From positions 160,001-224,000 of the IMG/VR virus record IMGVR_UViG_3300011559_000001: a stretch of DNA of 64,000 nucleotides, one strand, 5' to 3'. Below are positions 1-64,000 of this stretch, one piece after another. Positions within the stretch are counted from its first letter, which is position 1; the number at the start of each line of letters is the position of its first letter. The notes under the pieces are model-generated. The model did no database searches and was not told where the DNA came from. It saw nothing but the letters and a program-made list of their open reading frames with translations. Source of the stretch: a virus (taxonomy: Duplodnaviria; Caudoviricetes). Both the position numbers and the translations under genes were made by a program.

Positions 1-1
1 C

Positions 2-478
2 AAGCTGGACACCAACCCCAAGCTGTGCCGGGCGATGGAGATCACCGCCGAGTTGGCGTACATGTACAACTTCGGTTATCGCACCGAAACCACGGCCACC
101 CGTGCCCCGGGCCTGAACGAAGAAGAGCACTTCGACAACGAACTGGTCTGCACCGCCAAGGAGCTTTACGACGACCTGAAGGCGAAAGGTTATGACTGGG
201 ATGAGCTGCTGAATACTCGCGGCTACTGGGTCTTCCAAGAAGACGAAGCTGATCGTCCCCCGTTCCTGAGCACCATGGACCTGATGCGTATGCGTGCCGG
301 CCTCTACCATCCGTACTGGATGAAGAAGCCGGATGGCATTCGCGTGGCGACGCAGGCCGAAGCAACACTCGGTACCAGCAATGACGTCAAGGTCACTGAA
401 GACGACGTCGCCCGGGCTGTCAAGAAGCTGGAAGCCACCGTCTCCAAGATGCGTGGTAAGAAAGCCGTAGAAGCGTAA
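2..478 (+). CDS. uvsX: UvsX/RecA-like recombinase, C-terminal part (5'-truncated by window edge)
   Basis: Frame open from base 2; C-terminal motif KELYDDLKAKGYDW...RGYW...FLSTMDLMRMRAGLYHPYW recalled from phiKZ-like UvsX; near the vRNAP beta C-term gene. Confidence 0.6.
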   Translation, partial: KLDTNPKLCRAMEITAELAYMYNFGYRTETTATRAPGLNEEEHFDNELVCTAKELYDDLKAKGYDWDELLNTRGYWVFQEDEADRPPFLSTMDLMRMRAGLYHPYWMKKPDGIRVATQAEATLGTSNDVKVTEDDVARAVKKLEATVSKMRGKKAVEA

Positions 479-547
479 GCCATCCTTTGTGGTGGCATGT
501 TGAAAGGGGCTATGGACTACCATAGCCCCCACTCCTGAGATGTCATC

Positions 548-898
548 ATGAAGCCCCAACTGTTTTCATCGACCAACCCCATCACGGTTGGAATCTACAC
601 CGCGCTGGCTGGCCTGGATGTCAGCTGTGCGTGGCGTTTCGTGCAGACCTACTGTGAACCCAAAAGCAACAACATCAACGACCACATTCGCGCGGCCAAC
701 TGCTACTGGCGCGAACAACTGCATTCGGCCATGGTCAACACCATGGACGTGCGTGCTGACCTGATTGATCAGGTGGACATGCACGACTGGCTGCGCTTGT
801 TCGCTGTCAAGGTTGCCCCGGTTGTGGTTTCTCTGGACCTGCCGCAGGAGATGCGTCAGGCCATGGGCACCCCGTTCTTCGGTTTCGCCCCCGCATAA
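548..898 (+). CDS. hypothetical phage protein
   Basis: 116-aa ORF with phage codon usage, flanked by hairpins. Confidence 0.7.
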   Translation: MKPQLFSSTNPITVGIYTALAGLDVSCAWRFVQTYCEPKSNNINDHIRAANCYWREQLHSAMVNTMDVRADLIDQVDMHDWLRLFAVKVAPVVVSLDLPQEMRQAMGTPFFGFAPA

Positions 899-971
899 GC
901 TCACAAGGCCCTCCCTCTGACTTTGCACGGGTCGGAGGGAGGATCTTGTGTATCTATTATGGAATGCACCC

Positions 972-1637
972 ATGAGTAACCGTAAGGCGGCTACGGCCCA
1001 ATGCCTGAGTGACATCGAAGAACTGGTCCCCGGTGGACAAGCGGGCAAGGACATGGAAGCTGTCCTGAATGCCATGAGCGATGAGCAGTTCGATCAGTAC
1101 ATGGCCGCGCTTGAAAGCGGTGATGAGATCGTCTCCATTGCCATCCCCAATCTGGGCACGGACAAGCTGGAAATGGAACGCCTGCTGGACGTGGGCGCCA
1201 AGTTCGGCCACGAGTTCTTTGAACAGATCTGGCTGACCGATGCCAAGACCGGTCTGACCTATCTGACCCCGGAGAAGTACTTGGTCATCATGCTGCCGCT
1301 GCGTCGTCAGCAGCAGGCGCTGGTCAAGAAGATCTCCATTCCCGATTCCAACAAGCACGTCGATGAAATGACCGGCCAGGTCACCGGCGATTCCAAGGGT
1401 GCCAGCCTGTCTGGTCCGGAAATCCAAGTGCTGCGTGCACTGGGTCTGGACAAGGTCCTGCTGGAAGGCATCAAGGTTCGTGGTGGTGATGAGAAGGCCT
1501 TCCGCTTTGTCAATCGCCAGATCATCGAAACCGGTGAAGCCAACATCGATACCGTACTGGCTGCCGGTACGCGTGTGAAGGGCACCATTACCCTGAGCGA
1601 TCTGATGACGGCCATGCACCTGCGTAACAACCTCTAA
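972..1637 (+). CDS. virion RNA polymerase beta subunit, C-terminal fragment (phiKZ gp149-like)
   Basis: LTDAKTG...LPLRRQQQALVKK...TGQVTGDSKGASLSGPEIQVLRALGLDKVLLEGIKVRGGD parallels the RpoB C-terminus (LYDGRTG...GGQRFGEMEVWALEAYGA...LTVKSDD). Confidence 0.75.
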   Translation: MSNRKAATAQCLSDIEELVPGGQAGKDMEAVLNAMSDEQFDQYMAALESGDEIVSIAIPNLGTDKLEMERLLDVGAKFGHEFFEQIWLTDAKTGLTYLTPEKYLVIMLPLRRQQQALVKKISIPDSNKHVDEMTGQVTGDSKGASLSGPEIQVLRALGLDKVLLEGIKVRGGDEKAFRFVNRQIIETGEANIDTVLAAGTRVKGTITLSDLMTAMHLRNNL

Positions 1638-1646
1638 GCGAGCCTT

Positions 1647-2204
1647 ATGAGTAACCCCAACTTTCAATTTGACCTGCCCCAGCTGATCAGCGCGTTGGAT
1701 GCTGAGCTGGAAGAGCGGATGAACTCCCTGTCGGTGAGTCCGGAGATCTACGGAAAGGTACTCAACTACCTGACTGGTGATCTGCAGACCTTGCGCTTCC
1801 ATCTGTGCAACGATGCACTGACGGTGGGGGAGACCTGGCGTGTGATTCGTAGTCAGGAAGAGCTGGTCGATCTGATCTCGGATCTGACCTTGAGCCTCCA
1901 CCTGTATGCCAACGTCCAAGTCCCCGACGGCTGGGTTAAGCTGAGTGATCTGGTGGCCAATGCCATCGGTTCATTCAATCCACCGAACGTGAACAAGGAA
2001 TGGTGTGCACTGGAGGACACTAGCGAGACTGAGTTGTTCGCCACTCCGACCACGGTGACCCACACGATCGCCTCCAATCCGTGGTGGGTGACCTTGTTCC
2101 TGATGCGTCGTACGCCCACGGTGATCAAGCACAACGCTGAATTGATCCGTAAGGCCGCTGCCGTGCATCGTAACGGCGGCGCAGCTTCGGCGCAGGGAGA
2201 ATAA
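1647..2204 (+). CDS. hypothetical protein
   Basis: 185-aa ORF tightly packed in the operon. Confidence 0.75.
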   Translation: MSNPNFQFDLPQLISALDAELEERMNSLSVSPEIYGKVLNYLTGDLQTLRFHLCNDALTVGETWRVIRSQEELVDLISDLTLSLHLYANVQVPDGWVKLSDLVANAIGSFNPPNVNKEWCALEDTSETELFATPTTVTHTIASNPWWVTLFLMRRTPTVIKHNAELIRKAAAVHRNGGAASAQGE

Positions 2205-2207
2205 GCC

Positions 2208-3014
2208 ATGGAAGAGCATCGCCCGCCATCGATCATCTACGTCGAATTGGACGCCTATCTGGACACCCGACTGTCCAGCCTGGCCATGATCTCACCGGCC
2301 GCGGCACTGGAGTGTAAGGGGGACCCGCGTTACTTCGATCGCGTCATTGACGATTTCGAAGAACTGTGCGGTGTGACCCGACAGGCGTACCGTAACGCCT
2401 ACTCCCGCCGTGACGAAGACTGCATGCGCAACGCAGTCATCACCGAGATCCCCTTCATCCTCAATGAGCTGGTGCTCAAACTGGAGAAGGAAGCCATCGA
2501 TACCCCGTTCCTGTCGCGGGTGGTCGTGGAAGTCAACGTCTATCCCTACAAGCTCGACGAAGAGTCGCGCGACGCCATTGCACTGGCGGTGATGGCACGG
2601 GCTGGGATCGAAACGGAAGTGCGGTGCATCTACATGACCCCTGAGCAGGTCACGCCCACGTTCGTACGTGGGCGCTACTCGGGCATGATCATCTACAACT
2701 TCCGGGAATGGATGGAATGCCACCTGAAGGAGTTTGACCGGGTGAAGATGCCGCGGGTCTCGGTACTGGCTCCTGCCTTGTGGCATGACGTGGTGCCCTC
2801 CGCTGAAGCCTTCACCGGTGAAGGGGTGTCCTCGCACATCACCGGCTTCCAGTTGTCTGAAGTAGCGGCGGTGGAATTGTTTGCCCTGTCGCTGTTGCCG
2901 GCAGCCAACTTCTCCATGGTGCGTGTGCCGGGCCATTACCAGCCCAAGGCCAAGGTCGACGTACCGATCGAAGACATCACTCCGGCTGCACCCAGTTCGA
3001 TCATCATCAAATGA
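2208..3014 (+). CDS. conserved jumbo-phage protein, possible degenerate HAD-like fold
   Basis: N-terminal IYVELDAYLDTRL resembles the HAD hhhDhD strand; GGAG RBS. Confidence 0.65.
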   Translation: MEEHRPPSIIYVELDAYLDTRLSSLAMISPAAALECKGDPRYFDRVIDDFEELCGVTRQAYRNAYSRRDEDCMRNAVITEIPFILNELVLKLEKEAIDTPFLSRVVVEVNVYPYKLDEESRDAIALAVMARAGIETEVRCIYMTPEQVTPTFVRGRYSGMIIYNFREWMECHLKEFDRVKMPRVSVLAPALWHDVVPSAEAFTGEGVSSHITGFQLSEVAAVELFALSLLPAANFSMVRVPGHYQPKAKVDVPIEDITPAAPSSIIIK

Positions 3015-3016
3015 CA

Positions 3017-3051
3017 GCATAAGCCCCCGCCCCGAAGGGCGGGGGTCTATG
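3017..3051. terminator. bidirectional GC hairpin with GCATAA/TATG flanks between convergent genes
   Basis: gcataag-cccccgccc-cgaa-gggcggggg-tctatg. Confidence 0.75.
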
Positions 3052-3052
3052 T

Positions 3053-3601
3053 TCAATCTTCCTCTTCTTCCTTCTTGAGCTTGGCCAGGTCGTCCTCGGT
3101 CATGCCCGTACGGTTCATCACGTCATCGTAGGTGGTGGTGTCCAGACCCACCTGCGTTTCATCCGGCGCCAAGGCCAGCGGTTCCAGACCCTGAGCATCG
3201 TCGATGCTCGGAATAACGCGGGTGGCTTCACCGGGGATCGGGTCACGGCGCATCGGATTGTCACCGACTTGACGCAGCATGAGCTGCACAGCTTCGGCGG
3301 CCAGACGGTCAGCACCAGAGATCTTCTCCTTGACCTGGGTGAGCTTGTTCTTGGCGGCCGCATCTTCCAGCGCCTTGACGTTGCTCAGGAAGACCTTACG
3401 CTCTTCCGGGTCCACCGGCATCTCACCGCCGTTGTTGTTCAGATCGATAGCCACCTGACGCAAGCGCAACTTACGGGTGAGCTTGAGGATCTGATCATCG
3501 CCCAAGTCGGGGACGTCCTCGATCCTGGGGGTGGTGGGTTGCAGGATCTGGTCAAAGCCATTGGGGCCAGAAGACGCCAAAGGCAGTTGTTCATCGCTCA
3601 T
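3053..3601 (-). CDS. hypothetical protein
   Basis: 182-aa ORF ending at the shared hairpin; acidic C-terminus. Confidence 0.7.
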   Translation of the reverse strand: MSDEQLPLASSGPNGFDQILQPTTPRIEDVPDLGDDQILKLTRKLRLRQVAIDLNNNGGEMPVDPEERKVFLSNVKALEDAAAKNKLTQVKEKISGADRLAAEAVQLMLRQVGDNPMRRDPIPGEATRVIPSIDDAQGLEPLALAPDETQVGLDTTTYDDVMNRTGMTEDDLAKLKKEEEED

Positions 3602-3719
3602 AGCGGCTTCCTATGTAAAAAATGTACGGTTACATACTATTTGTACAGAGCAAGCTATCCAAGATCTTTCAGGCCTCGGTTATTTTTTACCGAAGGCCCT
3701 TAACATAGCAGAGCAACCG

Positions 3720-4271
3720 ATGTCACTACTTACGTACATCTTTGGGGTTTATGCACGCTTCAAGGCCGATAGAGCCTCGCGTGCTTGGGAAAACGATTGG
3801 ACTGTTTTCCTGAAAACTCACCCAGATCCCTACAGTCTGGATGGGTTGGAACTGGCACTCTTGCACTGCAGCAGAGTCACCATTCCTGAGTTGTCTATCA
3901 GCCAACGGCGGACGCAAAAGGCCTACACGGCCACCGCCACGGTTGAGGATTTGTTGTCCCTGCTGGGTACGATCCGGATGATCGTTCTGGCGGGAGATAG
4001 TATGCCCGAAAAATTACTCCCGAAAGACAGTGATCAGAAACACCGCCGTGTGGATGATTACTTCATTTCGCTGGAGGGGCATATCGTCTCGACTGCAAAG
4101 ATCTTACCTTCCTTGGAAGGACGGATTGAGCAGTTGACCACTGCGTTGCGCCAGCTGGAAGTGGACGATGAGAATCGCTACCGTTATTACGATCGCAAGC
4201 TCCGCCCGCTCTACCGCGATGTGTATTACGTACTGATGGCTCTACACCAAGCCAGCTTTGCAAACCGCTAA
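3720..4271 (+). CDS. hypothetical protein
   Basis: ATG at 3720 (MSLLTYIF) after an AT-rich divergent promoter region. Confidence 0.65.
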   Translation: MSLLTYIFGVYARFKADRASRAWENDWTVFLKTHPDPYSLDGLELALLHCSRVTIPELSISQRRTQKAYTATATVEDLLSLLGTIRMIVLAGDSMPEKLLPKDSDQKHRRVDDYFISLEGHIVSTAKILPSLEGRIEQLTTALRQLEVDDENRYRYYDRKLRPLYRDVYYVLMALHQASFANR

Positions 4272-4310
4272 ACCGCCCGATCCGCCATCGGGTATTACAG
4301 AGAGGTGAGA

Positions 4311-4868
4311 ATGTCTTACGGTTATAACGACGACCAAGACATGTTGAACGCAGACAACAAGGGCGTCGAAGAAGCCCGCGGTCACCTGAGCAAGATGTGG
4401 CGCACGCTGCTCGTGGCGCGCGACATCGACGGTTGGAAATGGGATCGACTGATGCGGATCTATCTGACTGATCCGCGCAACGGTATCCAGAACAACTCCC
4501 GCGACCGGTCCTCGGCTCGCGGTAACCTCAACAAGGAACTCAAGCGCGACGACATGACCTGGCGTGTGTTTGAGAAGGCCTTGAAGTTCCTCGATCCGAT
4601 TCGTATCGTGTTCACTGTCCGTGTCACGTTCAAGGATGGCAAGACGGTCGAGGTTTCTTCCATGCCGCGTGACCGTGGCAAGATGCCGGAGTTTGAGCAG
4701 TCGGCACCTGAGGTCGATGAGATCCTCGACAACAGCGGCGATGGCGATCTTGTGCCCGAGCACTCGATGGCAACCGAGCATCGTCCTGATTTCCGCAACC
4801 GTCCGTCCCAGGACGTCCTGACTCCTCAGGGCGTGATTGACGCCATCAACAGGAAAAAGAAGAAATGA
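4311..4868 (+). CDS. conserved jumbo-phage hypothetical protein
   Basis: GAGG RBS; RGNLNKEL...MTWRVFEKALKFL; ATGA overlap with the next gene. Confidence 0.75.
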   Translation: MSYGYNDDQDMLNADNKGVEEARGHLSKMWRTLLVARDIDGWKWDRLMRIYLTDPRNGIQNNSRDRSSARGNLNKELKRDDMTWRVFEKALKFLDPIRIVFTVRVTFKDGKTVEVSSMPRDRGKMPEFEQSAPEVDEILDNSGDGDLVPEHSMATEHRPDFRNRPSQDVLTPQGVIDAINRKKKK

Positions 4869-5686
4869 CCAAGCGCAAGACGAGCGCAATCGTGTATGAC
4901 CGTGAGTCCGACGGTGTGGACTATATCGCCATCTCCAGCCGTGCCCGCACGCGGCTGGGGCGGGCACTGGCGGCAGGTGGTCACCTGCCCAGTGAACATC
5001 GCGACTACGGTCGCTTCAACTCGATCGCCGGTCTGATCCGCTTCCTGGGCGGTGACCATCGTGAGATCAATCGCGAGATCAGTGGCGTGGAGTACGATGA
5101 CGCGTACACCGACACGCTGGGTGAACAGTACGAGGAAGTCCTCCAAGACTACCTCAAGCAGGCGTTGAACTCGCTGTCTTACCTGAAGTCCGACATCCGT
5201 CAGGTGATCCGCGACAAGACGCCGTTTGCGGTGTTCCACGCCGTTGACGACGAGTGGGTCAACCTGCCGTGCCCGTTGTGGCTACAGGAGACACTCACTG
5301 CCCTGCTCAAGGCCCTGGCCGATCAGGACACCATGGAAAGCTCCATGGTGATGCAGATCATGTCCGTCGATCCGGGCACTGACCAGGGCGAGGCCTCCAT
5401 CCTCTTGCACGCAACCAAGACGGCTGACGGTGTGACCTTGAAAGAGGTCAAGTCGTTGGACTGGGACGCTGAGGTAGTCCACCCCAGCTCGCCCCAGCGT
5501 TCACTGCTGCAGTTGCAAGCGGCCTATATCGAAGCCACCCAGGGCACCGATGCGGCAATCGACTTTGTCGTGAGCCAGGCCGAGTACGACAGCCTCCCCG
5601 AGAATGTTCGCACCATGATGGGGGATGCGCTGAAAATCCAACGGGCAATCGAAGGCACCGCCGTGCCTGCGCCGAAGAAGGAATAA
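4865..5686 (+). CDS. degenerate NADAR-like paralogue with C-terminal extension
   Basis: DGVDYIAISSRARTRLGRAL...YGRFNSIAG aligns with DGVDHINVCSHGKTPLGQL...HGFFASMEA of the next gene. Confidence 0.6.
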   Translation: MTKRKTSAIVYDRESDGVDYIAISSRARTRLGRALAAGGHLPSEHRDYGRFNSIAGLIRFLGGDHREINREISGVEYDDAYTDTLGEQYEEVLQDYLKQALNSLSYLKSDIRQVIRDKTPFAVFHAVDDEWVNLPCPLWLQETLTALLKALADQDTMESSMVMQIMSVDPGTDQGEASILLHATKTADGVTLKEVKSLDWDAEVVHPSSPQRSLLQLQAAYIEATQGTDAAIDFVVSQAEYDSLPENVRTMMGDALKIQRAIEGTAVPAPKKE

Positions 5687-5778
5687 TGTGAGGGCGTCAA
5701 CGCTCCACCTCCCACCTCCTTTCTAGGCGACCCTGAGCGCCAGATCCAACTGGCGCTTACCCGCCAAAGTGAACCACC

Positions 5779-6411
5779 ATGTCCACCATCTTACCACTCC
5801 CCTCCGATGCACGACCCAAGCCGGAGAACGACGGCGTTGATCACATCAACGTCTGCTCCCACGGCAAGACGCCGTTGGGGCAGTTGGCAACGAACTTCGC
5901 TCACGTCCCGTTCCGACATCCAGTCCACGGCTTCTTCGCTTCTATGGAAGCCTACTGGTACTGGGTTAAAACCGGCATGAAGCACGAAACGCTGCGTCGC
6001 CTGTATGGCGCCACGGCGAAGACGGCCGGTATCCAGTTCCCCATCGTGATGATGCCGCAAGAAGAGTTCGTCAACCTGATGTGCGATGGCCTGCGCTGCA
6101 AGGTGATGCAAAACGCCAAGCTGCTCAAAGCCTTGAAGGATTCCACGCTGCCGTTGCGGCACTACTTCGTTCTGAACACCGGTGGGAACACCGTGGTCAA
6201 CGAACCCAACCGCAACAAGTGGCTGTGGCGTTGTCTGGAAGAGATCCGCACGTTGCTGCAAGAGGACATGCAGATCAAGCTCAACGACGGCACGGTACTG
6301 TTCACCGACCTGATCAAGGAAGTACCGGAGAACCCGGTACCGGAGGACATGCAGCGTTATATCCCTCGCCAGTTGGAAGACGAGGACGTCACGCGCGAGC
6401 GCGAAGACTGA
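5779..6411 (+). CDS. NADAR (YbiA-like) family protein
   Basis: INVCS...GQLATNFAHVPF...FASMEAYWYWVK and LRCKVMQNAKLLKAL match the recalled YbiA pattern INFYS..GDFSNFAAWP...SEHYFQAQK / LRAKFEQHAELRALL. Confidence 0.7.
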   Translation: MSTILPLPSDARPKPENDGVDHINVCSHGKTPLGQLATNFAHVPFRHPVHGFFASMEAYWYWVKTGMKHETLRRLYGATAKTAGIQFPIVMMPQEEFVNLMCDGLRCKVMQNAKLLKALKDSTLPLRHYFVLNTGGNTVVNEPNRNKWLWRCLEEIRTLLQEDMQIKLNDGTVLFTDLIKEVPENPVPEDMQRYIPRQLEDEDVTRERED

Positions 6412-6418
6412 CCTGAGA

Positions 6419-6460
6419 CCCCCTGCCCAAACGGGCAGGGGGCTTATGCCGTTTCTTTTT
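6419..6460 (+). terminator. hairpin + TTATGCC + T tract
   Basis: ccccctgccc-aaac-gggcaggggg-cttatgccgtttcttttt. Confidence 0.75.
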
Positions 6461-6480
6461 TGTCTCTTCAGCCTAGCGCA

Positions 6481-6489
6481 AAGGTATGA
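6481..6489 (+). promoter_or_regulatory. putative late (TATG-type) promoter
   Basis: AAGGTATGA shortly before the ATG; same 9-mer at 62891-62899; phiKZ late promoters carry TATG at the TSS. Confidence 0.45.
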
Positions 6490-6504
6490 TGACTCTTAAG
6501 GTAG

Positions 6505-8082
6505 ATGTCCATGAGCAATAATCCCAATTACGTACCGATGACCGCGGCCAATGCCCCGAAGATCAACGTCGGTAATTCGCCGGGCGGCGGCTACAAAACC
6601 GAAAGTCTCCTGACCAACATCGTCAAGACCCAAGCCTCTAAGCTGGCAAAGGACCAAGCCACTAAGTTCATCAGTAAGAAGGCTAGCTCCTTGGTCAACG
6701 ACAAGTTGGGCAAGGTGGGTCTTGGGGGTGGACTGGGCAGTAGTGCATTGAACAAAGCAACCGAAAGTGCGCGCTCGGCTTCGGAAAAGCTCAGTGGTGT
6801 ACTGGGTGGTAAGCTCTCCTCCACCTTGGGGGCGGGACTGAGCAGCAAGTTGGGCGGCATCGCCGGAGGGGTGGCCAGTGGTCTGGTCAACAAGGGCGTG
6901 TCGGCACTGCAGGATGCGGGCACTAAGAAGCTCAACAACCTCGTCACGGGCGCCCAAAGCAAGCTCAGTAGTCTGGCCTCAGATAAGCTCGGGTCCGCCT
7001 TGGGCAGTGCCCTGGGCGGTCGTGCGAACGATCTGCTCAGTTCGGCCTTGTCCGGTCTCTCTGACAATGGTGTCAAGAATCTGGCCAGCGCCAAGATCGC
7101 CCAAGGTTTCCTCACCAACGGTCCCAAGGCTGAGACCCTGACTGAAGACGTCTATGGTGTCAGCGACAACAACGTCCTGAACGGTCTGGGTGAAAAGGTC
7201 AGTGGGTTTGCCAAGGATGCCTTCAATGACATCCGTAAGGCTCCGGGTCTGGTGACGGACCTGACCAAGATGGTGATGTCCGGCGGTAAGGACTGGAGCG
7301 TGCTCAAGGACGGCCTGGCTGACCGTGTAGTGAGCTCGCTCGGTGGTGCACGTGGGTTGGTCAGTAACTTGGGCTCGACCTTCAAGAACAGCCTTACCGG
7401 CGGTCTGGGACTGCCCGATGACATCTACGATGCCGTCGTGGTGACCATTGGCGATAAGACCTCCACCTTCCATGGTGAAGTCACTGGTGCCCGTCAGGTG
7501 TTCTCGCTGATCAACCAAGTCACCAAGTCCAGTCAGCTCTCTGGCTTCTTTGACGTGGGTAGTGAATCGGCGTTGATGTCCAGTGTGATGTCTGAAGCCA
7601 TTGCACTGGGCGTGCCCGATGCCATCGAAGTACTGGTGGAAAACGCCAAGGACGATCAGATCGCTTACAACGCCCTGTATGCCAACATGCGGGTAGCGGT
7701 GGAGAACTCGGATCTGGATACGGTCTTGCTGATGATCGACAAGGTCGGCATCAACACCTTCCGTGCGCAGGTGCCCGATGCAGCCAGTATCTTGCTGTCC
7801 AATTACCAGTTGCCGCGTGACACCACCAGTGACGACTACGATGCAGAACTGCTTGCTTTGCAGGCCGTGCTGTTGAAGTTGGACAGTAACTGGAATCAGG
7901 TGCAGCGCAATGGCGAATGGATCCAGGACCTCACTCCGTATGCGGCCATCAGCGATGATGCGCGTACGCTGCTGATGCGCGATGACAACTTCATGGTGGC
8001 TAGCCTGATCTCCTCGCAGTTCCAGCAGCCGACCAACCTGATCGATGATCTGAAGAAGATGTACCCCCTGGCGCCGCTTTAA
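6505..8082 (+). CDS. putative virion protein with G/S/K/L-rich N-terminal region
   Basis: 525-aa ORF; low-complexity amphipathic N-terminus; next to tail genes. Confidence 0.7.
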   Translation: MSMSNNPNYVPMTAANAPKINVGNSPGGGYKTESLLTNIVKTQASKLAKDQATKFISKKASSLVNDKLGKVGLGGGLGSSALNKATESARSASEKLSGVLGGKLSSTLGAGLSSKLGGIAGGVASGLVNKGVSALQDAGTKKLNNLVTGAQSKLSSLASDKLGSALGSALGGRANDLLSSALSGLSDNGVKNLASAKIAQGFLTNGPKAETLTEDVYGVSDNNVLNGLGEKVSGFAKDAFNDIRKAPGLVTDLTKMVMSGGKDWSVLKDGLADRVVSSLGGARGLVSNLGSTFKNSLTGGLGLPDDIYDAVVVTIGDKTSTFHGEVTGARQVFSLINQVTKSSQLSGFFDVGSESALMSSVMSEAIALGVPDAIEVLVENAKDDQIAYNALYANMRVAVENSDLDTVLLMIDKVGINTFRAQVPDAASILLSNYQLPRDTTSDDYDAELLALQAVLLKLDSNWNQVQRNGEWIQDLTPYAAISDDARTLLMRDDNFMVASLISSQFQQPTNLIDDLKKMYPLAPL

Positions 8083-8121
8083 CGGCATAATAAGCCCCCG
8101 CCCGTTTGGGCGGGGGCTTAT

Positions 8122-8226
8122 AGTGGTTGTGTCGGTAGTCGTGTCCCTGTATTGGACCTTTCCCGGACCCGACGGGTCTTAGGCTTGGTGCTAGAGCGGG
8201 ACACTTCTCCTACAAGATACAGCACT
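8122..8226 (+). ncRNA. candidate rod-like structured RNA
   Basis: gttgtgtc/gatacagc, gtag/ctac, gtgtccc/gggacac, gtattgg/ttggtgc, gacc/ggtc; G-U pairs favour the + strand. Confidence 0.35.
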
Positions 8227-8238
8227 CGTACGTAAAAA

Positions 8239-10554
8239 TTAATCCGTACGATCGGTTTCGGCGGAGAACACGTTGATGATTCGACCGGGCAACGTCTGCC
8301 CTGCCCACATCGACGCACGCGCCGGGGACTTCCAGCTGGTCCAGTTTTGCATCTGACGATAGCGGGCCAGACGCCAGCGCCGGTTGGCGTAGGTCATGTC
8401 CTGCCAGCTCAAACCACCCAGCACAGCCAGATAGTCGGTGAAGCTGTTATCGTCATCGTAGGTGCCCTTCTGGAAATACGAGGCCCACTCCTGTCCAGTC
8501 TGTCCGTTACCGGCCAGCGAACCCAGTGCGTCACCGGTGGCCTGCATGGCCATATCGGTCAGACCGAAGTTCGAGTGGATCGGCAGGTGCATGATCGAGG
8601 ACAGGTCAGTGATCGTGAAGGTCACATCGATGCCCAGCGCATCACCGTCTTGCGTCCAGCCCAGGTTACCCACACCACGGGAGACCGACATCTCGGTGAT
8701 CATGCCCAAGCGAATGGCATGACGACCGCGACAGTACGCCTCACAGATGAACGGTGAGGTGTAGGAGCGCTTACCGGTGGACAGCGGCAGCGCCGCAGCC
8801 AGCAGCATCGACAGCGGGATGTACAGGTTCATCAGACGCGACATGCGCGTACCGTAGGGGCTACGCAGTTTGATCGTGTACTGAGCGGTGGGCAGGTTAG
8901 CCGTGGAGTTGGACCACGTCTTGGGGATGTCCACAAACGCGTTACCGGCCAGCGCCAGCAGGCCCGACATCTGGAAGCCTTCCAGGGTACCGGAGACGAA
9001 CTGATTGACCGCCGACATCACCTGATCCACACCGGGGATACCCAACTTACCGTTGGCCCAGTCAAAGCGAGCCGACTTGGCACTGGAGGAGGTGGAGTTG
9101 AACTTCTGTGCGATCTGGGACTCTTCCACCGAGGAAGAGAACGACTCTTGGGTCGAACCGGTGTAGGAGGTACGGAAGGTGACGTACTGCGCACCGTCGC
9201 GACGCTCGGCTTCAAACATCGACTTGAAGCTACCCAGCCAGCTCTGGTCGGCACCGGCTTCCTTACCCGAGCCCATGTTGTACCACGGACGGCCACCGTT
9301 TTCATCCACCGATTCCACTTCGGCGTTCATGTTCGGCGGGGGCTCGCCACTGGCCGACTGAGTCGGTGCTGGGGCAGGAGCCGGCGCATCAGCGCTGGCA
9401 CCACCACCTTCCAGATCGGCCGTTGCAGTGGCTGCTGCCGTACCGTCCAGCTTGATGTAGTTCTTGGCAGCACCATCGGAGGTATTGCGATCGGAGGACA
9501 TGTAGTCCTCGCGATACTTGTCGATGCCGTAGGACTCAACCTTCTTCAGACCGCCCTGCTTGAAGGCCCAGTCCGACAGTTCATTGATTGCGCCCTTGTT
9601 CCATTCACCCTTGATCTCGTTGACTGCGTTGAACAGCTGGGACGCATCGTTGAGAGTTTCCAGCTTGTTCTGCAGTTCGGTGTTGAAGACGTTGGCGATA
9701 CGCTGCGCACGGTTGGCAATGGCGAACACGTCCAGACCGGCCGGCTTGTCACCAGAGCTCAGGAAGATGTCGGGCAGCACCTTCTGATACTCGGTCAGCA
9801 TTTCCGCTTGGTTGCCGATATGGTTGGCGTCCAAGCCCATGACCTTGGTCTGTGCTTCGGTCAGGGCCATCGGGATCACACCGAGGTTGACCGCAATACC
9901 GTTGGCGATCGTGTTGACCGCTTGCCAGTACGGGTACATCGTCGGCTTCAGGTAGTAGTACTTGGAGGCAGGCCATGCACCGAGGTACTTGATGATCTGT
10001 CCACCCAAGATGATCGGCTGCAGTGGCAATGCCAGCAAGAAGCCGAAGGCCTTACCGGCGGTGGCAAAGACCGAAGAGATTCGACCGGTACGCGACACCA
10101 GCGCGGCATCGGTACTGTAGAAATTGCTGAAGAACTGAATCAGCGAGTTGTACTCCGGCACACCAAAACGCATCACAACGTCTTGGCCCCAGTCATCGAT
10201 GGCTTCGCTGTAGTAGCGACCCATACCCGCACTGGGAGTGGTGTACTTGGAGTTGGGATTGTCACCGTCAGTCATGAACCGGCCAGTGGACATCATCCAG
10301 CGAATACCACCGCGAGTCGTGGACCCGTTGGTAGCACCGCGCGAATACGGTTCACTACCACCGACACGAATGTCAGCGTAGCGAGTGAATTGAGGCGGGG
10401 CGTTGATGGAGAAGTTACCGCCCAACGTGGTGTCGGTGAACTTGTATGCCGCCGACGTGAGGACGCGGCGACGCTGATCAACTTGGTCCAGTGCCGACTC
10501 CGGCAAAAGAAACGATTGCTGGACCCAGACCTTGTCCTTGATACGAAACGTCAT
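8239..10554 (-). CDS. tail/baseplate-hub virion protein (phiKZ gp182-like)
   Basis: 771 aa directly downstream of the tape-measure/lysozyme; YTSPF...LGMITEMSVSRGVGNLGW...IDVTFTITDL tube-like strands. Confidence 0.7.
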   Translation of the reverse strand: MTFRIKDKVWVQQSFLLPESALDQVDQRRRVLTSAAYKFTDTTLGGNFSINAPPQFTRYADIRVGGSEPYSRGATNGSTTRGGIRWMMSTGRFMTDGDNPNSKYTTPSAGMGRYYSEAIDDWGQDVVMRFGVPEYNSLIQFFSNFYSTDAALVSRTGRISSVFATAGKAFGFLLALPLQPIILGGQIIKYLGAWPASKYYYLKPTMYPYWQAVNTIANGIAVNLGVIPMALTEAQTKVMGLDANHIGNQAEMLTEYQKVLPDIFLSSGDKPAGLDVFAIANRAQRIANVFNTELQNKLETLNDASQLFNAVNEIKGEWNKGAINELSDWAFKQGGLKKVESYGIDKYREDYMSSDRNTSDGAAKNYIKLDGTAAATATADLEGGGASADAPAPAPAPTQSASGEPPPNMNAEVESVDENGGRPWYNMGSGKEAGADQSWLGSFKSMFEAERRDGAQYVTFRTSYTGSTQESFSSSVEESQIAQKFNSTSSSAKSARFDWANGKLGIPGVDQVMSAVNQFVSGTLEGFQMSGLLALAGNAFVDIPKTWSNSTANLPTAQYTIKLRSPYGTRMSRLMNLYIPLSMLLAAALPLSTGKRSYTSPFICEAYCRGRHAIRLGMITEMSVSRGVGNLGWTQDGDALGIDVTFTITDLSSIMHLPIHSNFGLTDMAMQATGDALGSLAGNGQTGQEWASYFQKGTYDDDNSFTDYLAVLGGLSWQDMTYANRRWRLARYRQMQNWTSWKSPARASMWAGQTLPGRIINVFSAETDRTD

Positions 10555-10621
10555 GCGAATGCCTCGTGGTTATTGAAAGCCCCGGGGAGGAAACCCTCCC
10601 CGGTTCTCGTTTTCAACTACT

Positions 10622-13600
10622 TCAACCGCCTTGGTTGAAGCGCATGCTTACCGGCAGCGGCTTGCGTTGATTCTCCACCGGGCGATCCCGACGCGGAGTC
10701 ACCGCCTTGGCCGGTTCGGCCGCCGGCGCTACCTGCTCTTCAGCCTTACCGGTGGTTCCGCCGCGCTGAAGGATCTGGCGCAGCATCGACACGGTGTCAG
10801 CGGTGTTTTGCTGGATGCCCTGTTGGACTTCCAGCGACTTCTGGAGGATCTGACCCACTGCGTTCATCTGGGCCTGGTCGGTAGCAGCCAGTCGCTGGGA
10901 CTGGGCTTCGGCCTGACGCTGCTGCTGAGCCAATGCCTGACGCTGCTTCTCAGCAGCGGCCTGACGACTGGCCTCATCACGTGCAGCTGCCGCGGCAGCG
11001 GCATCCAGAGTGGAGGTCGTGTTGATGTCCGGTGTCGCCGCAGCCGTAGTCGGTGCAGCAGCCACAGCCGAAGCACCGCCAGCTGCCGCGGCAGCGTAAC
11101 CGCCACCGGAGGACAACGAGTTGGTACCGGTGCTTCCCGCAGACACTGCCGGCGCGCTGCCCACGGCGGGCATCTTACCAGCCGCATCCGCACCACCCAC
11201 ACCACCGGTAGGACCGCTGGCCGTGGTGGTCGTGTTGACCGGCTTGTTGGCCGTACTGTCAACACTGGAGGTCACACCTGCAAACGCGTTGGTCGCAGTA
11301 GCAGCCGGCGCAGTGGGAGTACCACCTTGCTGACGACCACCGTACACAGCCTGGGCCTTGTTGACCTTCTGCTGCATCAACTGATAGACACCACCGACGG
11401 TCTTGGGGCTGGACAAGTTCGGAACGTTCTTGTTGCCCTGCTTCATCATGTCGTAGAAGATCCACTTGTTGGCCGCAGCTTCCTTGGGGAAGGTTGCCGG
11501 GGCATTCAAGTTGGGATCCTTAGACAGGAAGTTAGCTGCACCGCCTGCGCCCATGAAGTGGGCCATGTACATGTCCGTCTCATTGACGCCACGACCGATG
11601 CGACCCTTCAGGATATTGAAGTTGTCCTTCAGGAACATCGCACCCATCAACGCATTGGCCTTCGGATCAAACGGGCTAGCCGTCGGATTGATGCCGTAGG
11701 TCGAGCCGTACTTCTTCAGCATGCCATTCCAGGTACCGCGAATGAACTGGAACAGACCCGAGGCCGAAGAGGTCGGAGCTTTCGCACCGGGGTTGAACGT
11801 GGACTCGATCGAGCAGATGGCGTAGAGCATGTTCGGATCCACACCAGTCATCTTGGCCACAGCGTCGAACAGCGGCTTCAGTACTGCAAAGCGCTGGCCG
11901 GGCTTCATGGCCGCAATTTCTTCGTTGGACGGAACATTGGGCAAGGAGTTGATGTCACCACCGGTACCCTTACCCGGATGGGACAGTCCCGGACCAAAGC
12001 CCAGTGCGCCCATCGCTGCTTGTCCAGGCAGCATCGCTGCCCGACCCACCGTACTCAATGCGCCACTGACGTCACCGTTGGTGGCCTGGCCCCACGCGTC
12101 CTTGGCCATGTTCAGGCCACGAGTTGCGGTGTCATTGATCGTGTCAACCGTGCGACCCAACCAGTTACGATCATTCTTCGATCCCAGCATCCAATCAGAG
12201 GCTGCCGAGAAGTTGCTCTTCATGGTGTCCATCATGGCACCGAGCATACCGCGGTTTTCCTTGACCGCCGAATCCTGACCGGGCAGCTTCTCTTCTGCCA
12301 TGGCCTTTCCTTCTGCCTGCTTACGCAGGACCAGCATCGATCCGGAGATCGCATTGGAATCGCTGGTGAGCTTTTCGTTGTCGCTCCACGGGGAGAAGGT
12401 CCACGACCAGATCGAACGTTCATCCGGACCCTTGGCGTTGAGCATCTTCTGCGCAACGGTCAACATCTGATCCGGCTTGAGCAGCTTCTCCGGCGCTTCC
12501 GGATCGGCGTTAGGCGACTGATCCTTGACGGCTTGCATGTAGGCCAACGCGACCGGCTTGAAGCGGTTGCCAAACCAGCCACACCAGCGAATGCGATCCT
12601 TCGGACTGTTGGGCGTCAACCCGAACAGACCGGCCGCGGCCATGTACACCTGTTCGGCATCCATGGGGAAATGCGCACGACCGCTACTGGACATCGACAC
12701 CTTACGGAAGATGAGGTTTTCCAGTGCTTGCATCGCACGCACCCGATCGGTGTCCAGATTGGTCAGACCGTAGGCGCGGTAACGCATGGCTTGCAGAGCC
12801 GAGATCTTACCTAGGCGAGCCGTGGGCGTACTCAGGAAGTGATCGATACCTTCGGTGTTCTTGATCGAACCCTTGGTCTCCAGCATGTTCATGCCCGAGC
12901 TGGCCTCAGTGGTGGCGGCCGTCAACTTGGCCCCTTCCTTCTTGGCTTCGCTCTCATCCATCTTGTTCTGCACGTAGTTCATCAGCAATCCACCGCCGGG
13001 AACCAGCACAGCACTCAGACCCATGGCACGCTTCTTCCACTTATCAAGCGACTTCTGACCTTCCGACTTCCCAGCTTCCTTCATGGCCAGGTTATAGGCG
13101 TCTTCGATGTCGCCGACGTTGGTGACCGCAGGCTTACCGTCAAACGGACCCGCAGTGATTGCGTACAGGTTACGGGAGATGGTCCACGCCTTGTTGAGCA
13201 GCTTGGTCAGCGGCTCACCGCTGAGCTTCTCATCGGCATCGAGCAGGGCCATCTTCGGATCGATCTCACGCAGGGACTTGACCCACATCAGGAAGATCGG
13301 CTTGAAGCGCTGGTTGTACCAGATGTTGAACGCGGCACGTTCTTGGTTCTTGTTGCTGAACCAACCGTCCTCCATGTCCATCACCTTGTACACGTCTTCC
13401 ATCGCAATGTCCTTGCCGCCCGAGCTGGACTTGGAGACAATCTCCAAACCACCGCCGCGCTCACCGATGTGATCGAGCAGCAACTCTTCGAGCTTGAAGA
13501 CCATCTTGTTGTTACCTGCATCGCCCGGCTCAACACCGTACTGCAGATAACGGAAGCGACGCACCGGAGTGAGCGAACCGTACTTGAACTGCTTGTAGCC

Positions 13601-16600
13601 GTAGTAGATTGCCACACCAGCCGCGGCCACAGCCGCCGCACCGATGGCAATGGGGATCCAGATCGGAGCACCTACCACGGCAGCAGCCGTACCGGCCGTA
13701 CCGGCAGCGACAGTACCCGCCGTAGCAGCAGCACCTGCGCCAGCGGCCGCCGTACCGGCAGCCGCAGCGGTGCCCGCTGCGGCAGTGCCCGCGGCTGCCG
13801 CGGTGCCTGCGGCCGCCGTACCTGCGGCTGCGGTGCCGGCCGCGGCAGTACCCGCCGCTGCAGTGCCTGCGCCGGCCGCGGTTGCACCACCACTGAACAG
13901 ACTACCCAGCCACGGCAAGCCTCGGGCCAGCTGTGCGTACATAGCCACATCCGATGCGGTGTTGGCCACATCACCCACACCACCAATGACCTTACCGGTG
14001 GTGCTGTCTTCGTCTACACCCATGGCATCGGTTGCAGCACTCACACCGCCAGAGATCAGCATGCTGGCCAGCAGGGCCTTGGGATTCATCAACCCCTTGG
14101 CGCCACGCTTGAGCATACCCGGCTTCTTACCACGGGCAGCGCGTTGACGACGCAGCTTAGCAGCTTGGCGATTACGGGCGCGACCGCCCTTGGTCCCCTT
14201 ACCGCGCTTGGCCTTTTCAGCAGCCTTCTTTTTCTTGGCTGCTTCATCGTCCTTACCGCCATCACCACCAGCGATGATCGTGGTGTCACCACCACCGCCG
14301 TCATCATCGTCATCGTCGTCCTCTTCGGAGTCGCCCCCGCCGAACAGACCCTTGGCCTTGTTCTTGAAGAACGACAGTAGGCCGCCGACGCCCCACTTCT
14401 TGTCCTTCTCGTCCTTTTCCTTCTCAGCCTTTTCGGCCTTAGCCTCTTCGGCATTGATTTCGTTCTGCTCCTGCCAGGAACCCTTACGGGCCTTCTTGCC
14501 GGGCAGACGCTCATCGAGCACCGAGAAGATCTTGGACAGCCATTCGACTTGCTTGGCCCCTTGCTTTTCAAAGGGGTTGAGCAATGCACCGAGGAACTTG
14601 AACGGAGCGCCGAGGACGCCACCACCAAAGCCCATCAGTCCACCGAACAGCTTCCCGTAGCCCTTCATAGCGCCGCCGAACAAAGCACCGGCACCCTTGA
14701 CCATCGAGATCGCCGCACCGCCCAGAGCGCCAATGGCGCGCATCAGCGGGGTCTTCAGGGCCATGCCCCAACGACCAACGATACCCGGTTCATGGATTTC
14801 GGTTTCGTACAGAACGGTCTTGTCGTCCTTGGACGCCTTGTCTTGTCCAGGCAACAGCTCCTTGATGTCACCGTAGATGTCTTCGTAGGTGGTGACCACC
14901 TTACCCGTCTTCTTGGCACCGGCATTGTAGTACCGGCCGGTCTTCATCTTGGAGGCCATCAGACGCGGGGAGGACTCGCCCTTGACGTAGACGTCCACTT
15001 GCTTGTTGGTGGCCCACTTGAACGTGGCACCGATGGCCTTGACGCCCAACGCAGCAGCCTTGAACGGCAGGGCCGCCAGATTACCATAGAAGCTCACCGT
15101 GGCGCCGGCCAACGTCTTGATCGACTTGGTGGCCAGACGCACCATCCCTGCCGGACCCTTGACGAAGATACCCTTGTCAAAGCCTTCCTGATCCAGAATG
15201 GTTTCACCGTTGGTGACATCCATCACCGGACCGGTGACATCACGCCAACGGGTGATCTTGCGCTTGGTGTTCAGGTCAACGAAGTGACCCATCTTGATGC
15301 GCTCGGCCGTCATGATCGGCTTGCGTTCGCCTTGGACGTAGATGTCCTTGATCTGGCGCACGGCATTACCCAGTCGGGACGTTACACCGCCTGCCACAGC
15401 ACCGGCGCCCTTGAAGACACCGCCCACTGCGCCAGCAGCGCCCTTGCCGACCATCTTGGTCCACCACATCGTGCCCTTACCGGCCAACTTTGCAGCGCCC
15501 CATGCACCCTTGATGCTACCCAGGGCAATGGAGTCCAAGAAGCCACGACGGAACCCACCGCCACCACCGCCGTCACCACCACCGCTGCCTTGGGCAGCGA
15601 TCAGCTCAGCGATGATCTTCAGCAGGTCCACCTGTTCACTGTTCAGGCGCACCAGTTCCGGGTTGTCACCCAGAGACCCTGCTTCACGCGGAGTGAAGGG
15701 GTTGTTGGCCGCTTGTTGGTTGGCCGTGGTCTTGGTGGTGTTCATCGCCGCAGCGGCCTGTTCGACCTGCGCCTCAGCGCGAGCCTTCAGTTCTTCAGCG
15801 TTGGTCTGCTGTTCCACCGTACGACCATTGACACGACCACCGGCAGTGTTGACGGCATTGGACACCCAGTCCTGAGCCCCTTGCACATGCGCACGCAGGT
15901 TGAAGGTGACCTTCTCGCCTTTGTTGTTGCGCAGGCCCTTGGCCAGCTTCTCAATACCGATGATGGCATTGGAGGCCATGTCACGGACCGGACCCTTGAT
16001 GTCTTCCCACTTACGGATGGGCAGACCGGAGACGGCGTCGCGATACGAACCGGCCAACAACTTGGCTTCGGTCAGCAGCGCTTCTTTACCACCTTCCTCA
16101 AACAGGTCCTTGGCCTTACCAAAGCGTCCCTTGACCTCACCTACGAACGCATTGCGCAGGCGCTCTTCCGGAGACATCTTCTTGGAACGGATGTCGTTGT
16201 AGTCAGCCTGTTCCACCATATCCAGAACCGCGCCCACATTCAGACGATCGTTACCGTCCTTATCACGGGTGAGCAAGTTCTGATCCATCAGCGCTTCACG
16301 TTGACCGATGGAACGGTAGACGCTGGAGGCGGTCACCGGTGCCTTAGCACCGAAGTTGATCTCGTGGTATTCTTTACTGCGATCACGCATCCACTCATTG
16401 CGACCAACCTTACCGTTACCCTTGCTGGTCTCCGACAGGATGGCCTGCAATTCCAGCTTGGCCTTGGCCGACAGTTCCGGTGTATCGCTGGCCGGAGAAG
16501 TTAGACGTTCCAAGTCAAACGGTTCGAGGTTCATCGAATCCAACAACACCTGACGGAACAGACCCTTGCGAGTCTCAGCACTGATGGGCCGATCGCCAAT

Positions 16601-18085
16601 CAGTTCGTCGATGAAGTTGTTGACGTTGCGCTTGTCATTGGCGCGATCGTTGGGCGTGTAGATCTTCTTGGCTGCGTCACGACCCACAGCACCGACGGAG
16701 GTAAACTCACGACGGTCGTGGTTGTACATCTGAAGCTTGGCTTTGGGATCATGCAGACGAGCAATGCCGTGGTCGATGCGTGCGAGCAGACCCGGGATGA
16801 CCTCCACCAACGTACGCTGGGAGAGCTTGTTCCACGAGGCCGGCTTGTCCAGACCACCCACCCCGTCGCGACCGACAGTGGTGTCAAAACGTTCCTTGCC
16901 CAGGATCGACTTGATGATGTCAATGCCTGCGCCCTTCATGCCCGTTTGCTTAGTCGAACTACGGGCCCAGCGGTTGGCTTCAAAGGGCAGGTTCTGAACC
17001 AGCGACTCCAAGTCGAAGCCGCTGTTCTCCACACCGGGGATGCGCTTGAGCAAGTGCTTGAGCGCAAAGCCCATGCCGTGCTTCATCGCACCGCCACCAG
17101 CCATCGCCGCCAGCATCTCCAGCAACGGAGGACCGTCACCGTCAGTGTCGAAATTACTCAGCGCCATATCGGCGCCGCCCAACACACCCTTCAGGGAGGA
17201 CTTGGCACGGTCACCCATCTTGCGCAGGTAATTGGATGCGAACTTCGTTGCCGAGTTCTGCATGCCACCGAGCATCTTGGTGCGGAAGGTTTGCTTGGCG
17301 GTGTGTGCCAGATCTTGTTTGGCAATGTCGGGCATCGCCGAGTTCTTCTGGATCGCTTCCAGCAGCGCCGTATGGCGACGGGTGGTTTCCACCTGCAGAC
17401 GCAAACTGTCACGGGCCACGAAGTACTGGCGCGTTTGCAGTTCCAGCGTCTTGCGCTGCCAACGGTTGGTGATCTGGTCTTGGTAGTCCACCAGTCGCAT
17501 CATGCCCTGCTGCATGATGTTCAACGCATGCGACTGATCGCGCGTGCTCTTCATCAGCTGGGCGTGCTGGACCGAACGTTCCATGCGCTCTTCGGCCGAG
17601 CGACGTGCATCGCCCTCGGCCACCACTCCAAAGACCTCGCCGAAAATACGCTGCTGCTCGGCGGCCTGCAGTTCTGCCGGGGTGGCATTACGCGGCGGCG
17701 GCTTAGAGAAATCCTCCAGCTTGGCGTAGGTCTCCTTGTCCAATCGCGTCTTGAGCTTGGGCAGGTGACGGGCGGTAATACGACGCATGGCCGGCAATGA
17801 AGGTTCCAGCTCCTTCATAGCGACATTATGTAGCTCTTCTCCTTGTCGGACGACGTCGGAGGCAAGAGAGAAGACGTCACCATATCCCTTCGGGAGCGCT
17901 TTCTTCATCGCGTCCTGGAAGGTGGCAGGCGTCTTCAGGGCATCTTTTGCCCCTTGCTTGAAACTGGTGGCTACCCGCGTGATGACGCCACGCTTCGTTT
18001 GATTCGAAGCGGGCTTAAACGGGTCCTCGAACTCATAGTCGAGTGAGCGATCCCAATCGAGATCGCCCAGTTTTTGCTTCGTCAT
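10622..18085 (-). CDS. tape-measure-like tail protein with C-terminal lytic transglycosylase (phiKZ gp181-like)
   Basis: ~2490 aa; SLT motifs AICSIESTFNPGA, SASGLFQF, YMAHFMG; hydrophobic segments; GGAG RBS before ATG 18085. Confidence 0.9.
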   Translation of the reverse strand: MTKQKLGDLDWDRSLDYEFEDPFKPASNQTKRGVITRVATSFKQGAKDALKTPATFQDAMKKALPKGYGDVFSLASDVVRQGEELHNVAMKELEPSLPAMRRITARHLPKLKTRLDKETYAKLEDFSKPPPRNATPAELQAAEQQRIFGEVFGVVAEGDARRSAEERMERSVQHAQLMKSTRDQSHALNIMQQGMMRLVDYQDQITNRWQRKTLELQTRQYFVARDSLRLQVETTRRHTALLEAIQKNSAMPDIAKQDLAHTAKQTFRTKMLGGMQNSATKFASNYLRKMGDRAKSSLKGVLGGADMALSNFDTDGDGPPLLEMLAAMAGGGAMKHGMGFALKHLLKRIPGVENSGFDLESLVQNLPFEANRWARSSTKQTGMKGAGIDIIKSILGKERFDTTVGRDGVGGLDKPASWNKLSQRTLVEVIPGLLARIDHGIARLHDPKAKLQMYNHDRREFTSVGAVGRDAAKKIYTPNDRANDKRNVNNFIDELIGDRPISAETRKGLFRQVLLDSMNLEPFDLERLTSPASDTPELSAKAKLELQAILSETSKGNGKVGRNEWMRDRSKEYHEINFGAKAPVTASSVYRSIGQREALMDQNLLTRDKDGNDRLNVGAVLDMVEQADYNDIRSKKMSPEERLRNAFVGEVKGRFGKAKDLFEEGGKEALLTEAKLLAGSYRDAVSGLPIRKWEDIKGPVRDMASNAIIGIEKLAKGLRNNKGEKVTFNLRAHVQGAQDWVSNAVNTAGGRVNGRTVEQQTNAEELKARAEAQVEQAAAAMNTTKTTANQQAANNPFTPREAGSLGDNPELVRLNSEQVDLLKIIAELIAAQGSGGGDGGGGGGFRRGFLDSIALGSIKGAWGAAKLAGKGTMWWTKMVGKGAAGAVGGVFKGAGAVAGGVTSRLGNAVRQIKDIYVQGERKPIMTAERIKMGHFVDLNTKRKITRWRDVTGPVMDVTNGETILDQEGFDKGIFVKGPAGMVRLATKSIKTLAGATVSFYGNLAALPFKAAALGVKAIGATFKWATNKQVDVYVKGESSPRLMASKMKTGRYYNAGAKKTGKVVTTYEDIYGDIKELLPGQDKASKDDKTVLYETEIHEPGIVGRWGMALKTPLMRAIGALGGAAISMVKGAGALFGGAMKGYGKLFGGLMGFGGGVLGAPFKFLGALLNPFEKQGAKQVEWLSKIFSVLDERLPGKKARKGSWQEQNEINAEEAKAEKAEKEKDEKDKKWGVGGLLSFFKNKAKGLFGGGDSEEDDDDDDDGGGGDTTIIAGGDGGKDDEAAKKKKAAEKAKRGKGTKGGRARNRQAAKLRRQRAARGKKPGMLKRGAKGLMNPKALLASMLISGGVSAATDAMGVDEDSTTGKVIGGVGDVANTASDVAMYAQLARGLPWLGSLFSGGATAAGAGTAAAGTAAAGTAAAGTAAAGTAAAAGTAAAGTAAAAGTAAAGAGAAATAGTVAAGTAGTAAAVVGAPIWIPIAIGAAAVAAAGVAIYYGYKQFKYGSLTPVRRFRYLQYGVEPGDAGNNKMVFKLEELLLDHIGERGGGLEIVSKSSSGGKDIAMEDVYKVMDMEDGWFSNKNQERAAFNIWYNQRFKPIFLMWVKSLREIDPKMALLDADEKLSGEPLTKLLNKAWTISRNLYAITAGPFDGKPAVTNVGDIEDAYNLAMKEAGKSEGQKSLDKWKKRAMGLSAVLVPGGGLLMNYVQNKMDESEAKKEGAKLTAATTEASSGMNMLETKGSIKNTEGIDHFLSTPTARLGKISALQAMRYRAYGLTNLDTDRVRAMQALENLIFRKVSMSSSGRAHFPMDAEQVYMAAAGLFGLTPNSPKDRIRWCGWFGNRFKPVALAYMQAVKDQSPNADPEAPEKLLKPDQMLTVAQKMLNAKGPDERSIWSWTFSPWSDNEKLTSDSNAISGSMLVLRKQAEGKAMAEEKLPGQDSAVKENRGMLGAMMDTMKSNFSAASDWMLGSKNDRNWLGRTVDTINDTATRGLNMAKDAWGQATNGDVSGALSTVGRAAMLPGQAAMGALGFGPGLSHPGKGTGGDINSLPNVPSNEEIAAMKPGQRFAVLKPLFDAVAKMTGVDPNMLYAICSIESTFNPGAKAPTSSASGLFQFIRGTWNGMLKKYGSTYGINPTASPFDPKANALMGAMFLKDNFNILKGRIGRGVNETDMYMAHFMGAGGAANFLSKDPNLNAPATFPKEAAANKWIFYDMMKQGNKNVPNLSSPKTVGGVYQLMQQKVNKAQAVYGGRQQGGTPTAPAATATNAFAGVTSSVDSTANKPVNTTTTASGPTGGVGGADAAGKMPAVGSAPAVSAGSTGTNSLSSGGGYAAAAAGGASAVAAAPTTAAATPDINTTSTLDAAAAAAARDEASRQAAAEKQRQALAQQQRQAEAQSQRLAATDQAQMNAVGQILQKSLEVQQGIQQNTADTVSMLRQILQRGGTTGKAEEQVAPAAEPAKAVTPRRDRPVENQRKPLPVSMRFNQGG
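13680..13885 (-). repeat. intragenic (AAAGT)n peptide repeat, degenerate 15-18-bp units
   Basis: GTAAAGTAAAGTAAAGTAAAGTAAAAGT... immediately before a TM-like segment. Confidence 0.85.
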
Positions 18086-18155
18086 TGTTTTCTCCAGGCC
18101 TGATCTTATTAAGGCAGGCCGTAGGCCCTCATTCATAGTTTAAGGAACCTTTCCG

Positions 18156-19622
18156 ATGTCTCCTTTGGAACTACCGTTCAATGTGGAGATCTTCCAGCCC
18201 ACGGATGAACGGCTGCGACTCCTCAAGCCGGTCACCAGTACCGACTACCACGAGAACACCAAGGGCGACCTCCACGAGGACGGCCTGTTCTCGATCAGTA
18301 TCTTCGGGCGCATCGGTGATGAAGCCCGCGATCGTCGGTTCTCGTTTATCGACATCAAAACTGAAATCTTCCACCCGATCATCTACAACCGTCTGATCCG
18401 ACTGAAGAAGCTGTATGGGGCGATCCTCAACAGCGAGCAGTATGCCGTCTGGAACGAAGAAGCTCACGACTTCATGCCGTCCAATGAAATGGATGGTCGT
18501 ACCGGTTATGCCTTCTTCTGCGAGCACTGGAAGAAGCTGGTGTTCAACCGCAACAAGTCCGACGTACGTGACTTGCGTGCCAAGCTGGTGGAGAAGTATC
18601 GTGGCGAAGCCATGACCTCCAAGATCTTGGTGTTGCCTGCGGGTCTGCGCGACATCGAGGTGGATGAAAACGGTCGCACCAACGTGCACGAGATCAACCC
18701 GCTGTACCTGAAGCTGTTGATCGCCTCGTCCACCTTGCCGGCCAGCGAATCGGTGCGAACCGATCCGACCTATGACCGAGCCCGTGTGCTGTTGCAGCGC
18801 GCCTTCAACGACATCTACGATCTGATTGAAACCATGCTCTCGGGCAAGAAGGGTTTCTTCCAGGACAAGTGGGCGGCCCGTAACGTGGCCAACTCCACCC
18901 GTAACGTGATCACCGCCATGGACACCTCCGTGGCTGAACTGGGTGCTGTCAATGCACCACGCTTCACCGACACGATCGTGGGCCTGTGGCAGTTGTCCAA
19001 GGCCGTACTGCCACTGACCATCCACCAACTGATGAAGGGTTACCTGAGTCAGGTCTTTGCATATGGCAATCGCCAAGCGCGTCTGGTCAACCCGGACACG
19101 CTGGAGGCAGAGATCGTGGAAGTGTCAGCTGACTACTACGACAAGTGGAACACCGTCGAAGGGTTGGAGAAGATCGTCACCAGCTACAAGGAACTGTCCT
19201 TGCGCAACAAGCCGGTCAAGATCGATGACTACTACTACATGGCCCTGCTGTACGCCCCGGCCAACCGTACGGTCTTCAAGATCTTCTCCGACATCAACGA
19301 GCTGCCCGAAGGGTTTGATCGCAAGGACGTGCGGCCGATCAACCTGATGGAACTGCTGTATTTGTCCGGGTACAAGATCTGGAACGACCAGGTCGGCACC
19401 GTGACCCGTTACCCGATCACCGGGTTGGGTAGCTGCTATCCCACTACGGTCTACGTCAAGACCACGGTGGTGGGTGAAGTGCGCGGTGAGCTCGATGACA
19501 ACTGGGAACTGCCTGACTCAGGCACCGAGCATATCGCTCCGGAGTTCCCCACCTACGATCCGCTGGCCTACCAGGACAGCCTCGTAATCCCCAGTACCCG
19601 CCTTGCGGGTCTGAGTGCCGAT
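18156..19622 (+). CDS. virion RNA polymerase beta' catalytic subunit (phiKZ gp180-like), exon 1
   Basis: DGLFSISIFG, VLPAGLRD, GKKGFFQ, VTRYPITG; ends LAGLSAD at the intron. Confidence 0.9.
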
Positions 19623-20023
19623 AACCCGTAGCACAACTACGGGTAAGTCCCGTACAGATGTGAATCTGTGCGAGCATTCCCTTAATTGCTGGAAACTCCT
19701 GTTAGACTCAATGGCTACAACGTGGGACGAAAGTCCGAGCGTGAATGCTTGAAAACATTGAGGTAGGGACAATCAGCAGCTGATCCCCTTCGTGTACCTG
19801 CTTTTTAGCGTGGAGCATGGGGAGAGTTCAACGACTATCCGGTGGTGCGGAGTACATCGTAATTGGGCGATGGAAATAGGGAACTTCTACGAACCTGCGT
19901 CTGGGCAAAACGCTGCGTAGAAGAAGATATAGTCTGGCCTGCATGGAGACATGCAGCAGTGGATCTGTAGTTGCGGCAGACACCACGCGCTTGAGGGGAA
20001 ACGACCACAAGCGGAACAAAGCG
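19623..20023 (+). mobile_element. group I self-splicing intron (IA2-like), no homing endonuclease ORF
   Basis: 5' exon ends in U, intron ends in G; P AATTGCTGGAAA 19684, Q AATCAGCAGC 19771, R GTTCAACGACTA 19826, S AAGATATAGTCT 19924; P2 with GUGA loop; P9 ctgcatg-gaga-catgcag; removal restores ADFDGDT. Confidence 0.93.
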
Positions 20024-20200
20024 TTCGACGGCGATACCGCCAGCTTCATCGCATATTACACCAGCGCTAAGCAGGAGATCAAAGATTTCCTGAACAGCAA
20101 GCGTGCCTTCGTCAACCCCATTGGTGGTATCCAAACCAGTGCGGCAGTTGATACGGTCGTGCTGTTCATGCGTAGCTTCACTGGCCACCCTGAAGATTAA
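20024..20200 (+). CDS. virion RNAP beta' exon 2 (FDGDTASF...); spliced product 547 aa
   Basis: In frame with exon 1 after splicing; completes the Mg-binding DFDGD motif. Confidence 0.9.
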   Translation, partial: FDGDTASFIAYYTSAKQEIKDFLNSKRAFVNPIGGIQTSAAVDTVVLFMRSFTGHPED

Positions 20201-20215
20201 TCCAAGGACAGTACG

Positions 20216-21514
20216 ATGTTGAACAAAGACGAACAGGCTGTCGAGGAGAGTATCGCCAGCCTTGAGTCGCTGCGGGACTTTGAGGAACAACTGCTCGAAG
20301 GTGCAGTGAGCCTGGAGTCCGGTGGTGCCGAGGTGGATTACCTCAAGATTCGCCAGATGGAGGACTTGGAAGTCTCCGTGGGGATGGAAGCCAACACCAT
20401 GCAGGTCGTGCGGGACGTGTTCTCCTCGATCGGTCGCATGTCGGTGGCCTTGGGCCATGGCTTCATGAAGTTCCTGGACAACATACACCGGGCCATTGAC
20501 ACCACCCATCTGGTGCGTACCCGTCAGACCCGTGAGAAGATCAAGTCCATCCCGGTGTCTGAGCACACTGTGAACAAGGGCCGGATGGAACGGGCCAAGC
20601 TGGCTGCTGGTCTGGCCATCGACGGTGACATCCCGTCCAACTTCCGCTCCTATGCTGATGGCATGGTCGACTTCTCCCGTCGCACCACCAACAATGTCAT
20701 GAGTGATCTGGCTTCGCTGAGCCGTCAGATCGGCGCACGTCTGGAAGCCAAGCGTTGGATGGGCAACAATGCCTTCAACGCTGAAGTGGTTGAGATCGTG
20801 CGTATCATCGGCGCCTACAAGCTGCCGATGCAGCGTTACCCCGACACCGACTACCGTCGCCTGTTCCCGGGTAACCGTTCGATCTTCTCCAATATCAAGC
20901 CCAAGCGTCCGCGCCGTGAACCGGTGGAACAGACCCAGGCCGCCAAGAAGGTCATTGATGGTGTGTCCAATACGGTCATCGGCATCGCCGCCCGTCCGGA
21001 CTACGTCAAGGGCAAGGCCGACACGATCCTGCCGATCCTCACGGTGGAGCAGCAGTTGGCCATGGTCGATGCAGCTGAGGTCCTGCTCAAGGAAGCTCAG
21101 CGCGTGGCTCAGGTGGCCAAGGCCTACAAGAAGGACAAGGTCCCCTCCACGTTCTCGATGATGATCTCCGGCTTCTTCCATGGCGTCAAGCGCCAGTTTG
21201 ACGATGTCTGGACTGCCCAGGACGATGGCTATGATGTCATCGATACCAGCGGCGGTGTGCAGACCCGTCACAAGCCGGGCACGCGCAATCCCTTGGGTGG
21301 CGCCGCCTCCCGTCTGGCTGGTCAGATGGGTATGGGCATGGAATCGCTCACCGAAGACGAAGCACGGGCTCAGTTGGCCGTGTGGGTCAGTCGTTACCTC
21401 AAGCTGTCGCTGATTGATCATCAGCGTACGGCGCAGTCGTTGATCCTCTTGTTGGTGTCCGTGGCCAAGACGTACTTGGACTACGTCGATGAGAGCCTCG
21501 ACTACTACACCTGA
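20216..21514 (+). CDS. putative internal head protein with protease-processed propeptide
   Basis: Acidic N-terminus with ASLE, VSLE, GME motifs typical of phiKZ-like prohead protease substrates. Confidence 0.7.
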   Translation: MLNKDEQAVEESIASLESLRDFEEQLLEGAVSLESGGAEVDYLKIRQMEDLEVSVGMEANTMQVVRDVFSSIGRMSVALGHGFMKFLDNIHRAIDTTHLVRTRQTREKIKSIPVSEHTVNKGRMERAKLAAGLAIDGDIPSNFRSYADGMVDFSRRTTNNVMSDLASLSRQIGARLEAKRWMGNNAFNAEVVEIVRIIGAYKLPMQRYPDTDYRRLFPGNRSIFSNIKPKRPRREPVEQTQAAKKVIDGVSNTVIGIAARPDYVKGKADTILPILTVEQQLAMVDAAEVLLKEAQRVAQVAKAYKKDKVPSTFSMMISGFFHGVKRQFDDVWTAQDDGYDVIDTSGGVQTRHKPGTRNPLGGAASRLAGQMGMGMESLTEDEARAQLAVWVSRYLKLSLIDHQRTAQSLILLLVSVAKTYLDYVDESLDYYT

Positions 21515-21582
21515 TCGACAAGCCCTTTAGACTGGACGGAGGGCTTTCCTCCGTCCAGTTATCCTGTCAAAAGGCAATCGAA

Positions 21583-24500
21583 ATGCTCAACCCGCTCAAT
21601 CCCGCATCTTGGACGCTGCTGCCCAATCGCCCGGAGTATTTCCCGCCGGGCAATGGCGAATGCTACCAGAGCCCGCCTGAAGATGGTCTGCTGACCTTCA
21701 GCGCTGAGGCCTACGTCACTCTGGGCGAACAAGTCAGTCTGGAAGCCCAGCCGCTGTACACGCCTTACTTCCGTAAGTACGGTGTGCTGCGTGCTGTGCA
21801 GTTGGCTGCACCGCTGCTGAACAAGCTGACCGCCCTGGAACTGCCCAAGGACACCGTCCTGCATTACATGCCGGAAGATGAAACCGAAATCGGCATTCCG
21901 CAGAACCATTCGATCTTGGCCAACAACACCCGTTTGTTGATGACCGAGCACATCACCACGTTGGGTGACAACAAGGGTAATCCCCGTCCGTTGCCGGTAC
22001 CGGCCGCGCAATTCAAGCGCGACTACCAGCGACTGAACCGCCGTACCCGTGAGATGACCAAGCCTGAAACCACGATGCGTGATCCGATCACGATCGTCGT
22101 GGAGAACTATGCGCTGCTCAATCACCTGTACCGCTACCCGACCAATTATTTCCGCGCCTACTCCAAGTGGTGGAACATCCAGGCAGCGCTGTGGACCCGT
22201 GCCGGTCAGATCGGTAAGGACTATCCGCACCGCAACCAGTTCCTGCAGTGCCGACTGCCCACGTTGCTGCCGACCATGGCACTGCTGCGTCGTGGCGAAG
22301 GGGAGATGACCCGCAACCTGCTCTCCAGCTTCACCCAGCCTGAGTCGCTGTTGATTCTGGAAATCTGGAAGTGGCTGGGCGAGCGTCGTGCTGAGTCGGT
22401 GCTCTCCAAGGCCGCCCCGGAGCATCTGGCCAACATGAACCTGATCTTTATCGAACAGGATCGTTGGTTGATGATCAACCTGGGCCTGCTGGACACCTGG
22501 CGCAAGCGTCCTGAAGAAGAAGGCGGCAATGACACCCACAAGGGCATCCTTGATCCGCTGATGATTCAGAAGCGCTTCTTGCGTTTGCTGATGTCGCTGA
22601 TGGAAGTGCGCACCGGTAGTACCGGTGAGGCGCCGGTCAGTGAGATCGATACGGCCGTGGTGGCAGTGGATACCGAAACCGCTCCGGGCTCGGCTGAAAC
22701 GCCGGATACGGTGATGACCGTCGCTCGTACTGAACCGGTCAAGCTGGTGGTGCCCACCGAAGATGGCAAGACCACCAAGGTCAAGCTGACGGCCAACCTG
22801 AATCTGGATCGCCTACCCACCGAGCTGGTGGAAGAGACCCCGGAAAACCAGGCGGCGATCGATGAAGCCATCACCCGCGATCTGGACGCACTGGATCGGG
22901 TCATGGCTCGCTTCCAAGAGCAGCGTACCGAAGGCGAAGAAGATGCACCTGTGGATACCTCCACCGGTGAGATCAGCGCCATGATCAAGTACGAGCCGCA
23001 GTGGCGTTCGCTCCAGTCGGGCGTGATGAACAAGATGGATCAGCTGGCCGACGCTGGCCTGTGCTCGGGTGCCGAGTACCGCCGTATGACGGCGCTGTCC
23101 ACCGCCTACCAGCGTCTGCCCAATCCGTTCGGAGAGGGTGTGCTGGCGGACATGGCAGAGATCAAGCCGGAAGAGCTCACCCTTCCCACCGAAGCGCAGA
23201 TCCCTGACATGGCCACGGTCCCTGACAAGACCATGCTCAAGAGCACGATCAAGGACTTTGACGCGCACTACTTGGAGAACGTCTACCGCAAGGACTTGGT
23301 CCGCTGCGTGCTGGCCGTGCAGAACTCCGGTGTGGCTGTCACGGGCTTCTCGGCCGATGAGTACAAAGACGTGCTCAACCACTACGAGAAGTACTCCATC
23401 CAGCTGACGCCGGTGCAAGGTAAGGTCTCCACGATCAACGCCAAGCTGCCGCGCGTGAGTAACGATGGTACCTACGTGGACAACGGCTCGCGTTACCGCA
23501 TGCGTAAGCAGCGTGGTGACATGCCGATTCGTAAGCTGTCCCCGGCCCGTGTGGCACTGACCTCGTATTACAACAAGGTCTTTGTGACGCGTTCGGAAAA
23601 GCAGGTCAGCAACTATCCGGGTTGGATCACCAACCAGATCGCTGCGATGGCCATCAACGAGTCCAACGAGAAGATCACCCATTCGATGCTGGCCGACGTG
23701 GCTGACACCACGATCATGACCCCGCGTATCTACTCGATCATGGCCGCACGCTTCCGCTCGTTCCACCTGACCGACAAGACCGGTGTGTACGAGTTCTTCT
23801 TCGACTACCATGCGCGTAAGGCCGAGTACGGTAGCGAGCTGGTGGAATCGCTGGAGAAGGACGGCCTGCTGGTGATCGGCCGCATGCAGGCCTCCAAGAA
23901 CCTGTTGCTGGTAGATTCCACCAACACGCTGTATGAAGCGCAAGGGTTGGAACTGCGCACGATCGGTTCGATGGAGTCGCTGCTGGACTTGAACGGTCGC
24001 GCGCCGGCTGAGACCGCTGAGATTCGCATCTTCGGCAAGCAAGTGCCGGTGGGTCTGTTCCTGGCCTATCAGTTGGGTCTGACCGAACTGTTCAAGCTGA
24101 TGGGTGTGACCCCGCGTAAGGTCCCCACCGGTACCCGTGCGTATATGGGCGAAGACGAAATTGCACTGCGCTTTGAAGATGAGATGTGGATCTTCCCGCA
24201 AGACCAAGGCTCGCGCACGCTGATCCTCTCCGGACTGGCCCAGTACGAGAAGATCACCCGCAACTACCCGGTGCACCTGTTCGATCGCAAGGACATCTAT
24301 TACAACGTGTTGGAGCAAGCACGCATTGGCGTGCGCTACCTGCGCGAGATGGATTTGCTGGTGGAGATGTTCGTGGACCCGATCACTGAGGACATCCTCA
24401 AGGAAATGGGCGAACCCACTGACTTCATCAGCCTGGTCCTGCGCGCCTGCCAGTTGCTGGAGACCGATTGGTCGCCGGCCGAAACGGACATGGCGTACAT

Positions 24501-26085
24501 GCGCCTGAAGGGCTACGAGCGTTTTGCTGGTGCGCTGTACGCAGAGATGGTCAAGGCGATCCGTCAGCAGCGCTCGCGCGGCTCGATGGCCAATGCCAAG
24601 ATTGACATGCATCCTGATGCGGTGTGGATCGGTATCCAGTTGGATCCGGTGAAGAAGGCAGTGGAAGAGTCCAACCCCGTGCACAACGCACGTGAGCCTG
24701 AGGAAGTGACTTTCTCGGGCGTGGGTGGTCGTTCCAGTCGCTCGATGGTGGGCCGTACCCGTGTGTTCCATGAGAATGACATGGGCGTGATCTCTGAGTC
24801 CACCAAGGACTCGGCGGATGTGGCTATCACTACGTTCACCCCGGCCGATCCGACCCTGCTCAACGTTCGCGGCATCACCCGTCGCTTCGATCCGAGCAAG
24901 GATGGCATCACCTCGATCATGTCCACGCCGGCATTGCTGTCGCCGGGTGCCGATCGTGACGATCCCAAGCGTGTGAACTTCATCCCCATCCAGCACTCCT
25001 CCGGTACGTTCGCCAAGGGCTACCGTCCGACCCCGTTGCGTACGGGCTATGAGCGTGTGTTGGCCCACCGTTGCGATGACATGTTTGCCGCCGTGGCAGA
25101 CCAAGACGGTGCGGTGACCTCGATCAATGATCGGGGTATGGTCATCACCTACGCCGATGGCAAGACCCGTTCGATTCAGCTGGGTCGTCGCTTTGGTAAG
25201 GGTGGTGGTTTGATGTTCCCGCATCAGCTTGTCTCGGACCTGACTGCCAACAGCACCTTCAAGAAGGGTGATGTGGTGGCCTACAACGAACGTTACTTCC
25301 AGGCAGATATGCTCACCCCCGGACAGGTGGTGTGGAAGGCGGGCTTGCTGGTCAACACGGCGATCATGGAAAACCCCGATACGCTGGAAGACTCCTCGGT
25401 CATCACCACCCGTGTGGCAAAGGAGTTGGAGACGGAGATCACCTTTGTACGCGACATCGTCGTGGGCTTTGATCAGAGCGTGCACAACCTGGTGGAAGCC
25501 GGGAGCGCGGTCGACATCGACAGTATCCTATGTACGATCGAGGACGCTGTGACGGCTGAGAACGGTTTGTTCGACGACAACTCGTTGGACATGCTGCGCT
25601 TGCTGGCCGCCAATACGCCGCGTGCGAAGTACAAGGGTCTGGTGGAGCGCGTTGAAGTGCTCTACCACGGCGAGATCGATGACATGTCCGCATCGCTGGC
25701 AGAGATTGCCTCCAACAGCGATCGTGAGCGCAAGCGTCAAGCACGTGCGCTGGCCCAGCAGTCGCTGACCGGTAAGGTGGATTCTTCCACCCGTATCCAG
25801 TCCAAGCCGCTGCCGGTGGACAACATGGTCATCCGCGTTTACATCACCAGTCCTGCTTCGGCAGGTGTCGGCGACAAGGCTGTGTTCGGCAACCAGCTGA
25901 AGACGGTGATCGGTCGTGTGATGACCGGTGTGAACGAGACCAAGTCGGGTATCCCGCTGGATGCCATCTTCAGCTACGCTTCGATCTCCAACCGAATCGT
26001 GCGCAGTCCTGAACTCATGGGCGTCACCAACGTCCTCCTCAAGCTCATCAGTCAGCGCATGGTAAATGCGTACAAGGGAAAGTAA
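21583..26085 (+). CDS. virion RNA polymerase beta subunit, N/middle part (phiKZ gp178-like)
   Basis: 1500 aa; DDPKRVNF, LRTGYE, EDSSVI, GVGDKAVFGNQLKTV; N-terminal leader ending VSLE. Confidence 0.92.
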   Translation: MLNPLNPASWTLLPNRPEYFPPGNGECYQSPPEDGLLTFSAEAYVTLGEQVSLEAQPLYTPYFRKYGVLRAVQLAAPLLNKLTALELPKDTVLHYMPEDETEIGIPQNHSILANNTRLLMTEHITTLGDNKGNPRPLPVPAAQFKRDYQRLNRRTREMTKPETTMRDPITIVVENYALLNHLYRYPTNYFRAYSKWWNIQAALWTRAGQIGKDYPHRNQFLQCRLPTLLPTMALLRRGEGEMTRNLLSSFTQPESLLILEIWKWLGERRAESVLSKAAPEHLANMNLIFIEQDRWLMINLGLLDTWRKRPEEEGGNDTHKGILDPLMIQKRFLRLLMSLMEVRTGSTGEAPVSEIDTAVVAVDTETAPGSAETPDTVMTVARTEPVKLVVPTEDGKTTKVKLTANLNLDRLPTELVEETPENQAAIDEAITRDLDALDRVMARFQEQRTEGEEDAPVDTSTGEISAMIKYEPQWRSLQSGVMNKMDQLADAGLCSGAEYRRMTALSTAYQRLPNPFGEGVLADMAEIKPEELTLPTEAQIPDMATVPDKTMLKSTIKDFDAHYLENVYRKDLVRCVLAVQNSGVAVTGFSADEYKDVLNHYEKYSIQLTPVQGKVSTINAKLPRVSNDGTYVDNGSRYRMRKQRGDMPIRKLSPARVALTSYYNKVFVTRSEKQVSNYPGWITNQIAAMAINESNEKITHSMLADVADTTIMTPRIYSIMAARFRSFHLTDKTGVYEFFFDYHARKAEYGSELVESLEKDGLLVIGRMQASKNLLLVDSTNTLYEAQGLELRTIGSMESLLDLNGRAPAETAEIRIFGKQVPVGLFLAYQLGLTELFKLMGVTPRKVPTGTRAYMGEDEIALRFEDEMWIFPQDQGSRTLILSGLAQYEKITRNYPVHLFDRKDIYYNVLEQARIGVRYLREMDLLVEMFVDPITEDILKEMGEPTDFISLVLRACQLLETDWSPAETDMAYMRLKGYERFAGALYAEMVKAIRQQRSRGSMANAKIDMHPDAVWIGIQLDPVKKAVEESNPVHNAREPEEVTFSGVGGRSSRSMVGRTRVFHENDMGVISESTKDSADVAITTFTPADPTLLNVRGITRRFDPSKDGITSIMSTPALLSPGADRDDPKRVNFIPIQHSSGTFAKGYRPTPLRTGYERVLAHRCDDMFAAVADQDGAVTSINDRGMVITYADGKTRSIQLGRRFGKGGGLMFPHQLVSDLTANSTFKKGDVVAYNERYFQADMLTPGQVVWKAGLLVNTAIMENPDTLEDSSVITTRVAKELETEITFVRDIVVGFDQSVHNLVEAGSAVDIDSILCTIEDAVTAENGLFDDNSLDMLRLLAANTPRAKYKGLVERVEVLYHGEIDDMSASLAEIASNSDRERKRQARALAQQSLTGKVDSSTRIQSKPLPVDNMVIRVYITSPASAGVGDKAVFGNQLKTVIGRVMTGVNETKSGIPLDAIFSYASISNRIVRSPELMGVTNVLLKLISQRMVNAYKGK

Positions 26086-26088
26086 GTC

Positions 26089-26301
26089 ATGTCCAACATC
26101 CAACAGAAAGCGCTGCAGCGCTCCAACGTGCCGTTGCTTGCCAACGCGCTCGAATTGGGCGCGCAGGGCATCCTTCAGGTCGCAGGCAATGCCATCACCA
26201 ATACGGTTGATGGTAAGCCGCTGACGCCGGCGTTCCTGCATTCGGCCCTCGCGGGCCGGGTGCAGTCGCTGATCAACAACAACACCAAGACCGGGAGCTG
26301 A
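26089..26301 (+). CDS. small hypothetical protein
   Basis: 70-aa ORF filling the operon gap. Confidence 0.65.
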   Translation: MSNIQQKALQRSNVPLLANALELGAQGILQVAGNAITNTVDGKPLTPAFLHSALAGRVQSLINNNTKTGS

Positions 26302-26306
26302 TCGCC

Positions 26307-27746
26307 ATGTCCCTGAGCAATACTTCGGTGGGCATGGCCCAGATCGTCAGCCAGTCCCTGCAGAACAAGGGCATCGAACTGTCCGCTGTTCCTGAAACCC
26401 CGGTCGGCGTGCTGACCGACCTGTCGACCCAGCAACTGGTCATCGACGAAAACGCCAAGCTCGCCGCCGGCGGCTACGAACGTCCGGAGCTGAACGTCTC
26501 GTTGCTCTCCGGTGCCGACGACGCCCTGCCGGGTCAGCCGCACTCGGCCCACTCGCTCCAGATGGAGCAGTCGGTGCAGATGCTGACCACTGCCCTGAAC
26601 GGTGCGCTGGACCTGGCCCAGAACGTGGTCACCCCGACCATCGATCGCTGCGTCAAGGCCGTGGCCGATTCCATCAGTGCCGCCCTGGAAGCGACCCAGT
26701 CGCCGCTGGAGATCATCCAGCAGCGTCCGGATCCGATCTTCTCCTCGGCCTACCTGCAGGAATCCACCGAGCGCTACGTCAACCAAAACCGCGTCATCTC
26801 CCTGCGTTCGCTGGGTCTGAATGCTGCCAGCATCGCCGGCAACATCCGCGCTCTGGTCCTGACCGGTCATGCCGGTATGGACGAGCAGCTGACCGCGTTC
26901 ATGGACCGCGTCGGTGATGACTTCGTCGTGAGCGTGTGGGACCGCATCTTCGGTGCGGCCTGTGCAACCTCCGACGACGTCTACTCGCGTCAAGGCCAGG
27001 AAAAGGAAGCCGTGCTGGCTTACTTCTTCGGTGCCAAGATGGCGCAGGAAATCCCCTCGGGCCTGAACATCGAGCTGGGTGCCTACCGCGACCATTGCGC
27101 TTCGGTGCTGGCCTCGGCCGGTGCGTCGATCCAGAACTTCTACCGTCAGCGTGAGCAGAGCGCCACCAGCGGCCGGATGGTTCTGACCTATCCGATGCAG
27201 GAACAGCCGCACGGTTCGGTCGTGGTCGACGGCGACAAGTACGCACTGTGGATCAGCCAGGGCGGTTCGCCCGAAGCGCTGTTTGCCACCGTCTACGGTG
27301 ATCGCAACTTCGACAACGCCCGCATGATCGATCGCAAGGAACACCTGACCGGCGACTGGTCGCGCGTGATGGCCATGTACCAGAGCACGATCGCTTCCAA
27401 GCGCTTCGACGCTGCGGTGCAGGGCCTGAAGAACCAGCTCACCACCGAGATCAACGAGATCCCGGACAACGAGCTGGTCGGCGAGCGCGCCGAGTACCAT
27501 GCCCGTCTGCGTGAGCGCCTGAGCCACGCCAAGATGCGCGACCTGGATGACCAGTGGCACTGGGCCCGCAAGGCCGTCTGCCGCGTGCTCTATCCGCACA
27601 CCGACGCCGAAGCCCTGCTGCAGGGCATCGACGAGCAGGCCAAGCACAACCCGGAAACCCCGGTGCGTGAACTGGCCCTGTACGCCACGATCGACCTGGT
27701 CGCTCGCTGGCTGGTGAATCAGCTGGCTCGCCAGCACCACAACTGA
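26307..27746 (+). CDS. conserved head-module protein (phiKZ gp177-like)
   Basis: 479 aa, strong codon bias, between vRNAP beta and the protease. Confidence 0.75.
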   Translation: MSLSNTSVGMAQIVSQSLQNKGIELSAVPETPVGVLTDLSTQQLVIDENAKLAAGGYERPELNVSLLSGADDALPGQPHSAHSLQMEQSVQMLTTALNGALDLAQNVVTPTIDRCVKAVADSISAALEATQSPLEIIQQRPDPIFSSAYLQESTERYVNQNRVISLRSLGLNAASIAGNIRALVLTGHAGMDEQLTAFMDRVGDDFVVSVWDRIFGAACATSDDVYSRQGQEKEAVLAYFFGAKMAQEIPSGLNIELGAYRDHCASVLASAGASIQNFYRQREQSATSGRMVLTYPMQEQPHGSVVVDGDKYALWISQGGSPEALFATVYGDRNFDNARMIDRKEHLTGDWSRVMAMYQSTIASKRFDAAVQGLKNQLTTEINEIPDNELVGERAEYHARLRERLSHAKMRDLDDQWHWARKAVCRVLYPHTDAEALLQGIDEQAKHNPETPVRELALYATIDLVARWLVNQLARQHHN

Positions 27747-27754
27747 GGTGATCC

Positions 27755-28480
27755 ATGGATCCTTCAGTGTTGAAACGTGATGCCAGCAAGGTCAAAGCTG
27801 CGCTGGTGGAACAACCTGACGGATCGGTGCTCACCACTCGCCCGCTCAAGATCTACGTACCTGAAAAGTACATGGAGAAGGGGCTGGGCGAGATCGGGTC
27901 GGAAACGTACATCGTGGGTGTCTTTGCGATGGTGGTGGATGACAAGTATTACGGCGTGAGTAAGATCAACGCCATGATGCGAATCAAGCCCACCACCATT
28001 TCCACGGTGAAGTTCGATGGCGACTCCTACTTGGAGTTTTACTTCGAACCGGGTTCGGTGGTCATTGCGACCACCGACCTGCTCAAGACCGACACGTTGG
28101 TCTACCACATCTTCTACTACTTCATCTCCAATGGCTCTGTGCCGTGGTTCATGTCGTATGAGGACGTGGCGACCTTGTTTGAAAGCGCCGACCGTCATGC
28201 AGGCGTGAGTCTGTCTCGAAGCCACACGATCCTGGAGATGTTTGCCGCAGCCATTGCGCGTAACCCGAACCAGCGAACCGAGTACTTCCGGCATACCCTT
28301 GATGACACTGCTGTCAAACCGACCAATGCGCCGGCGTGGATTGCCCTGCGAAATATCTCGCTGGGTGCGACCAACACCACCGCACGCCTGATGGGTTCCT
28401 ATTGGGCTGACGGTCTGACTTCCGCTCTGACCAATCCGAGCAGCCGCTTGGAACGGATCGAGCAACTTCTGCGCAGTTAA
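27755..28480 (+). CDS. conserved virion protein (phiKZ gp176-like)
   Basis: LKRDASKV...NGSVPWFMSYED...TTARLMGSYW; synteny. Confidence 0.7.
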   Translation: MDPSVLKRDASKVKAALVEQPDGSVLTTRPLKIYVPEKYMEKGLGEIGSETYIVGVFAMVVDDKYYGVSKINAMMRIKPTTISTVKFDGDSYLEFYFEPGSVVIATTDLLKTDTLVYHIFYYFISNGSVPWFMSYEDVATLFESADRHAGVSLSRSHTILEMFAAAIARNPNQRTEYFRHTLDDTAVKPTNAPAWIALRNISLGATNTTARLMGSYWADGLTSALTNPSSRLERIEQLLRS

Positions 28481-28490
28481 GGAAAAGGCG

Positions 28491-29294
28491 ATGAGTGGTT
28501 TCTCCCTGTCCTGCACCGCGCTCTTGGGTACCAACAAAGCCGGAACCCTGAAGCCCGATGCAGATGGCTATTACACCGTGGTGTTGGGCGCGCTTGACGT
28601 GTTCAACTCCGGCGGTGCGTTCTACCCCGAGGCTTCGGCCAAACACCTGTTCCAGCAGTCCTCCTCGCTGATGCGTCGTATTGCCTCGGGCAATCTGCGC
28701 GGCGAGTACGGTCATCCGCGCCCGCAGCCCGGCATGTCTTCGGACGAGTGGGTCAATCGCGTGCGCGACATCTACGAGCCGAATGTGTGTATGCACATTC
28801 GCAAGGTGACCGTGGACTACACCTCCTTCCGCAACGCACAGGGCCAGCCGATCATCACGATCGTCGGCGAAGTGCGCCCGTCCGGCCCGCAGGGTCCGGC
28901 GCTGAAGGAACAGCTGGACAACCGCCACGAGGACGTGTGCTTCTCGATTCGTTCGCTGACCAATGATGACTTCCAGTACGGGCGCGTTACCAAGCACCTG
29001 AAGCTGATCGTCACCTGGGACTACGTGAACGAGCCGGGTCTGGCACAGGCCCACAAGTGGAACTCCCCGTCGCTGGAATCGCGTGACAAGGACACCATGG
29101 TGTCTTATGGCAACGATGAAGCACGTTCGCTGGCTGAGCAACTGATCCTGCCGGGTCAGATCATGGCCATGAACAAGCGCCAGCGCGCCATGGGCGTTTC
29201 GATGGAATCGGACGGCGGTGTCTCGCTGGAATCGATCGTCGAGGCGATCACCGTGGAACCTGAAGCACAGCGGCCGGTCTCGGCTCGCTGGTAA
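28491..29294 (+). CDS. prohead serine protease (phiKZ gp175-like)
   Basis: GEYGHP (His), FSIRSLT (Ser), TWDYVNEPG (Asp); C-terminal SLE/SME autocleavage motifs. Confidence 0.9.
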   Translation: MSGFSLSCTALLGTNKAGTLKPDADGYYTVVLGALDVFNSGGAFYPEASAKHLFQQSSSLMRRIASGNLRGEYGHPRPQPGMSSDEWVNRVRDIYEPNVCMHIRKVTVDYTSFRNAQGQPIITIVGEVRPSGPQGPALKEQLDNRHEDVCFSIRSLTNDDFQYGRVTKHLKLIVTWDYVNEPGLAQAHKWNSPSLESRDKDTMVSYGNDEARSLAEQLILPGQIMAMNKRQRAMGVSMESDGGVSLESIVEAITVEPEAQRPVSARW

Positions 29295-29414
29295 GCAGCA
29301 TACGCCCCCGCCTTCGGGCGGGGGTTTATGTCGTCGGTAAAAAAAGAATAGACCCGTACTATTGATATGCAGAGGCCCCTAAGTGGCCTGACCTGCTAAC
29401 CCTGTAGAGGAGCA

Positions 29415-29543
29415 ATGCCCATGAAGGACACCACCGGCTTCGTCTCGCAGACGACGCCCGATTGGATCGATGGCTTCGGCGAAGGTCTGCGCAACGGTTG
29501 CGATGAGACCGTCGGCGGCCTGATCGAACGCGACGGCATCTGA
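29415..29543 (+). CDS. 42-aa small protein, absent from the ORF track
   Basis: GAGGAG RBS; MPMKDTTGFVSQTTPDWIDGFGEGLRNGCDETVGGLIERDGI; bounded by two hairpin elements. Confidence 0.6.
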   Translation: MPMKDTTGFVSQTTPDWIDGFGEGLRNGCDETVGGLIERDGI

Positions 29544-29655
29544 TCGAACAGCCTGGCCGCCCCACCCTTCGGGGTGGGGCTTTATGGCGTGTGAAGGAAA
29601 CGTGTAAAGTTTGACAGGTCGGCAAGGTCTTGTAGACTTTCTCCAGCCCGCCGCC

Positions 29656-30936
29656 ATGAACGAACTTTTCGCAGCCTACACTGAGCTGCTCAAAACCAAT
29701 CCTTTGGTCGCTTCAATCCTACCGCTCTACGTGGCTGGTGTGGCGACGTTCTTCTTTCGCAACGTCCCCATCAAGATCTGGACGACTATCAAGAACCAGT
29801 CGACCACCACACTGAACATGCTTTCCACGGGTGCTGGTTCGGCTGACATGCAGTACTTCAGTTTTCTGGAATGGTTCGTCAAGCGCGGCTTCATGCGCTG
29901 GTCCCGTTCACTGGCCGTTGAGTCGGCCTACAGCAAGGACGCCGATGGTAAGGTGTTGCCGGGTAACGGTATCCACTACTTCATCTGGAAAGGTCGGCTG
30001 TGTTGGTTACAGAAGTCGCGTGTGGAACAAGGCGGTACGCAATGGCAGATCACCCATTCGATCACAGTGGGTATGATTGGTCGTAATCAGCAGTTGCTGC
30101 AGGATATGGTCGACGAGTTCCGCTGGAAGCCCAGTAAGGAACGCGGCCATCTGTTCACTGCCGATCTGGCCGCTGCCAGCTGGTCGACACAGCACAAGAT
30201 CTCCCCGCGTCGACTGGAGACCATCGTGCTCAATGCGGGCATCATGGAGGGCCTGGTTGACCGCATCCAGTGGTTCCTCGACAACCGTGACTGGTATGAA
30301 ACCCGCGGCCTGCCTTACCGCTTGGTCATCTTGCTGGAAGGTCCGCCGGGTACGGGTAAGACCAGTCTGCTGCGCGCACTGACCACGCACTTCAAGCGTA
30401 ACCTGTGTCCGCTGAATCTGGCCACGGCCAGTGAAGAGAAGCTTCCGTATCTGCTGCGTAATGCGCCGGCGGAGTCGTTCATCATCATGGAAGACTTCGA
30501 TGCCTGCCCGGCCGTACTCAAGGCCGAAGCGCAGACCAAGGCCGACAACCCCGCTGCACAGATGGCGGAGATCTTCGGTCGCTCGGGCAAGTCGGCGCTG
30601 CTGCAAGCGCTGGACGGGGTGGACGTGTTGGATGGTCAGGTGATCTTCCTGACGACCAACTACATCGAACGCATCGAGCCGGCGGTGATCCGCGATGAGC
30701 GCGTCAACGAACAGGTCCATCTGGGTCTGCTCAACGACGAAGCCATCCACCGTTATATCGGACGAGTATTCCCCGAACACACTGGCGAGCCGCCGGTGGT
30801 CTACGCGCCTATCGCAGGTGCGACGTTGCAAAAGTTGTACGTGCGTAATCACGAATCCTACCGGGACTTCATCACTGCCATCCCGGTGGCCAATCCCGAC
30901 GCATTGTCGGTCAATCAGGAAGAGGAGGTTGTGTAA
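29656..30936 (+). CDS. BCS1-like AAA+ ATPase with N-terminal TM segment
   Basis: GPPGTGKTS, IIMEDFD, LLQALDGV, FLTTNY; WYETRGLPYR precedes Walker A as in BCS1. Confidence 0.85.
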   Translation: MNELFAAYTELLKTNPLVASILPLYVAGVATFFFRNVPIKIWTTIKNQSTTTLNMLSTGAGSADMQYFSFLEWFVKRGFMRWSRSLAVESAYSKDADGKVLPGNGIHYFIWKGRLCWLQKSRVEQGGTQWQITHSITVGMIGRNQQLLQDMVDEFRWKPSKERGHLFTADLAAASWSTQHKISPRRLETIVLNAGIMEGLVDRIQWFLDNRDWYETRGLPYRLVILLEGPPGTGKTSLLRALTTHFKRNLCPLNLATASEEKLPYLLRNAPAESFIIMEDFDACPAVLKAEAQTKADNPAAQMAEIFGRSGKSALLQALDGVDVLDGQVIFLTTNYIERIEPAVIRDERVNEQVHLGLLNDEAIHRYIGRVFPEHTGEPPVVYAPIAGATLQKLYVRNHESYRDFITAIPVANPDALSVNQEEEVV

Positions 30937-31394
30937 TGGGTCATGTCACCCGTCATGAAGTTGGCGAGTTGATCAAGCGTTTCGAAGACCGCGTCATGCC
31001 CAAGAGCATGTCGCTGGGGATGCCCGGTCTGCTGTATCAGGGTATCAACGCGGTCAAGTTCGAGCTGAGCAAAACGACCGGGGCGCCGGAGCTCCAGTTG
31101 CGCAACTACGCACGGGTGCTGAAGCATTACATCGAAGCGCCGGTGGATCCGAAGAACATCTACTACGCCAACACCGCGATCCATCTGGTGGGCGAGAACA
31201 AGATGGATGCAACGGCCGCCATCAAGAAGGCTCGCAAGACCTATGAAGCGATGATGGACCCCAAGCGTATCCAGAAGGATGCGAAGAAGGCCATGCAGCG
31301 CATCCAGGCCGAAGAACAGCGGCAGGCCGAACAGCTCGCTACGCAGCAGCGTGGTGTGGCCGCTGAGCAGTCCGCTCAGCAGTCGGCCGGTTAA
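30936..31394 (+). CDS. hypothetical protein
   Basis: TAATG coupling, GAGGAGG RBS. Confidence 0.75.
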   Translation: MGHVTRHEVGELIKRFEDRVMPKSMSLGMPGLLYQGINAVKFELSKTTGAPELQLRNYARVLKHYIEAPVDPKNIYYANTAIHLVGENKMDATAAIKKARKTYEAMMDPKRIQKDAKKAMQRIQAEEQRQAEQLATQQRGVAAEQSAQQSAG

Positions 31395-31450
31395 ACCACA
31401 GCATAGGCGGGAGGGCAACCTCCCGCTTTATGCCCTACACAGAGGAAACA

Positions 31451-32374
31451 ATGAGCGCAACGAACGATACGGGCAACGTCGTCCACTTCAACTCCAAGCT
31501 CATCGGCAATAGCGCGCAGGAGATGGTGAATTATCTCAAGGCCGTCGGTGCGCCGATTGCACTGCAGAAGATTCTGTTGGGGGCCTCCAAAGACCACTTC
31601 ACCCTGTTCAACGCCAACGGCAAGCTTTCGTTCAACTTGAACGCGCGTGTCACCCGCGGTATCTTCGAAATGCGTCTTTCGACCGACGATCCTGAAAATG
31701 AAGGGTCGGTCATTCCGTTGGTGTTCGTCTCCAGCAGTATGATGCACATGGGCCATTACGCCGCTGTGTCCGGTCTGACGCCGGTAGAAATTCCCGACTG
31801 GGACAGTACGTCGAAATTCTTCAGTGGGGAACTTCACGGCATCACCGATGCGGTCGGGTCGGTGACTGATACGCCAGGGCTTAACGAAGCCTTTGCCTTC
31901 GGCCTGAATATCTTGGGCGACTTGGTACGGTACACATCTCAGGTCTACGTCACCGTCGAGGAATCGAAGGACAACACCGGCAGTCGTCACTACATGTCCA
32001 TGGTCCCCATTGAGGATGAAGACGAGTGCGAGTTCATTTCTGTGACCTTTACGGAAATGGGCATTAAGCTCAACAAGGAGCACAACCTCAAAGCGGCCAA
32101 GGCAGTGATGCCTTCCTTTGCTCCGATGTGGACCAATGACGAGGACGGCACGATCAAGGCTACCTTGACCATGCACAAGGAATCCTCACCCCTGTTCAAA
32201 GGGCAGAAGCCGCATGTGTGGGAAGAGATCATCGGTACGGACCGCAAGGCCATGGAGGCCCACATCCGTAAGTCCATGAAGTGGTTGGCCCACTACGGGA
32301 TCTACTACAACACCGAAGGGTGGGAATACAACGTCAAGTGGGGCACCCACAAGCCCAAGAAAAAGAAGGAATAA
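31451..32374 (+). CDS. hypothetical protein
   Basis: GAGG RBS; ~307 aa. Confidence 0.75.
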   Translation: MSATNDTGNVVHFNSKLIGNSAQEMVNYLKAVGAPIALQKILLGASKDHFTLFNANGKLSFNLNARVTRGIFEMRLSTDDPENEGSVIPLVFVSSSMMHMGHYAAVSGLTPVEIPDWDSTSKFFSGELHGITDAVGSVTDTPGLNEAFAFGLNILGDLVRYTSQVYVTVEESKDNTGSRHYMSMVPIEDEDECEFISVTFTEMGIKLNKEHNLKAAKAVMPSFAPMWTNDEDGTIKATLTMHKESSPLFKGQKPHVWEEIIGTDRKAMEAHIRKSMKWLAHYGIYYNTEGWEYNVKWGTHKPKKKKE

Positions 32375-32528
32375 ACGGGTTTCGAACCCGTACTATCCCC
32401 TTGCACGGCTTCCATCAAAAGCTGTTGCGAGCTCGCAACACCCCTGTATTTTGTTATTGACCCGTCTGTAGCATGTGCAGGACGCTTACAATCCTTTCCA
32501 AAGACCAATCGAACAAGAGGTACACCGC

Positions 32529-33047
32529 ATGACCACCGCAACCAAGTCCGCCCCGAAGGCCGCCGCCAGCGATGCCATCGACTACAAGATCACCGAAGCT
32601 GTCGACACCCTGGGCGGCATCTACGGCGGCAGCATGAAGGTCGAGTCCGTCGCCAAGGGCGTCAAGGAAGCCCAGATCGTCATCGACGGCGACATCGTCC
32701 ACGACAACCTGCCGCCGGGCCACACCGCTGCCTCGATCAAGGAACACCAGAAGCTGCGCGGCCAGGTCGTCGCCGCCCTGGCTACCGCCGCCGGCGCTGT
32801 GGCTCTGCCGGCCCTGGCCAAGAACAAGGAACTGGACCGCGTCACCATGAGCACCAAGTTCGGCAACGACAAGATCGAGCTGGCCGTCGAGCGCAACCGC
32901 GAATTCGGCGACGGCAACGGCGGCAAGGTGCAGAAGTTCGGCCACGTCAACCTGGGCTACACCGTCTCCGGCGCCACCAATGCCGGCGACTTCAAGAAGG
33001 TGCGCGCGCGCATCGGCGACGAAGCCAAGGCCCTGTTCGGCGGCTGA
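32529..33047 (+). CDS. hypothetical protein, probably highly expressed
   Basis: Strong C/G-ending codon bias, GAGG RBS, own leader and terminator. Confidence 0.8.
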   Translation: MTTATKSAPKAAASDAIDYKITEAVDTLGGIYGGSMKVESVAKGVKEAQIVIDGDIVHDNLPPGHTAASIKEHQKLRGQVVAALATAAGAVALPALAKNKELDRVTMSTKFGNDKIELAVERNREFGDGNGGKVQKFGHVNLGYTVSGATNAGDFKKVRARIGDEAKALFGG

Positions 33048-33147
33048 TCCTGGCCGGCGCGTTTACGCGTCGACATGCGGCGGGGTCCTTCGGGGCCCCG
33101 CTGCGCTATGCAGTCCACATCTTTTTTAGCGGTAGAAGGAAGTAGTA

Positions 33148-33324
33148 GTGCAACCTAACAAGGATTCAGTGAGCGTATCGGAGATGGTCCGCACGTTGCG
33201 AGCACGCAACTACGCGATAGATGCCATTGCCCAAGCGACAGGTTTGCCTGTCAAACACGTCAAGCAGATCATCTCCGATGAGACTCCCTCGATTTTCCCT
33301 GAGCGGTTCAAGAAGCCCAGTTAA
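33148..33324 (+). CDS. 58-aa mini-HTH protein (Rpn C-terminal/RpnS-like), absent from the ORF track
   Basis: AAGGA RBS + GTG; EMVRTLRARNYAIDAIAQATGLPVKHVKQI; stop overlaps the next RBS. Confidence 0.6.
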   Translation: MQPNKDSVSVSEMVRTLRARNYAIDAIAQATGLPVKHVKQIISDETPSIFPERFKKPS

Positions 33325-33334
33325 GGAGTAAGCC

Positions 33335-33814
33335 GTGCCCAAAGTCTTTACCATGCAGGTCGGTAAGTGGCGTCTGGCCAAAGACCGCGACATCAAGATC
33401 ATGGACACCACGGTCAAGTCCGGGTATTCGATCTTCGCTCCGACGTGGGACATGGTCCTTGGGCATAAGAACGGCTCGATGGATGATGACACCTACAGTC
33501 GGCTTTACCGGGACATGCTGGTTCGGTCCTGGACGGAGAACCGCCAGAAATGGATGGACTTCCTCCAGTCTGATGACCAGTTTGCACTGGCGTGCTACTG
33601 CAAGGCCGGTGTGTTCTGCCACCGTCATTTGCTAATCAAGTTCCTGAGCCAACTGTGTAAGCAGCTGGGCATCCATTTTGAGTACTATGGCGAGCTTACC
33701 GATGAACCTCTCCCTGAGCATCCCCACCCTGTTTCGCAACATCCGATCCAAGACACCGGTGGCAGTCCCGCCGGCCGAACCGATCAGCCAGCCCCCGCTG
33801 GTGGCGATGGTTGA
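33335..33814 (+). CDS. DUF488-like protein
   Basis: FAPTWDMV...Y...ALACYCKAGVFCHRHLL motif. Confidence 0.7.
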   Translation: MPKVFTMQVGKWRLAKDRDIKIMDTTVKSGYSIFAPTWDMVLGHKNGSMDDDTYSRLYRDMLVRSWTENRQKWMDFLQSDDQFALACYCKAGVFCHRHLLIKFLSQLCKQLGIHFEYYGELTDEPLPEHPHPVSQHPIQDTGGSPAGRTDQPAPAGGDG

Positions 33815-34202
33815 GATCACTGACAATCGCTTGGTGATCTTGGCGCTGTTGGAAGAAGTGGCTGACATTCTCCAGCTGAACCTGTACAACACCCAGACCC
33901 ATCGCGACTACCGGCTGGTGCTCGAACCAGCCACGCAGCTGCAGAAGATCTTCAACGCACCCTTCGTTACCGAAGGCGGTGATGAGGTCTACCTTGATCG
34001 TATCGTGAGTCCGTGGATACATTACGAACTCCTCGATCAGGAGCAGATGTGGATGTGGATTAGTGCCGACCGCTTGCCGGCGGATTTCCGTACTGACTTG
34101 GTTCGCCACCTGTGCCATCGTGATGAGCTCCAAGAGCACATCGCTGGGCTGAGTCAGACCCGTTACGAACGTCTTCGCACCTGGACCAATACTCATGTCT
34201 GA
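33702..34202 (+). CDS. hypothetical protein
   Basis: ORF overlapping the upstream gene's tail. Confidence 0.6.
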   Translation: MNLSLSIPTLFRNIRSKTPVAVPPAEPISQPPLVAMVEITDNRLVILALLEEVADILQLNLYNTQTHRDYRLVLEPATQLQKIFNAPFVTEGGDEVYLDRIVSPWIHYELLDQEQMWMWISADRLPADFRTDLVRHLCHRDELQEHIAGLSQTRYERLRTWTNTHV

Positions 34203-34929
34203 TATGCCCCATGAAGAACCGATCGGCCTGATCGCGGTTGACCCCAAGCAGGCCATACGCGATGAAGTGGATGCCTACGAGGAACTGTCCGCTGCAGCGG
34301 CCAACCCCAGTGGTGAACTGACGGTCGTGCAGGCTCAGTTGGTTTATCAGATGCTGATGGCAGGTCTGGTCAGCCGGCTGTTCCTGTACCTGTACGGGGA
34401 GCTGGACCGGATCCGTGTTGAGATGGTCTGTGAGGCCATTGAAGCGCATCGGCTGGAGAACCGCGACAACGTGTACACCGACATCGTCGAACGCGGTGTA
34501 GGGCCGCTCAGGGCCGTCTACGAGCATCTGATCGCTGAAGGCCTGATCGAGCGCGAAGCGCTGGGTGCTGAAGCCAACGCCCATCTGGATCTGCAGGACA
34601 AGATCCAGAGTCGCATCGTCAAAGAGCCCTCGTCCTACAAGGACATGGAAGACGTGCCGGCTCCGCCGACCTACTCGGTGCCCGCCGCGGTCAACATGGT
34701 ACACGTCGGTCCGGTACCAGTACCCACCCCGCTCGGACCGTGTGATCCCAGCAAGGTCACCTTCTGGGGTGGTAAGGTGGAGGCTGCTCCTGACAGCGCG
34801 CTGGTTGAAATCTCCAACGAGCGTGCTCGGCAGATGTGGGACAAGATGGACCTCAACGGCAACATCCCGCCGGGTGCGGCGTCTCGCTACACCCTATTGT
34901 ATAAACCCCCATCTGAGCTCGGTGAGTGA
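34195..34929 (+). CDS. hypothetical protein
   Basis: 244-aa ORF in operon. Confidence 0.7.
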   Translation: MSDMPHEEPIGLIAVDPKQAIRDEVDAYEELSAAAANPSGELTVVQAQLVYQMLMAGLVSRLFLYLYGELDRIRVEMVCEAIEAHRLENRDNVYTDIVERGVGPLRAVYEHLIAEGLIEREALGAEANAHLDLQDKIQSRIVKEPSSYKDMEDVPAPPTYSVPAAVNMVHVGPVPVPTPLGPCDPSKVTFWGGKVEAAPDSALVEISNERARQMWDKMDLNGNIPPGAASRYTLLYKPPSELGE

Positions 34930-34930
34930 G

Positions 34931-35575
34931 ATGACCGCAGTGTGCTACGACGGTGATACGATTGCAGCCGACCGGCTGTCGCGCATCACCACCAAGGACG
35001 GCACCAAGGTAGTGAAGTCGATGGAGCAGGAGAAGATCTCCATCGACTACAAGACGACCATGTTCGATGGCGAGCATGTGTGTGCGGTAGGACGCGCCGG
35101 GCACCTGAAGGTGTCGCTGGAGTTGTTGCGCCTGCTGCGTGATTCGAAGGACCTGTATACCGAGCTGGATTCGATCCCGGCTCGGCTCAAGTCGGTGTTG
35201 GATGATGAAGTGGCGCGCAGCGCTGCTTTGTTGGTCATGACCCAGCACCACGTCTACCGCATGCGTGTGGACAAGCACGGCAAGTGCCGTTGCGAAAAGT
35301 TTGACCGTTCAAAAAAGTTGGCTATCGGGTCGGGATGCGCAACCGCAGTGTTTCTGATGGAACACGCCGGCCTGAACGCAGTGGACGCAGTCGCCGCCAT
35401 GGAACTGGCGCATGACTGTTGTGGGGGTGGTGTCACGTACACCACACGTCTGGTTGCCAACTTCCCCGAACCATTGCGTATCCGGGAACACACTGATAAG
35501 AAGACGGTCACTCAGCGCATGCTTACTGCGCTGTTGAAGGCCAGCGCTGTCCGCCTCTCTACTCAATGTGCATAA
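34931..35575 (+). CDS. Ntn-hydrolase peptidase, HslV/proteasome-beta-like
   Basis: Start at 34931 gives M-T1-AVCYDGDTIAAD; EKI; AIGSG; D..CGGGV. Confidence 0.8.
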   Translation: MTAVCYDGDTIAADRLSRITTKDGTKVVKSMEQEKISIDYKTTMFDGEHVCAVGRAGHLKVSLELLRLLRDSKDLYTELDSIPARLKSVLDDEVARSAALLVMTQHHVYRMRVDKHGKCRCEKFDRSKKLAIGSGCATAVFLMEHAGLNAVDAVAAMELAHDCCGGGVTYTTRLVANFPEPLRIREHTDKKTVTQRMLTALLKASAVRLSTQCA

Positions 35576-35620
35576 GACACCCCGGCTTCGGCCGGGGCTT
35601 TATGCCATCGCGAGGACCCA

Positions 35621-36076
35621 ATGAAAGTCGAAGAACAAATCGCCCAGCTGCTGCCGCATTGCGCTAGCATCCCTAAGAAAAGCTACAAGCACAAGAACAT
35701 CCTCTGTCGTTGCATTTACGGCATGTCGTATGCGGCGGCCCTGTCGGCAGAGTCGGAGGGACGCCAGTTGATTCCGGAAATGAGCGCTGCACGCACTAAG
35801 GAACTGGCGGCGATTCACGGTAAATGGATCCATGAACTGGTCGAGACCACCACTCAGTTCCTCACTCACAATGTGGTCGAACCGGGGGCATGCATCAAAC
35901 TGGGCGATTACCTGTTAGTGGCCAACGAAAAGGTCTTTCTGGCACATGTGCTGAGGACCTACCGAGCCCAGAACTCTTTGGCAAGTCCCAACGCTGTTGC
36001 ACACTTCTTGTTGCAGAAGAAGATGGTCACCTCCGTGACTGAGCATCCGGACGTCAGCTACGCCTACACTTGGTAA
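35621..36076 (+). CDS. hypothetical protein
   Basis: GAGG RBS. Confidence 0.7.
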   Translation: MKVEEQIAQLLPHCASIPKKSYKHKNILCRCIYGMSYAAALSAESEGRQLIPEMSAARTKELAAIHGKWIHELVETTTQFLTHNVVEPGACIKLGDYLLVANEKVFLAHVLRTYRAQNSLASPNAVAHFLLQKKMVTSVTEHPDVSYAYTW

Positions 36077-36087
36077 GGGATTAGAAA

Positions 36088-36603
36088 ATGCAACTGAACA
36101 TCAACGACTCGTTCTTCGACGGTGCTTCTGATACCGTCCTGCAGGACATGCGCACGATGATCGATCGTGTGCTACTCGCACGAGGTAAAAGCGAGACGCC
36201 GAAGTTGGCCACTCCCTCGTACATGGAGCTGATTGACCTGGGCTCCTCCCAGCTCACTGACTTGATCGACAATGCGATCGAAGCTCGTCGTCACTGCGAC
36301 ATGCTGGCAGAGGTGCAGGTACTGGCACTTTGGCGGGTTGGCCCGCCTCAGAACCTGCCGGTCTTTACCGAAGACACCGAAGGCTGGCTGCTGCACTTCA
36401 CCGTCGAGAGCAAGATGGAGAAGTTCGAAATGCGTGCACTGGCCAGCGGACTGTGGGGGTCGGGTCTGCAACTGACCGAACAGATCACCGATGCGTTCGA
36501 GGCAACGAAAGAGTTCCTGACCAAGGAACACTTCCCCGACACCGACGCCCAGTACGTGTTGGAATGCGTCACCGATCTGACCGGTGCAGTTGTCGCCTGC
36601 TGA
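36088..36603 (+). CDS. hypothetical protein
   Basis: 171-aa ORF in operon. Confidence 0.7.
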   Translation: MQLNINDSFFDGASDTVLQDMRTMIDRVLLARGKSETPKLATPSYMELIDLGSSQLTDLIDNAIEARRHCDMLAEVQVLALWRVGPPQNLPVFTEDTEGWLLHFTVESKMEKFEMRALASGLWGSGLQLTEQITDAFEATKEFLTKEHFPDTDAQYVLECVTDLTGAVVAC

Positions 36604-36612
36604 GGAGTTCCC

Positions 36613-36921
36613 ATGTCCCGACGTAATCTTGAGATCATCTCGATCTCCAACAGCGAGACGCTGCCGTTCATCGCACCTGGCTATTGCTTGGCCACGTGCT
36701 ACATCCGGCCGCAGACGTTTGCGGCCGTCACCTTCAAGATGGCTGAGACCGAGCGCGATCCCCACACGTTGATCCCCGAGTTGCTTGAGCAGTTCATCCA
36801 TCTGATGACGCTGGACGATCAGCGGGCACGTGGAATCTTCGACATCCACCCGGATGCGCCGTTGTTCATTACTGACGTGCGTGTCCTGCAGATCATCGAA
36901 GGGACTCCCCGTGCCTTCTGA
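36613..36921 (+). CDS. hypothetical protein
   Basis: GAGGAG RBS. Confidence 0.7.
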   Translation: MSRRNLEIISISNSETLPFIAPGYCLATCYIRPQTFAAVTFKMAETERDPHTLIPELLEQFIHLMTLDDQRARGIFDIHPDAPLFITDVRVLQIIEGTPRAF

Positions 36922-36937
36922 GGGGACTGACAAGTAC

Positions 36938-37120
36938 GTGGACATCGATCAGGCCTGTCGTGATGTGGCAGGCTTGAACTTTGGTACCCACTACAACGTC
37001 TTTGCAGATGCACCGGTTAAGCAATACGATCCCAACAAGCCCCCGCGTCCTTCGACCCAGTACACGATCCTTGATGGACTGGGGTGGGTGTTTGGTGCTG
37101 CGTTGGGTGCACGGCGGTAA
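36938..37120 (+). CDS. small protein with C-terminal hydrophobic segment
   Basis: GTG start after GAGGGG; ...LDGLGWVFGAALGARR; followed by terminator. Confidence 0.45.
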   Translation: MDIDQACRDVAGLNFGTHYNVFADAPVKQYDPNKPPRPSTQYTILDGLGWVFGAALGARR

Positions 37121-37362
37121 TAAAGAGCCCTCCACCCTTCGGGGTGGAGGGCATATGCTGTCTTTTCTTTTTTGTCCTCGGCAGCATAAAACCCCGCCAC
37201 CTTTCTTAAGGGTGGCGGGGCACAACAGTCCAAGGGGTAGCGAATCCCTTGATCGGGCTGGTCGAAGAGGGAGAGAGATACCCTGCGACCGGTCAGATGC
37301 TCTTGAGACAAATGTCTCTACATACCATACAGCATAAAGCGGGAGGTTTCCCTCCCGCTTTA
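37121..37362. terminator. cluster of three GCATA/TATGC hairpins between convergent operons, enclosing a structured spacer
   Basis: Hairpins at about 37127-37152, 37192-37220 and 37335-37362. Confidence 0.7.
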
Positions 37363-37386
37363 GACTATTGACTTCACCAGGCCGAA

Positions 37387-38262
37387 TTAACGGGCCATGG
37401 TGTTGCCGCTGGTGGCGACCTTGGCCAGCTGTTCCGCATAACCGTTGTCGGTGTTGCGGACGTACGGGTCGATCTCGTTCACGAACGCGTTCTGGAAGTT
37501 CGGGTTCATGCCGTTGAGCGACATCGCAGTCAGGCGGGCCTGGGCGAACTCGGTCACGCGGGTACCGACCTGGGTCAGCGCGGTGAACTCGACGTTGTAG
37601 TCGAGCGACTCGCCGCCCTGGGTCAGATCGCGACGGCCGGTGTTCTCGGCCACCTGGTTGTTCGGACGCATGTTGGTGCACAGCCAGGCCTTGCTCACCT
37701 TGGTGAAGGTCGGGTCGGGCTCGAAGAACAGCATGGTCGCGCCGTTGTAGTCCGGCAGCAGGTCCGACGGACGCTTGCCCGTGGCAATGATGCCCGGTGC
37801 CTTGGTCGTCGGATCCATGATCAGCATCTGCACCCAGCCTTCAAGGAAGGCGCGGACCGGCATGCCGTACTTTTCGTTCCACACGAAGGTGGGGGTCGAA
37901 CGTGCACGGGTGACGTTGCTGACGTCCTGCTGCATTTCACCTGCGCCGCCGACAGCGTTCTCGACGTGTTCGACGGTCAGGGTGGACTGCAGGCCTTCGA
38001 TCGACTTGGGATGCAGCTCGACCAACGACTTCAGGGTCTGCTCCCAGATCTCCGGGTTGTCCAGGTCACGGAAGCCGCGCGGCGCGGCAACCAGCTGGCA
38101 GATGATGTTCCGGCGGACGTAGGACGAGTTGGCCGCGTAACCGACGAAGTCGGTCATCGGACCTTGCTGACCACCGACCTGCAGGTTCACCATCGGGGCC
38201 TGGGAGCCCTGCCCGTAGGCACGGTTACCCAGGATGGTGTTTTGCATGCGAGAGTTGCTCAT
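37387..38262 (-). CDS. tail tube protein (phiKZ gp30-like)
   Basis: Follows sheath; YVRRNII, LKSLVELHP, EKYG, FFEPDPT...AWLCTNMRP. Confidence 0.85.
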   Translation of the reverse strand: MSNSRMQNTILGNRAYGQGSQAPMVNLQVGGQQGPMTDFVGYAANSSYVRRNIICQLVAAPRGFRDLDNPEIWEQTLKSLVELHPKSIEGLQSTLTVEHVENAVGGAGEMQQDVSNVTRARSTPTFVWNEKYGMPVRAFLEGWVQMLIMDPTTKAPGIIATGKRPSDLLPDYNGATMLFFEPDPTFTKVSKAWLCTNMRPNNQVAENTGRRDLTQGGESLDYNVEFTALTQVGTRVTEFAQARLTAMSLNGMNPNFQNAFVNEIDPYVRNTDNGYAEQLAKVATSGNTMAR

Positions 38263-38304
38263 TTCAGGGTTTCCTCAGAAACAGTGTTCAGCGAAGGAGC
38301 TGGC

Positions 38305-40416
38305 TTACGCCAACTCCAGTTCGCTGGAACGGTGGGCGACGATGGTGGCGGTGCCCACGGTACGCATGTTCTCGCCGTACATGTGGATGTCCGTACGCCA
38401 GCTGTAACCACGCTGTTCGTCGGCCGCGGTGAAGTAGGTATCCGGACGGATCGTGACCCGGCCGTCGTACTTGCCTTCGGTGCGGTCCATGATCATCTGG
38501 TTGGAGCGCTGGATGAACACAGCCTTGGTCATCTTGCCGCTGGTGCCGACCAGGTCACGCCAGGTGCGCTGAGCAACCTTCTCCAGGTCGATGGCGATGG
38601 CCATGTTGAAGAAGTTGTTCAGGATCGAGGTGTCGTTGTCGTACACCGTCTGCAGGGCCGGCCAGAAGATCGAACGCATGTCGTAGTTCTGCGCCCAGAT
38701 CAGGCCGTTGCGCCAGTCGTTCTGACGAGCGTTGGCCGACTTGAACGTCACGTTCAGGTTCTTGAACTTCTGGACCTGGTTCATCGGCGCCTGGTCGTAG
38801 GCATTGGCCGAAGCCCAGATGCCGGTACCGGCACCCATGTAAGCTGCAGCCTTGGCAGCGAACTCGATGGTCAGCGGCAGGTGCTTGTGGCCGTTCGGGC
38901 CCTTGTACTTGGAACCGATCAATTCACCGGCATGGCCGACGACGATCGCACGGCACACCGGGGTGCCATGGATTTCCGATTCCGGGTACAGGCGCGCAGC
39001 GTTCTTCAGGGTGATCGCCATCGAGGATTCCACCGAGGCGCTGTTCAGCGGCTGGGAGACGTCCTGGGTGGAGAGGATCACGCCGACGTCCTTGCGGTGG
39101 CCCAGCGGGCTCAGCAGCGACAGCTTGGTGTCCAGGGTGAAGCCCGAGTCGTAGTAGAACGAGAACGGGTACTTGGCATCGTCCAGCAGATCCAGCGTGC
39201 TGGTGGCGTAGCTGAGCATGGCGTTGCGGACCAGGCCGTCGTGGACTGCGAAGTCCATCGTACCGTCCGAACCGCCGGCAGCCCACACCGCGGTGGATTC
39301 GCTGAAGCGGGTACCACCGGCGGCTGCACCTTCCAGCTCGTAGCTGTAGTACGGGGTGCCCTGCGGCGAGGTGGCGCCGAACAGGTTGACCACGTGCAGG
39401 TACTCGGAGTCCTCGTCCATGGTCAGCTCGGGGAGCAGACCCAGCGGGGCTTCCAGTTCACCGACCATGGCCAGCAGCTGAGCCAGGTTTTCGTGGTAGA
39501 CCTTGACGCGACCGAACGGACCGTAGATCGGGCTCATGCCCGAGGCCGGATCTGCCGACTGGTAGGTGTTCAGGAACACGTCTTCCAGCGAGATCTCGGT
39601 GTCGCTGGACGGATCCACGGCACCTTCCTTGAAGGCGAAGTCGATCGACTGGTCACCGCCCAGGGTCGGGCTGATGTTGACGGTCGAGCTTTCGTCCAGG
39701 CGGTTCACCAGGGACAGGCGATAGACGTAGGCCTTGACGGACTCGACCAGATCGCTGTTCAGGGTGACGGCCGACTTCAGGGTCGGGGCGGTCAGGCGCA
39801 GGCCCAGGTTGTTACCGTAGGCGCCGAAGAAGTTCGCTTCCAGCTCCAGGATCGGGTAGACCGTAGACTGGGCGTCGGCACTGGAGGTGATCGAACCGAC
39901 CTTGGCAGTGACTTCACCGAAGGGCTGCACGGTCGAGCCGGCGGTCCAGTCGTTGATGACGAACTTGCCGCGGGTACCGGCGATCTTGGCAGCGCCACCG
40001 GTGAGCGGGATCTTGTTGCCGTCGGTGCCCAGCTTGAAGCTGCCGTCCGGATTGCGCTCGTACTGCTGGATCTGATCGGCGACGACGTCGAGGCTGATCA
40101 GCAGGCGCGCATTCGGGCCGGCATCGGCCGGCTTCAGGCGCTGAACGAAGATCGAGTTGCCAGCACCCATGACGGTGGCGGCCAGCTCGCTCTGGTGGTT
40201 GTAGTAGGCGCTGCGCGAATCCAGGGTCTTGCTGCCGAACAGCGTCTGGAAGACGCCGCCGGAGGCCAGGGAGATTTCCGGGCCCTTCTCAGCGAAAAGG
40301 AAAACGTGCGGCAGGTGGGTGGGGACTTGCTCGGGCTCCTGCACGGGCGCACGGATGGAATCATCCCGGATGCCCTGCAGATTGAGGAACGGAGCAGCGC
40401 TGATGGAGTTGCTCAT
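38305..40416 (-). CDS. contractile tail sheath protein (phiKZ gp29-like)
   Basis: 703 aa; QGIRDDS, PTHLP, YYDSGF, YPESEIHGTPVCR, FWPALQTVY. Confidence 0.9.
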   Translation of the reverse strand: MSNSISAAPFLNLQGIRDDSIRAPVQEPEQVPTHLPHVFLFAEKGPEISLASGGVFQTLFGSKTLDSRSAYYNHQSELAATVMGAGNSIFVQRLKPADAGPNARLLISLDVVADQIQQYERNPDGSFKLGTDGNKIPLTGGAAKIAGTRGKFVINDWTAGSTVQPFGEVTAKVGSITSSADAQSTVYPILELEANFFGAYGNNLGLRLTAPTLKSAVTLNSDLVESVKAYVYRLSLVNRLDESSTVNISPTLGGDQSIDFAFKEGAVDPSSDTEISLEDVFLNTYQSADPASGMSPIYGPFGRVKVYHENLAQLLAMVGELEAPLGLLPELTMDEDSEYLHVVNLFGATSPQGTPYYSYELEGAAAGGTRFSESTAVWAAGGSDGTMDFAVHDGLVRNAMLSYATSTLDLLDDAKYPFSFYYDSGFTLDTKLSLLSPLGHRKDVGVILSTQDVSQPLNSASVESSMAITLKNAARLYPESEIHGTPVCRAIVVGHAGELIGSKYKGPNGHKHLPLTIEFAAKAAAYMGAGTGIWASANAYDQAPMNQVQKFKNLNVTFKSANARQNDWRNGLIWAQNYDMRSIFWPALQTVYDNDTSILNNFFNMAIAIDLEKVAQRTWRDLVGTSGKMTKAVFIQRSNQMIMDRTEGKYDGRVTIRPDTYFTAADEQRGYSWRTDIHMYGENMRTVGTATIVAHRSSELELA

Positions 40417-40628
40417 TTGGAAAAAGCTCCTTGAACTGGGACCAGTTGATCCTGAGCCAACACAATTCCCGGAACGCGACTCCAGAAATAAAGCTGGTTG
40501 ACACAGGTGGTGCTGACTAATGCTATAGCAATGGAGTGATGTCGCGCATCATAGTAATACACGCACAACATCACGCAAATGTGCGCTATAGCGTTTTCGA
40601 TGAAAAATAACAGCAGGAGTGCGAACAG

Positions 40629-41558
40629 ATGTTCCTTACCCCGTATCAAACCACTGCGTGCTCCGCAACCGCTGGATTGCCGAGTTTGCAGGACGCGCTC
40701 AAGCGAGCGCTCGTCCATGAAGATCTGCCGCCGGCAGTCACCTTGAAGGGACACGTCGTGGACGGTGTCTACATGGTTCCTCCATACCTTAAGGATGCCA
40801 AGCCCTTCCATCTGCCGCTACCTTTCCAGACTCCGGAAGGCAAGCAGGCAGTTGCGATTGATGTGCGCGGTATCACCAAGCTGCAGGGCGAGCGTCAGCT
40901 GAAGATCGTGGCCGGTGGTGAGTATGAAGGCGCTGTGCTGCGCGCCGCGCTCACCAAGGCGTGGCTGGAAGGGGCTGCCAATGACATGCGTCGTTGGAAT
41001 GACATCTCTGCACGGGTGTTCATCCGTCTGCTCAGTGAAGCGCTGGTGCGTCGCCTGAACCTGTCCCCGCTGGATCAACAGGGCGTGGTGATCGCCACCG
41101 GTCTGCTGTACTACTCCAACTTCCACGACTTCGCCAAGGGGCCGATGGACAAGGACGACCTGGAGCGGGTGGGTGTGGCCGTGGCACGTGCAACGCGCCT
41201 GAGTCCGCAGACGGTGGTGGGAATGCTGACCACCGATGTCCCGCAGGTCACCAACCTGGATGACTATTGCAAGGCCTTGCAGCACATCGTGCAGAACCCG
41301 CGTCTGGAGAAGATCGATGCGGCCTTTATCGTCACCCTGATGGGCGGCATGTGGTTCGGCGGTCAGGCACGCCTGATCACGGCCGTGGCGTTGGAATACC
41401 CGCCGGTGTGGCTGGGTCTGGTTTACCAGGCACTGACCGACCGCAGCTTCCACTCCGCTGGCCTGACCAAGATGGTTGAGACCGAGAACCGTGGCAACGC
41501 TGGCGCGCAGTTCATTCGCGACGTTAGCTCCTACCTGGACCTTCTGAGCAATGAGTGA
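40629..41558 (+). CDS. conserved virion protein (phiKZ gp28-like)
   Basis: MFLTPYQTT...ALEYPPVW; divergent from the sheath gene. Confidence 0.75.
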   Translation: MFLTPYQTTACSATAGLPSLQDALKRALVHEDLPPAVTLKGHVVDGVYMVPPYLKDAKPFHLPLPFQTPEGKQAVAIDVRGITKLQGERQLKIVAGGEYEGAVLRAALTKAWLEGAANDMRRWNDISARVFIRLLSEALVRRLNLSPLDQQGVVIATGLLYYSNFHDFAKGPMDKDDLERVGVAVARATRLSPQTVVGMLTTDVPQVTNLDDYCKALQHIVQNPRLEKIDAAFIVTLMGGMWFGGQARLITAVALEYPPVWLGLVYQALTDRSFHSAGLTKMVETENRGNAGAQFIRDVSSYLDLLSNE

Positions 41559-44142
41559 CTTCCTGGTCAACCACGCGGTACAAAACGTGTGGTGCAATCC
41601 GCAACAGGATTTGCAGGTGACCTACAAGCCTCAGCGCATTTCAACTCGCCGCGGTGTGCGTGGTCGGATCTCCCATATGTGGACGTCCATCAACATGCCC
41701 ACCCCGACCGACGTGTACCACGTTTACCAGATCGGTCAGTACCACGCTTCTCTGATCGGGCTCAGCCCGGCACGGGGTAAGTGGCGCGTGCTGGCCGAAC
41801 TGATGAACGAGGAGTTCCTGTTCGCCGATGTCTACACCATCAATGGTCAGCATCTGAGCCGGTTCCACACGTACGTGTTGGTTACCCCCGAGAAGAATGT
41901 GCTGGTGGCTATCCGTGAGCAAGCCAAGATCGTTGATCTGAAGGTCACGGACATCTACCTGCGCCTGTACTCCAACTCCTTCTTCGACTCGGTGCGTTCG
42001 GACGACTACGCCCATGGCATCATCTGCCGTGGTGCTCGCGTCATGAATGCCACCCAAGCCTTGAACCTGCAGCGTGACTACCTGGAACTGAAAGCGCGTA
42101 CGCGCGGCCATACCTGGATCTACGTCAACGGCTGGTACCGCGATGATTACAAGCCGGCAGATTTCTCGGCCGGTGATTACGTGGAATACGTCTACGACAG
42201 CTCGGTCAAGGCGGTCAAGGAATTCAACATCAATGGTCTGCCGACCTTTGACAGCATCAAAGATGCCAAGCGCAAGTTCCTGTTGCACTACAGCGGCGCC
42301 CAAGCCGGTGGGGTCAACATCGACTACCGCGATGACATCGATGTGTACCTGATCAAGCCGGGTACCACCTCCGGCCGGTTCACTGGCGTGTACTACCACA
42401 AGAACAACGATGACGCCCTGCGTCAGGTCACCCACCGTGACTATGCGTTGGTGGTCGATTATGTCCGTGCTCACCAGCAAGCCATGGTTAGCCAAGGCTG
42501 GACCAACATCAATCAGTTGCGCGCTCGACTGTTCATTCGCCACGCCGGCTACAAGCGCCCGCTGGTCTTTGAACACCATCGCATCCAGGAGCTGTACAAG
42601 CTGCCCGATGCTGACATCCGTCGCGCCCTGCTGGGGCAGGACTCCACCGTGAAGGTGTGGCGTGCTGACGAGTTGGAAAACTCCGAGTACGTCAAGATCA
42701 TGGACGTGCGCAAGCGTGCGATCCAACCGGATCTGGTCAAGGATGCCTACGGGTACAACGCCATTGCCAAGCTGATCGGCGACACGCCCAGTAAGGTACA
42801 GAACCTGTCCGGTCGTCAGGCTGTACCGCTGCCCTATGGCACGCAGGTGGACTCCACCGCCTATGAGATCGATGCGGCAGGCAAGTTGATTGCCTCTTAT
42901 ATCCACACCTCGGGTATCGAGTACACCCCGTTCAGCGCCAACTGCAAGCTGGTGGAAATGATCGTCGGTCGCGGCGGTCAGCGTCTGGACATGGCGTTCA
43001 ACAAGCAAGACGCAGCAATTGATCCGCGTTACTCCTACCGCTTCTATGTTGCTCCGATCGCCCATGGCGAACTGCGCAATGACCAGTGGGAGGACGTCAC
43101 CGGTGATGCCACCAAGTACCAGATCATCAACGGCAAGGTGCATTGGTTTGTCGACCTGCAGTACAACGCAGTGTGCGCCAAGTCCGATGCGTACTTCCTG
43201 AGCTACGAGCTGAGCTTGGCCGCCGACAACGGCGTACTGCGTTTCTCCATCGGTGCCACCACTGACTGGAACGGCACCAGCCTGTCCAGCCTGTTGTATA
43301 TCCCGCCGGGTCGACTGGATGTGTGGATCAACAACGAAGTGCTGATTGAAGGATTGGACTATTTGGTCCAGTGGCCGCAGGTGGTGATCACCAACAAGCA
43401 GTATCTGGTGGATGGTCAGGCCCAGCGCATCCGCGTGCGCGGCACCGGTTTCTGTAACAAGGACCTGTCCCGTCAGCCGCCCAAGGAGTTCGGCTTTGTG
43501 CGTTGGGGTAAGCTCTCGCGCAACAACCGCTATGACCTGCGCGATGATCGCGTGTTGCGTCTGGTGGTAAATGGCCGCACTTTCCATCGTGATGATGTGT
43601 ACTTCACTGAAGGCAATCCGGCACTGTGGATGAACAACGTCCCCAACGGTGCCCCGTACCTGCTGGACGATCTGATCGTTCCGCTGCGTGCCATTGTGAG
43701 TGAGGACACCTACGCCCTGCGTGAGAAGTCGTTGGTGGTGGACCAGGCCGTCTCGGACTACCTGACCATGAAGCTGCCCGAACCGATCCCGGCCAACCCG
43801 GATCCGATCTTGGAGCGCTACGCCATCTACAGTCCGTTCTCGGCCTCGATCATGTACGACCTGCTCACCGGCCGGTTGTCCACGGAGAAGTTCCGTGGTC
43901 AGTACAGCGATCAGGAAGTGCGCGACTACCTGAAGGACTACGAGTGGCTGCTCGATTACGAGCCCACCCGTCGCGACTTGGATCTGGAACACGTCATCGT
44001 GCACCCGCACGAGCGTACCACCGTGATCCAGCTCGATGCCTACCAGTACTTCCTGCTGCGGCGTGCCATCAAGGTCTTCCTTGAGGATAAGGTGGACATC
44101 ACGCGCTTTGTGCGCATCAAGGATTCCTTCATCGACGATTGA
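41551..44142 (+). CDS. virion structural/baseplate protein (phiKZ gp27-like)
   Basis: 863 aa; NVWCNPQQD, YRDDIDVY, ALRQVTHRDY, YGYNA. Confidence 0.8.
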   Translation: MSDFLVNHAVQNVWCNPQQDLQVTYKPQRISTRRGVRGRISHMWTSINMPTPTDVYHVYQIGQYHASLIGLSPARGKWRVLAELMNEEFLFADVYTINGQHLSRFHTYVLVTPEKNVLVAIREQAKIVDLKVTDIYLRLYSNSFFDSVRSDDYAHGIICRGARVMNATQALNLQRDYLELKARTRGHTWIYVNGWYRDDYKPADFSAGDYVEYVYDSSVKAVKEFNINGLPTFDSIKDAKRKFLLHYSGAQAGGVNIDYRDDIDVYLIKPGTTSGRFTGVYYHKNNDDALRQVTHRDYALVVDYVRAHQQAMVSQGWTNINQLRARLFIRHAGYKRPLVFEHHRIQELYKLPDADIRRALLGQDSTVKVWRADELENSEYVKIMDVRKRAIQPDLVKDAYGYNAIAKLIGDTPSKVQNLSGRQAVPLPYGTQVDSTAYEIDAAGKLIASYIHTSGIEYTPFSANCKLVEMIVGRGGQRLDMAFNKQDAAIDPRYSYRFYVAPIAHGELRNDQWEDVTGDATKYQIINGKVHWFVDLQYNAVCAKSDAYFLSYELSLAADNGVLRFSIGATTDWNGTSLSSLLYIPPGRLDVWINNEVLIEGLDYLVQWPQVVITNKQYLVDGQAQRIRVRGTGFCNKDLSRQPPKEFGFVRWGKLSRNNRYDLRDDRVLRLVVNGRTFHRDDVYFTEGNPALWMNNVPNGAPYLLDDLIVPLRAIVSEDTYALREKSLVVDQAVSDYLTMKLPEPIPANPDPILERYAIYSPFSASIMYDLLTGRLSTEKFRGQYSDQEVRDYLKDYEWLLDYEPTRRDLDLEHVIVHPHERTTVIQLDAYQYFLLRRAIKVFLEDKVDITRFVRIKDSFIDD

Positions 44143-44248
44143 CCCTTTTGACTTTGCAACAGACGGCGCTGGCCCCCGCGGGTTAGGCTACTACTTTTAG
44201 TGGTCAGCGCCGTCGCTTTGCAGGTCCGCCTTTAGGAAGCTTTCCACC

Positions 44249-45958
44249 ATGTCCAATACCGTTCTTCCCGCGACTGTCATCGTGGACCCCAACCGGGGTT
44301 ACCGCGAATGGCACATTCGCGAAATCTATGCGCCGGGCAATTCGTCCAGTGCGGGCCAGTACGTCCCCAACGTGGACGACTCGGTGCGCGACTGGACGCA
44401 AGGTATCCTGCGCGTCATCTCGGTGGATCACACCACCGGTATCTCCATCCTTCGCAAGTGGTCCGAACCGGTCGATCCGGGCAAGGTCACTGATGAAGAC
44501 ATCCTGCTGGGTGCAGGACCGGGCACGCAGTCTGAGTCCTACCGTGCCTACTTGGATCAGTCGATCTTCCCGCACTCGCTGTCCTTGGACAGTCGCCTGC
44601 ACTTCTACGGCACCACGGTCAACTCGGTCAAGGTCTTCCTGGGTACGGACATCTCCGAAAACGGTGACGTCATTTCCCAGTTCCATGACTCGGCCGGCAA
44701 CCTGCTCGGTGAGAACATCCCGGTCGAGCCGGTGGCCTTCTTCTCGGCAGGTGTGACCATTCCGGGTCAGGCCGCATCGGACTACAACCGCGCCGTGTCC
44801 TCGGCTGTGGTGGGTCAGACCTCGCGCAAGTTGGTCGACGGTGAAGTGGTGACGGTGGTTTCCTATGACCTCGCCGGTCAGGCGGTGAGCCAGGCCAAGC
44901 TGCTGATCAAGAACACCGCCTTCGTGCGTCAGACCGATGCCTCGCTGAAGTACGTGGCTGACATCTCGGTGGAGACCCCGTTCCTGCTGGCCAGCGATCA
45001 GCGCGTGATCGAATACCCGATCAACATGCCGGTCGATGCGCTGAACCTGATCGGACTGGTGACCTACTCCGACGGCTCGCAGATCCGCCTGCCCATCGAC
45101 GGCACCAAGTTCGAGATGGTCGGTCTGCGCAACTACGTGGCCACCATCCAAGGTCAGTCGGTGGATCTGATGCTGTCCTATCAGCTCAGCCCGCTCGAAT
45201 CGGCCTACCTGAAAGCGCCTTCGCCGAACCGCCGGCTCAACGAGCCGTACGTGGCTCGCACCAAGGAATCCGATGGTGCGTACTCGGTCAAGCTGTTCGC
45301 CTACCCGATCTGGGTTGACCAGCTGTCCGGCTACCGCCTGGAGTACTTCCTGTACAACTTGGACCGCAAGCAGGTCTATCGTGTGACCAACCTGATCACC
45401 CAGGCGGCCAACTCGGCGCCGTTCGATCCGCTGCTGTACAACGTCAAGCAGCGGATCAACGTGGGTATCAACATGAACCAGGTCGATCCCCTGTTTGACA
45501 TGTGGCGTCACACCCAGCTGTTTGAGATCACCTTGATCCGTCCGGGCAACCAGGACATCGGCGACAACTGGACGGTGGGCTTCACTGCCGAACAGAACCC
45601 GCCCTACGGCCCCAACGTCAAGGCGAACTCCCGCTTCATCAACGTCAACAACGCCACGCTGGACATCAGCTGTGGTTGTGAGACGTTGGACGAATGGTTG
45701 GCAACGGTGTACTACCCGACCCAGCCGCTGTTCGATGCGCGTACCGAAACCGGCCCGCTGGTTCCGAACTTCTTCGTGCTTGTCTCGGAGAACAACCGTG
45801 TCGAACTGCCCATCGCCGATTGGAAGAAGGTCATCAGCGTCGAACGCACTCCTGCGGAAGGCAAGCTGGTGTACATCGAGTTCCTGCGGAAGATGGCCGA
45901 CAATGATCTGCAGCTCTCCGTGGCTGGCCTGATCACCCATCAGCAACAAGTCGTTTAA
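44249..45958 (+). CDS. virion structural/baseplate protein (phiKZ gp26-like)
   Basis: 569 aa beta-rich; YVPNVDD, YSVKLFAYP; precedes terminase. Confidence 0.8.
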   Translation: MSNTVLPATVIVDPNRGYREWHIREIYAPGNSSSAGQYVPNVDDSVRDWTQGILRVISVDHTTGISILRKWSEPVDPGKVTDEDILLGAGPGTQSESYRAYLDQSIFPHSLSLDSRLHFYGTTVNSVKVFLGTDISENGDVISQFHDSAGNLLGENIPVEPVAFFSAGVTIPGQAASDYNRAVSSAVVGQTSRKLVDGEVVTVVSYDLAGQAVSQAKLLIKNTAFVRQTDASLKYVADISVETPFLLASDQRVIEYPINMPVDALNLIGLVTYSDGSQIRLPIDGTKFEMVGLRNYVATIQGQSVDLMLSYQLSPLESAYLKAPSPNRRLNEPYVARTKESDGAYSVKLFAYPIWVDQLSGYRLEYFLYNLDRKQVYRVTNLITQAANSAPFDPLLYNVKQRINVGINMNQVDPLFDMWRHTQLFEITLIRPGNQDIGDNWTVGFTAEQNPPYGPNVKANSRFINVNNATLDISCGCETLDEWLATVYYPTQPLFDARTETGPLVPNFFVLVSENNRVELPIADWKKVISVERTPAEGKLVYIEFLRKMADNDLQLSVAGLITHQQQVV

Positions 45959-46025
45959 CGGTCCAACCCGGTCGGTGGGGAGCTTTGGCTCCTCACCGGC
46001 TGGGCCTATGGACAAAGGATGTTTT

Positions 46026-48290
46026 ATGATTCTCTTCGAATCAGACTGGCAACGATACCCCTCGGCCATTGCCGATTTCCAGACCAGCAACAAAACGTTC
46101 CTCCGCTTGGCTCAGGTCTACAAGAGCATGGGCGTGAAGAACAACGTCTTCCATCTTTCTCTGTTGAACCCGGATCTGCAAGGCGTGGATCCTTTCTCTG
46201 AGAACCTGACCCCGCAGCAGAAAGTGGCCATCGGCTTTGAGTGTGCTCAAAACCCGTGGTACTTCTTCCGTGAAGTGGTACGCGTGCCGCCGCAATCCGG
46301 TCCGCGTCCGGTTCCCCTGCGAGCCAACCGTGGTAACATCGGCCTGTTCTGGTCGTTCTTCAACCACATCGACGTTGCGCTGATCCAACCCCGACAGACG
46401 GGCAAGTCTGTGTCCACCGACTGTTTGATGACCAACATCACCTACATGTCCACGGACAACACCACGGTGACGATGATCACCAAGGATAACGACCTGCGTC
46501 GTAAGAACGTGGATCGTCTGAAGAAGATCCGCGACCTTCTGCCCAAGTACCTGATCGTGCTGGGCCCGGACGATGCCGACAACCAGGTCGAGCTGACCTA
46601 CAAGACCCGTAAGAACTCGTACATGACCGCCGTGGCTCAGAACAACGAGTCCAGCGCCAATAACGTGGGTCGTGGTTTGACCTCCCCGATCCTGCACTCG
46701 GACGAAGGCCCGTTCACCGGCTTCATCCACGTGACGCTGCCGGCCGCACTGGCAGCAGGTACGGCTGCGCGTAGCGAAGCCAAGCTCAACGGTCGCCCCT
46801 ATGGCAACATCTTCACCACAACGGCGGGGAAGAAGGACACCAAGGAAGGCAAGTACATGTACGACCTGATCCACGGTGGTGCTACGTGGGATGAGCGTCT
46901 GGCATTTGACAGCGTCAGTGAAGAAGACCTGCGTTCGCGCGTGCTCAAGAACTGTGCGGGTATGCCCAACCAGAAGAAGGGCTCGCCCAAGCGTGCGCTG
47001 TTCAATATCACCCTGTCGCACAAGCAGCTGGGTGAAACCGATGACTGGCTGATGGAGGCCATCGCCAACGCCGGTGGTACGGCCGAAACGATCGACCGCG
47101 ACTTCATGAATCGTTGGACCTCCGGTTCGCTGCGCTCGCCGCTGTCAACCGAACTCAACGAACGCATCTTGAACTCGGTCAAGCCGGTACAGTTCATGGA
47201 GTTCTCTTCGGAGAACTACTGTCTGAACTGGTACATCCCCGAGCGCGACATCTCGCGGATGATGGAGGAAGGTCGTTTCGTAGCAGGGCTGGATACCTCC
47301 GAAGCGGTGGGTCGAGATGCCATTGCGATGGTGATCATCGACGTGGAGGATCTGTCGGTGGTGGCCACTGGCACCTACAACGAAACCAACCTGATCACGT
47401 TCTCCCATTACTTGGGTAAGCTGTTGATCAAGTACCCCAACATCACCTTGGTGCCGGAGCGTAAGTCCACCGGCGGTATGATCGTGGACTACCTGATCCT
47501 GCAGCTGACCAACGCCGGGCAAGATCCCTTCAAGCGCATTTTCAACCGCATCGTGGAAGAAGCCGCGTTCAAGAAGGAAGAGTACCAGGAACTGCAACGT
47601 CCTGTGACCATGCGTTCGGAAAGCTTCTACGAGACGCGCAAGCGTGAGTTCGGCTTTGTTACCAATGCCGACAACCGCAACCTGCTCTACACCACCATCT
47701 TGCAGAACGCTGCAAAGAACGGTGGTGGGGCAGTGCACAGCGAACGGCTGTCCTCGGAGATCCGTGGGTTGGTGGTCAAGAACGATCGCATCGACCATGC
47801 CAACTCCGGCCACGATGACCACGTCATTGCCTGGCTGTTGGCCCACTGGTTCATCACCCAAGCCCGCAACTTGGTCCACTACGGGATCGACACGGGTCTG
47901 GTCATGTCGGCGCTGCGCATCTTCGCCGATCGTGAGGAAACCCCGCAGGAGATCTACAACCGGGAGCTGCAGCAGAAGTTGCTGTATGAAGCCACCCAGT
48001 TGCTGGAGCAGCTCAACTCCGAGCGCGATGTGATGGTGCTGGCCAAGCTCGAAGGTCGCCTGCGTTCGCTGTCGGGGCGTCTGGTTGATGACGGGGATAC
48101 CTCCTACGTGCAGACCATCGATGCGGCCATCAACGAGTCGCGTGAGAACCGTGAAAAGCTCAAGCGCCTGCAGTCGCGTGGACCCGGTGGTGGTATGGGC
48201 GGGTTCCGTCCGATGGATCGTCAGGTCGGTTACGGTAGCGGCTACGGCCTGCCCCGTAGTGACATGAACCATCGTTTCAGCTACGCCTAA
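46026..48290 (+). CDS. terL: terminase large subunit
   Basis: NPWYFFREV, Walker A PRQTGKS, GRGLT, Walker B HSDE, TTTAG, nuclease GLDTSE...HDDHVIAW. Confidence 0.93.
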   Translation: MILFESDWQRYPSAIADFQTSNKTFLRLAQVYKSMGVKNNVFHLSLLNPDLQGVDPFSENLTPQQKVAIGFECAQNPWYFFREVVRVPPQSGPRPVPLRANRGNIGLFWSFFNHIDVALIQPRQTGKSVSTDCLMTNITYMSTDNTTVTMITKDNDLRRKNVDRLKKIRDLLPKYLIVLGPDDADNQVELTYKTRKNSYMTAVAQNNESSANNVGRGLTSPILHSDEGPFTGFIHVTLPAALAAGTAARSEAKLNGRPYGNIFTTTAGKKDTKEGKYMYDLIHGGATWDERLAFDSVSEEDLRSRVLKNCAGMPNQKKGSPKRALFNITLSHKQLGETDDWLMEAIANAGGTAETIDRDFMNRWTSGSLRSPLSTELNERILNSVKPVQFMEFSSENYCLNWYIPERDISRMMEEGRFVAGLDTSEAVGRDAIAMVIIDVEDLSVVATGTYNETNLITFSHYLGKLLIKYPNITLVPERKSTGGMIVDYLILQLTNAGQDPFKRIFNRIVEEAAFKKEEYQELQRPVTMRSESFYETRKREFGFVTNADNRNLLYTTILQNAAKNGGGAVHSERLSSEIRGLVVKNDRIDHANSGHDDHVIAWLLAHWFITQARNLVHYGIDTGLVMSALRIFADREETPQEIYNRELQQKLLYEATQLLEQLNSERDVMVLAKLEGRLRSLSGRLVDDGDTSYVQTIDAAINESRENREKLKRLQSRGPGGGMGGFRPMDRQVGYGSGYGLPRSDMNHRFSYA

Positions 48291-48341
48291 AACAAAAGGC
48301 AGCATAAGCCCCCTCCCGTTTGGGAGGGGGCGTTATGTTGT

Positions 48342-48695
48342 TTACATGGCAGCAGCGCGCTGGCGAATCTGACGCAGGTTATCGATGGTGGCCGCATGGA
48401 TCACTTCCATGCCCACCAGTTCCAGGCCGCGCTCGAAAGACATGCGGATGGTTTTGGTGGAGGTAAACTTACGGCCGTCCTTGAGTTCCAAGGTAGCGGT
48501 CATGTCCCAGCTTTCCAGGACCTGATCGGCATGCCAAGGGTACAAGAACTTGCGCGTGGTGGTCATCAAGGTTGCCTCGATGCGCACCTTACGCATATCC
48601 CGGGGAGCCCGGGGAAACACGCGAAGCAATTCCACGGTGTCGCCAAAGACGTTGGTGATCCGGCTCGGGCCTTCGATAATCTGCTGAAGATTCAT
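48342..48695 (-). CDS. hypothetical protein
   Basis: ATG 48695 overlaps the upstream stop (ATGA). Confidence 0.6.
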   Translation of the reverse strand: MNLQQIIEGPSRITNVFGDTVELLRVFPRAPRDMRKVRIEATLMTTTRKFLYPWHADQVLESWDMTATLELKDGRKFTSTKTIRMSFERGLELVGMEVIHAATIDNLRQIRQRAAAM

Positions 48696-49093
48696 AGCTC
48701 GCACTTGATGGTCGGATAAAAGGGACCCATACGTTCCAGGAATGCATGCAGGGCATACAAATGCGGGAACTGGGAATGGCGGAGCAGGGAGTTGCAAAGC
48801 TGCGGATAAACGCACGGCTCAAAAAGCCGCTCATCCAGCTGCGCCCGGACTTCATCAGGCGCAAAGGCAAGAACGCGATATACCGAGTGGGTGGTCGGAA
48901 GCAACCACCACCGTCGGTACCGGGTCGTGTAGGTGATCTGTGTCACCGTCACGCCGATTTCCACATCAGCATCTGCAAGGGACGGCCGCAGCATGAGCTG
49001 CCGGTGCGCCACCTTGCCCTTGTACTCTACCGTTGTACGGTCTCCTACGATCCAATCGACCATCTCGCCAATCTTTTCCAGCAACCAGTCCAT
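48692..49093 (-). CDS. hypothetical protein
   Basis: GGAG RBS; 133 aa. Confidence 0.65.
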   Translation of the reverse strand: MDWLLEKIGEMVDWIVGDRTTVEYKGKVAHRQLMLRPSLADADVEIGVTVTQITYTTRYRRWWLLPTTHSVYRVLAFAPDEVRAQLDERLFEPCVYPQLCNSLLRHSQFPHLYALHAFLERMGPFYPTIKCEL

Positions 49094-49122
49094 GACAGGT
49101 CTCCGGTTAGGGGCGGGGAGGG

Positions 49123-50349
49123 TTAAGGGGATGTACCCTGATAGTACTGCATGGCCATGGCGCGCAACACCAAATACAACTGCACGCCCGTACGCACCGC
49201 TGCGATGACCGAATCATTCTTGGTCTTGATCGCTTGGGTGACCACACGCTCAGACAAGGCTTTCGTCTTGAGCAGTGATTCGTTGGACATTCGCGAGGCC
49301 ATGTACATCGAGCGCAGCTTCGCAATCAGCGGGGTCAACCCGCCGCGCGTGTTGTAGAGGCTCCGGTCAGATGCGATCAAATCGAACGCATAGATCAGGG
49401 ACTCATCAGCCAGCTCGGTGATGTACTCATGCCGGGCAACCAGACGGTTCCGGCTCATCCACTCCAGTGTCTCCACCAGGTGGCGCGGGTTCATCGTGTG
49501 CATTGCATCAGCCACCACGTCCACCAGCTCGTCGCGCACGAACGACTTGGGGTCGTCCATGACTTCATGCAGGTAACGGATGAACGTGGAGAACTGTCGG
49601 GACTTGTCCTGTAGGACCACGTCACCTTCAATCTCACGCACGCTCTTCTCAGTGTTGACACGCACACCCTTCGAATGTAGATCGTAGAAGATCTTGCTGA
49701 TCGACTTGATCAATTCCTTCAGACGGTTCTGAATGTCGTTGATCATCCGAATCACATCATCGTCCGACCGCATTTCCATGTAAGCGCGGCGATGAACGCT
49801 GCGCGTCGAGACCATTTCCTTGGCACGCTTCTCGAGCAGGTCATGCCAGCTCTTGGAAGTCTTGATCAAAAACTTGCGGGACATCGCAGCCAGGGTCGCC
49901 TGGGCAGTTCCTTGGTCGGCTGGGTACTTCCAATAGTGCGAAAGTAGCGAGCCCAGGAACTTGTACTGCATGATCTGGATTGTCAGTGTTGCTCCCTCCT
50001 CCTTCAAAGCCGGGGAGAGATTGGAGTTCATGATGCGGTGGGTGAGCCACACGCAGGACTGATTGAACACGTCGTTGGCGCGAACCCAGGTTTGGTCATG
50101 GGGCAGACGCTTGATCCCTTCTTCGACCAACAGGTCGTCGATGTCAAGGATCTCGCTGAACCACTTGTCCTGGTCCGAGGGGCGAAAGCGCATCGAGTGA
50201 ACACCGGTGAGGTTACCGCCGAAGAAGGCGATATGGTCCTCGTTGCGGTTCACGAAGCTGCGCTCAAACTCCCGGAGACGTTGGATCAGTTTCGCATCGA
50301 CGACGAAGTCCGTTGCCGCGTCGTCGAATACCGATTTGATCGTTTCCAC
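49123..50349 (-). CDS. conserved phiKZ-like core protein
   Basis: 408 aa; HIAFFGGNLTGV, LRSMYMASR, AVRTGVQLYLVLR. Confidence 0.8.
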   Translation of the reverse strand: METIKSVFDDAATDFVVDAKLIQRLREFERSFVNRNEDHIAFFGGNLTGVHSMRFRPSDQDKWFSEILDIDDLLVEEGIKRLPHDQTWVRANDVFNQSCVWLTHRIMNSNLSPALKEEGATLTIQIMQYKFLGSLLSHYWKYPADQGTAQATLAAMSRKFLIKTSKSWHDLLEKRAKEMVSTRSVHRRAYMEMRSDDDVIRMINDIQNRLKELIKSISKIFYDLHSKGVRVNTEKSVREIEGDVVLQDKSRQFSTFIRYLHEVMDDPKSFVRDELVDVVADAMHTMNPRHLVETLEWMSRNRLVARHEYITELADESLIYAFDLIASDRSLYNTRGGLTPLIAKLRSMYMASRMSNESLLKTKALSERVVTQAIKTKNDSVIAAVRTGVQLYLVLRAMAMQYYQGTSP

Positions 50350-50419
50350 GTGATGCTCCAGTGGGGCTTGTATGTTTGACTATACAATGGAGCGGCAGGT
50401 GAGGTTCGAACATAGACTC

Positions 50420-50545
50420 TTGTCAACGAAGTATGAAATTACTGTGAAGATCGTGTTAAGTATTTTTCTACTTCAATGACTCTAAGTGTAGGACCCATTT
50501 TTACTAGTACTACGTAAGTAGTACTTACTATAGTAACTATATGGG
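50420..50545. other. AT-rich non-coding island with palindromes
   Basis: AGTACTAC-GTAA-GTAGTACT (50506-50525) and TTACTATAGTAA (50525-50536). Confidence 0.5.
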
Positions 50546-50698
50546 AGGGTCTGTTTGAGACCGGAGGTCGAAAATGGACAAAAAATCACCACATCGCTCA
50601 GCCTTGGGGGCTGAGCTGTTTATGCCCGTCTTCACGCTAGGGGATTTTTGGGATCCCCTAGCTCTACCCTATGAAAGATTACTCACTGGAGTGTAACT

Positions 50699-51673
50699 GT
50701 GACCAACCACCTGTCGTCCACTCGAGTGGACGTGATCTGCAGTAGCGAAGTCCAGGCTGCGCTTGAGGCGCATCTGGATTCGCAGATCTACCGTTTCCCC
50801 CATACCAGCGTTTCGCTGGAAACCCAACAGCTCGATGAAGCCAAGAAGGTTTCTGATCTGGCGGAACACCACGAAAACATCAAGAGGCTGCTGAAGGCCG
50901 AAAAGCCCACCGGTGTTCCGCACCTGTTCGTGCTGGACGCCAAGGCGCTGGCCAGCGGTGATGCTCAGTCTCAGTCGGTACTGCAAGCACTGGCCAGCCA
51001 GCAGTTCAACCGCAACACCTCTGTGGCGCTGCTGCCTCCGATTACCGAGCGTACCCCCGAGGTCGAACTGGCAGCGCAAACCATCAAGGATGGCCTGTTG
51101 CAGGAAGCCGGTGTCGTGGCGCTGGAATCGGTGGAGGCCATCAACAAGTTCTTCGGCACCGTCCGGGCGACACCGGCGCTGGAAGGTCTGGAAGTCAGCA
51201 TGGAAAAGATCGGCTTCCTGCGCCGGCTGTTCGAATCCAAGGAAGCCTACCGTGGTACGGTCACCCAGCAGCAGATCCTCAGTCTGCTCAAGCAACACGA
51301 TGCCACGATTTATCCGTGGAGCGAAGAAGACATCGAGCGTGTGGAGAAGACCCTGAAGGTCCGCTTCCACCACGATTCCCATCGCCTGCTGGCCAACATC
51401 GGCGCGATTCGTCTGGGACCGCTGGTCACCTACGGTCCGACGGAGATGATCGAAAAGACCGCATGGCTCAATGAGCTGTGTCCGGTTCCGAAGAGTTGGG
51501 TGTTGATCTCCTCGCAGACCTACGCTGACGAGCCGGACAACCCGTACTTTGTGATCCTCAACACCTCCACCGGCAAGTGCTCGGCCTTCCCGCTGCAGGG
51601 TGGGTTCATCACTGACCCGAAGATGCCGTTCAGCAATATCCTGCTGTCGGCTGTCCGTGAAGTGATTCGCTGA
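50699..51673 (+). CDS. putative head-packaged protein with C-terminal SMI1/KNR4 (SUKH)-like domain
   Basis: SLE/ALE/SME sites then SEEDIERVEKTLKVRF..DSHRLL...PKSWVLI; TATGA and GGAG upstream. Confidence 0.65.
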   Translation: MTNHLSSTRVDVICSSEVQAALEAHLDSQIYRFPHTSVSLETQQLDEAKKVSDLAEHHENIKRLLKAEKPTGVPHLFVLDAKALASGDAQSQSVLQALASQQFNRNTSVALLPPITERTPEVELAAQTIKDGLLQEAGVVALESVEAINKFFGTVRATPALEGLEVSMEKIGFLRRLFESKEAYRGTVTQQQILSLLKQHDATIYPWSEEDIERVEKTLKVRFHHDSHRLLANIGAIRLGPLVTYGPTEMIEKTAWLNELCPVPKSWVLISSQTYADEPDNPYFVILNTSTGKCSAFPLQGGFITDPKMPFSNILLSAVREVIR

Positions 51674-51744
51674 CCATAAGTCCCCACCCTTCGGGGTGGG
51701 GTTTATGCCGTCGAAAAAAATACGATTGAAACGGATCTGACAAA

Positions 51745-51752
51745 TATATTAC
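51745..51752 (+). promoter_or_regulatory. putative early (virion RNAP) promoter
   Basis: Exact TATATTAC (phiKZ early consensus) in AT-rich spacer after a terminator. Confidence 0.55.
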
Positions 51753-51888
51753 TTTTACGACAGCGTACCTGAACTTGGTACTCCTGAGTCTGCGGTGGGG
51801 GCCTTGAGTGCTTGTTGGCAGATTTGCCCCTTGCCAGCAAGGTGCGAGCTCCTGTGCCCCCACCACCTATTCCAACCAAGGATCGATC

Positions 51889-52770
51889 ATGCAATTCCAG
51901 AAAGCCTACCGTCGTCAAACCCTCAAAGTCGTTTACGGCTTGGTCCTGTTCTTCAACGAGAACCGCGACGGTCCCAGCATCGAAGTCGCAATGGAAACCT
52001 TGGCTGAGTATTTCCCGGATGTCGAAGTGGAAGTGCGTCACGTCGATCAGCCCAAGCGCTTCCAACTGCAGAGCGGTATCACCCTGTCCTTGGAGAATAT
52101 CCAGGAGCAGATGTACAACTCGCTCAAGGGGCAAGACAGCACCACCTTGCAGATCAAGTCCGGCTCCAGCTGGCATGACTCGATCGTCCAGGCCATCGCC
52201 GGTCTGAAAGACATCCAGGAGACCTGCGGGATTTCTCGCCTGTACGATGCCCTCAAGTACCTGACCATTCCCAGTGAAGACCGTAAGGAAATCCTGGACC
52301 TGTACATGAAGGTGGTGGTCAAGGGTACCCCGCTGCCGGAAAACGAGACCATCTACGATCCGGTGGGCTCTACCTTCCGTATCGACCCGTTGGCCTTGGC
52401 CGAAGTTCTGGCCAAGCCCGACGCACCCAACGAAGAAGAACTGGTCGACCCCACGTACTTCAATCCGTGGAATGACCTGTTCCCGCGCATCTTCGGGAAC
52501 TACAGCAGTGCGATGGATGATCTGTTCATCTACGCCCTCAAGGCCGTTGCCAATCACGGCCATCGGGCCTTCCGCGAGCAGTACGGTGAAGAGCTGGCCG
52601 AGCTGGTCCTCTACACCTTGGCCGGTCATGATCTTACCGAATACGGCACCTCTCCGCGGACGGCCTACCCGAACCCGCAGGTGGCCGATCAGTGGGACCT
52701 GCTGATCACCAAGTGGGAGAACTACCGTACGGCCAACGACACCAAGGCCGACGGCACCCGCCACGACTGA
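51889..52770 (+). CDS. hypothetical early protein
   Basis: AAGGA RBS, ATG 51889. Confidence 0.75.
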   Translation: MQFQKAYRRQTLKVVYGLVLFFNENRDGPSIEVAMETLAEYFPDVEVEVRHVDQPKRFQLQSGITLSLENIQEQMYNSLKGQDSTTLQIKSGSSWHDSIVQAIAGLKDIQETCGISRLYDALKYLTIPSEDRKEILDLYMKVVVKGTPLPENETIYDPVGSTFRIDPLALAEVLAKPDAPNEEELVDPTYFNPWNDLFPRIFGNYSSAMDDLFIYALKAVANHGHRAFREQYGEELAELVLYTLAGHDLTEYGTSPRTAYPNPQVADQWDLLITKWENYRTANDTKADGTRHD

Positions 52771-52836
52771 CCGCAGTAAGCTTCAACACATTCACCTTCC
52801 CTGTATACACCGCCCTTCCTTTCGAGATCAATCTCC

Positions 52837-53406
52837 ATGAACGTCCAGTCCATCAAGAAGTCCTTCACCCGTTCGCTGCGTGGCATGGTCCACAGCCTGT
52901 TCCACAACAGCTCCAATCCGGCCGTTGTGGGTCGCAACGAACACCACCTGGAAAACGAGTACCGTCGCCGCCTGTCCTCTCCGTTGGGTGCAGCGGCGCT
53001 GCTGGGTAGCTGGATCTTCGAGGACGAGCACGTCCTGGAGGTCCTGAGCAAGAACCCGGCCACCCAGCCGCAGTTGATGCGCGTTGCGGTGATCGGTGAC
53101 GAAATCCGCATCAACTTGTTCCGCCTGGAGCGTTTCCCCGGCGGCCCGCTGACCCCGGCCTACAACGACAACTGGCAGAAGGACGGCATCATCGACTTCG
53201 TCATGACCCAGGCTGTGGTTGGTAAGTCCAATGTGGCCGATGTCCCCGCTTACCGTCAGGAGTACAAGCACCTGGTGCGTGAGCTGCAGGCTGACCTCAG
53301 CTACGACGCCTACGAACCGTACGCCTCGCTCACGCTCCCGCTGGTGCCGGAGGAGATGGGTGAGATCAACGCAGTCACCACTCCGGCCTGGAGGCAGCTC
53401 TCCTAA
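52837..53406 (+). CDS. hypothetical protein
   Basis: 189-aa ORF. Confidence 0.7.
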   Translation: MNVQSIKKSFTRSLRGMVHSLFHNSSNPAVVGRNEHHLENEYRRRLSSPLGAAALLGSWIFEDEHVLEVLSKNPATQPQLMRVAVIGDEIRINLFRLERFPGGPLTPAYNDNWQKDGIIDFVMTQAVVGKSNVADVPAYRQEYKHLVRELQADLSYDAYEPYASLTLPLVPEEMGEINAVTTPAWRQLS

Positions 53407-53454
53407 CGGAGACTGTCTCATGCATCAACCCCTCAACTTCCAAAGGTATCCACC

Positions 53455-54048
53455 ATGAAACTGAAGTCCACGATGGCCCTGCTGGCCGCCCTGCTGATGG
53501 TTGGCTGTGTGCCCACCACCAATTCCTCCACCCCGGCGCAGCGTCTGGATCGTGCCGAGCGCACGGCCGAGACCCTGCAGAAGAGCGAAAGCCCGAACAT
53601 GGCCTTCGTTCCGCCCACCACCCAGGCCCAGTACGCGGTCGCTCCGGCTCCGCTGACCAACGCCACCAAGCAGCAGGCAGTGCCGGCTGACAGCACCGAG
53701 TACCAGGTCGATCTGGTCGAGATGACCCAGGCCATCAACACCAGCAACGCCGGCCGCTTCGTTGGCCTGCCCACCGGCTTCAAGCACGGCTACCCGATCT
53801 TCCCGGCCACCTGCATCTTCGATCCGGGCAATGCCACCTGCCAGCTGGCCGATGGTGAAGAAGTCGATGAAGCTTATCTGGTGGCCCACACCACCGTGAT
53901 CCGCAACATCGATGTGCTGGGTCTGACCTGCGGTCTGATCTGCGTGGACGAGGACGGCAACGTTCTGGGCCACGTGTCCAAGGAAATGATCGCATGGCGC
54001 GATCGCAATTGCACCTGGGTGGACTACGGCACCCCCAAGTGTAAGTAA
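53455..54048 (+). CDS. Cys-rich lipoprotein
   Basis: MKLKSTMALLAALLMVG-C lipobox; six further Cys in the C-terminal domain. Confidence 0.75.
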   Translation: MKLKSTMALLAALLMVGCVPTTNSSTPAQRLDRAERTAETLQKSESPNMAFVPPTTQAQYAVAPAPLTNATKQQAVPADSTEYQVDLVEMTQAINTSNAGRFVGLPTGFKHGYPIFPATCIFDPGNATCQLADGEEVDEAYLVAHTTVIRNIDVLGLTCGLICVDEDGNVLGHVSKEMIAWRDRNCTWVDYGTPKCK

Positions 54049-54095
54049 CACCCCTGCCGTCAACTACCTCACTAAGAGAATAAGAAGAAACTAAA

Positions 54096-54554
54096 ATGAT
54101 TGAAACGATTACTATCCAACACAACGCCTTCGCCTCCACTGCTGCTGTGGACGCTTTCAAGGCAATCCTGGCTGAACTGCTGGCTGAGGAAGGCTCCACG
54201 CCGACCATCATCGTCCAGAAGGTCAAGCCGTTCCAGCTCGACGGCAACCAGTTCCGCGTGGTCTGGCTGGGCGGCTACAGCTTCACCTCCCCGGATGAGC
54301 ACTTCAAATTCCACGAAGACAACCTCCGTGCGGAAGTGGAAGCGACCGACCTGGACTTCGATGTCTACACCAAGCTGGTGGCTGCTCGCAGTCGTCAGTT
54401 GGTCATGGGCTACCGCAACGCACTGCGTGGCGTGTACAACATGACCGTGGACCTCAATGCCGGCGTGAGTGCCTACGTCCCGGTGATGCCGGTGAACGAG
54501 TACGTCCAGAAGACGTTGGAAGCGGCCCTGACCGCCTTCCCCAACACCAACTGA
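54096..54554 (+). CDS. hypothetical protein
   Basis: 152-aa ORF followed by bidirectional hairpin. Confidence 0.75.
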   Translation: MIETITIQHNAFASTAAVDAFKAILAELLAEEGSTPTIIVQKVKPFQLDGNQFRVVWLGGYSFTSPDEHFKFHEDNLRAEVEATDLDFDVYTKLVAARSRQLVMGYRNALRGVYNMTVDLNAGVSAYVPVMPVNEYVQKTLEAALTAFPNTN

Positions 54555-54616
54555 CGGCATAACCAGAGGACTCCCACTCGGGAGTCCTCTGGCGTCTGTG
54601 CCGTTTTCTTTTTGGC

Positions 54617-55417
54617 TTAGTTGTTGCCGCCCACGATCATCCGAAGCATGCGCTCCTTGGTACGGGTATCGTCCATGTGCATGACCTTCTGGAACACGTC
54701 ACGGAAGTACTCTTTGTACATCTGGTTGGCATCGGAGTAGCTGTCCACCGTTTCACGGAAGACGCCCAGCTCCATACCACCCACCAGCTGACCCATGCCG
54801 ATGCGGATACGGCCCTTGGTGTAGATGTAGGCCTTGATGGCGTATTCCACCAACTGACTGAAGTGCGGCTGGGCCGGACCACTCAGGGTGGAGAACTCAT
54901 CGTCCTGTTCCAGGAAACAACGCAGGAACGAGGCGCGCGGCAAGGACAGGTAGTCACTGACCAACACGGTGTTCTCGGCGATCAACCGGATATAGGCGGT
55001 GGAGACGATCGGGATACCCGCTTGGGCACTCATCAATCCTTGAGCTGCTTCCAGAATCTGGGAGTAGCCTTCCACACCCATGTACGAGGTGTTCATCATC
55101 GTGGACTGGCCGATGGTCAACCCCAGCACGCGCGAGATGCGCCGGTTCTGGGTGAGAGACATCGGAATGCGGTAGACGATCTTGTACATGTCCACCTGTT
55201 CAGGAGTCACCCCATGCAAGGGTAGCTCCACTTGCGTACCGCCTACCAACTTGCAGTCGGGCATCACGCGGGCATCGATGACCTTCTCACGGATCATCGT
55301 GTCCAGCGACACCGGCAGCTGCTGCTGGCCGAATTCACGCTTGAGGAAGATCTCCTGGAGGATCTCTTCAGGAATCTCCCACTTGGCGTCTTGGATTGCT
55401 TTGTCAATTGCACCCAT
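54617..55417 (-). CDS. conserved phiKZ-like (probably virion) protein
   Basis: IPEEILQEIF...AIKAYIY...GGMELG...YSDANQMY; AGGAG RBS and TATGA upstream. Confidence 0.75.
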   Translation of the reverse strand: MGAIDKAIQDAKWEIPEEILQEIFLKREFGQQQLPVSLDTMIREKVIDARVMPDCKLVGGTQVELPLHGVTPEQVDMYKIVYRIPMSLTQNRRISRVLGLTIGQSTMMNTSYMGVEGYSQILEAAQGLMSAQAGIPIVSTAYIRLIAENTVLVSDYLSLPRASFLRCFLEQDDEFSTLSGPAQPHFSQLVEYAIKAYIYTKGRIRIGMGQLVGGMELGVFRETVDSYSDANQMYKEYFRDVFQKVMHMDDTRTKERMLRMIVGGNN

Positions 55418-55572
55418 GGTGGGCTCCTAATAGAACTTCATAGGAATACCCCACGAATCAACCAACTTTCAAAACTAGAATATCTACTTGAGCAGTCTGA
55501 ATGAACATCTGTAATTTTTCGCTCAGGCAGCTTCATGGTTTGATCTGTCAACCGTGCCTCTGGAGGCCACCC

Positions 55573-56106
55573 GTGTCAAAGTCCCCGTTAGGAGATAACA
55601 CCGGCTGGGTGGTGAACACCGACCGCCACTATGCTTCACGTGAACTGGATCAACCCACTCACGACATGCTGGCGCTGGTGGCAGTGGCGCTGGATCCTGA
55701 ACTGTCCCAGATGGAACGCTTCTTTCCGGAGCGGGTGATCTTGGCAGTCAGGGTCGGAAAGCGTACGCTGCACATCCGGGCTTACAACCGTGACGAAGTG
55801 GAACGACGGCCTGATGAAATGGCTTCTCGCTCTGCCTACCGCGATACCTACACGTACATCGCCTTTGATCTGCACGACAACAAACCTAAGTTGTTGGAAG
55901 GTCAACTGCGCGATGATGCTCAAGGCCATCGTCCCATGCTGTACGGCGATCGCCGTCTCAGTGCTGAACGGGTGTATGAACTGGACCAGTTGCAGGCCAA
56001 GTTCCTCAGGCGCCTTCCGCTGACCGCGGCAGGGGCTCTGTTGGAAATGACGGCCCTTGCGATTTTCCAAGACAAACCTTCCAACTCCATCGAAACCGCT
56101 GCATAA
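55573..56106 (+). CDS. hypothetical protein
   Basis: GGAGG RBS + GTG 55573. Confidence 0.65.
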   Translation: MSKSPLGDNTGWVVNTDRHYASRELDQPTHDMLALVAVALDPELSQMERFFPERVILAVRVGKRTLHIRAYNRDEVERRPDEMASRSAYRDTYTYIAFDLHDNKPKLLEGQLRDDAQGHRPMLYGDRRLSAERVYELDQLQAKFLRRLPLTAAGALLEMTALAIFQDKPSNSIETAA

Positions 56107-56116
56107 GGGAAACAAC

Positions 56117-57112
56117 ATGTCGCAGAACAACGCCAACCTTCCGCCGCACGGCACCTTCCGTATCTACGGCGCTGGCGGCGCTGGTATCAACATCGTCGGT
56201 GGCTGGAACTCGGTCAACGGTACCAAGCCGGGTCCGGGCACGGGCCTGACCGAGCTGGCCTACATCGACACCTCCCGCTCCAACCTGCCGGCCGGCGTCG
56301 ACCCGGACCTGGTCTTCGTGCTGGAAGGCGTGGACGGTTCGGGTAAGGTGCGCGCTGAGAACCACGTGGAAATCGGCCGCAACATCCGCAACGTCATCCA
56401 GCAGCACGAGCCGGGCGATCTCAACGTGGTGGTGTTCTCCGCCTCCGGCGGCTCCGGCTCGGTCTTCGGTCCGCTGCTGGTGTCTGAGCTGATCGAACGC
56501 GGTCAGCCGGTGCTGGCCATCGTGATCGGTTCGGAAGAATCCAACATCACCGCCAAGAACACCCTCAACACCCTGAAGTCGCTCGAAGCGATCTCCAAGA
56601 AGAAGGGCGTGCCGGTGGTGATGGCCTACCTGCACAACGAGCGCAATGCCAAGCGTTCGGACGTGGACACCCGGGCCCGCTACGTGATGTCGACCCTGGC
56701 CATGCTGGCCAGCCGTCGCAACCACGCTCTGGACACCAAGGACCTGATCCACTTCTTCAACTTCTCCAAGGTCACCTCGGTGGAAGCGCAGCTGGCACTG
56801 CTGCACGTCTACTCCGACCCCAACGAAGTGGACGCTGCGTCCGGCCCGATCGCCATCGCCTCGCTGATGCGTGATCCGGACCAGGTCGGCTACACGATCA
56901 CCCCCGAGTACGAAACCACCGGCTACCCGTCCGAAGCCATCGACACCTTCGACCAGCTGCACTTCGTGATCACCACCGACGGCGTCCAGGGCATCAACAA
57001 GACCCTGAACTCGCGCATCGATGAAGTCACCAAGAACAGCGCCGCCCGCGTCAAGCACGATTCGATCGTGACGGCCAGCGACGCGGTCACCGACGACGGC
57101 CTGGTCCTGTAA
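56117..57112 (+). CDS. phuZ: PhuZ phage tubulin
   Basis: YGAGGAGINI, IDTS, GSGKVR, SASGGSGS, LDTKD, acidic-hydrophobic tail DDGLVL. Confidence 0.95.
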   Translation: MSQNNANLPPHGTFRIYGAGGAGINIVGGWNSVNGTKPGPGTGLTELAYIDTSRSNLPAGVDPDLVFVLEGVDGSGKVRAENHVEIGRNIRNVIQQHEPGDLNVVVFSASGGSGSVFGPLLVSELIERGQPVLAIVIGSEESNITAKNTLNTLKSLEAISKKKGVPVVMAYLHNERNAKRSDVDTRARYVMSTLAMLASRRNHALDTKDLIHFFNFSKVTSVEAQLALLHVYSDPNEVDAASGPIAIASLMRDPDQVGYTITPEYETTGYPSEAIDTFDQLHFVITTDGVQGINKTLNSRIDEVTKNSAARVKHDSIVTASDAVTDDGLVL

Positions 57113-57182
57113 GGACCCCTGACTCCCAGACCCCTGCTTCGGCGGGGGTCTGGAGTCTATGCCTTTTCTCTTGAGGTCCACC

Positions 57183-57383
57183 ATGAACGATCTGTTCGTT
57201 TGCGACAAGTGCAACAACATCGATGCGCTGGAGTTTGCGTACCCCGATGGCTACACCCCCGGTCTTCCCTACGAGTGCACCCAATGTCAAACTGGTCAAT
57301 GGCACGGCCTGCTCCACCAGCGAGCCTACGACCCGGAGAAGGATACGGTAGTGAACCGTCCAACGGGTATCGGGATGAGCTAA
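57183..57383 (+). CDS. small Zn-ribbon protein
   Basis: CDKC...CTQC..GQWH; GAGG RBS. Confidence 0.75.
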   Translation: MNDLFVCDKCNNIDALEFAYPDGYTPGLPYECTQCQTGQWHGLLHQRAYDPEKDTVVNRPTGIGMS

Positions 57384-57841
57384 CGCTCGTCATCCGACAG
57401 AACCCCTACCAAGACCTTTCCGAGTACAGCCAGCAGATCCTCCATGGGTTTGGTGTGGATGGACACTGGCTGTTTACCCTTTTCGTTGATCTGATCCAGA
57501 AGGGTCACGTCGACACCAGCAATACCCGATGGCAGTACGATGGTAGCTTTGCCCGCATGATGCTGGCCGCTGAAGATCTCTTCACCACATGGCTGATCCA
57601 AGCTGCTGAAGGGGAAGGCATGTGCGATGATCAGCTGGCTATCCTCGACGCTGTGGCTGAAGAGGAAGTCCCCACGCTGATTGGCGAGGCTGAACCGATC
57701 CTGTACCAGATGTGCCTGCTCTTGAGCAGCATGTCGCCCCCGCCCGGGATGCAACACCAGCGACTGGACAAGTATCTGGTGGGCTACTCGATGAACGGCC
57801 TGCACGCAGGCTATCTCCACTTCCAGTTCAACGACCTATGA
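57299..57841 (+). CDS. paralogue-array member 1 (start uncertain)
   Basis: LVIRQNPYQDLSEYSQQILHGFGVDGHWLF aligns with member 2. Confidence 0.6.
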   Translation: MARPAPPASLRPGEGYGSEPSNGYRDELTLVIRQNPYQDLSEYSQQILHGFGVDGHWLFTLFVDLIQKGHVDTSNTRWQYDGSFARMMLAAEDLFTTWLIQAAEGEGMCDDQLAILDAVAEEEVPTLIGEAEPILYQMCLLLSSMSPPPGMQHQRLDKYLVGYSMNGLHAGYLHFQFNDL

Positions 57842-58275
57842 AGATCGTCATTCCCTACGCCCCCGAAGAGCTGTTCTCTGACGCAGACCATCATCTGATG
57901 TCCTCGCTGGGGTTGGACCCGATCTTCCTGTTCAACCGAGCACTGGAAGATTGGACGCTCTATTCCTACGGCCAGGCGTGGGATAAATACGAGAACACCG
58001 TGGATTGCATTCACGAACATCTCTACGTGAAATACCAGCACAACCCGCAGCTGTTGGAATCGAGTGAGACCTTGCTCAACGACCGCGCTGACGAAGTCAC
58101 CTTGATGATCGTCCAAGTGGCCGGGTATCTGCACCGGGTCTTACAGGACATCCCTGATGATGTCGTGCGTGAAAGTCTCAACAGCGATGTCTACCACGTC
58201 CTGCGCGTGGAGAAGCTCGATCCCATCGGCCGCTACGGGCAGCTGTTCTCTCAGTCCGAACCCATGTACGCCTGA
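57838..58275 (+). CDS. paralogue-array member 2
   Basis: ATGA overlap; IVIPYAPEELFSDADHHLMSSLGLDPIFLF. Confidence 0.7.
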   Translation: MKIVIPYAPEELFSDADHHLMSSLGLDPIFLFNRALEDWTLYSYGQAWDKYENTVDCIHEHLYVKYQHNPQLLESSETLLNDRADEVTLMIVQVAGYLHRVLQDIPDDVVRESLNSDVYHVLRVEKLDPIGRYGQLFSQSEPMYA

Positions 58276-58417
58276 CCTCGTGTCAGGCGTTATGCTGTCA
58301 AACGCGCTAGAACGCGTTCTGCGCCCCGTACGTTATTAAGTACATACAACCGTAATCTAGTGAGCAGGAAGGCCGCTGTGGCGCTTCTGAGGCCTTTCCT
58401 GAATCGAGTCCATTCCC

Positions 58418-58807
58418 ATGCCCTTCAAGTCCAAGACGTTCAGTAACGGATTCATCTTCACCTTGCTACCCATTCTCGATGACCTCGAACCTGAGGTGAG
58501 TGGCGTGTACAAGGAACTGCACCTGTTGGATTACCCCTTCACCGAAAGTGATGTGGTGACCACTTGGGTCATGTACCAGCTGGAGCGCCACGCCCATCTG
58601 ACGTTGGAGTTCAACGCACAGAAGGAAGCAGCCCAGCTCATCACCTCGCTGACTGATAAGCGGTTTTTCGATAGCCAGATCGCCGCGCGCGATCAGCTGC
58701 TGTCGCAGGTGTTGCCAGCGTTGACTTGTCGAGAGTCAATCCCTTACACCGAACGCATCTGCCGTGTCTGGACCCGCCTTCCGGACCTGCACTTGCAATT
58801 TCTCTGA
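58418..58807 (+). CDS. paralogue-array member 3
   Basis: ends VWTRLPDLHLQF. Confidence 0.65.
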   Translation: MPFKSKTFSNGFIFTLLPILDDLEPEVSGVYKELHLLDYPFTESDVVTTWVMYQLERHAHLTLEFNAQKEAAQLITSLTDKRFFDSQIAARDQLLSQVLPALTCRESIPYTERICRVWTRLPDLHLQFL

Positions 58808-58821
58808 GAGCTGACGTAGCA

Positions 58822-59547
58822 ATGAACAAACTTCCCATCGGCACTGGTCTGTTGCTTCCGGCAGCGGATATGGGTGCTGGCATTCTGGAGCGAATGCAAG
58901 AGTTCGCTGAGCAACCGGGCATGGAGCCTATCAAGGCTGCCTTGGAGTACCGCCCTATTGCCAACGGCAAATGGGTAGGTATCAACCGTGCCTCGATCGC
59001 AGATCTGATCGCTTCGATCTATCTGGACATGCTGCACAACTTCAGCAAGTGGAACAAGGGCGCCACCGAGCAGTACACCCAAGCGCAGTGGATGCGTATG
59101 GTGGAAGGCTGGGAGTCGATCCCGACCAAGATCGAAAACGAGCTGTTCAACAAGGTCATCCGTGACGCCTACGAAGAAATCCACGACACGCTCAACTGGA
59201 TGGATTCTGAGTGCGACGGCTGGAGCATCTGGTACGTGCGCCGCAGTGGCTACGATGTCGTGATCGTGCGGGGTGAAGACTTCCGCATCGCCGACTGGGA
59301 ACGCCGCATGCAGGCTGGTGCGGATTACCTCAAGGCCAAGGAACTGGGTGAGGAACCGCCGTCCCACGCCTGGCTGCCGGACGAAGAAGCGACCCGCTTC
59401 ATCTCGCTGGTGGAATACGAACAGCGCAACGCGGGCCCGCTGGGTAAAACCGCCATCGACGAGTTGGACAAGGAGCGCGCTGAAAGCAAGCGTCAGGCCT
59501 TTGGCAACCGTCGTCGGATGTTCCGTGGTGAGGCACCGAATCTGTGA
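58822..59547 (+). CDS. paralogue-array member 4 with C-terminal extension
   Basis: LLLPAA...YVRRSGYDVVIVR. Confidence 0.7.
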   Translation: MNKLPIGTGLLLPAADMGAGILERMQEFAEQPGMEPIKAALEYRPIANGKWVGINRASIADLIASIYLDMLHNFSKWNKGATEQYTQAQWMRMVEGWESIPTKIENELFNKVIRDAYEEIHDTLNWMDSECDGWSIWYVRRSGYDVVIVRGEDFRIADWERRMQAGADYLKAKELGEEPPSHAWLPDEEATRFISLVEYEQRNAGPLGKTAIDELDKERAESKRQAFGNRRRMFRGEAPNL

Positions 59548-59990
59548 GTCGCGCCGCTCCGGTCCCACGCATTCGCATCATCAGTGGTCGGGCTCTGACG
59601 GAGACCATCCACGGGATCTTGGAGCAGCACATCGGATTTGTCGCCGGGATGATCAATCTGGAGAGCATCGCTGAGTCATTGCTGGAGGAGTTCTTCTTCG
59701 GCCATAGCTTGCGCGATGACTTCGACGATACGATGCGTGGTTTCAGTATCCCAACCGATAAGGTCAGCTACGCACGCACTCGCATCTTGCAGTGTCTGTG
59801 TGAGCAAGTCCACATGGCCTTTGAGGGTATCTGGCCCAGCCGCCACTACAGCTATCAGTTCATCCCGGGTGGTGATCTGATCATCACTGAGACCTCAGCC
59901 GTACCGGTCTTTGGTAGGCTGACTCAATCGACATGGGATGCCCATGAAAGTAATCATCATCGCAATTCGGGACATCTGGATTCGCTTTGA
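59544..59990 (+). CDS. paralogue-array member 5
   Basis: GTGA overlap; RIISGR...YQFIPGGDLIIT. Confidence 0.7.
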   Translation: MSRAAPVPRIRIISGRALTETIHGILEQHIGFVAGMINLESIAESLLEEFFFGHSLRDDFDDTMRGFSIPTDKVSYARTRILQCLCEQVHMAFEGIWPSRHYSYQFIPGGDLIITETSAVPVFGRLTQSTWDAHESNHHRNSGHLDSL

Positions 59991-60423
59991 GGAAGAAAGC
60001 CAAGCTCTGACGCATGCCGGACTGAGTGTGGAAGATGCAGTGAAGATGGCCTTTGGCTACGCAGCGTTGTCTAACCGCCGTCCATGGGGTCGACAAACGG
60101 TGCCGGTGGCCGTGGACATCTTCACTGCCGTGAGGAACCTGTTGATTGACCGCCTGCCCATGGATGATGACCGGCTGCCGTTTACCCGGCAGTCGGGTTA
60201 TGGCGTCAATGACATGCTGGTCTACCGGGTGGTAGACATCATCGGTGAAATCTCACACATGCTGTCCAATGCTGTAATCATGCAACTGGGCCAATTCCCA
60301 GCGAACCTCCAACTGAACAGTTTCACAGGACTGGACTTAGTCCTCCACCTGAACTCCGAGGATTCACGTGTACCTCATCCTTTCGCCCCAAGTCAAACCC
60401 AAAGACCTGAGCGAGCGGGCTGA
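59944..60423 (+). CDS. paralogue-array member 6
   Basis: KVIIIAIR...LNSFTGLDLVLHL. Confidence 0.7.
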   Translation: MKVIIIAIRDIWIRFEEESQALTHAGLSVEDAVKMAFGYAALSNRRPWGRQTVPVAVDIFTAVRNLLIDRLPMDDDRLPFTRQSGYGVNDMLVYRVVDIIGEISHMLSNAVIMQLGQFPANLQLNSFTGLDLVLHLNSEDSRVPHPFAPSQTQRPERAG

Positions 60424-60754
60424 CACGCTGGAGCCGGTGGGTGTTGACTACGCCGACCTGCTCCAACTGACCTTTGACAACTGGCGCCTGATCGATGGGG
60501 CCAGTACCGAAGAACTGCAAGCGATGGTGGAAGGCTACATCAACTCCACTTGGATTTGCCGACGCATGCATGACTACGGTCACATGCAGGAAGTTGCTTC
60601 GGCCATGGCCAGTGCGGTTCAGACGTTCCACGAAGGCTTGCAAAGCCAGCTTGCCCCGTTGCTGGAAAACACCGACTTTGGGTTGGACATCACCGTGCGC
60701 TTGTCGCGCATGATGCACAATGACATTGTCGTCCGCCTGGAGAACACCCTTTAA
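60368..60754 (+). CDS. paralogue-array member 7
   Basis: YLILSP...LSRMMHNDIVVRL. Confidence 0.7.
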   Translation: MYLILSPQVKPKDLSERADTLEPVGVDYADLLQLTFDNWRLIDGASTEELQAMVEGYINSTWICRRMHDYGHMQEVASAMASAVQTFHEGLQSQLAPLLENTDFGLDITVRLSRMMHNDIVVRLENTL

Positions 60755-61365
60755 TGGATACCACCATGGATCGTCGTACGTGGTTCACCATGGTCATGCC
60801 GGGCCGTGAGCTGATCATGGACTTTGAGCCGACCGACAACCTGCTCAAGTCCTTGGGTACCTCGGTCAAAGAAGTGATCGAGATGTTCATCAATACCTGG
60901 GCCGAGTACAAGACTGTGGAATACCACGGCTGGTCCATGTATTCATCCGCTCCTCGTCTCTACGAGCACGACCGTGACCATCCGGCCGTGGTGGAGTTGC
61001 GCCTGCAAGCCCGATGGTTGGTCACTGACATCATCCTTGAAAACGCCTACAAGCGCGTGGAGAAGGGCGAGATCACCAAGATCCGCGACATCGATCTGAA
61101 GGACGCTGAGAAGGTCATGATGTCACTGTGGGCCACTGTGTCTGAGTACATCTTCGCCCTGCTCGATGAACTGCGCGTCACTGACGAACAGATCAGCCAC
61201 CTGCGCTTTGAACGTTGGCTCGGCGATGACTTCATCATCACCCTGCCCCGCATGAGCGGGATTTTTGACGTACGCCGCCAAGAGGAGATGAAACGTGTTG
61301 AGAACCTTCGGGCAGCGTCCCCGCTTTGTAACCACCACGGTCGTGGTTGGTCTGGATCTCACTGA
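60754..61365 (+). CDS. paralogue-array member 8
   Basis: TAATG overlap; TMVMPGRE...RFERWLGDDFIITL. Confidence 0.75.
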   Translation: MDTTMDRRTWFTMVMPGRELIMDFEPTDNLLKSLGTSVKEVIEMFINTWAEYKTVEYHGWSMYSSAPRLYEHDRDHPAVVELRLQARWLVTDIILENAYKRVEKGEITKIRDIDLKDAEKVMMSLWATVSEYIFALLDELRVTDEQISHLRFERWLGDDFIITLPRMSGIFDVRRQEEMKRVENLRAASPLCNHHGRGWSGSH

Positions 61366-61780
61366 GGGGCTGGACGAACATCCCCTCCGGTTGTTCCACC
61401 GGACCTATCCGATCTTGCTGGTGGGCAACTGCCTGTTTGATCTGATGGTCACCTCCAGCGCTGCGGAGTTCTCCGGCGCCGAACTGGCCCAGCACGTGGA
61501 AGAAAGCATCCATCGGATGACCGAGTGTCGACAGAGCCAGATCAACGTCAACGAGGAAGACGGATCAGTCCACGTCAACAACTACTCCCCGCGTTGGGCC
61601 GACGAACAGATCCCAGAGTTCCAGCGCTGGCCGATGCAGAACATCCTGGAAGTGATCTACGATCAGTTCTGCGGTACGATCTGGCCGTTGATCAAGGATG
61701 ACCACCACCTGCGCATGACGACTTCGCTGGTCAACATTCATTGTGACCGTGCCGAGTTCAACCTCTATCGACTCTCGTAA
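61295..61780 (+). CDS. paralogue-array member 9 (divergent)
   Basis: TTVVVGL...LVNIHCDRAEFNL. Confidence 0.6.
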   Translation: MLRTFGQRPRFVTTTVVVGLDLTEGLDEHPLRLFHRTYPILLVGNCLFDLMVTSSAAEFSGAELAQHVEESIHRMTECRQSQINVNEEDGSVHVNNYSPRWADEQIPEFQRWPMQNILEVIYDQFCGTIWPLIKDDHHLRMTTSLVNIHCDRAEFNLYRLS

Positions 61781-61790
61781 GGACACCGTA

Positions 61791-62159
61791 ATGGCTCCCA
61801 AAGTTTTGGTGCTCGATGGCAAGGAGGCCGTCGAGCGTGCGTTCAATTTGATCAACGGTATGGTCGAGCGTCCCAACAACCTGGACACCTTCGGCCGGAC
61901 GATGGTGGATCTGATGGCGTTCCCTGACGCCAGCATCGATCAGATGGCCGACATTCTCCAACCGCTGGTGCAAGCCCACAGACTCGAGGGTGACGACCCC
62001 GGGTTTGACCAACGCATCATGTACGAGGCTGTGACCTACGCTGCTAAGAAGCTGCGTGCGGTCCTGCTGGAACAAGTACCTGACCTCACCCCTCAAGACT
62101 ATCGCTTCCAGCGGTGGTTGGGTCGAGATCTGGTGCTTGAGTTACGCGGTAGTCTATGA
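61791..62159 (+). CDS. paralogue-array member 10
   Basis: KVLVLDGKE...RFQRWLGRDLVLEL. Confidence 0.75.
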   Translation: MAPKVLVLDGKEAVERAFNLINGMVERPNNLDTFGRTMVDLMAFPDASIDQMADILQPLVQAHRLEGDDPGFDQRIMYEAVTYAAKKLRAVLLEQVPDLTPQDYRFQRWLGRDLVLELRGSL

Positions 62160-62186
62160 GACTTTCTTTTTTTGTAGGCACCGACA

Positions 62187-62594
62187 ATGTTGGATCAATC
62201 CAAGATCAAGCTGGAGAGCACGGTTTCCTTTGACCTGTATCCGGCTCATCAACTGCAAGCCAAGGTTACCAACGCCAAGGTGTTGGGTATCTTCACTGCA
62301 GCCACCGCGCAGTCGCTGGGCTTTGATGCCCCGGCCCTGCACGTCAACGTGTACCCCACCCTGCCCCCGGGCACGCCGAACAAGTTCGACCAGTACCTGT
62401 ACATCTACGTCAAGCTGGCCAACGGCGAGAAGACCTTCTATGGTCTGCCGTGGATCAAGGAGACCACCTTCAAGGAAGAGGTGATCCGCACCATCGCCAT
62501 CTACATCGATGCGATCTCCCCGGACCAGCAGAACCTGGCGGTCCAAGCCCTGTCGGCTATCGGCCTGACGGTGGCAAAAGTCGAGGTCCTGTAA
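62187..62594 (+). CDS. conserved phiKZ-like core protein preceding the DNA polymerase (gp49-like)
   Basis: SFDLYP, ALHVNVYPTLPPGTPN, GLPWI. Confidence 0.75.
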   Translation: MLDQSKIKLESTVSFDLYPAHQLQAKVTNAKVLGIFTAATAQSLGFDAPALHVNVYPTLPPGTPNKFDQYLYIYVKLANGEKTFYGLPWIKETTFKEEVIRTIAIYIDAISPDQQNLAVQALSAIGLTVAKVEVL

Positions 62595-62627
62595 GGACCC
62601 CGTATTTTGTTACGGGTTTGCACCTAT

Positions 62628-62850
62628 GTTGTAGACGACACAGGCGGGTGGCGTCTAAACTCCCCGGACTCTCGCCAATCATTGTTATGGTTCTCGATTT
62701 CCCAGACAATGAAAGGCATCACCTTGAGAGGATGGGATAGCGGTGCCAATTGGTGCCGCCACGACCAAATGCGCTCGCACGTTTTGGACTGACGTGCTTG
62801 ATGCGCTGGGAAGTGGGAGAGGGGGCCTCGGAAGAGGCCCCCTTCTTTTT
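62628..62850 (+). ncRNA. candidate multi-branched ncRNA with own TATG start and terminator
   Basis: Five hairpins plus closing helix ctccc/gggag; G-U pairs on + strand; ends in GC hairpin + T tract. Confidence 0.5.
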
Positions 62851-62917
62851 ATGCCGTCGATCTATTTTTCCTTTTTTACGTAGCCGCCGGAAGGTATGAA
62901 CGGTAGAAGGAAATCAG

Positions 62918-64000
62918 ATGGAACATTTCGTAAATGCCCCCGAATCCTACAAACGTAATGTGGACCTGCGCGCTACCTACGTGCAGGATGCGGCCACCTA
63001 CGTTTCAAAGATGCGAGGGATCTCGCTGGAAGAAGCTCGAGACTTCGTCCTGCGTACCATTGCACCCACCGGCGCCAAGCCGATGAAAGACCCCATGACG
63101 ATGGTTCTGGTCCGTCAGCCCAATGGCGACCGTGAACAAAAGCAGATGCACATGTCCGAGTTCCTCGGATCGGTGTACGAAAACCGCCAGATGCTTTCCC
63201 CCTCGATGACGGCCTATGTCCACCCGGACGTCGAGAAATCGCTGCTGGCCGTTTACATTGACAAGAACCTGGATCGTCGTAAAGCCGCCAAGGCTGAGAT
63301 GTTTGCAGCCAAGATGGCAGGCGATGACGCTGCGGCCAACATCGGCAACTCCAAGCAGACCACGTTCAAGATCAAGAACAACTCCCTGTCCGGTGCACAC
63401 AGCTCGCCGTACACGATCCTGTGGAACAAGTCCAGCCACTCCACGCTGACCTCGACTTGCCGTGTGGCCACCTCGTATGGCAACACCAACAACGAGAAGT
63501 TCCTCTACGGCAACCGGCACTACTGGTGCCCGGACATTGCCCGCAACAACATCATCTCCATCGTCAACCACACCGACCTGCCGCGCATGGAGCAGGTGAT
63601 GACCACCTTTGGTCTGGTGGCACCGACGGTAGAAGAGTGCATGGGCATCATGCACCGGTGCTGTGACAACTACTGGCGCGATGATGCTGAGATGGACAAC
63701 CTGCGTCAGCTGCTGAGTACGCTCAGCGACGTGGAACGTTCGGCCTTTGCCTACACCTCTGATCTGTATCACTTGGCTCAGTGTAACGATGCCTTCGTGC
63801 GCGAGTTCCTCAAGCGCCTGTCTCACCATCCGGCAGAACCGCAGTCGGTGGAGGAAGCCAAGGGTTGGATCAAACGGATGGACGGCAACTTGGAAGCGTT
63901 CGTGTTTATGCTCTGCTCCAAGGAACTGGCCGGTGGTACCCTGAAGGATGCTATGGGCGATAAGTCCAACATCCCGTTGCAGGAAGCCCGTCCGGAAGAC
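62918..64000 (+). CDS. split family-B DNA polymerase subunit (phiKZ gp50-like), 3'-truncated
   Basis: Open from ATG 62918 to the window end; RRKAAK...QTTFKIKNNSLSGA (PolB motif B), HSTLTSTCR, NNEKFLYGNRHY. Confidence 0.85.
   Translation, partial: MEHFVNAPESYKRNVDLRATYVQDAATYVSKMRGISLEEARDFVLRTIAPTGAKPMKDPMTMVLVRQPNGDREQKQMHMSEFLGSVYENRQMLSPSMTAYVHPDVEKSLLAVYIDKNLDRRKAAKAEMFAAKMAGDDAAANIGNSKQTTFKIKNNSLSGAHSSPYTILWNKSSHSTLTSTCRVATSYGNTNNEKFLYGNRHYWCPDIARNNIISIVNHTDLPRMEQVMTTFGLVAPTVEECMGIMHRCCDNYWRDDAEMDNLRQLLSTLSDVERSAFAYTSDLYHLAQCNDAFVREFLKRLSHHPAEPQSVEEAKGWIKRMDGNLEAFVFMLCSKELAGGTLKDAMGDKSNIPLQEARPED

Follow-up and report, generated by a model that had tools for sequence, protein, structure and literature searches.

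An ORF-less group I intron in the catalytic motif of a jumbo phage virion RNA polymerase beta' gene

We found that a group I intron without a gene of its own interrupts the catalytic motif of the virion RNA polymerase (RNAP) beta' gene in the 64,000-nt stretch of phage DNA analyzed here (the window), which belongs to a virus record of 310,882 bases (a 311-kb genome). Its presence was confirmed at the level of sequence, and the placement that the original prediction had given it, as an ORF-less intron splitting D|FDGD at 19623-20023, proved exact: Rfam RF00028 matched at 63.1 bits, and a single pair of cuts restored the frame. Very probably, the intron is a ribozyme that has lost its homing endonuclease and is maintained at a homing hotspot through vertical descent.

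The interrupted gene and its restored reading frame

The insert is 401 nt long, is preceded by T19622, and has G20023 as its last base. Upstream, the ORF that starts at 18156 closes as ...GLSAD-NP*, with a UAG at 19629-19631, and FDGDT resumes at 20024. We scanned cut pairs over about 17 bases on each side of both boundaries (5', 19605-19639; 3', 20005-20039) and found that only 19622^20024 gave an open frame with DFDGD. All alternative pairs were thus excluded. The product is 547 aa long, as had been predicted for exact excision. The two exons tile the phrog_2986 profile without a gap. The features are as follows.

18156-19622, plus strand: exon 1 of the virion RNAP beta' gene (phiKZ gp180 orthologue); phrog_2986 positions 6-484, E 4.8e-181; its last codon is the first Asp of DFDGD
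19623-20023, plus strand: ORF-less, IA2-like group I intron of 401 nt, identified by RF00028, the unique splice pair, and covariation
19943-20200, plus strand: spurious 85-aa ORF with its ATG inside P9; a gene-caller artefact that is not conserved
20024-20200, plus strand: exon 2, 58 codons, beginning FDGDT; phrog_2986 positions 485-538, continuing from where exon 1 stops

The phrog_2986 match and synteny with phiKZ bear out the earlier assignment of the host gene to virion RNAP beta'. The gene order is that of phiKZ gp181-gp180-gp178, DFDGD lies near the C-terminus, and the exon 1 protein is 41% identical to that of phiKZ gp180. By these similarities, the interrupted gene is orthologous to phiKZ gp180. 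In phiKZ, Gp180 is the DFDGD-bearing subunit of the virion RNAP, a middle gene product that is packaged in the virion (PMC10612078). Sequence searches of the PDB returned only weak matches to AR9 beta' and found no solved gp180 structure. The genome has a single gp180-like gene, the one that the intron splits, and thus no intact back-up copy. Because the unspliced product lacks two of the three catalytic Asp residues, splicing is necessary for an active subunit.

The nearest named relatives are the Xanthomonas phages RTH11 and LucasX, whose exon-1 proteins are 80% and 76% identical to that of the window, respectively. The original prediction held that annotation would report two broken genes. 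This is the case in the GenBank records of RTH11 and LucasX, where the intron is unannotated and two separate CDSs are called. The gene model is therefore corrected: in the window genome, in RTH11, and in LucasX, a single catalytic subunit of ~547 aa takes the place of a truncated protein plus a hypothetical protein.

The window phage is likely nucleus forming. A chimallin homologue (phiKZ gp54, E 5e-28) adjoins a gp55 homologue with an uninterrupted NADFDGD just outside the window (227080-230073 of the virus record). The gp181-like tail protein (2504 aa; 10622-18136, minus strand) has a long Ala/Gly/Thr-rich repeat near 13700-13950 and an apparent lytic transglycosylase domain close to its C-terminus.

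Fold and conservation of the intron RNA

The covariance-model scan that the original prediction had named as a check gave a match above threshold (cut-off 50 bits; E 1.2e-13) to RF00028 at 19620-19956, covering the full model (1-253). The elements of the fold, all on the plus strand, are listed below.

19620-19649, plus strand: P1; exon GAU pairs with GUC at 19647-19649, and U19622·G19647 marks the 5' splice site
19651-19672, plus strand: P2 hairpin, with two-sided change in 6 of 9 pairs
19677-19883, plus strand: core, with P3 (19677-19682/19878-19883), P4 (19687-19692/19773-19778), P5 with a P5a-type extension, and P6/P6a
19826-19872, plus strand: core, continued, with the R element (19826-19837), P7.1 (19838-19851), and P7.2 (19855-19872)
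19884-19934, plus strand: P8 and the S element; P7, the guanosine-binding helix, is 19833-19837/19930-19934
19937-20023, plus strand: P9.0, P9, P9.1, P9.2, and the terminal G20023; P9.0 is GC at 19937-19938 with GC at 20021-20022

The helices, including P3, P8, and P9, were as first described, and we added P7.1, P7.2, and P9.0. The U·G pair of P1 is present in 5 of 5 orthologues. P1 is closed by an 8-bp hairpin (19624-19631/19637-19644) that contains the UAG stop, and four P1 pairs are compensatory; in phiKZ, an HNH gene stands at the place in P1 that this hairpin occupies in the window intron. P3 and P7 make up the pseudoknot, and P7 is both invariant and paired in all five sequences. Across the same five, P3, P4, P6, and P7 are 100% paired, and P8 is 77% paired as aligned. 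P9.0 reads GU/AC in phiKZ and GC/GC in the window intron, a compensatory change.

Aligning the window intron with those of RTH11, LucasX, IMG/VR L005, and metagenome L017, a small set of related sequences with the structure drawn from the window, we found that 94.3% of cells were paired and that 32 of 103 pairs had two-sided change. Slid controls had two-sided change in 3 to 5 pairs, and none of 500 shuffles was as high as the real alignment. This covariation supports the fold, but it is not a probability. The intron is 78 to 93% identical to its orthologues, and four-fold exon sites are 34 to 62% identical. That the intron is better kept than these sites indicates purifying selection on the intron RNA.

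Hairpins P7.1 and P7.2 between P7 and P3 are a criterion of subgroup IA2. Both are 100% paired with compensatory changes in our alignment and sit at the same place in the T4 td and nrdB introns, which upholds the IA2-like resemblance that had been predicted. The T4 introns also share the P/Q/R/S core and a similar P9 domain with the window intron. However, they lie in other host genes, have ORFs in the P6 region, and lack the P5 extension, and their core identity is 49 to 57%. IA2-like anatomy is thus supported by comparison, within a subgroup that is heterogeneous (PMC11878797). A scan for sigma-70 promoters and terminators gave matches at chance level, with a sigma-70 model that does not cover phage RNAP promoters.

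The same site in related phages

The intron site itself is not new, since phiKZ is interrupted at the same base in the literature and Goslar in RefSeq. We found no description in the literature of the intron in the RTH11/LucasX clade and no paper on phage RTH11. A survey of related phages, which had also been put forward as a check on the prediction, found both intron-less alleles (KTN4 and Xoo-sp14) and endonuclease-bearing ones (phiKZ and Vibrio phages). Together, the sequences include all stages at one base: empty, HNH bearing, deleted remnant, and streamlined.

An ORF-less intron is present at the identical base in RTH11, LucasX, L005/L006, and L017, with lengths of 397 to 405 nt in the clade. 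The RTH11 and LucasX introns are orthologous to that of the window; they are 405 nt long, are 93% and 85% identical to it, respectively, and differ only by peripheral, mostly compensatory changes. An intron tree groups all five ORF-less introns in a single clade (100/99) but does not separate the deeper branches, including those to the phiKZ and T4 introns. The empty site is seen in Xoo-sp14 and KTN4, which read GAD-FDGD without a break. Overall, the site was crossed in one piece in 49 of 60 records, an even sample of the 313 records with the gene.

In phiKZ, U1B, and Koomba there is a group I intron of 1443 nt at the identical base. The phiKZ intron (AF399011; RF00028, 92 bits) shares with that of the window the gene, the base (GAT|TTC), the P5 extension, P7.1/P7.2, and the P9.0 logic. 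In contrast to the window intron, it carries a 357-aa HNH gene (PHIKZ179) in the P1 loop, and the cores are ~56% identical. This gene, gp179, follows the 5' splice site and precedes the guide sequence. Introns at phiKZ gp180 and gp55 are treated as established in PMC11512511, a source that credits those at gp180 and gp179 to Ceyssens 2014 and Mesyanzhinov 2002. HNH-bearing introns also lie at the identical base in the Vibrio phages Yong MS31 (1430 nt) and 2 TSL-2019 (1717 nt). In Goslar (NC_048170), RefSeq flags a group I intron (Intron_gpI feature HOV27_gs002) in the same gene at the same base, but it is 2044 nt long and has a 490-aa ORF179-like gene (gp206).

Pseudomonas phage OMKO1 (ON631220) has an unannotated intron at the same base (1632-2112 of the analyzed segment) and, like the window, no intact nuclease; the longest ATG ORF is 33 aa. 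This intron differs from that of the window in being 481 nt long and in retaining both ends of a deleted gp179. Because it is 91% identical to the 3' part of the phiKZ intron, nuclease loss in OMKO1 was a separate event. Read as a deletion remnant, the OMKO1 intron shows directly that a nuclease was lost at the D|FDGD site. In 12 records, a phiKZ-type intron 3' part is joined to exon 2, and other phages of the genus match exon 2 only.

The phiKZ non-virion beta' gene has a further intron, at N|ADFDGD. The catalytic loop is thus a recurrent intron target. In Vibrio phage VP4B, the gp180-type gene is interrupted 12 bases downstream of the D|FDGD site, after DYDGD, by a group I intron that is apparently ORF-less (from 3938 of the analyzed segment). 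The non-virion beta' gene of Churi (segment ~340-2130) has two tandem group I introns: the first is HNH bearing and is followed by a short exon, and the second, which ends at N|ADFDGD, is apparently nuclease-less and keeps a tiny remnant of the start of phiKZ gp56.

Loss of the endonuclease and persistence of the intron

The frames of the window intron hold no nuclease-sized ORF, and their longest stop-free stretch is 64 codons. We found no match to HNH_3 (PF13392), GIY-YIG (PF01541), or HNH (PF01844) in the 311-kb genome, a search that a very divergent nuclease could escape, and three same-site nucleases gave no significant match there by tblastn or phmmer. Since no homing endonuclease was found in the genome, loss of the nuclease appears likelier than help in trans. 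The original prediction had left both options open. Loss is favored by the intact HNH gene in phiKZ and the OMKO1 remnant, and homing in trans from the genome itself is not supported, given the lack of a nuclease match. By analogy with phiKZ and OMKO1 rather than by tracing, the intron would descend from a nuclease-bearing intron at this site, with an HNH gene in the P1 loop of its ancestor.

The two-step splicing reaction is established group I chemistry. The pre-mRNA would fold, and free guanosine bound in P7 would attack the phosphate after U19622, the base that the U·G pair of P1 holds in place. In the second step, exon 1 would attack after G20023, positioned by P7 and P9.0, so that GAU would be joined to UUC and DFDGD restored. 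We infer that splicing takes place in vivo. Against this, long-read sequencing of phiKZ gave no spliced reads at gp179 under the conditions of one study (PMC10914365). Persistence would follow from the position of the intron: imprecise deletion would destroy the active site, and the ribozyme would stay under purifying selection. In phiKZ, deletion of orf179 is tolerated and transposon insertions there are not (PMC12676376), a pattern that fits a need for an intact intron with a dispensable nuclease.

It is possible, although unlikely, that a benefit adds to this persistence, in that an empty intron is kept as a shield because the split D|FDGD target cannot be cleaved by same-site endonucleases of co-infecting jumbo phages. 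In phiKZ and in two Vibrio phages, HNH nucleases occupy precisely this site, and the ORF-less form has lasted across phages whose exon-1 proteins are only 66 to 80% identical. There is also a precedent in the neighboring gene. Like that of the window, the gp210 intron of PhiPA3, a nucleus-forming phage, is of group I type and adjoins conserved Asp residues encoded by a virion RNAP gene (Birkholz 2024, PMC11620839). It differs in interrupting the beta subunit gene (gp178 orthologue) and in encoding an active HNH nickase, and this intron nuclease harms intron-less phiKZ (PMC11620839). However, we found a nuclease-bearing allele in no phage of the Xanthomonas clade, and precise loss is difficult enough to account for persistence with no benefit at all. 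Somewhat more doubtful again is the specific claim that the nuclease-free intron was kept through the divergence of the Xanthomonas jumbo phages as a shield of the active-site codons against rival homing nucleases.

The original prediction also held that splicing gates the polymerase. This holds only trivially, as for any intron in an essential gene, and a regulated gate that times or limits production of the virion polymerase is improbable. Unspliced RNA would yield no active subunit, and splicing of T4 introns can depend on growth state (Sandegren and Sjoberg 2007, as cited in PMC10914365). However, most relatives are intron-less, and phages of the phiKZ genus vary in carrying the intron. 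The in-frame stop is not conserved in position, falling at intron base 7 in the window and RTH11, 64 in LucasX, 61 in L005, 40 in L017, and 1 in phiKZ. In addition, the Rfam scan gave no sensor-like RNA family beyond RF00028.

Equally improbable is that a free-standing endonuclease acting in trans still keeps the intron mobile. Some phage introns do receive such help, and an orphan gene of 432 aa follows exon 2 in the clade. However, its protein matched no nuclease family, and nothing favored it as a free-standing nuclease. The genome has neither an HNH_3, HNH, or GIY-YIG match nor a significant relative of the three same-site nucleases, and the intron clade looks vertically inherited. The 432-aa gene (20216-21514, plus strand) is between the gp180- and gp178-like genes. 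The only cultured phages with a detectable relative of it are RTH11 and LucasX; Xoo-sp14, KTN4, and phiKZ lack the gene at this place. Several xLE-like motifs lie near the N-terminus of its protein, for which a weak lead points to phiKZ internal head proteins (phiKZ_IP, PF12699 in 12% of one look-alike cluster).

Finally, it is scarcely credible that there is no splicing and that the halves are separate polypeptides, as with other split subunits of these polymerases: the 85-aa ORF from the ATG at 19943 does enter exon 2 in the window and RTH11, but in LucasX, L005, phiKZ, and the Vibrio phages the open stretch that leads into exon 2 lacks an in-frame ATG, the window ATG is in P9, the magnesium-binding loop would be broken, and the complete ribozyme fold is conserved. 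Exon 2 as a separate ORF was rejected because the ATG is not conserved among relatives.

Taken alone, the conceptual gain is small, because ORF-less group I introns are common in phages and phiKZ has an intron at this very base. In the Bastillevirinae, for example, 32 of 45 introns have a nuclease and 13 of 45 are ORF-less (PMC11878797). The window intron is of modest value in that it stands at the end of a natural series of alleles that share a single site in culturable nucleus-forming phages. With such a series, one could ask why introns are retained when empty and whether splicing occurs inside the phage nucleus, away from ribosomes. A shielding effect, if true, would give an "empty" intron a defensive role.

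A DNA pattern search of IMG/VR with the S/P9 region found five unrelated phage introns (L018-L022), none of them in a gp180-type gene. Several are apparently in major capsid genes, and one (L020) has ORFs inside the intron core. In Vibrio phage ICP1 (segment 1-1800), an HNH gene that lies between ORF81 and ORF79 is surrounded by at least two group I intron cores, in a record that has no intron annotation.
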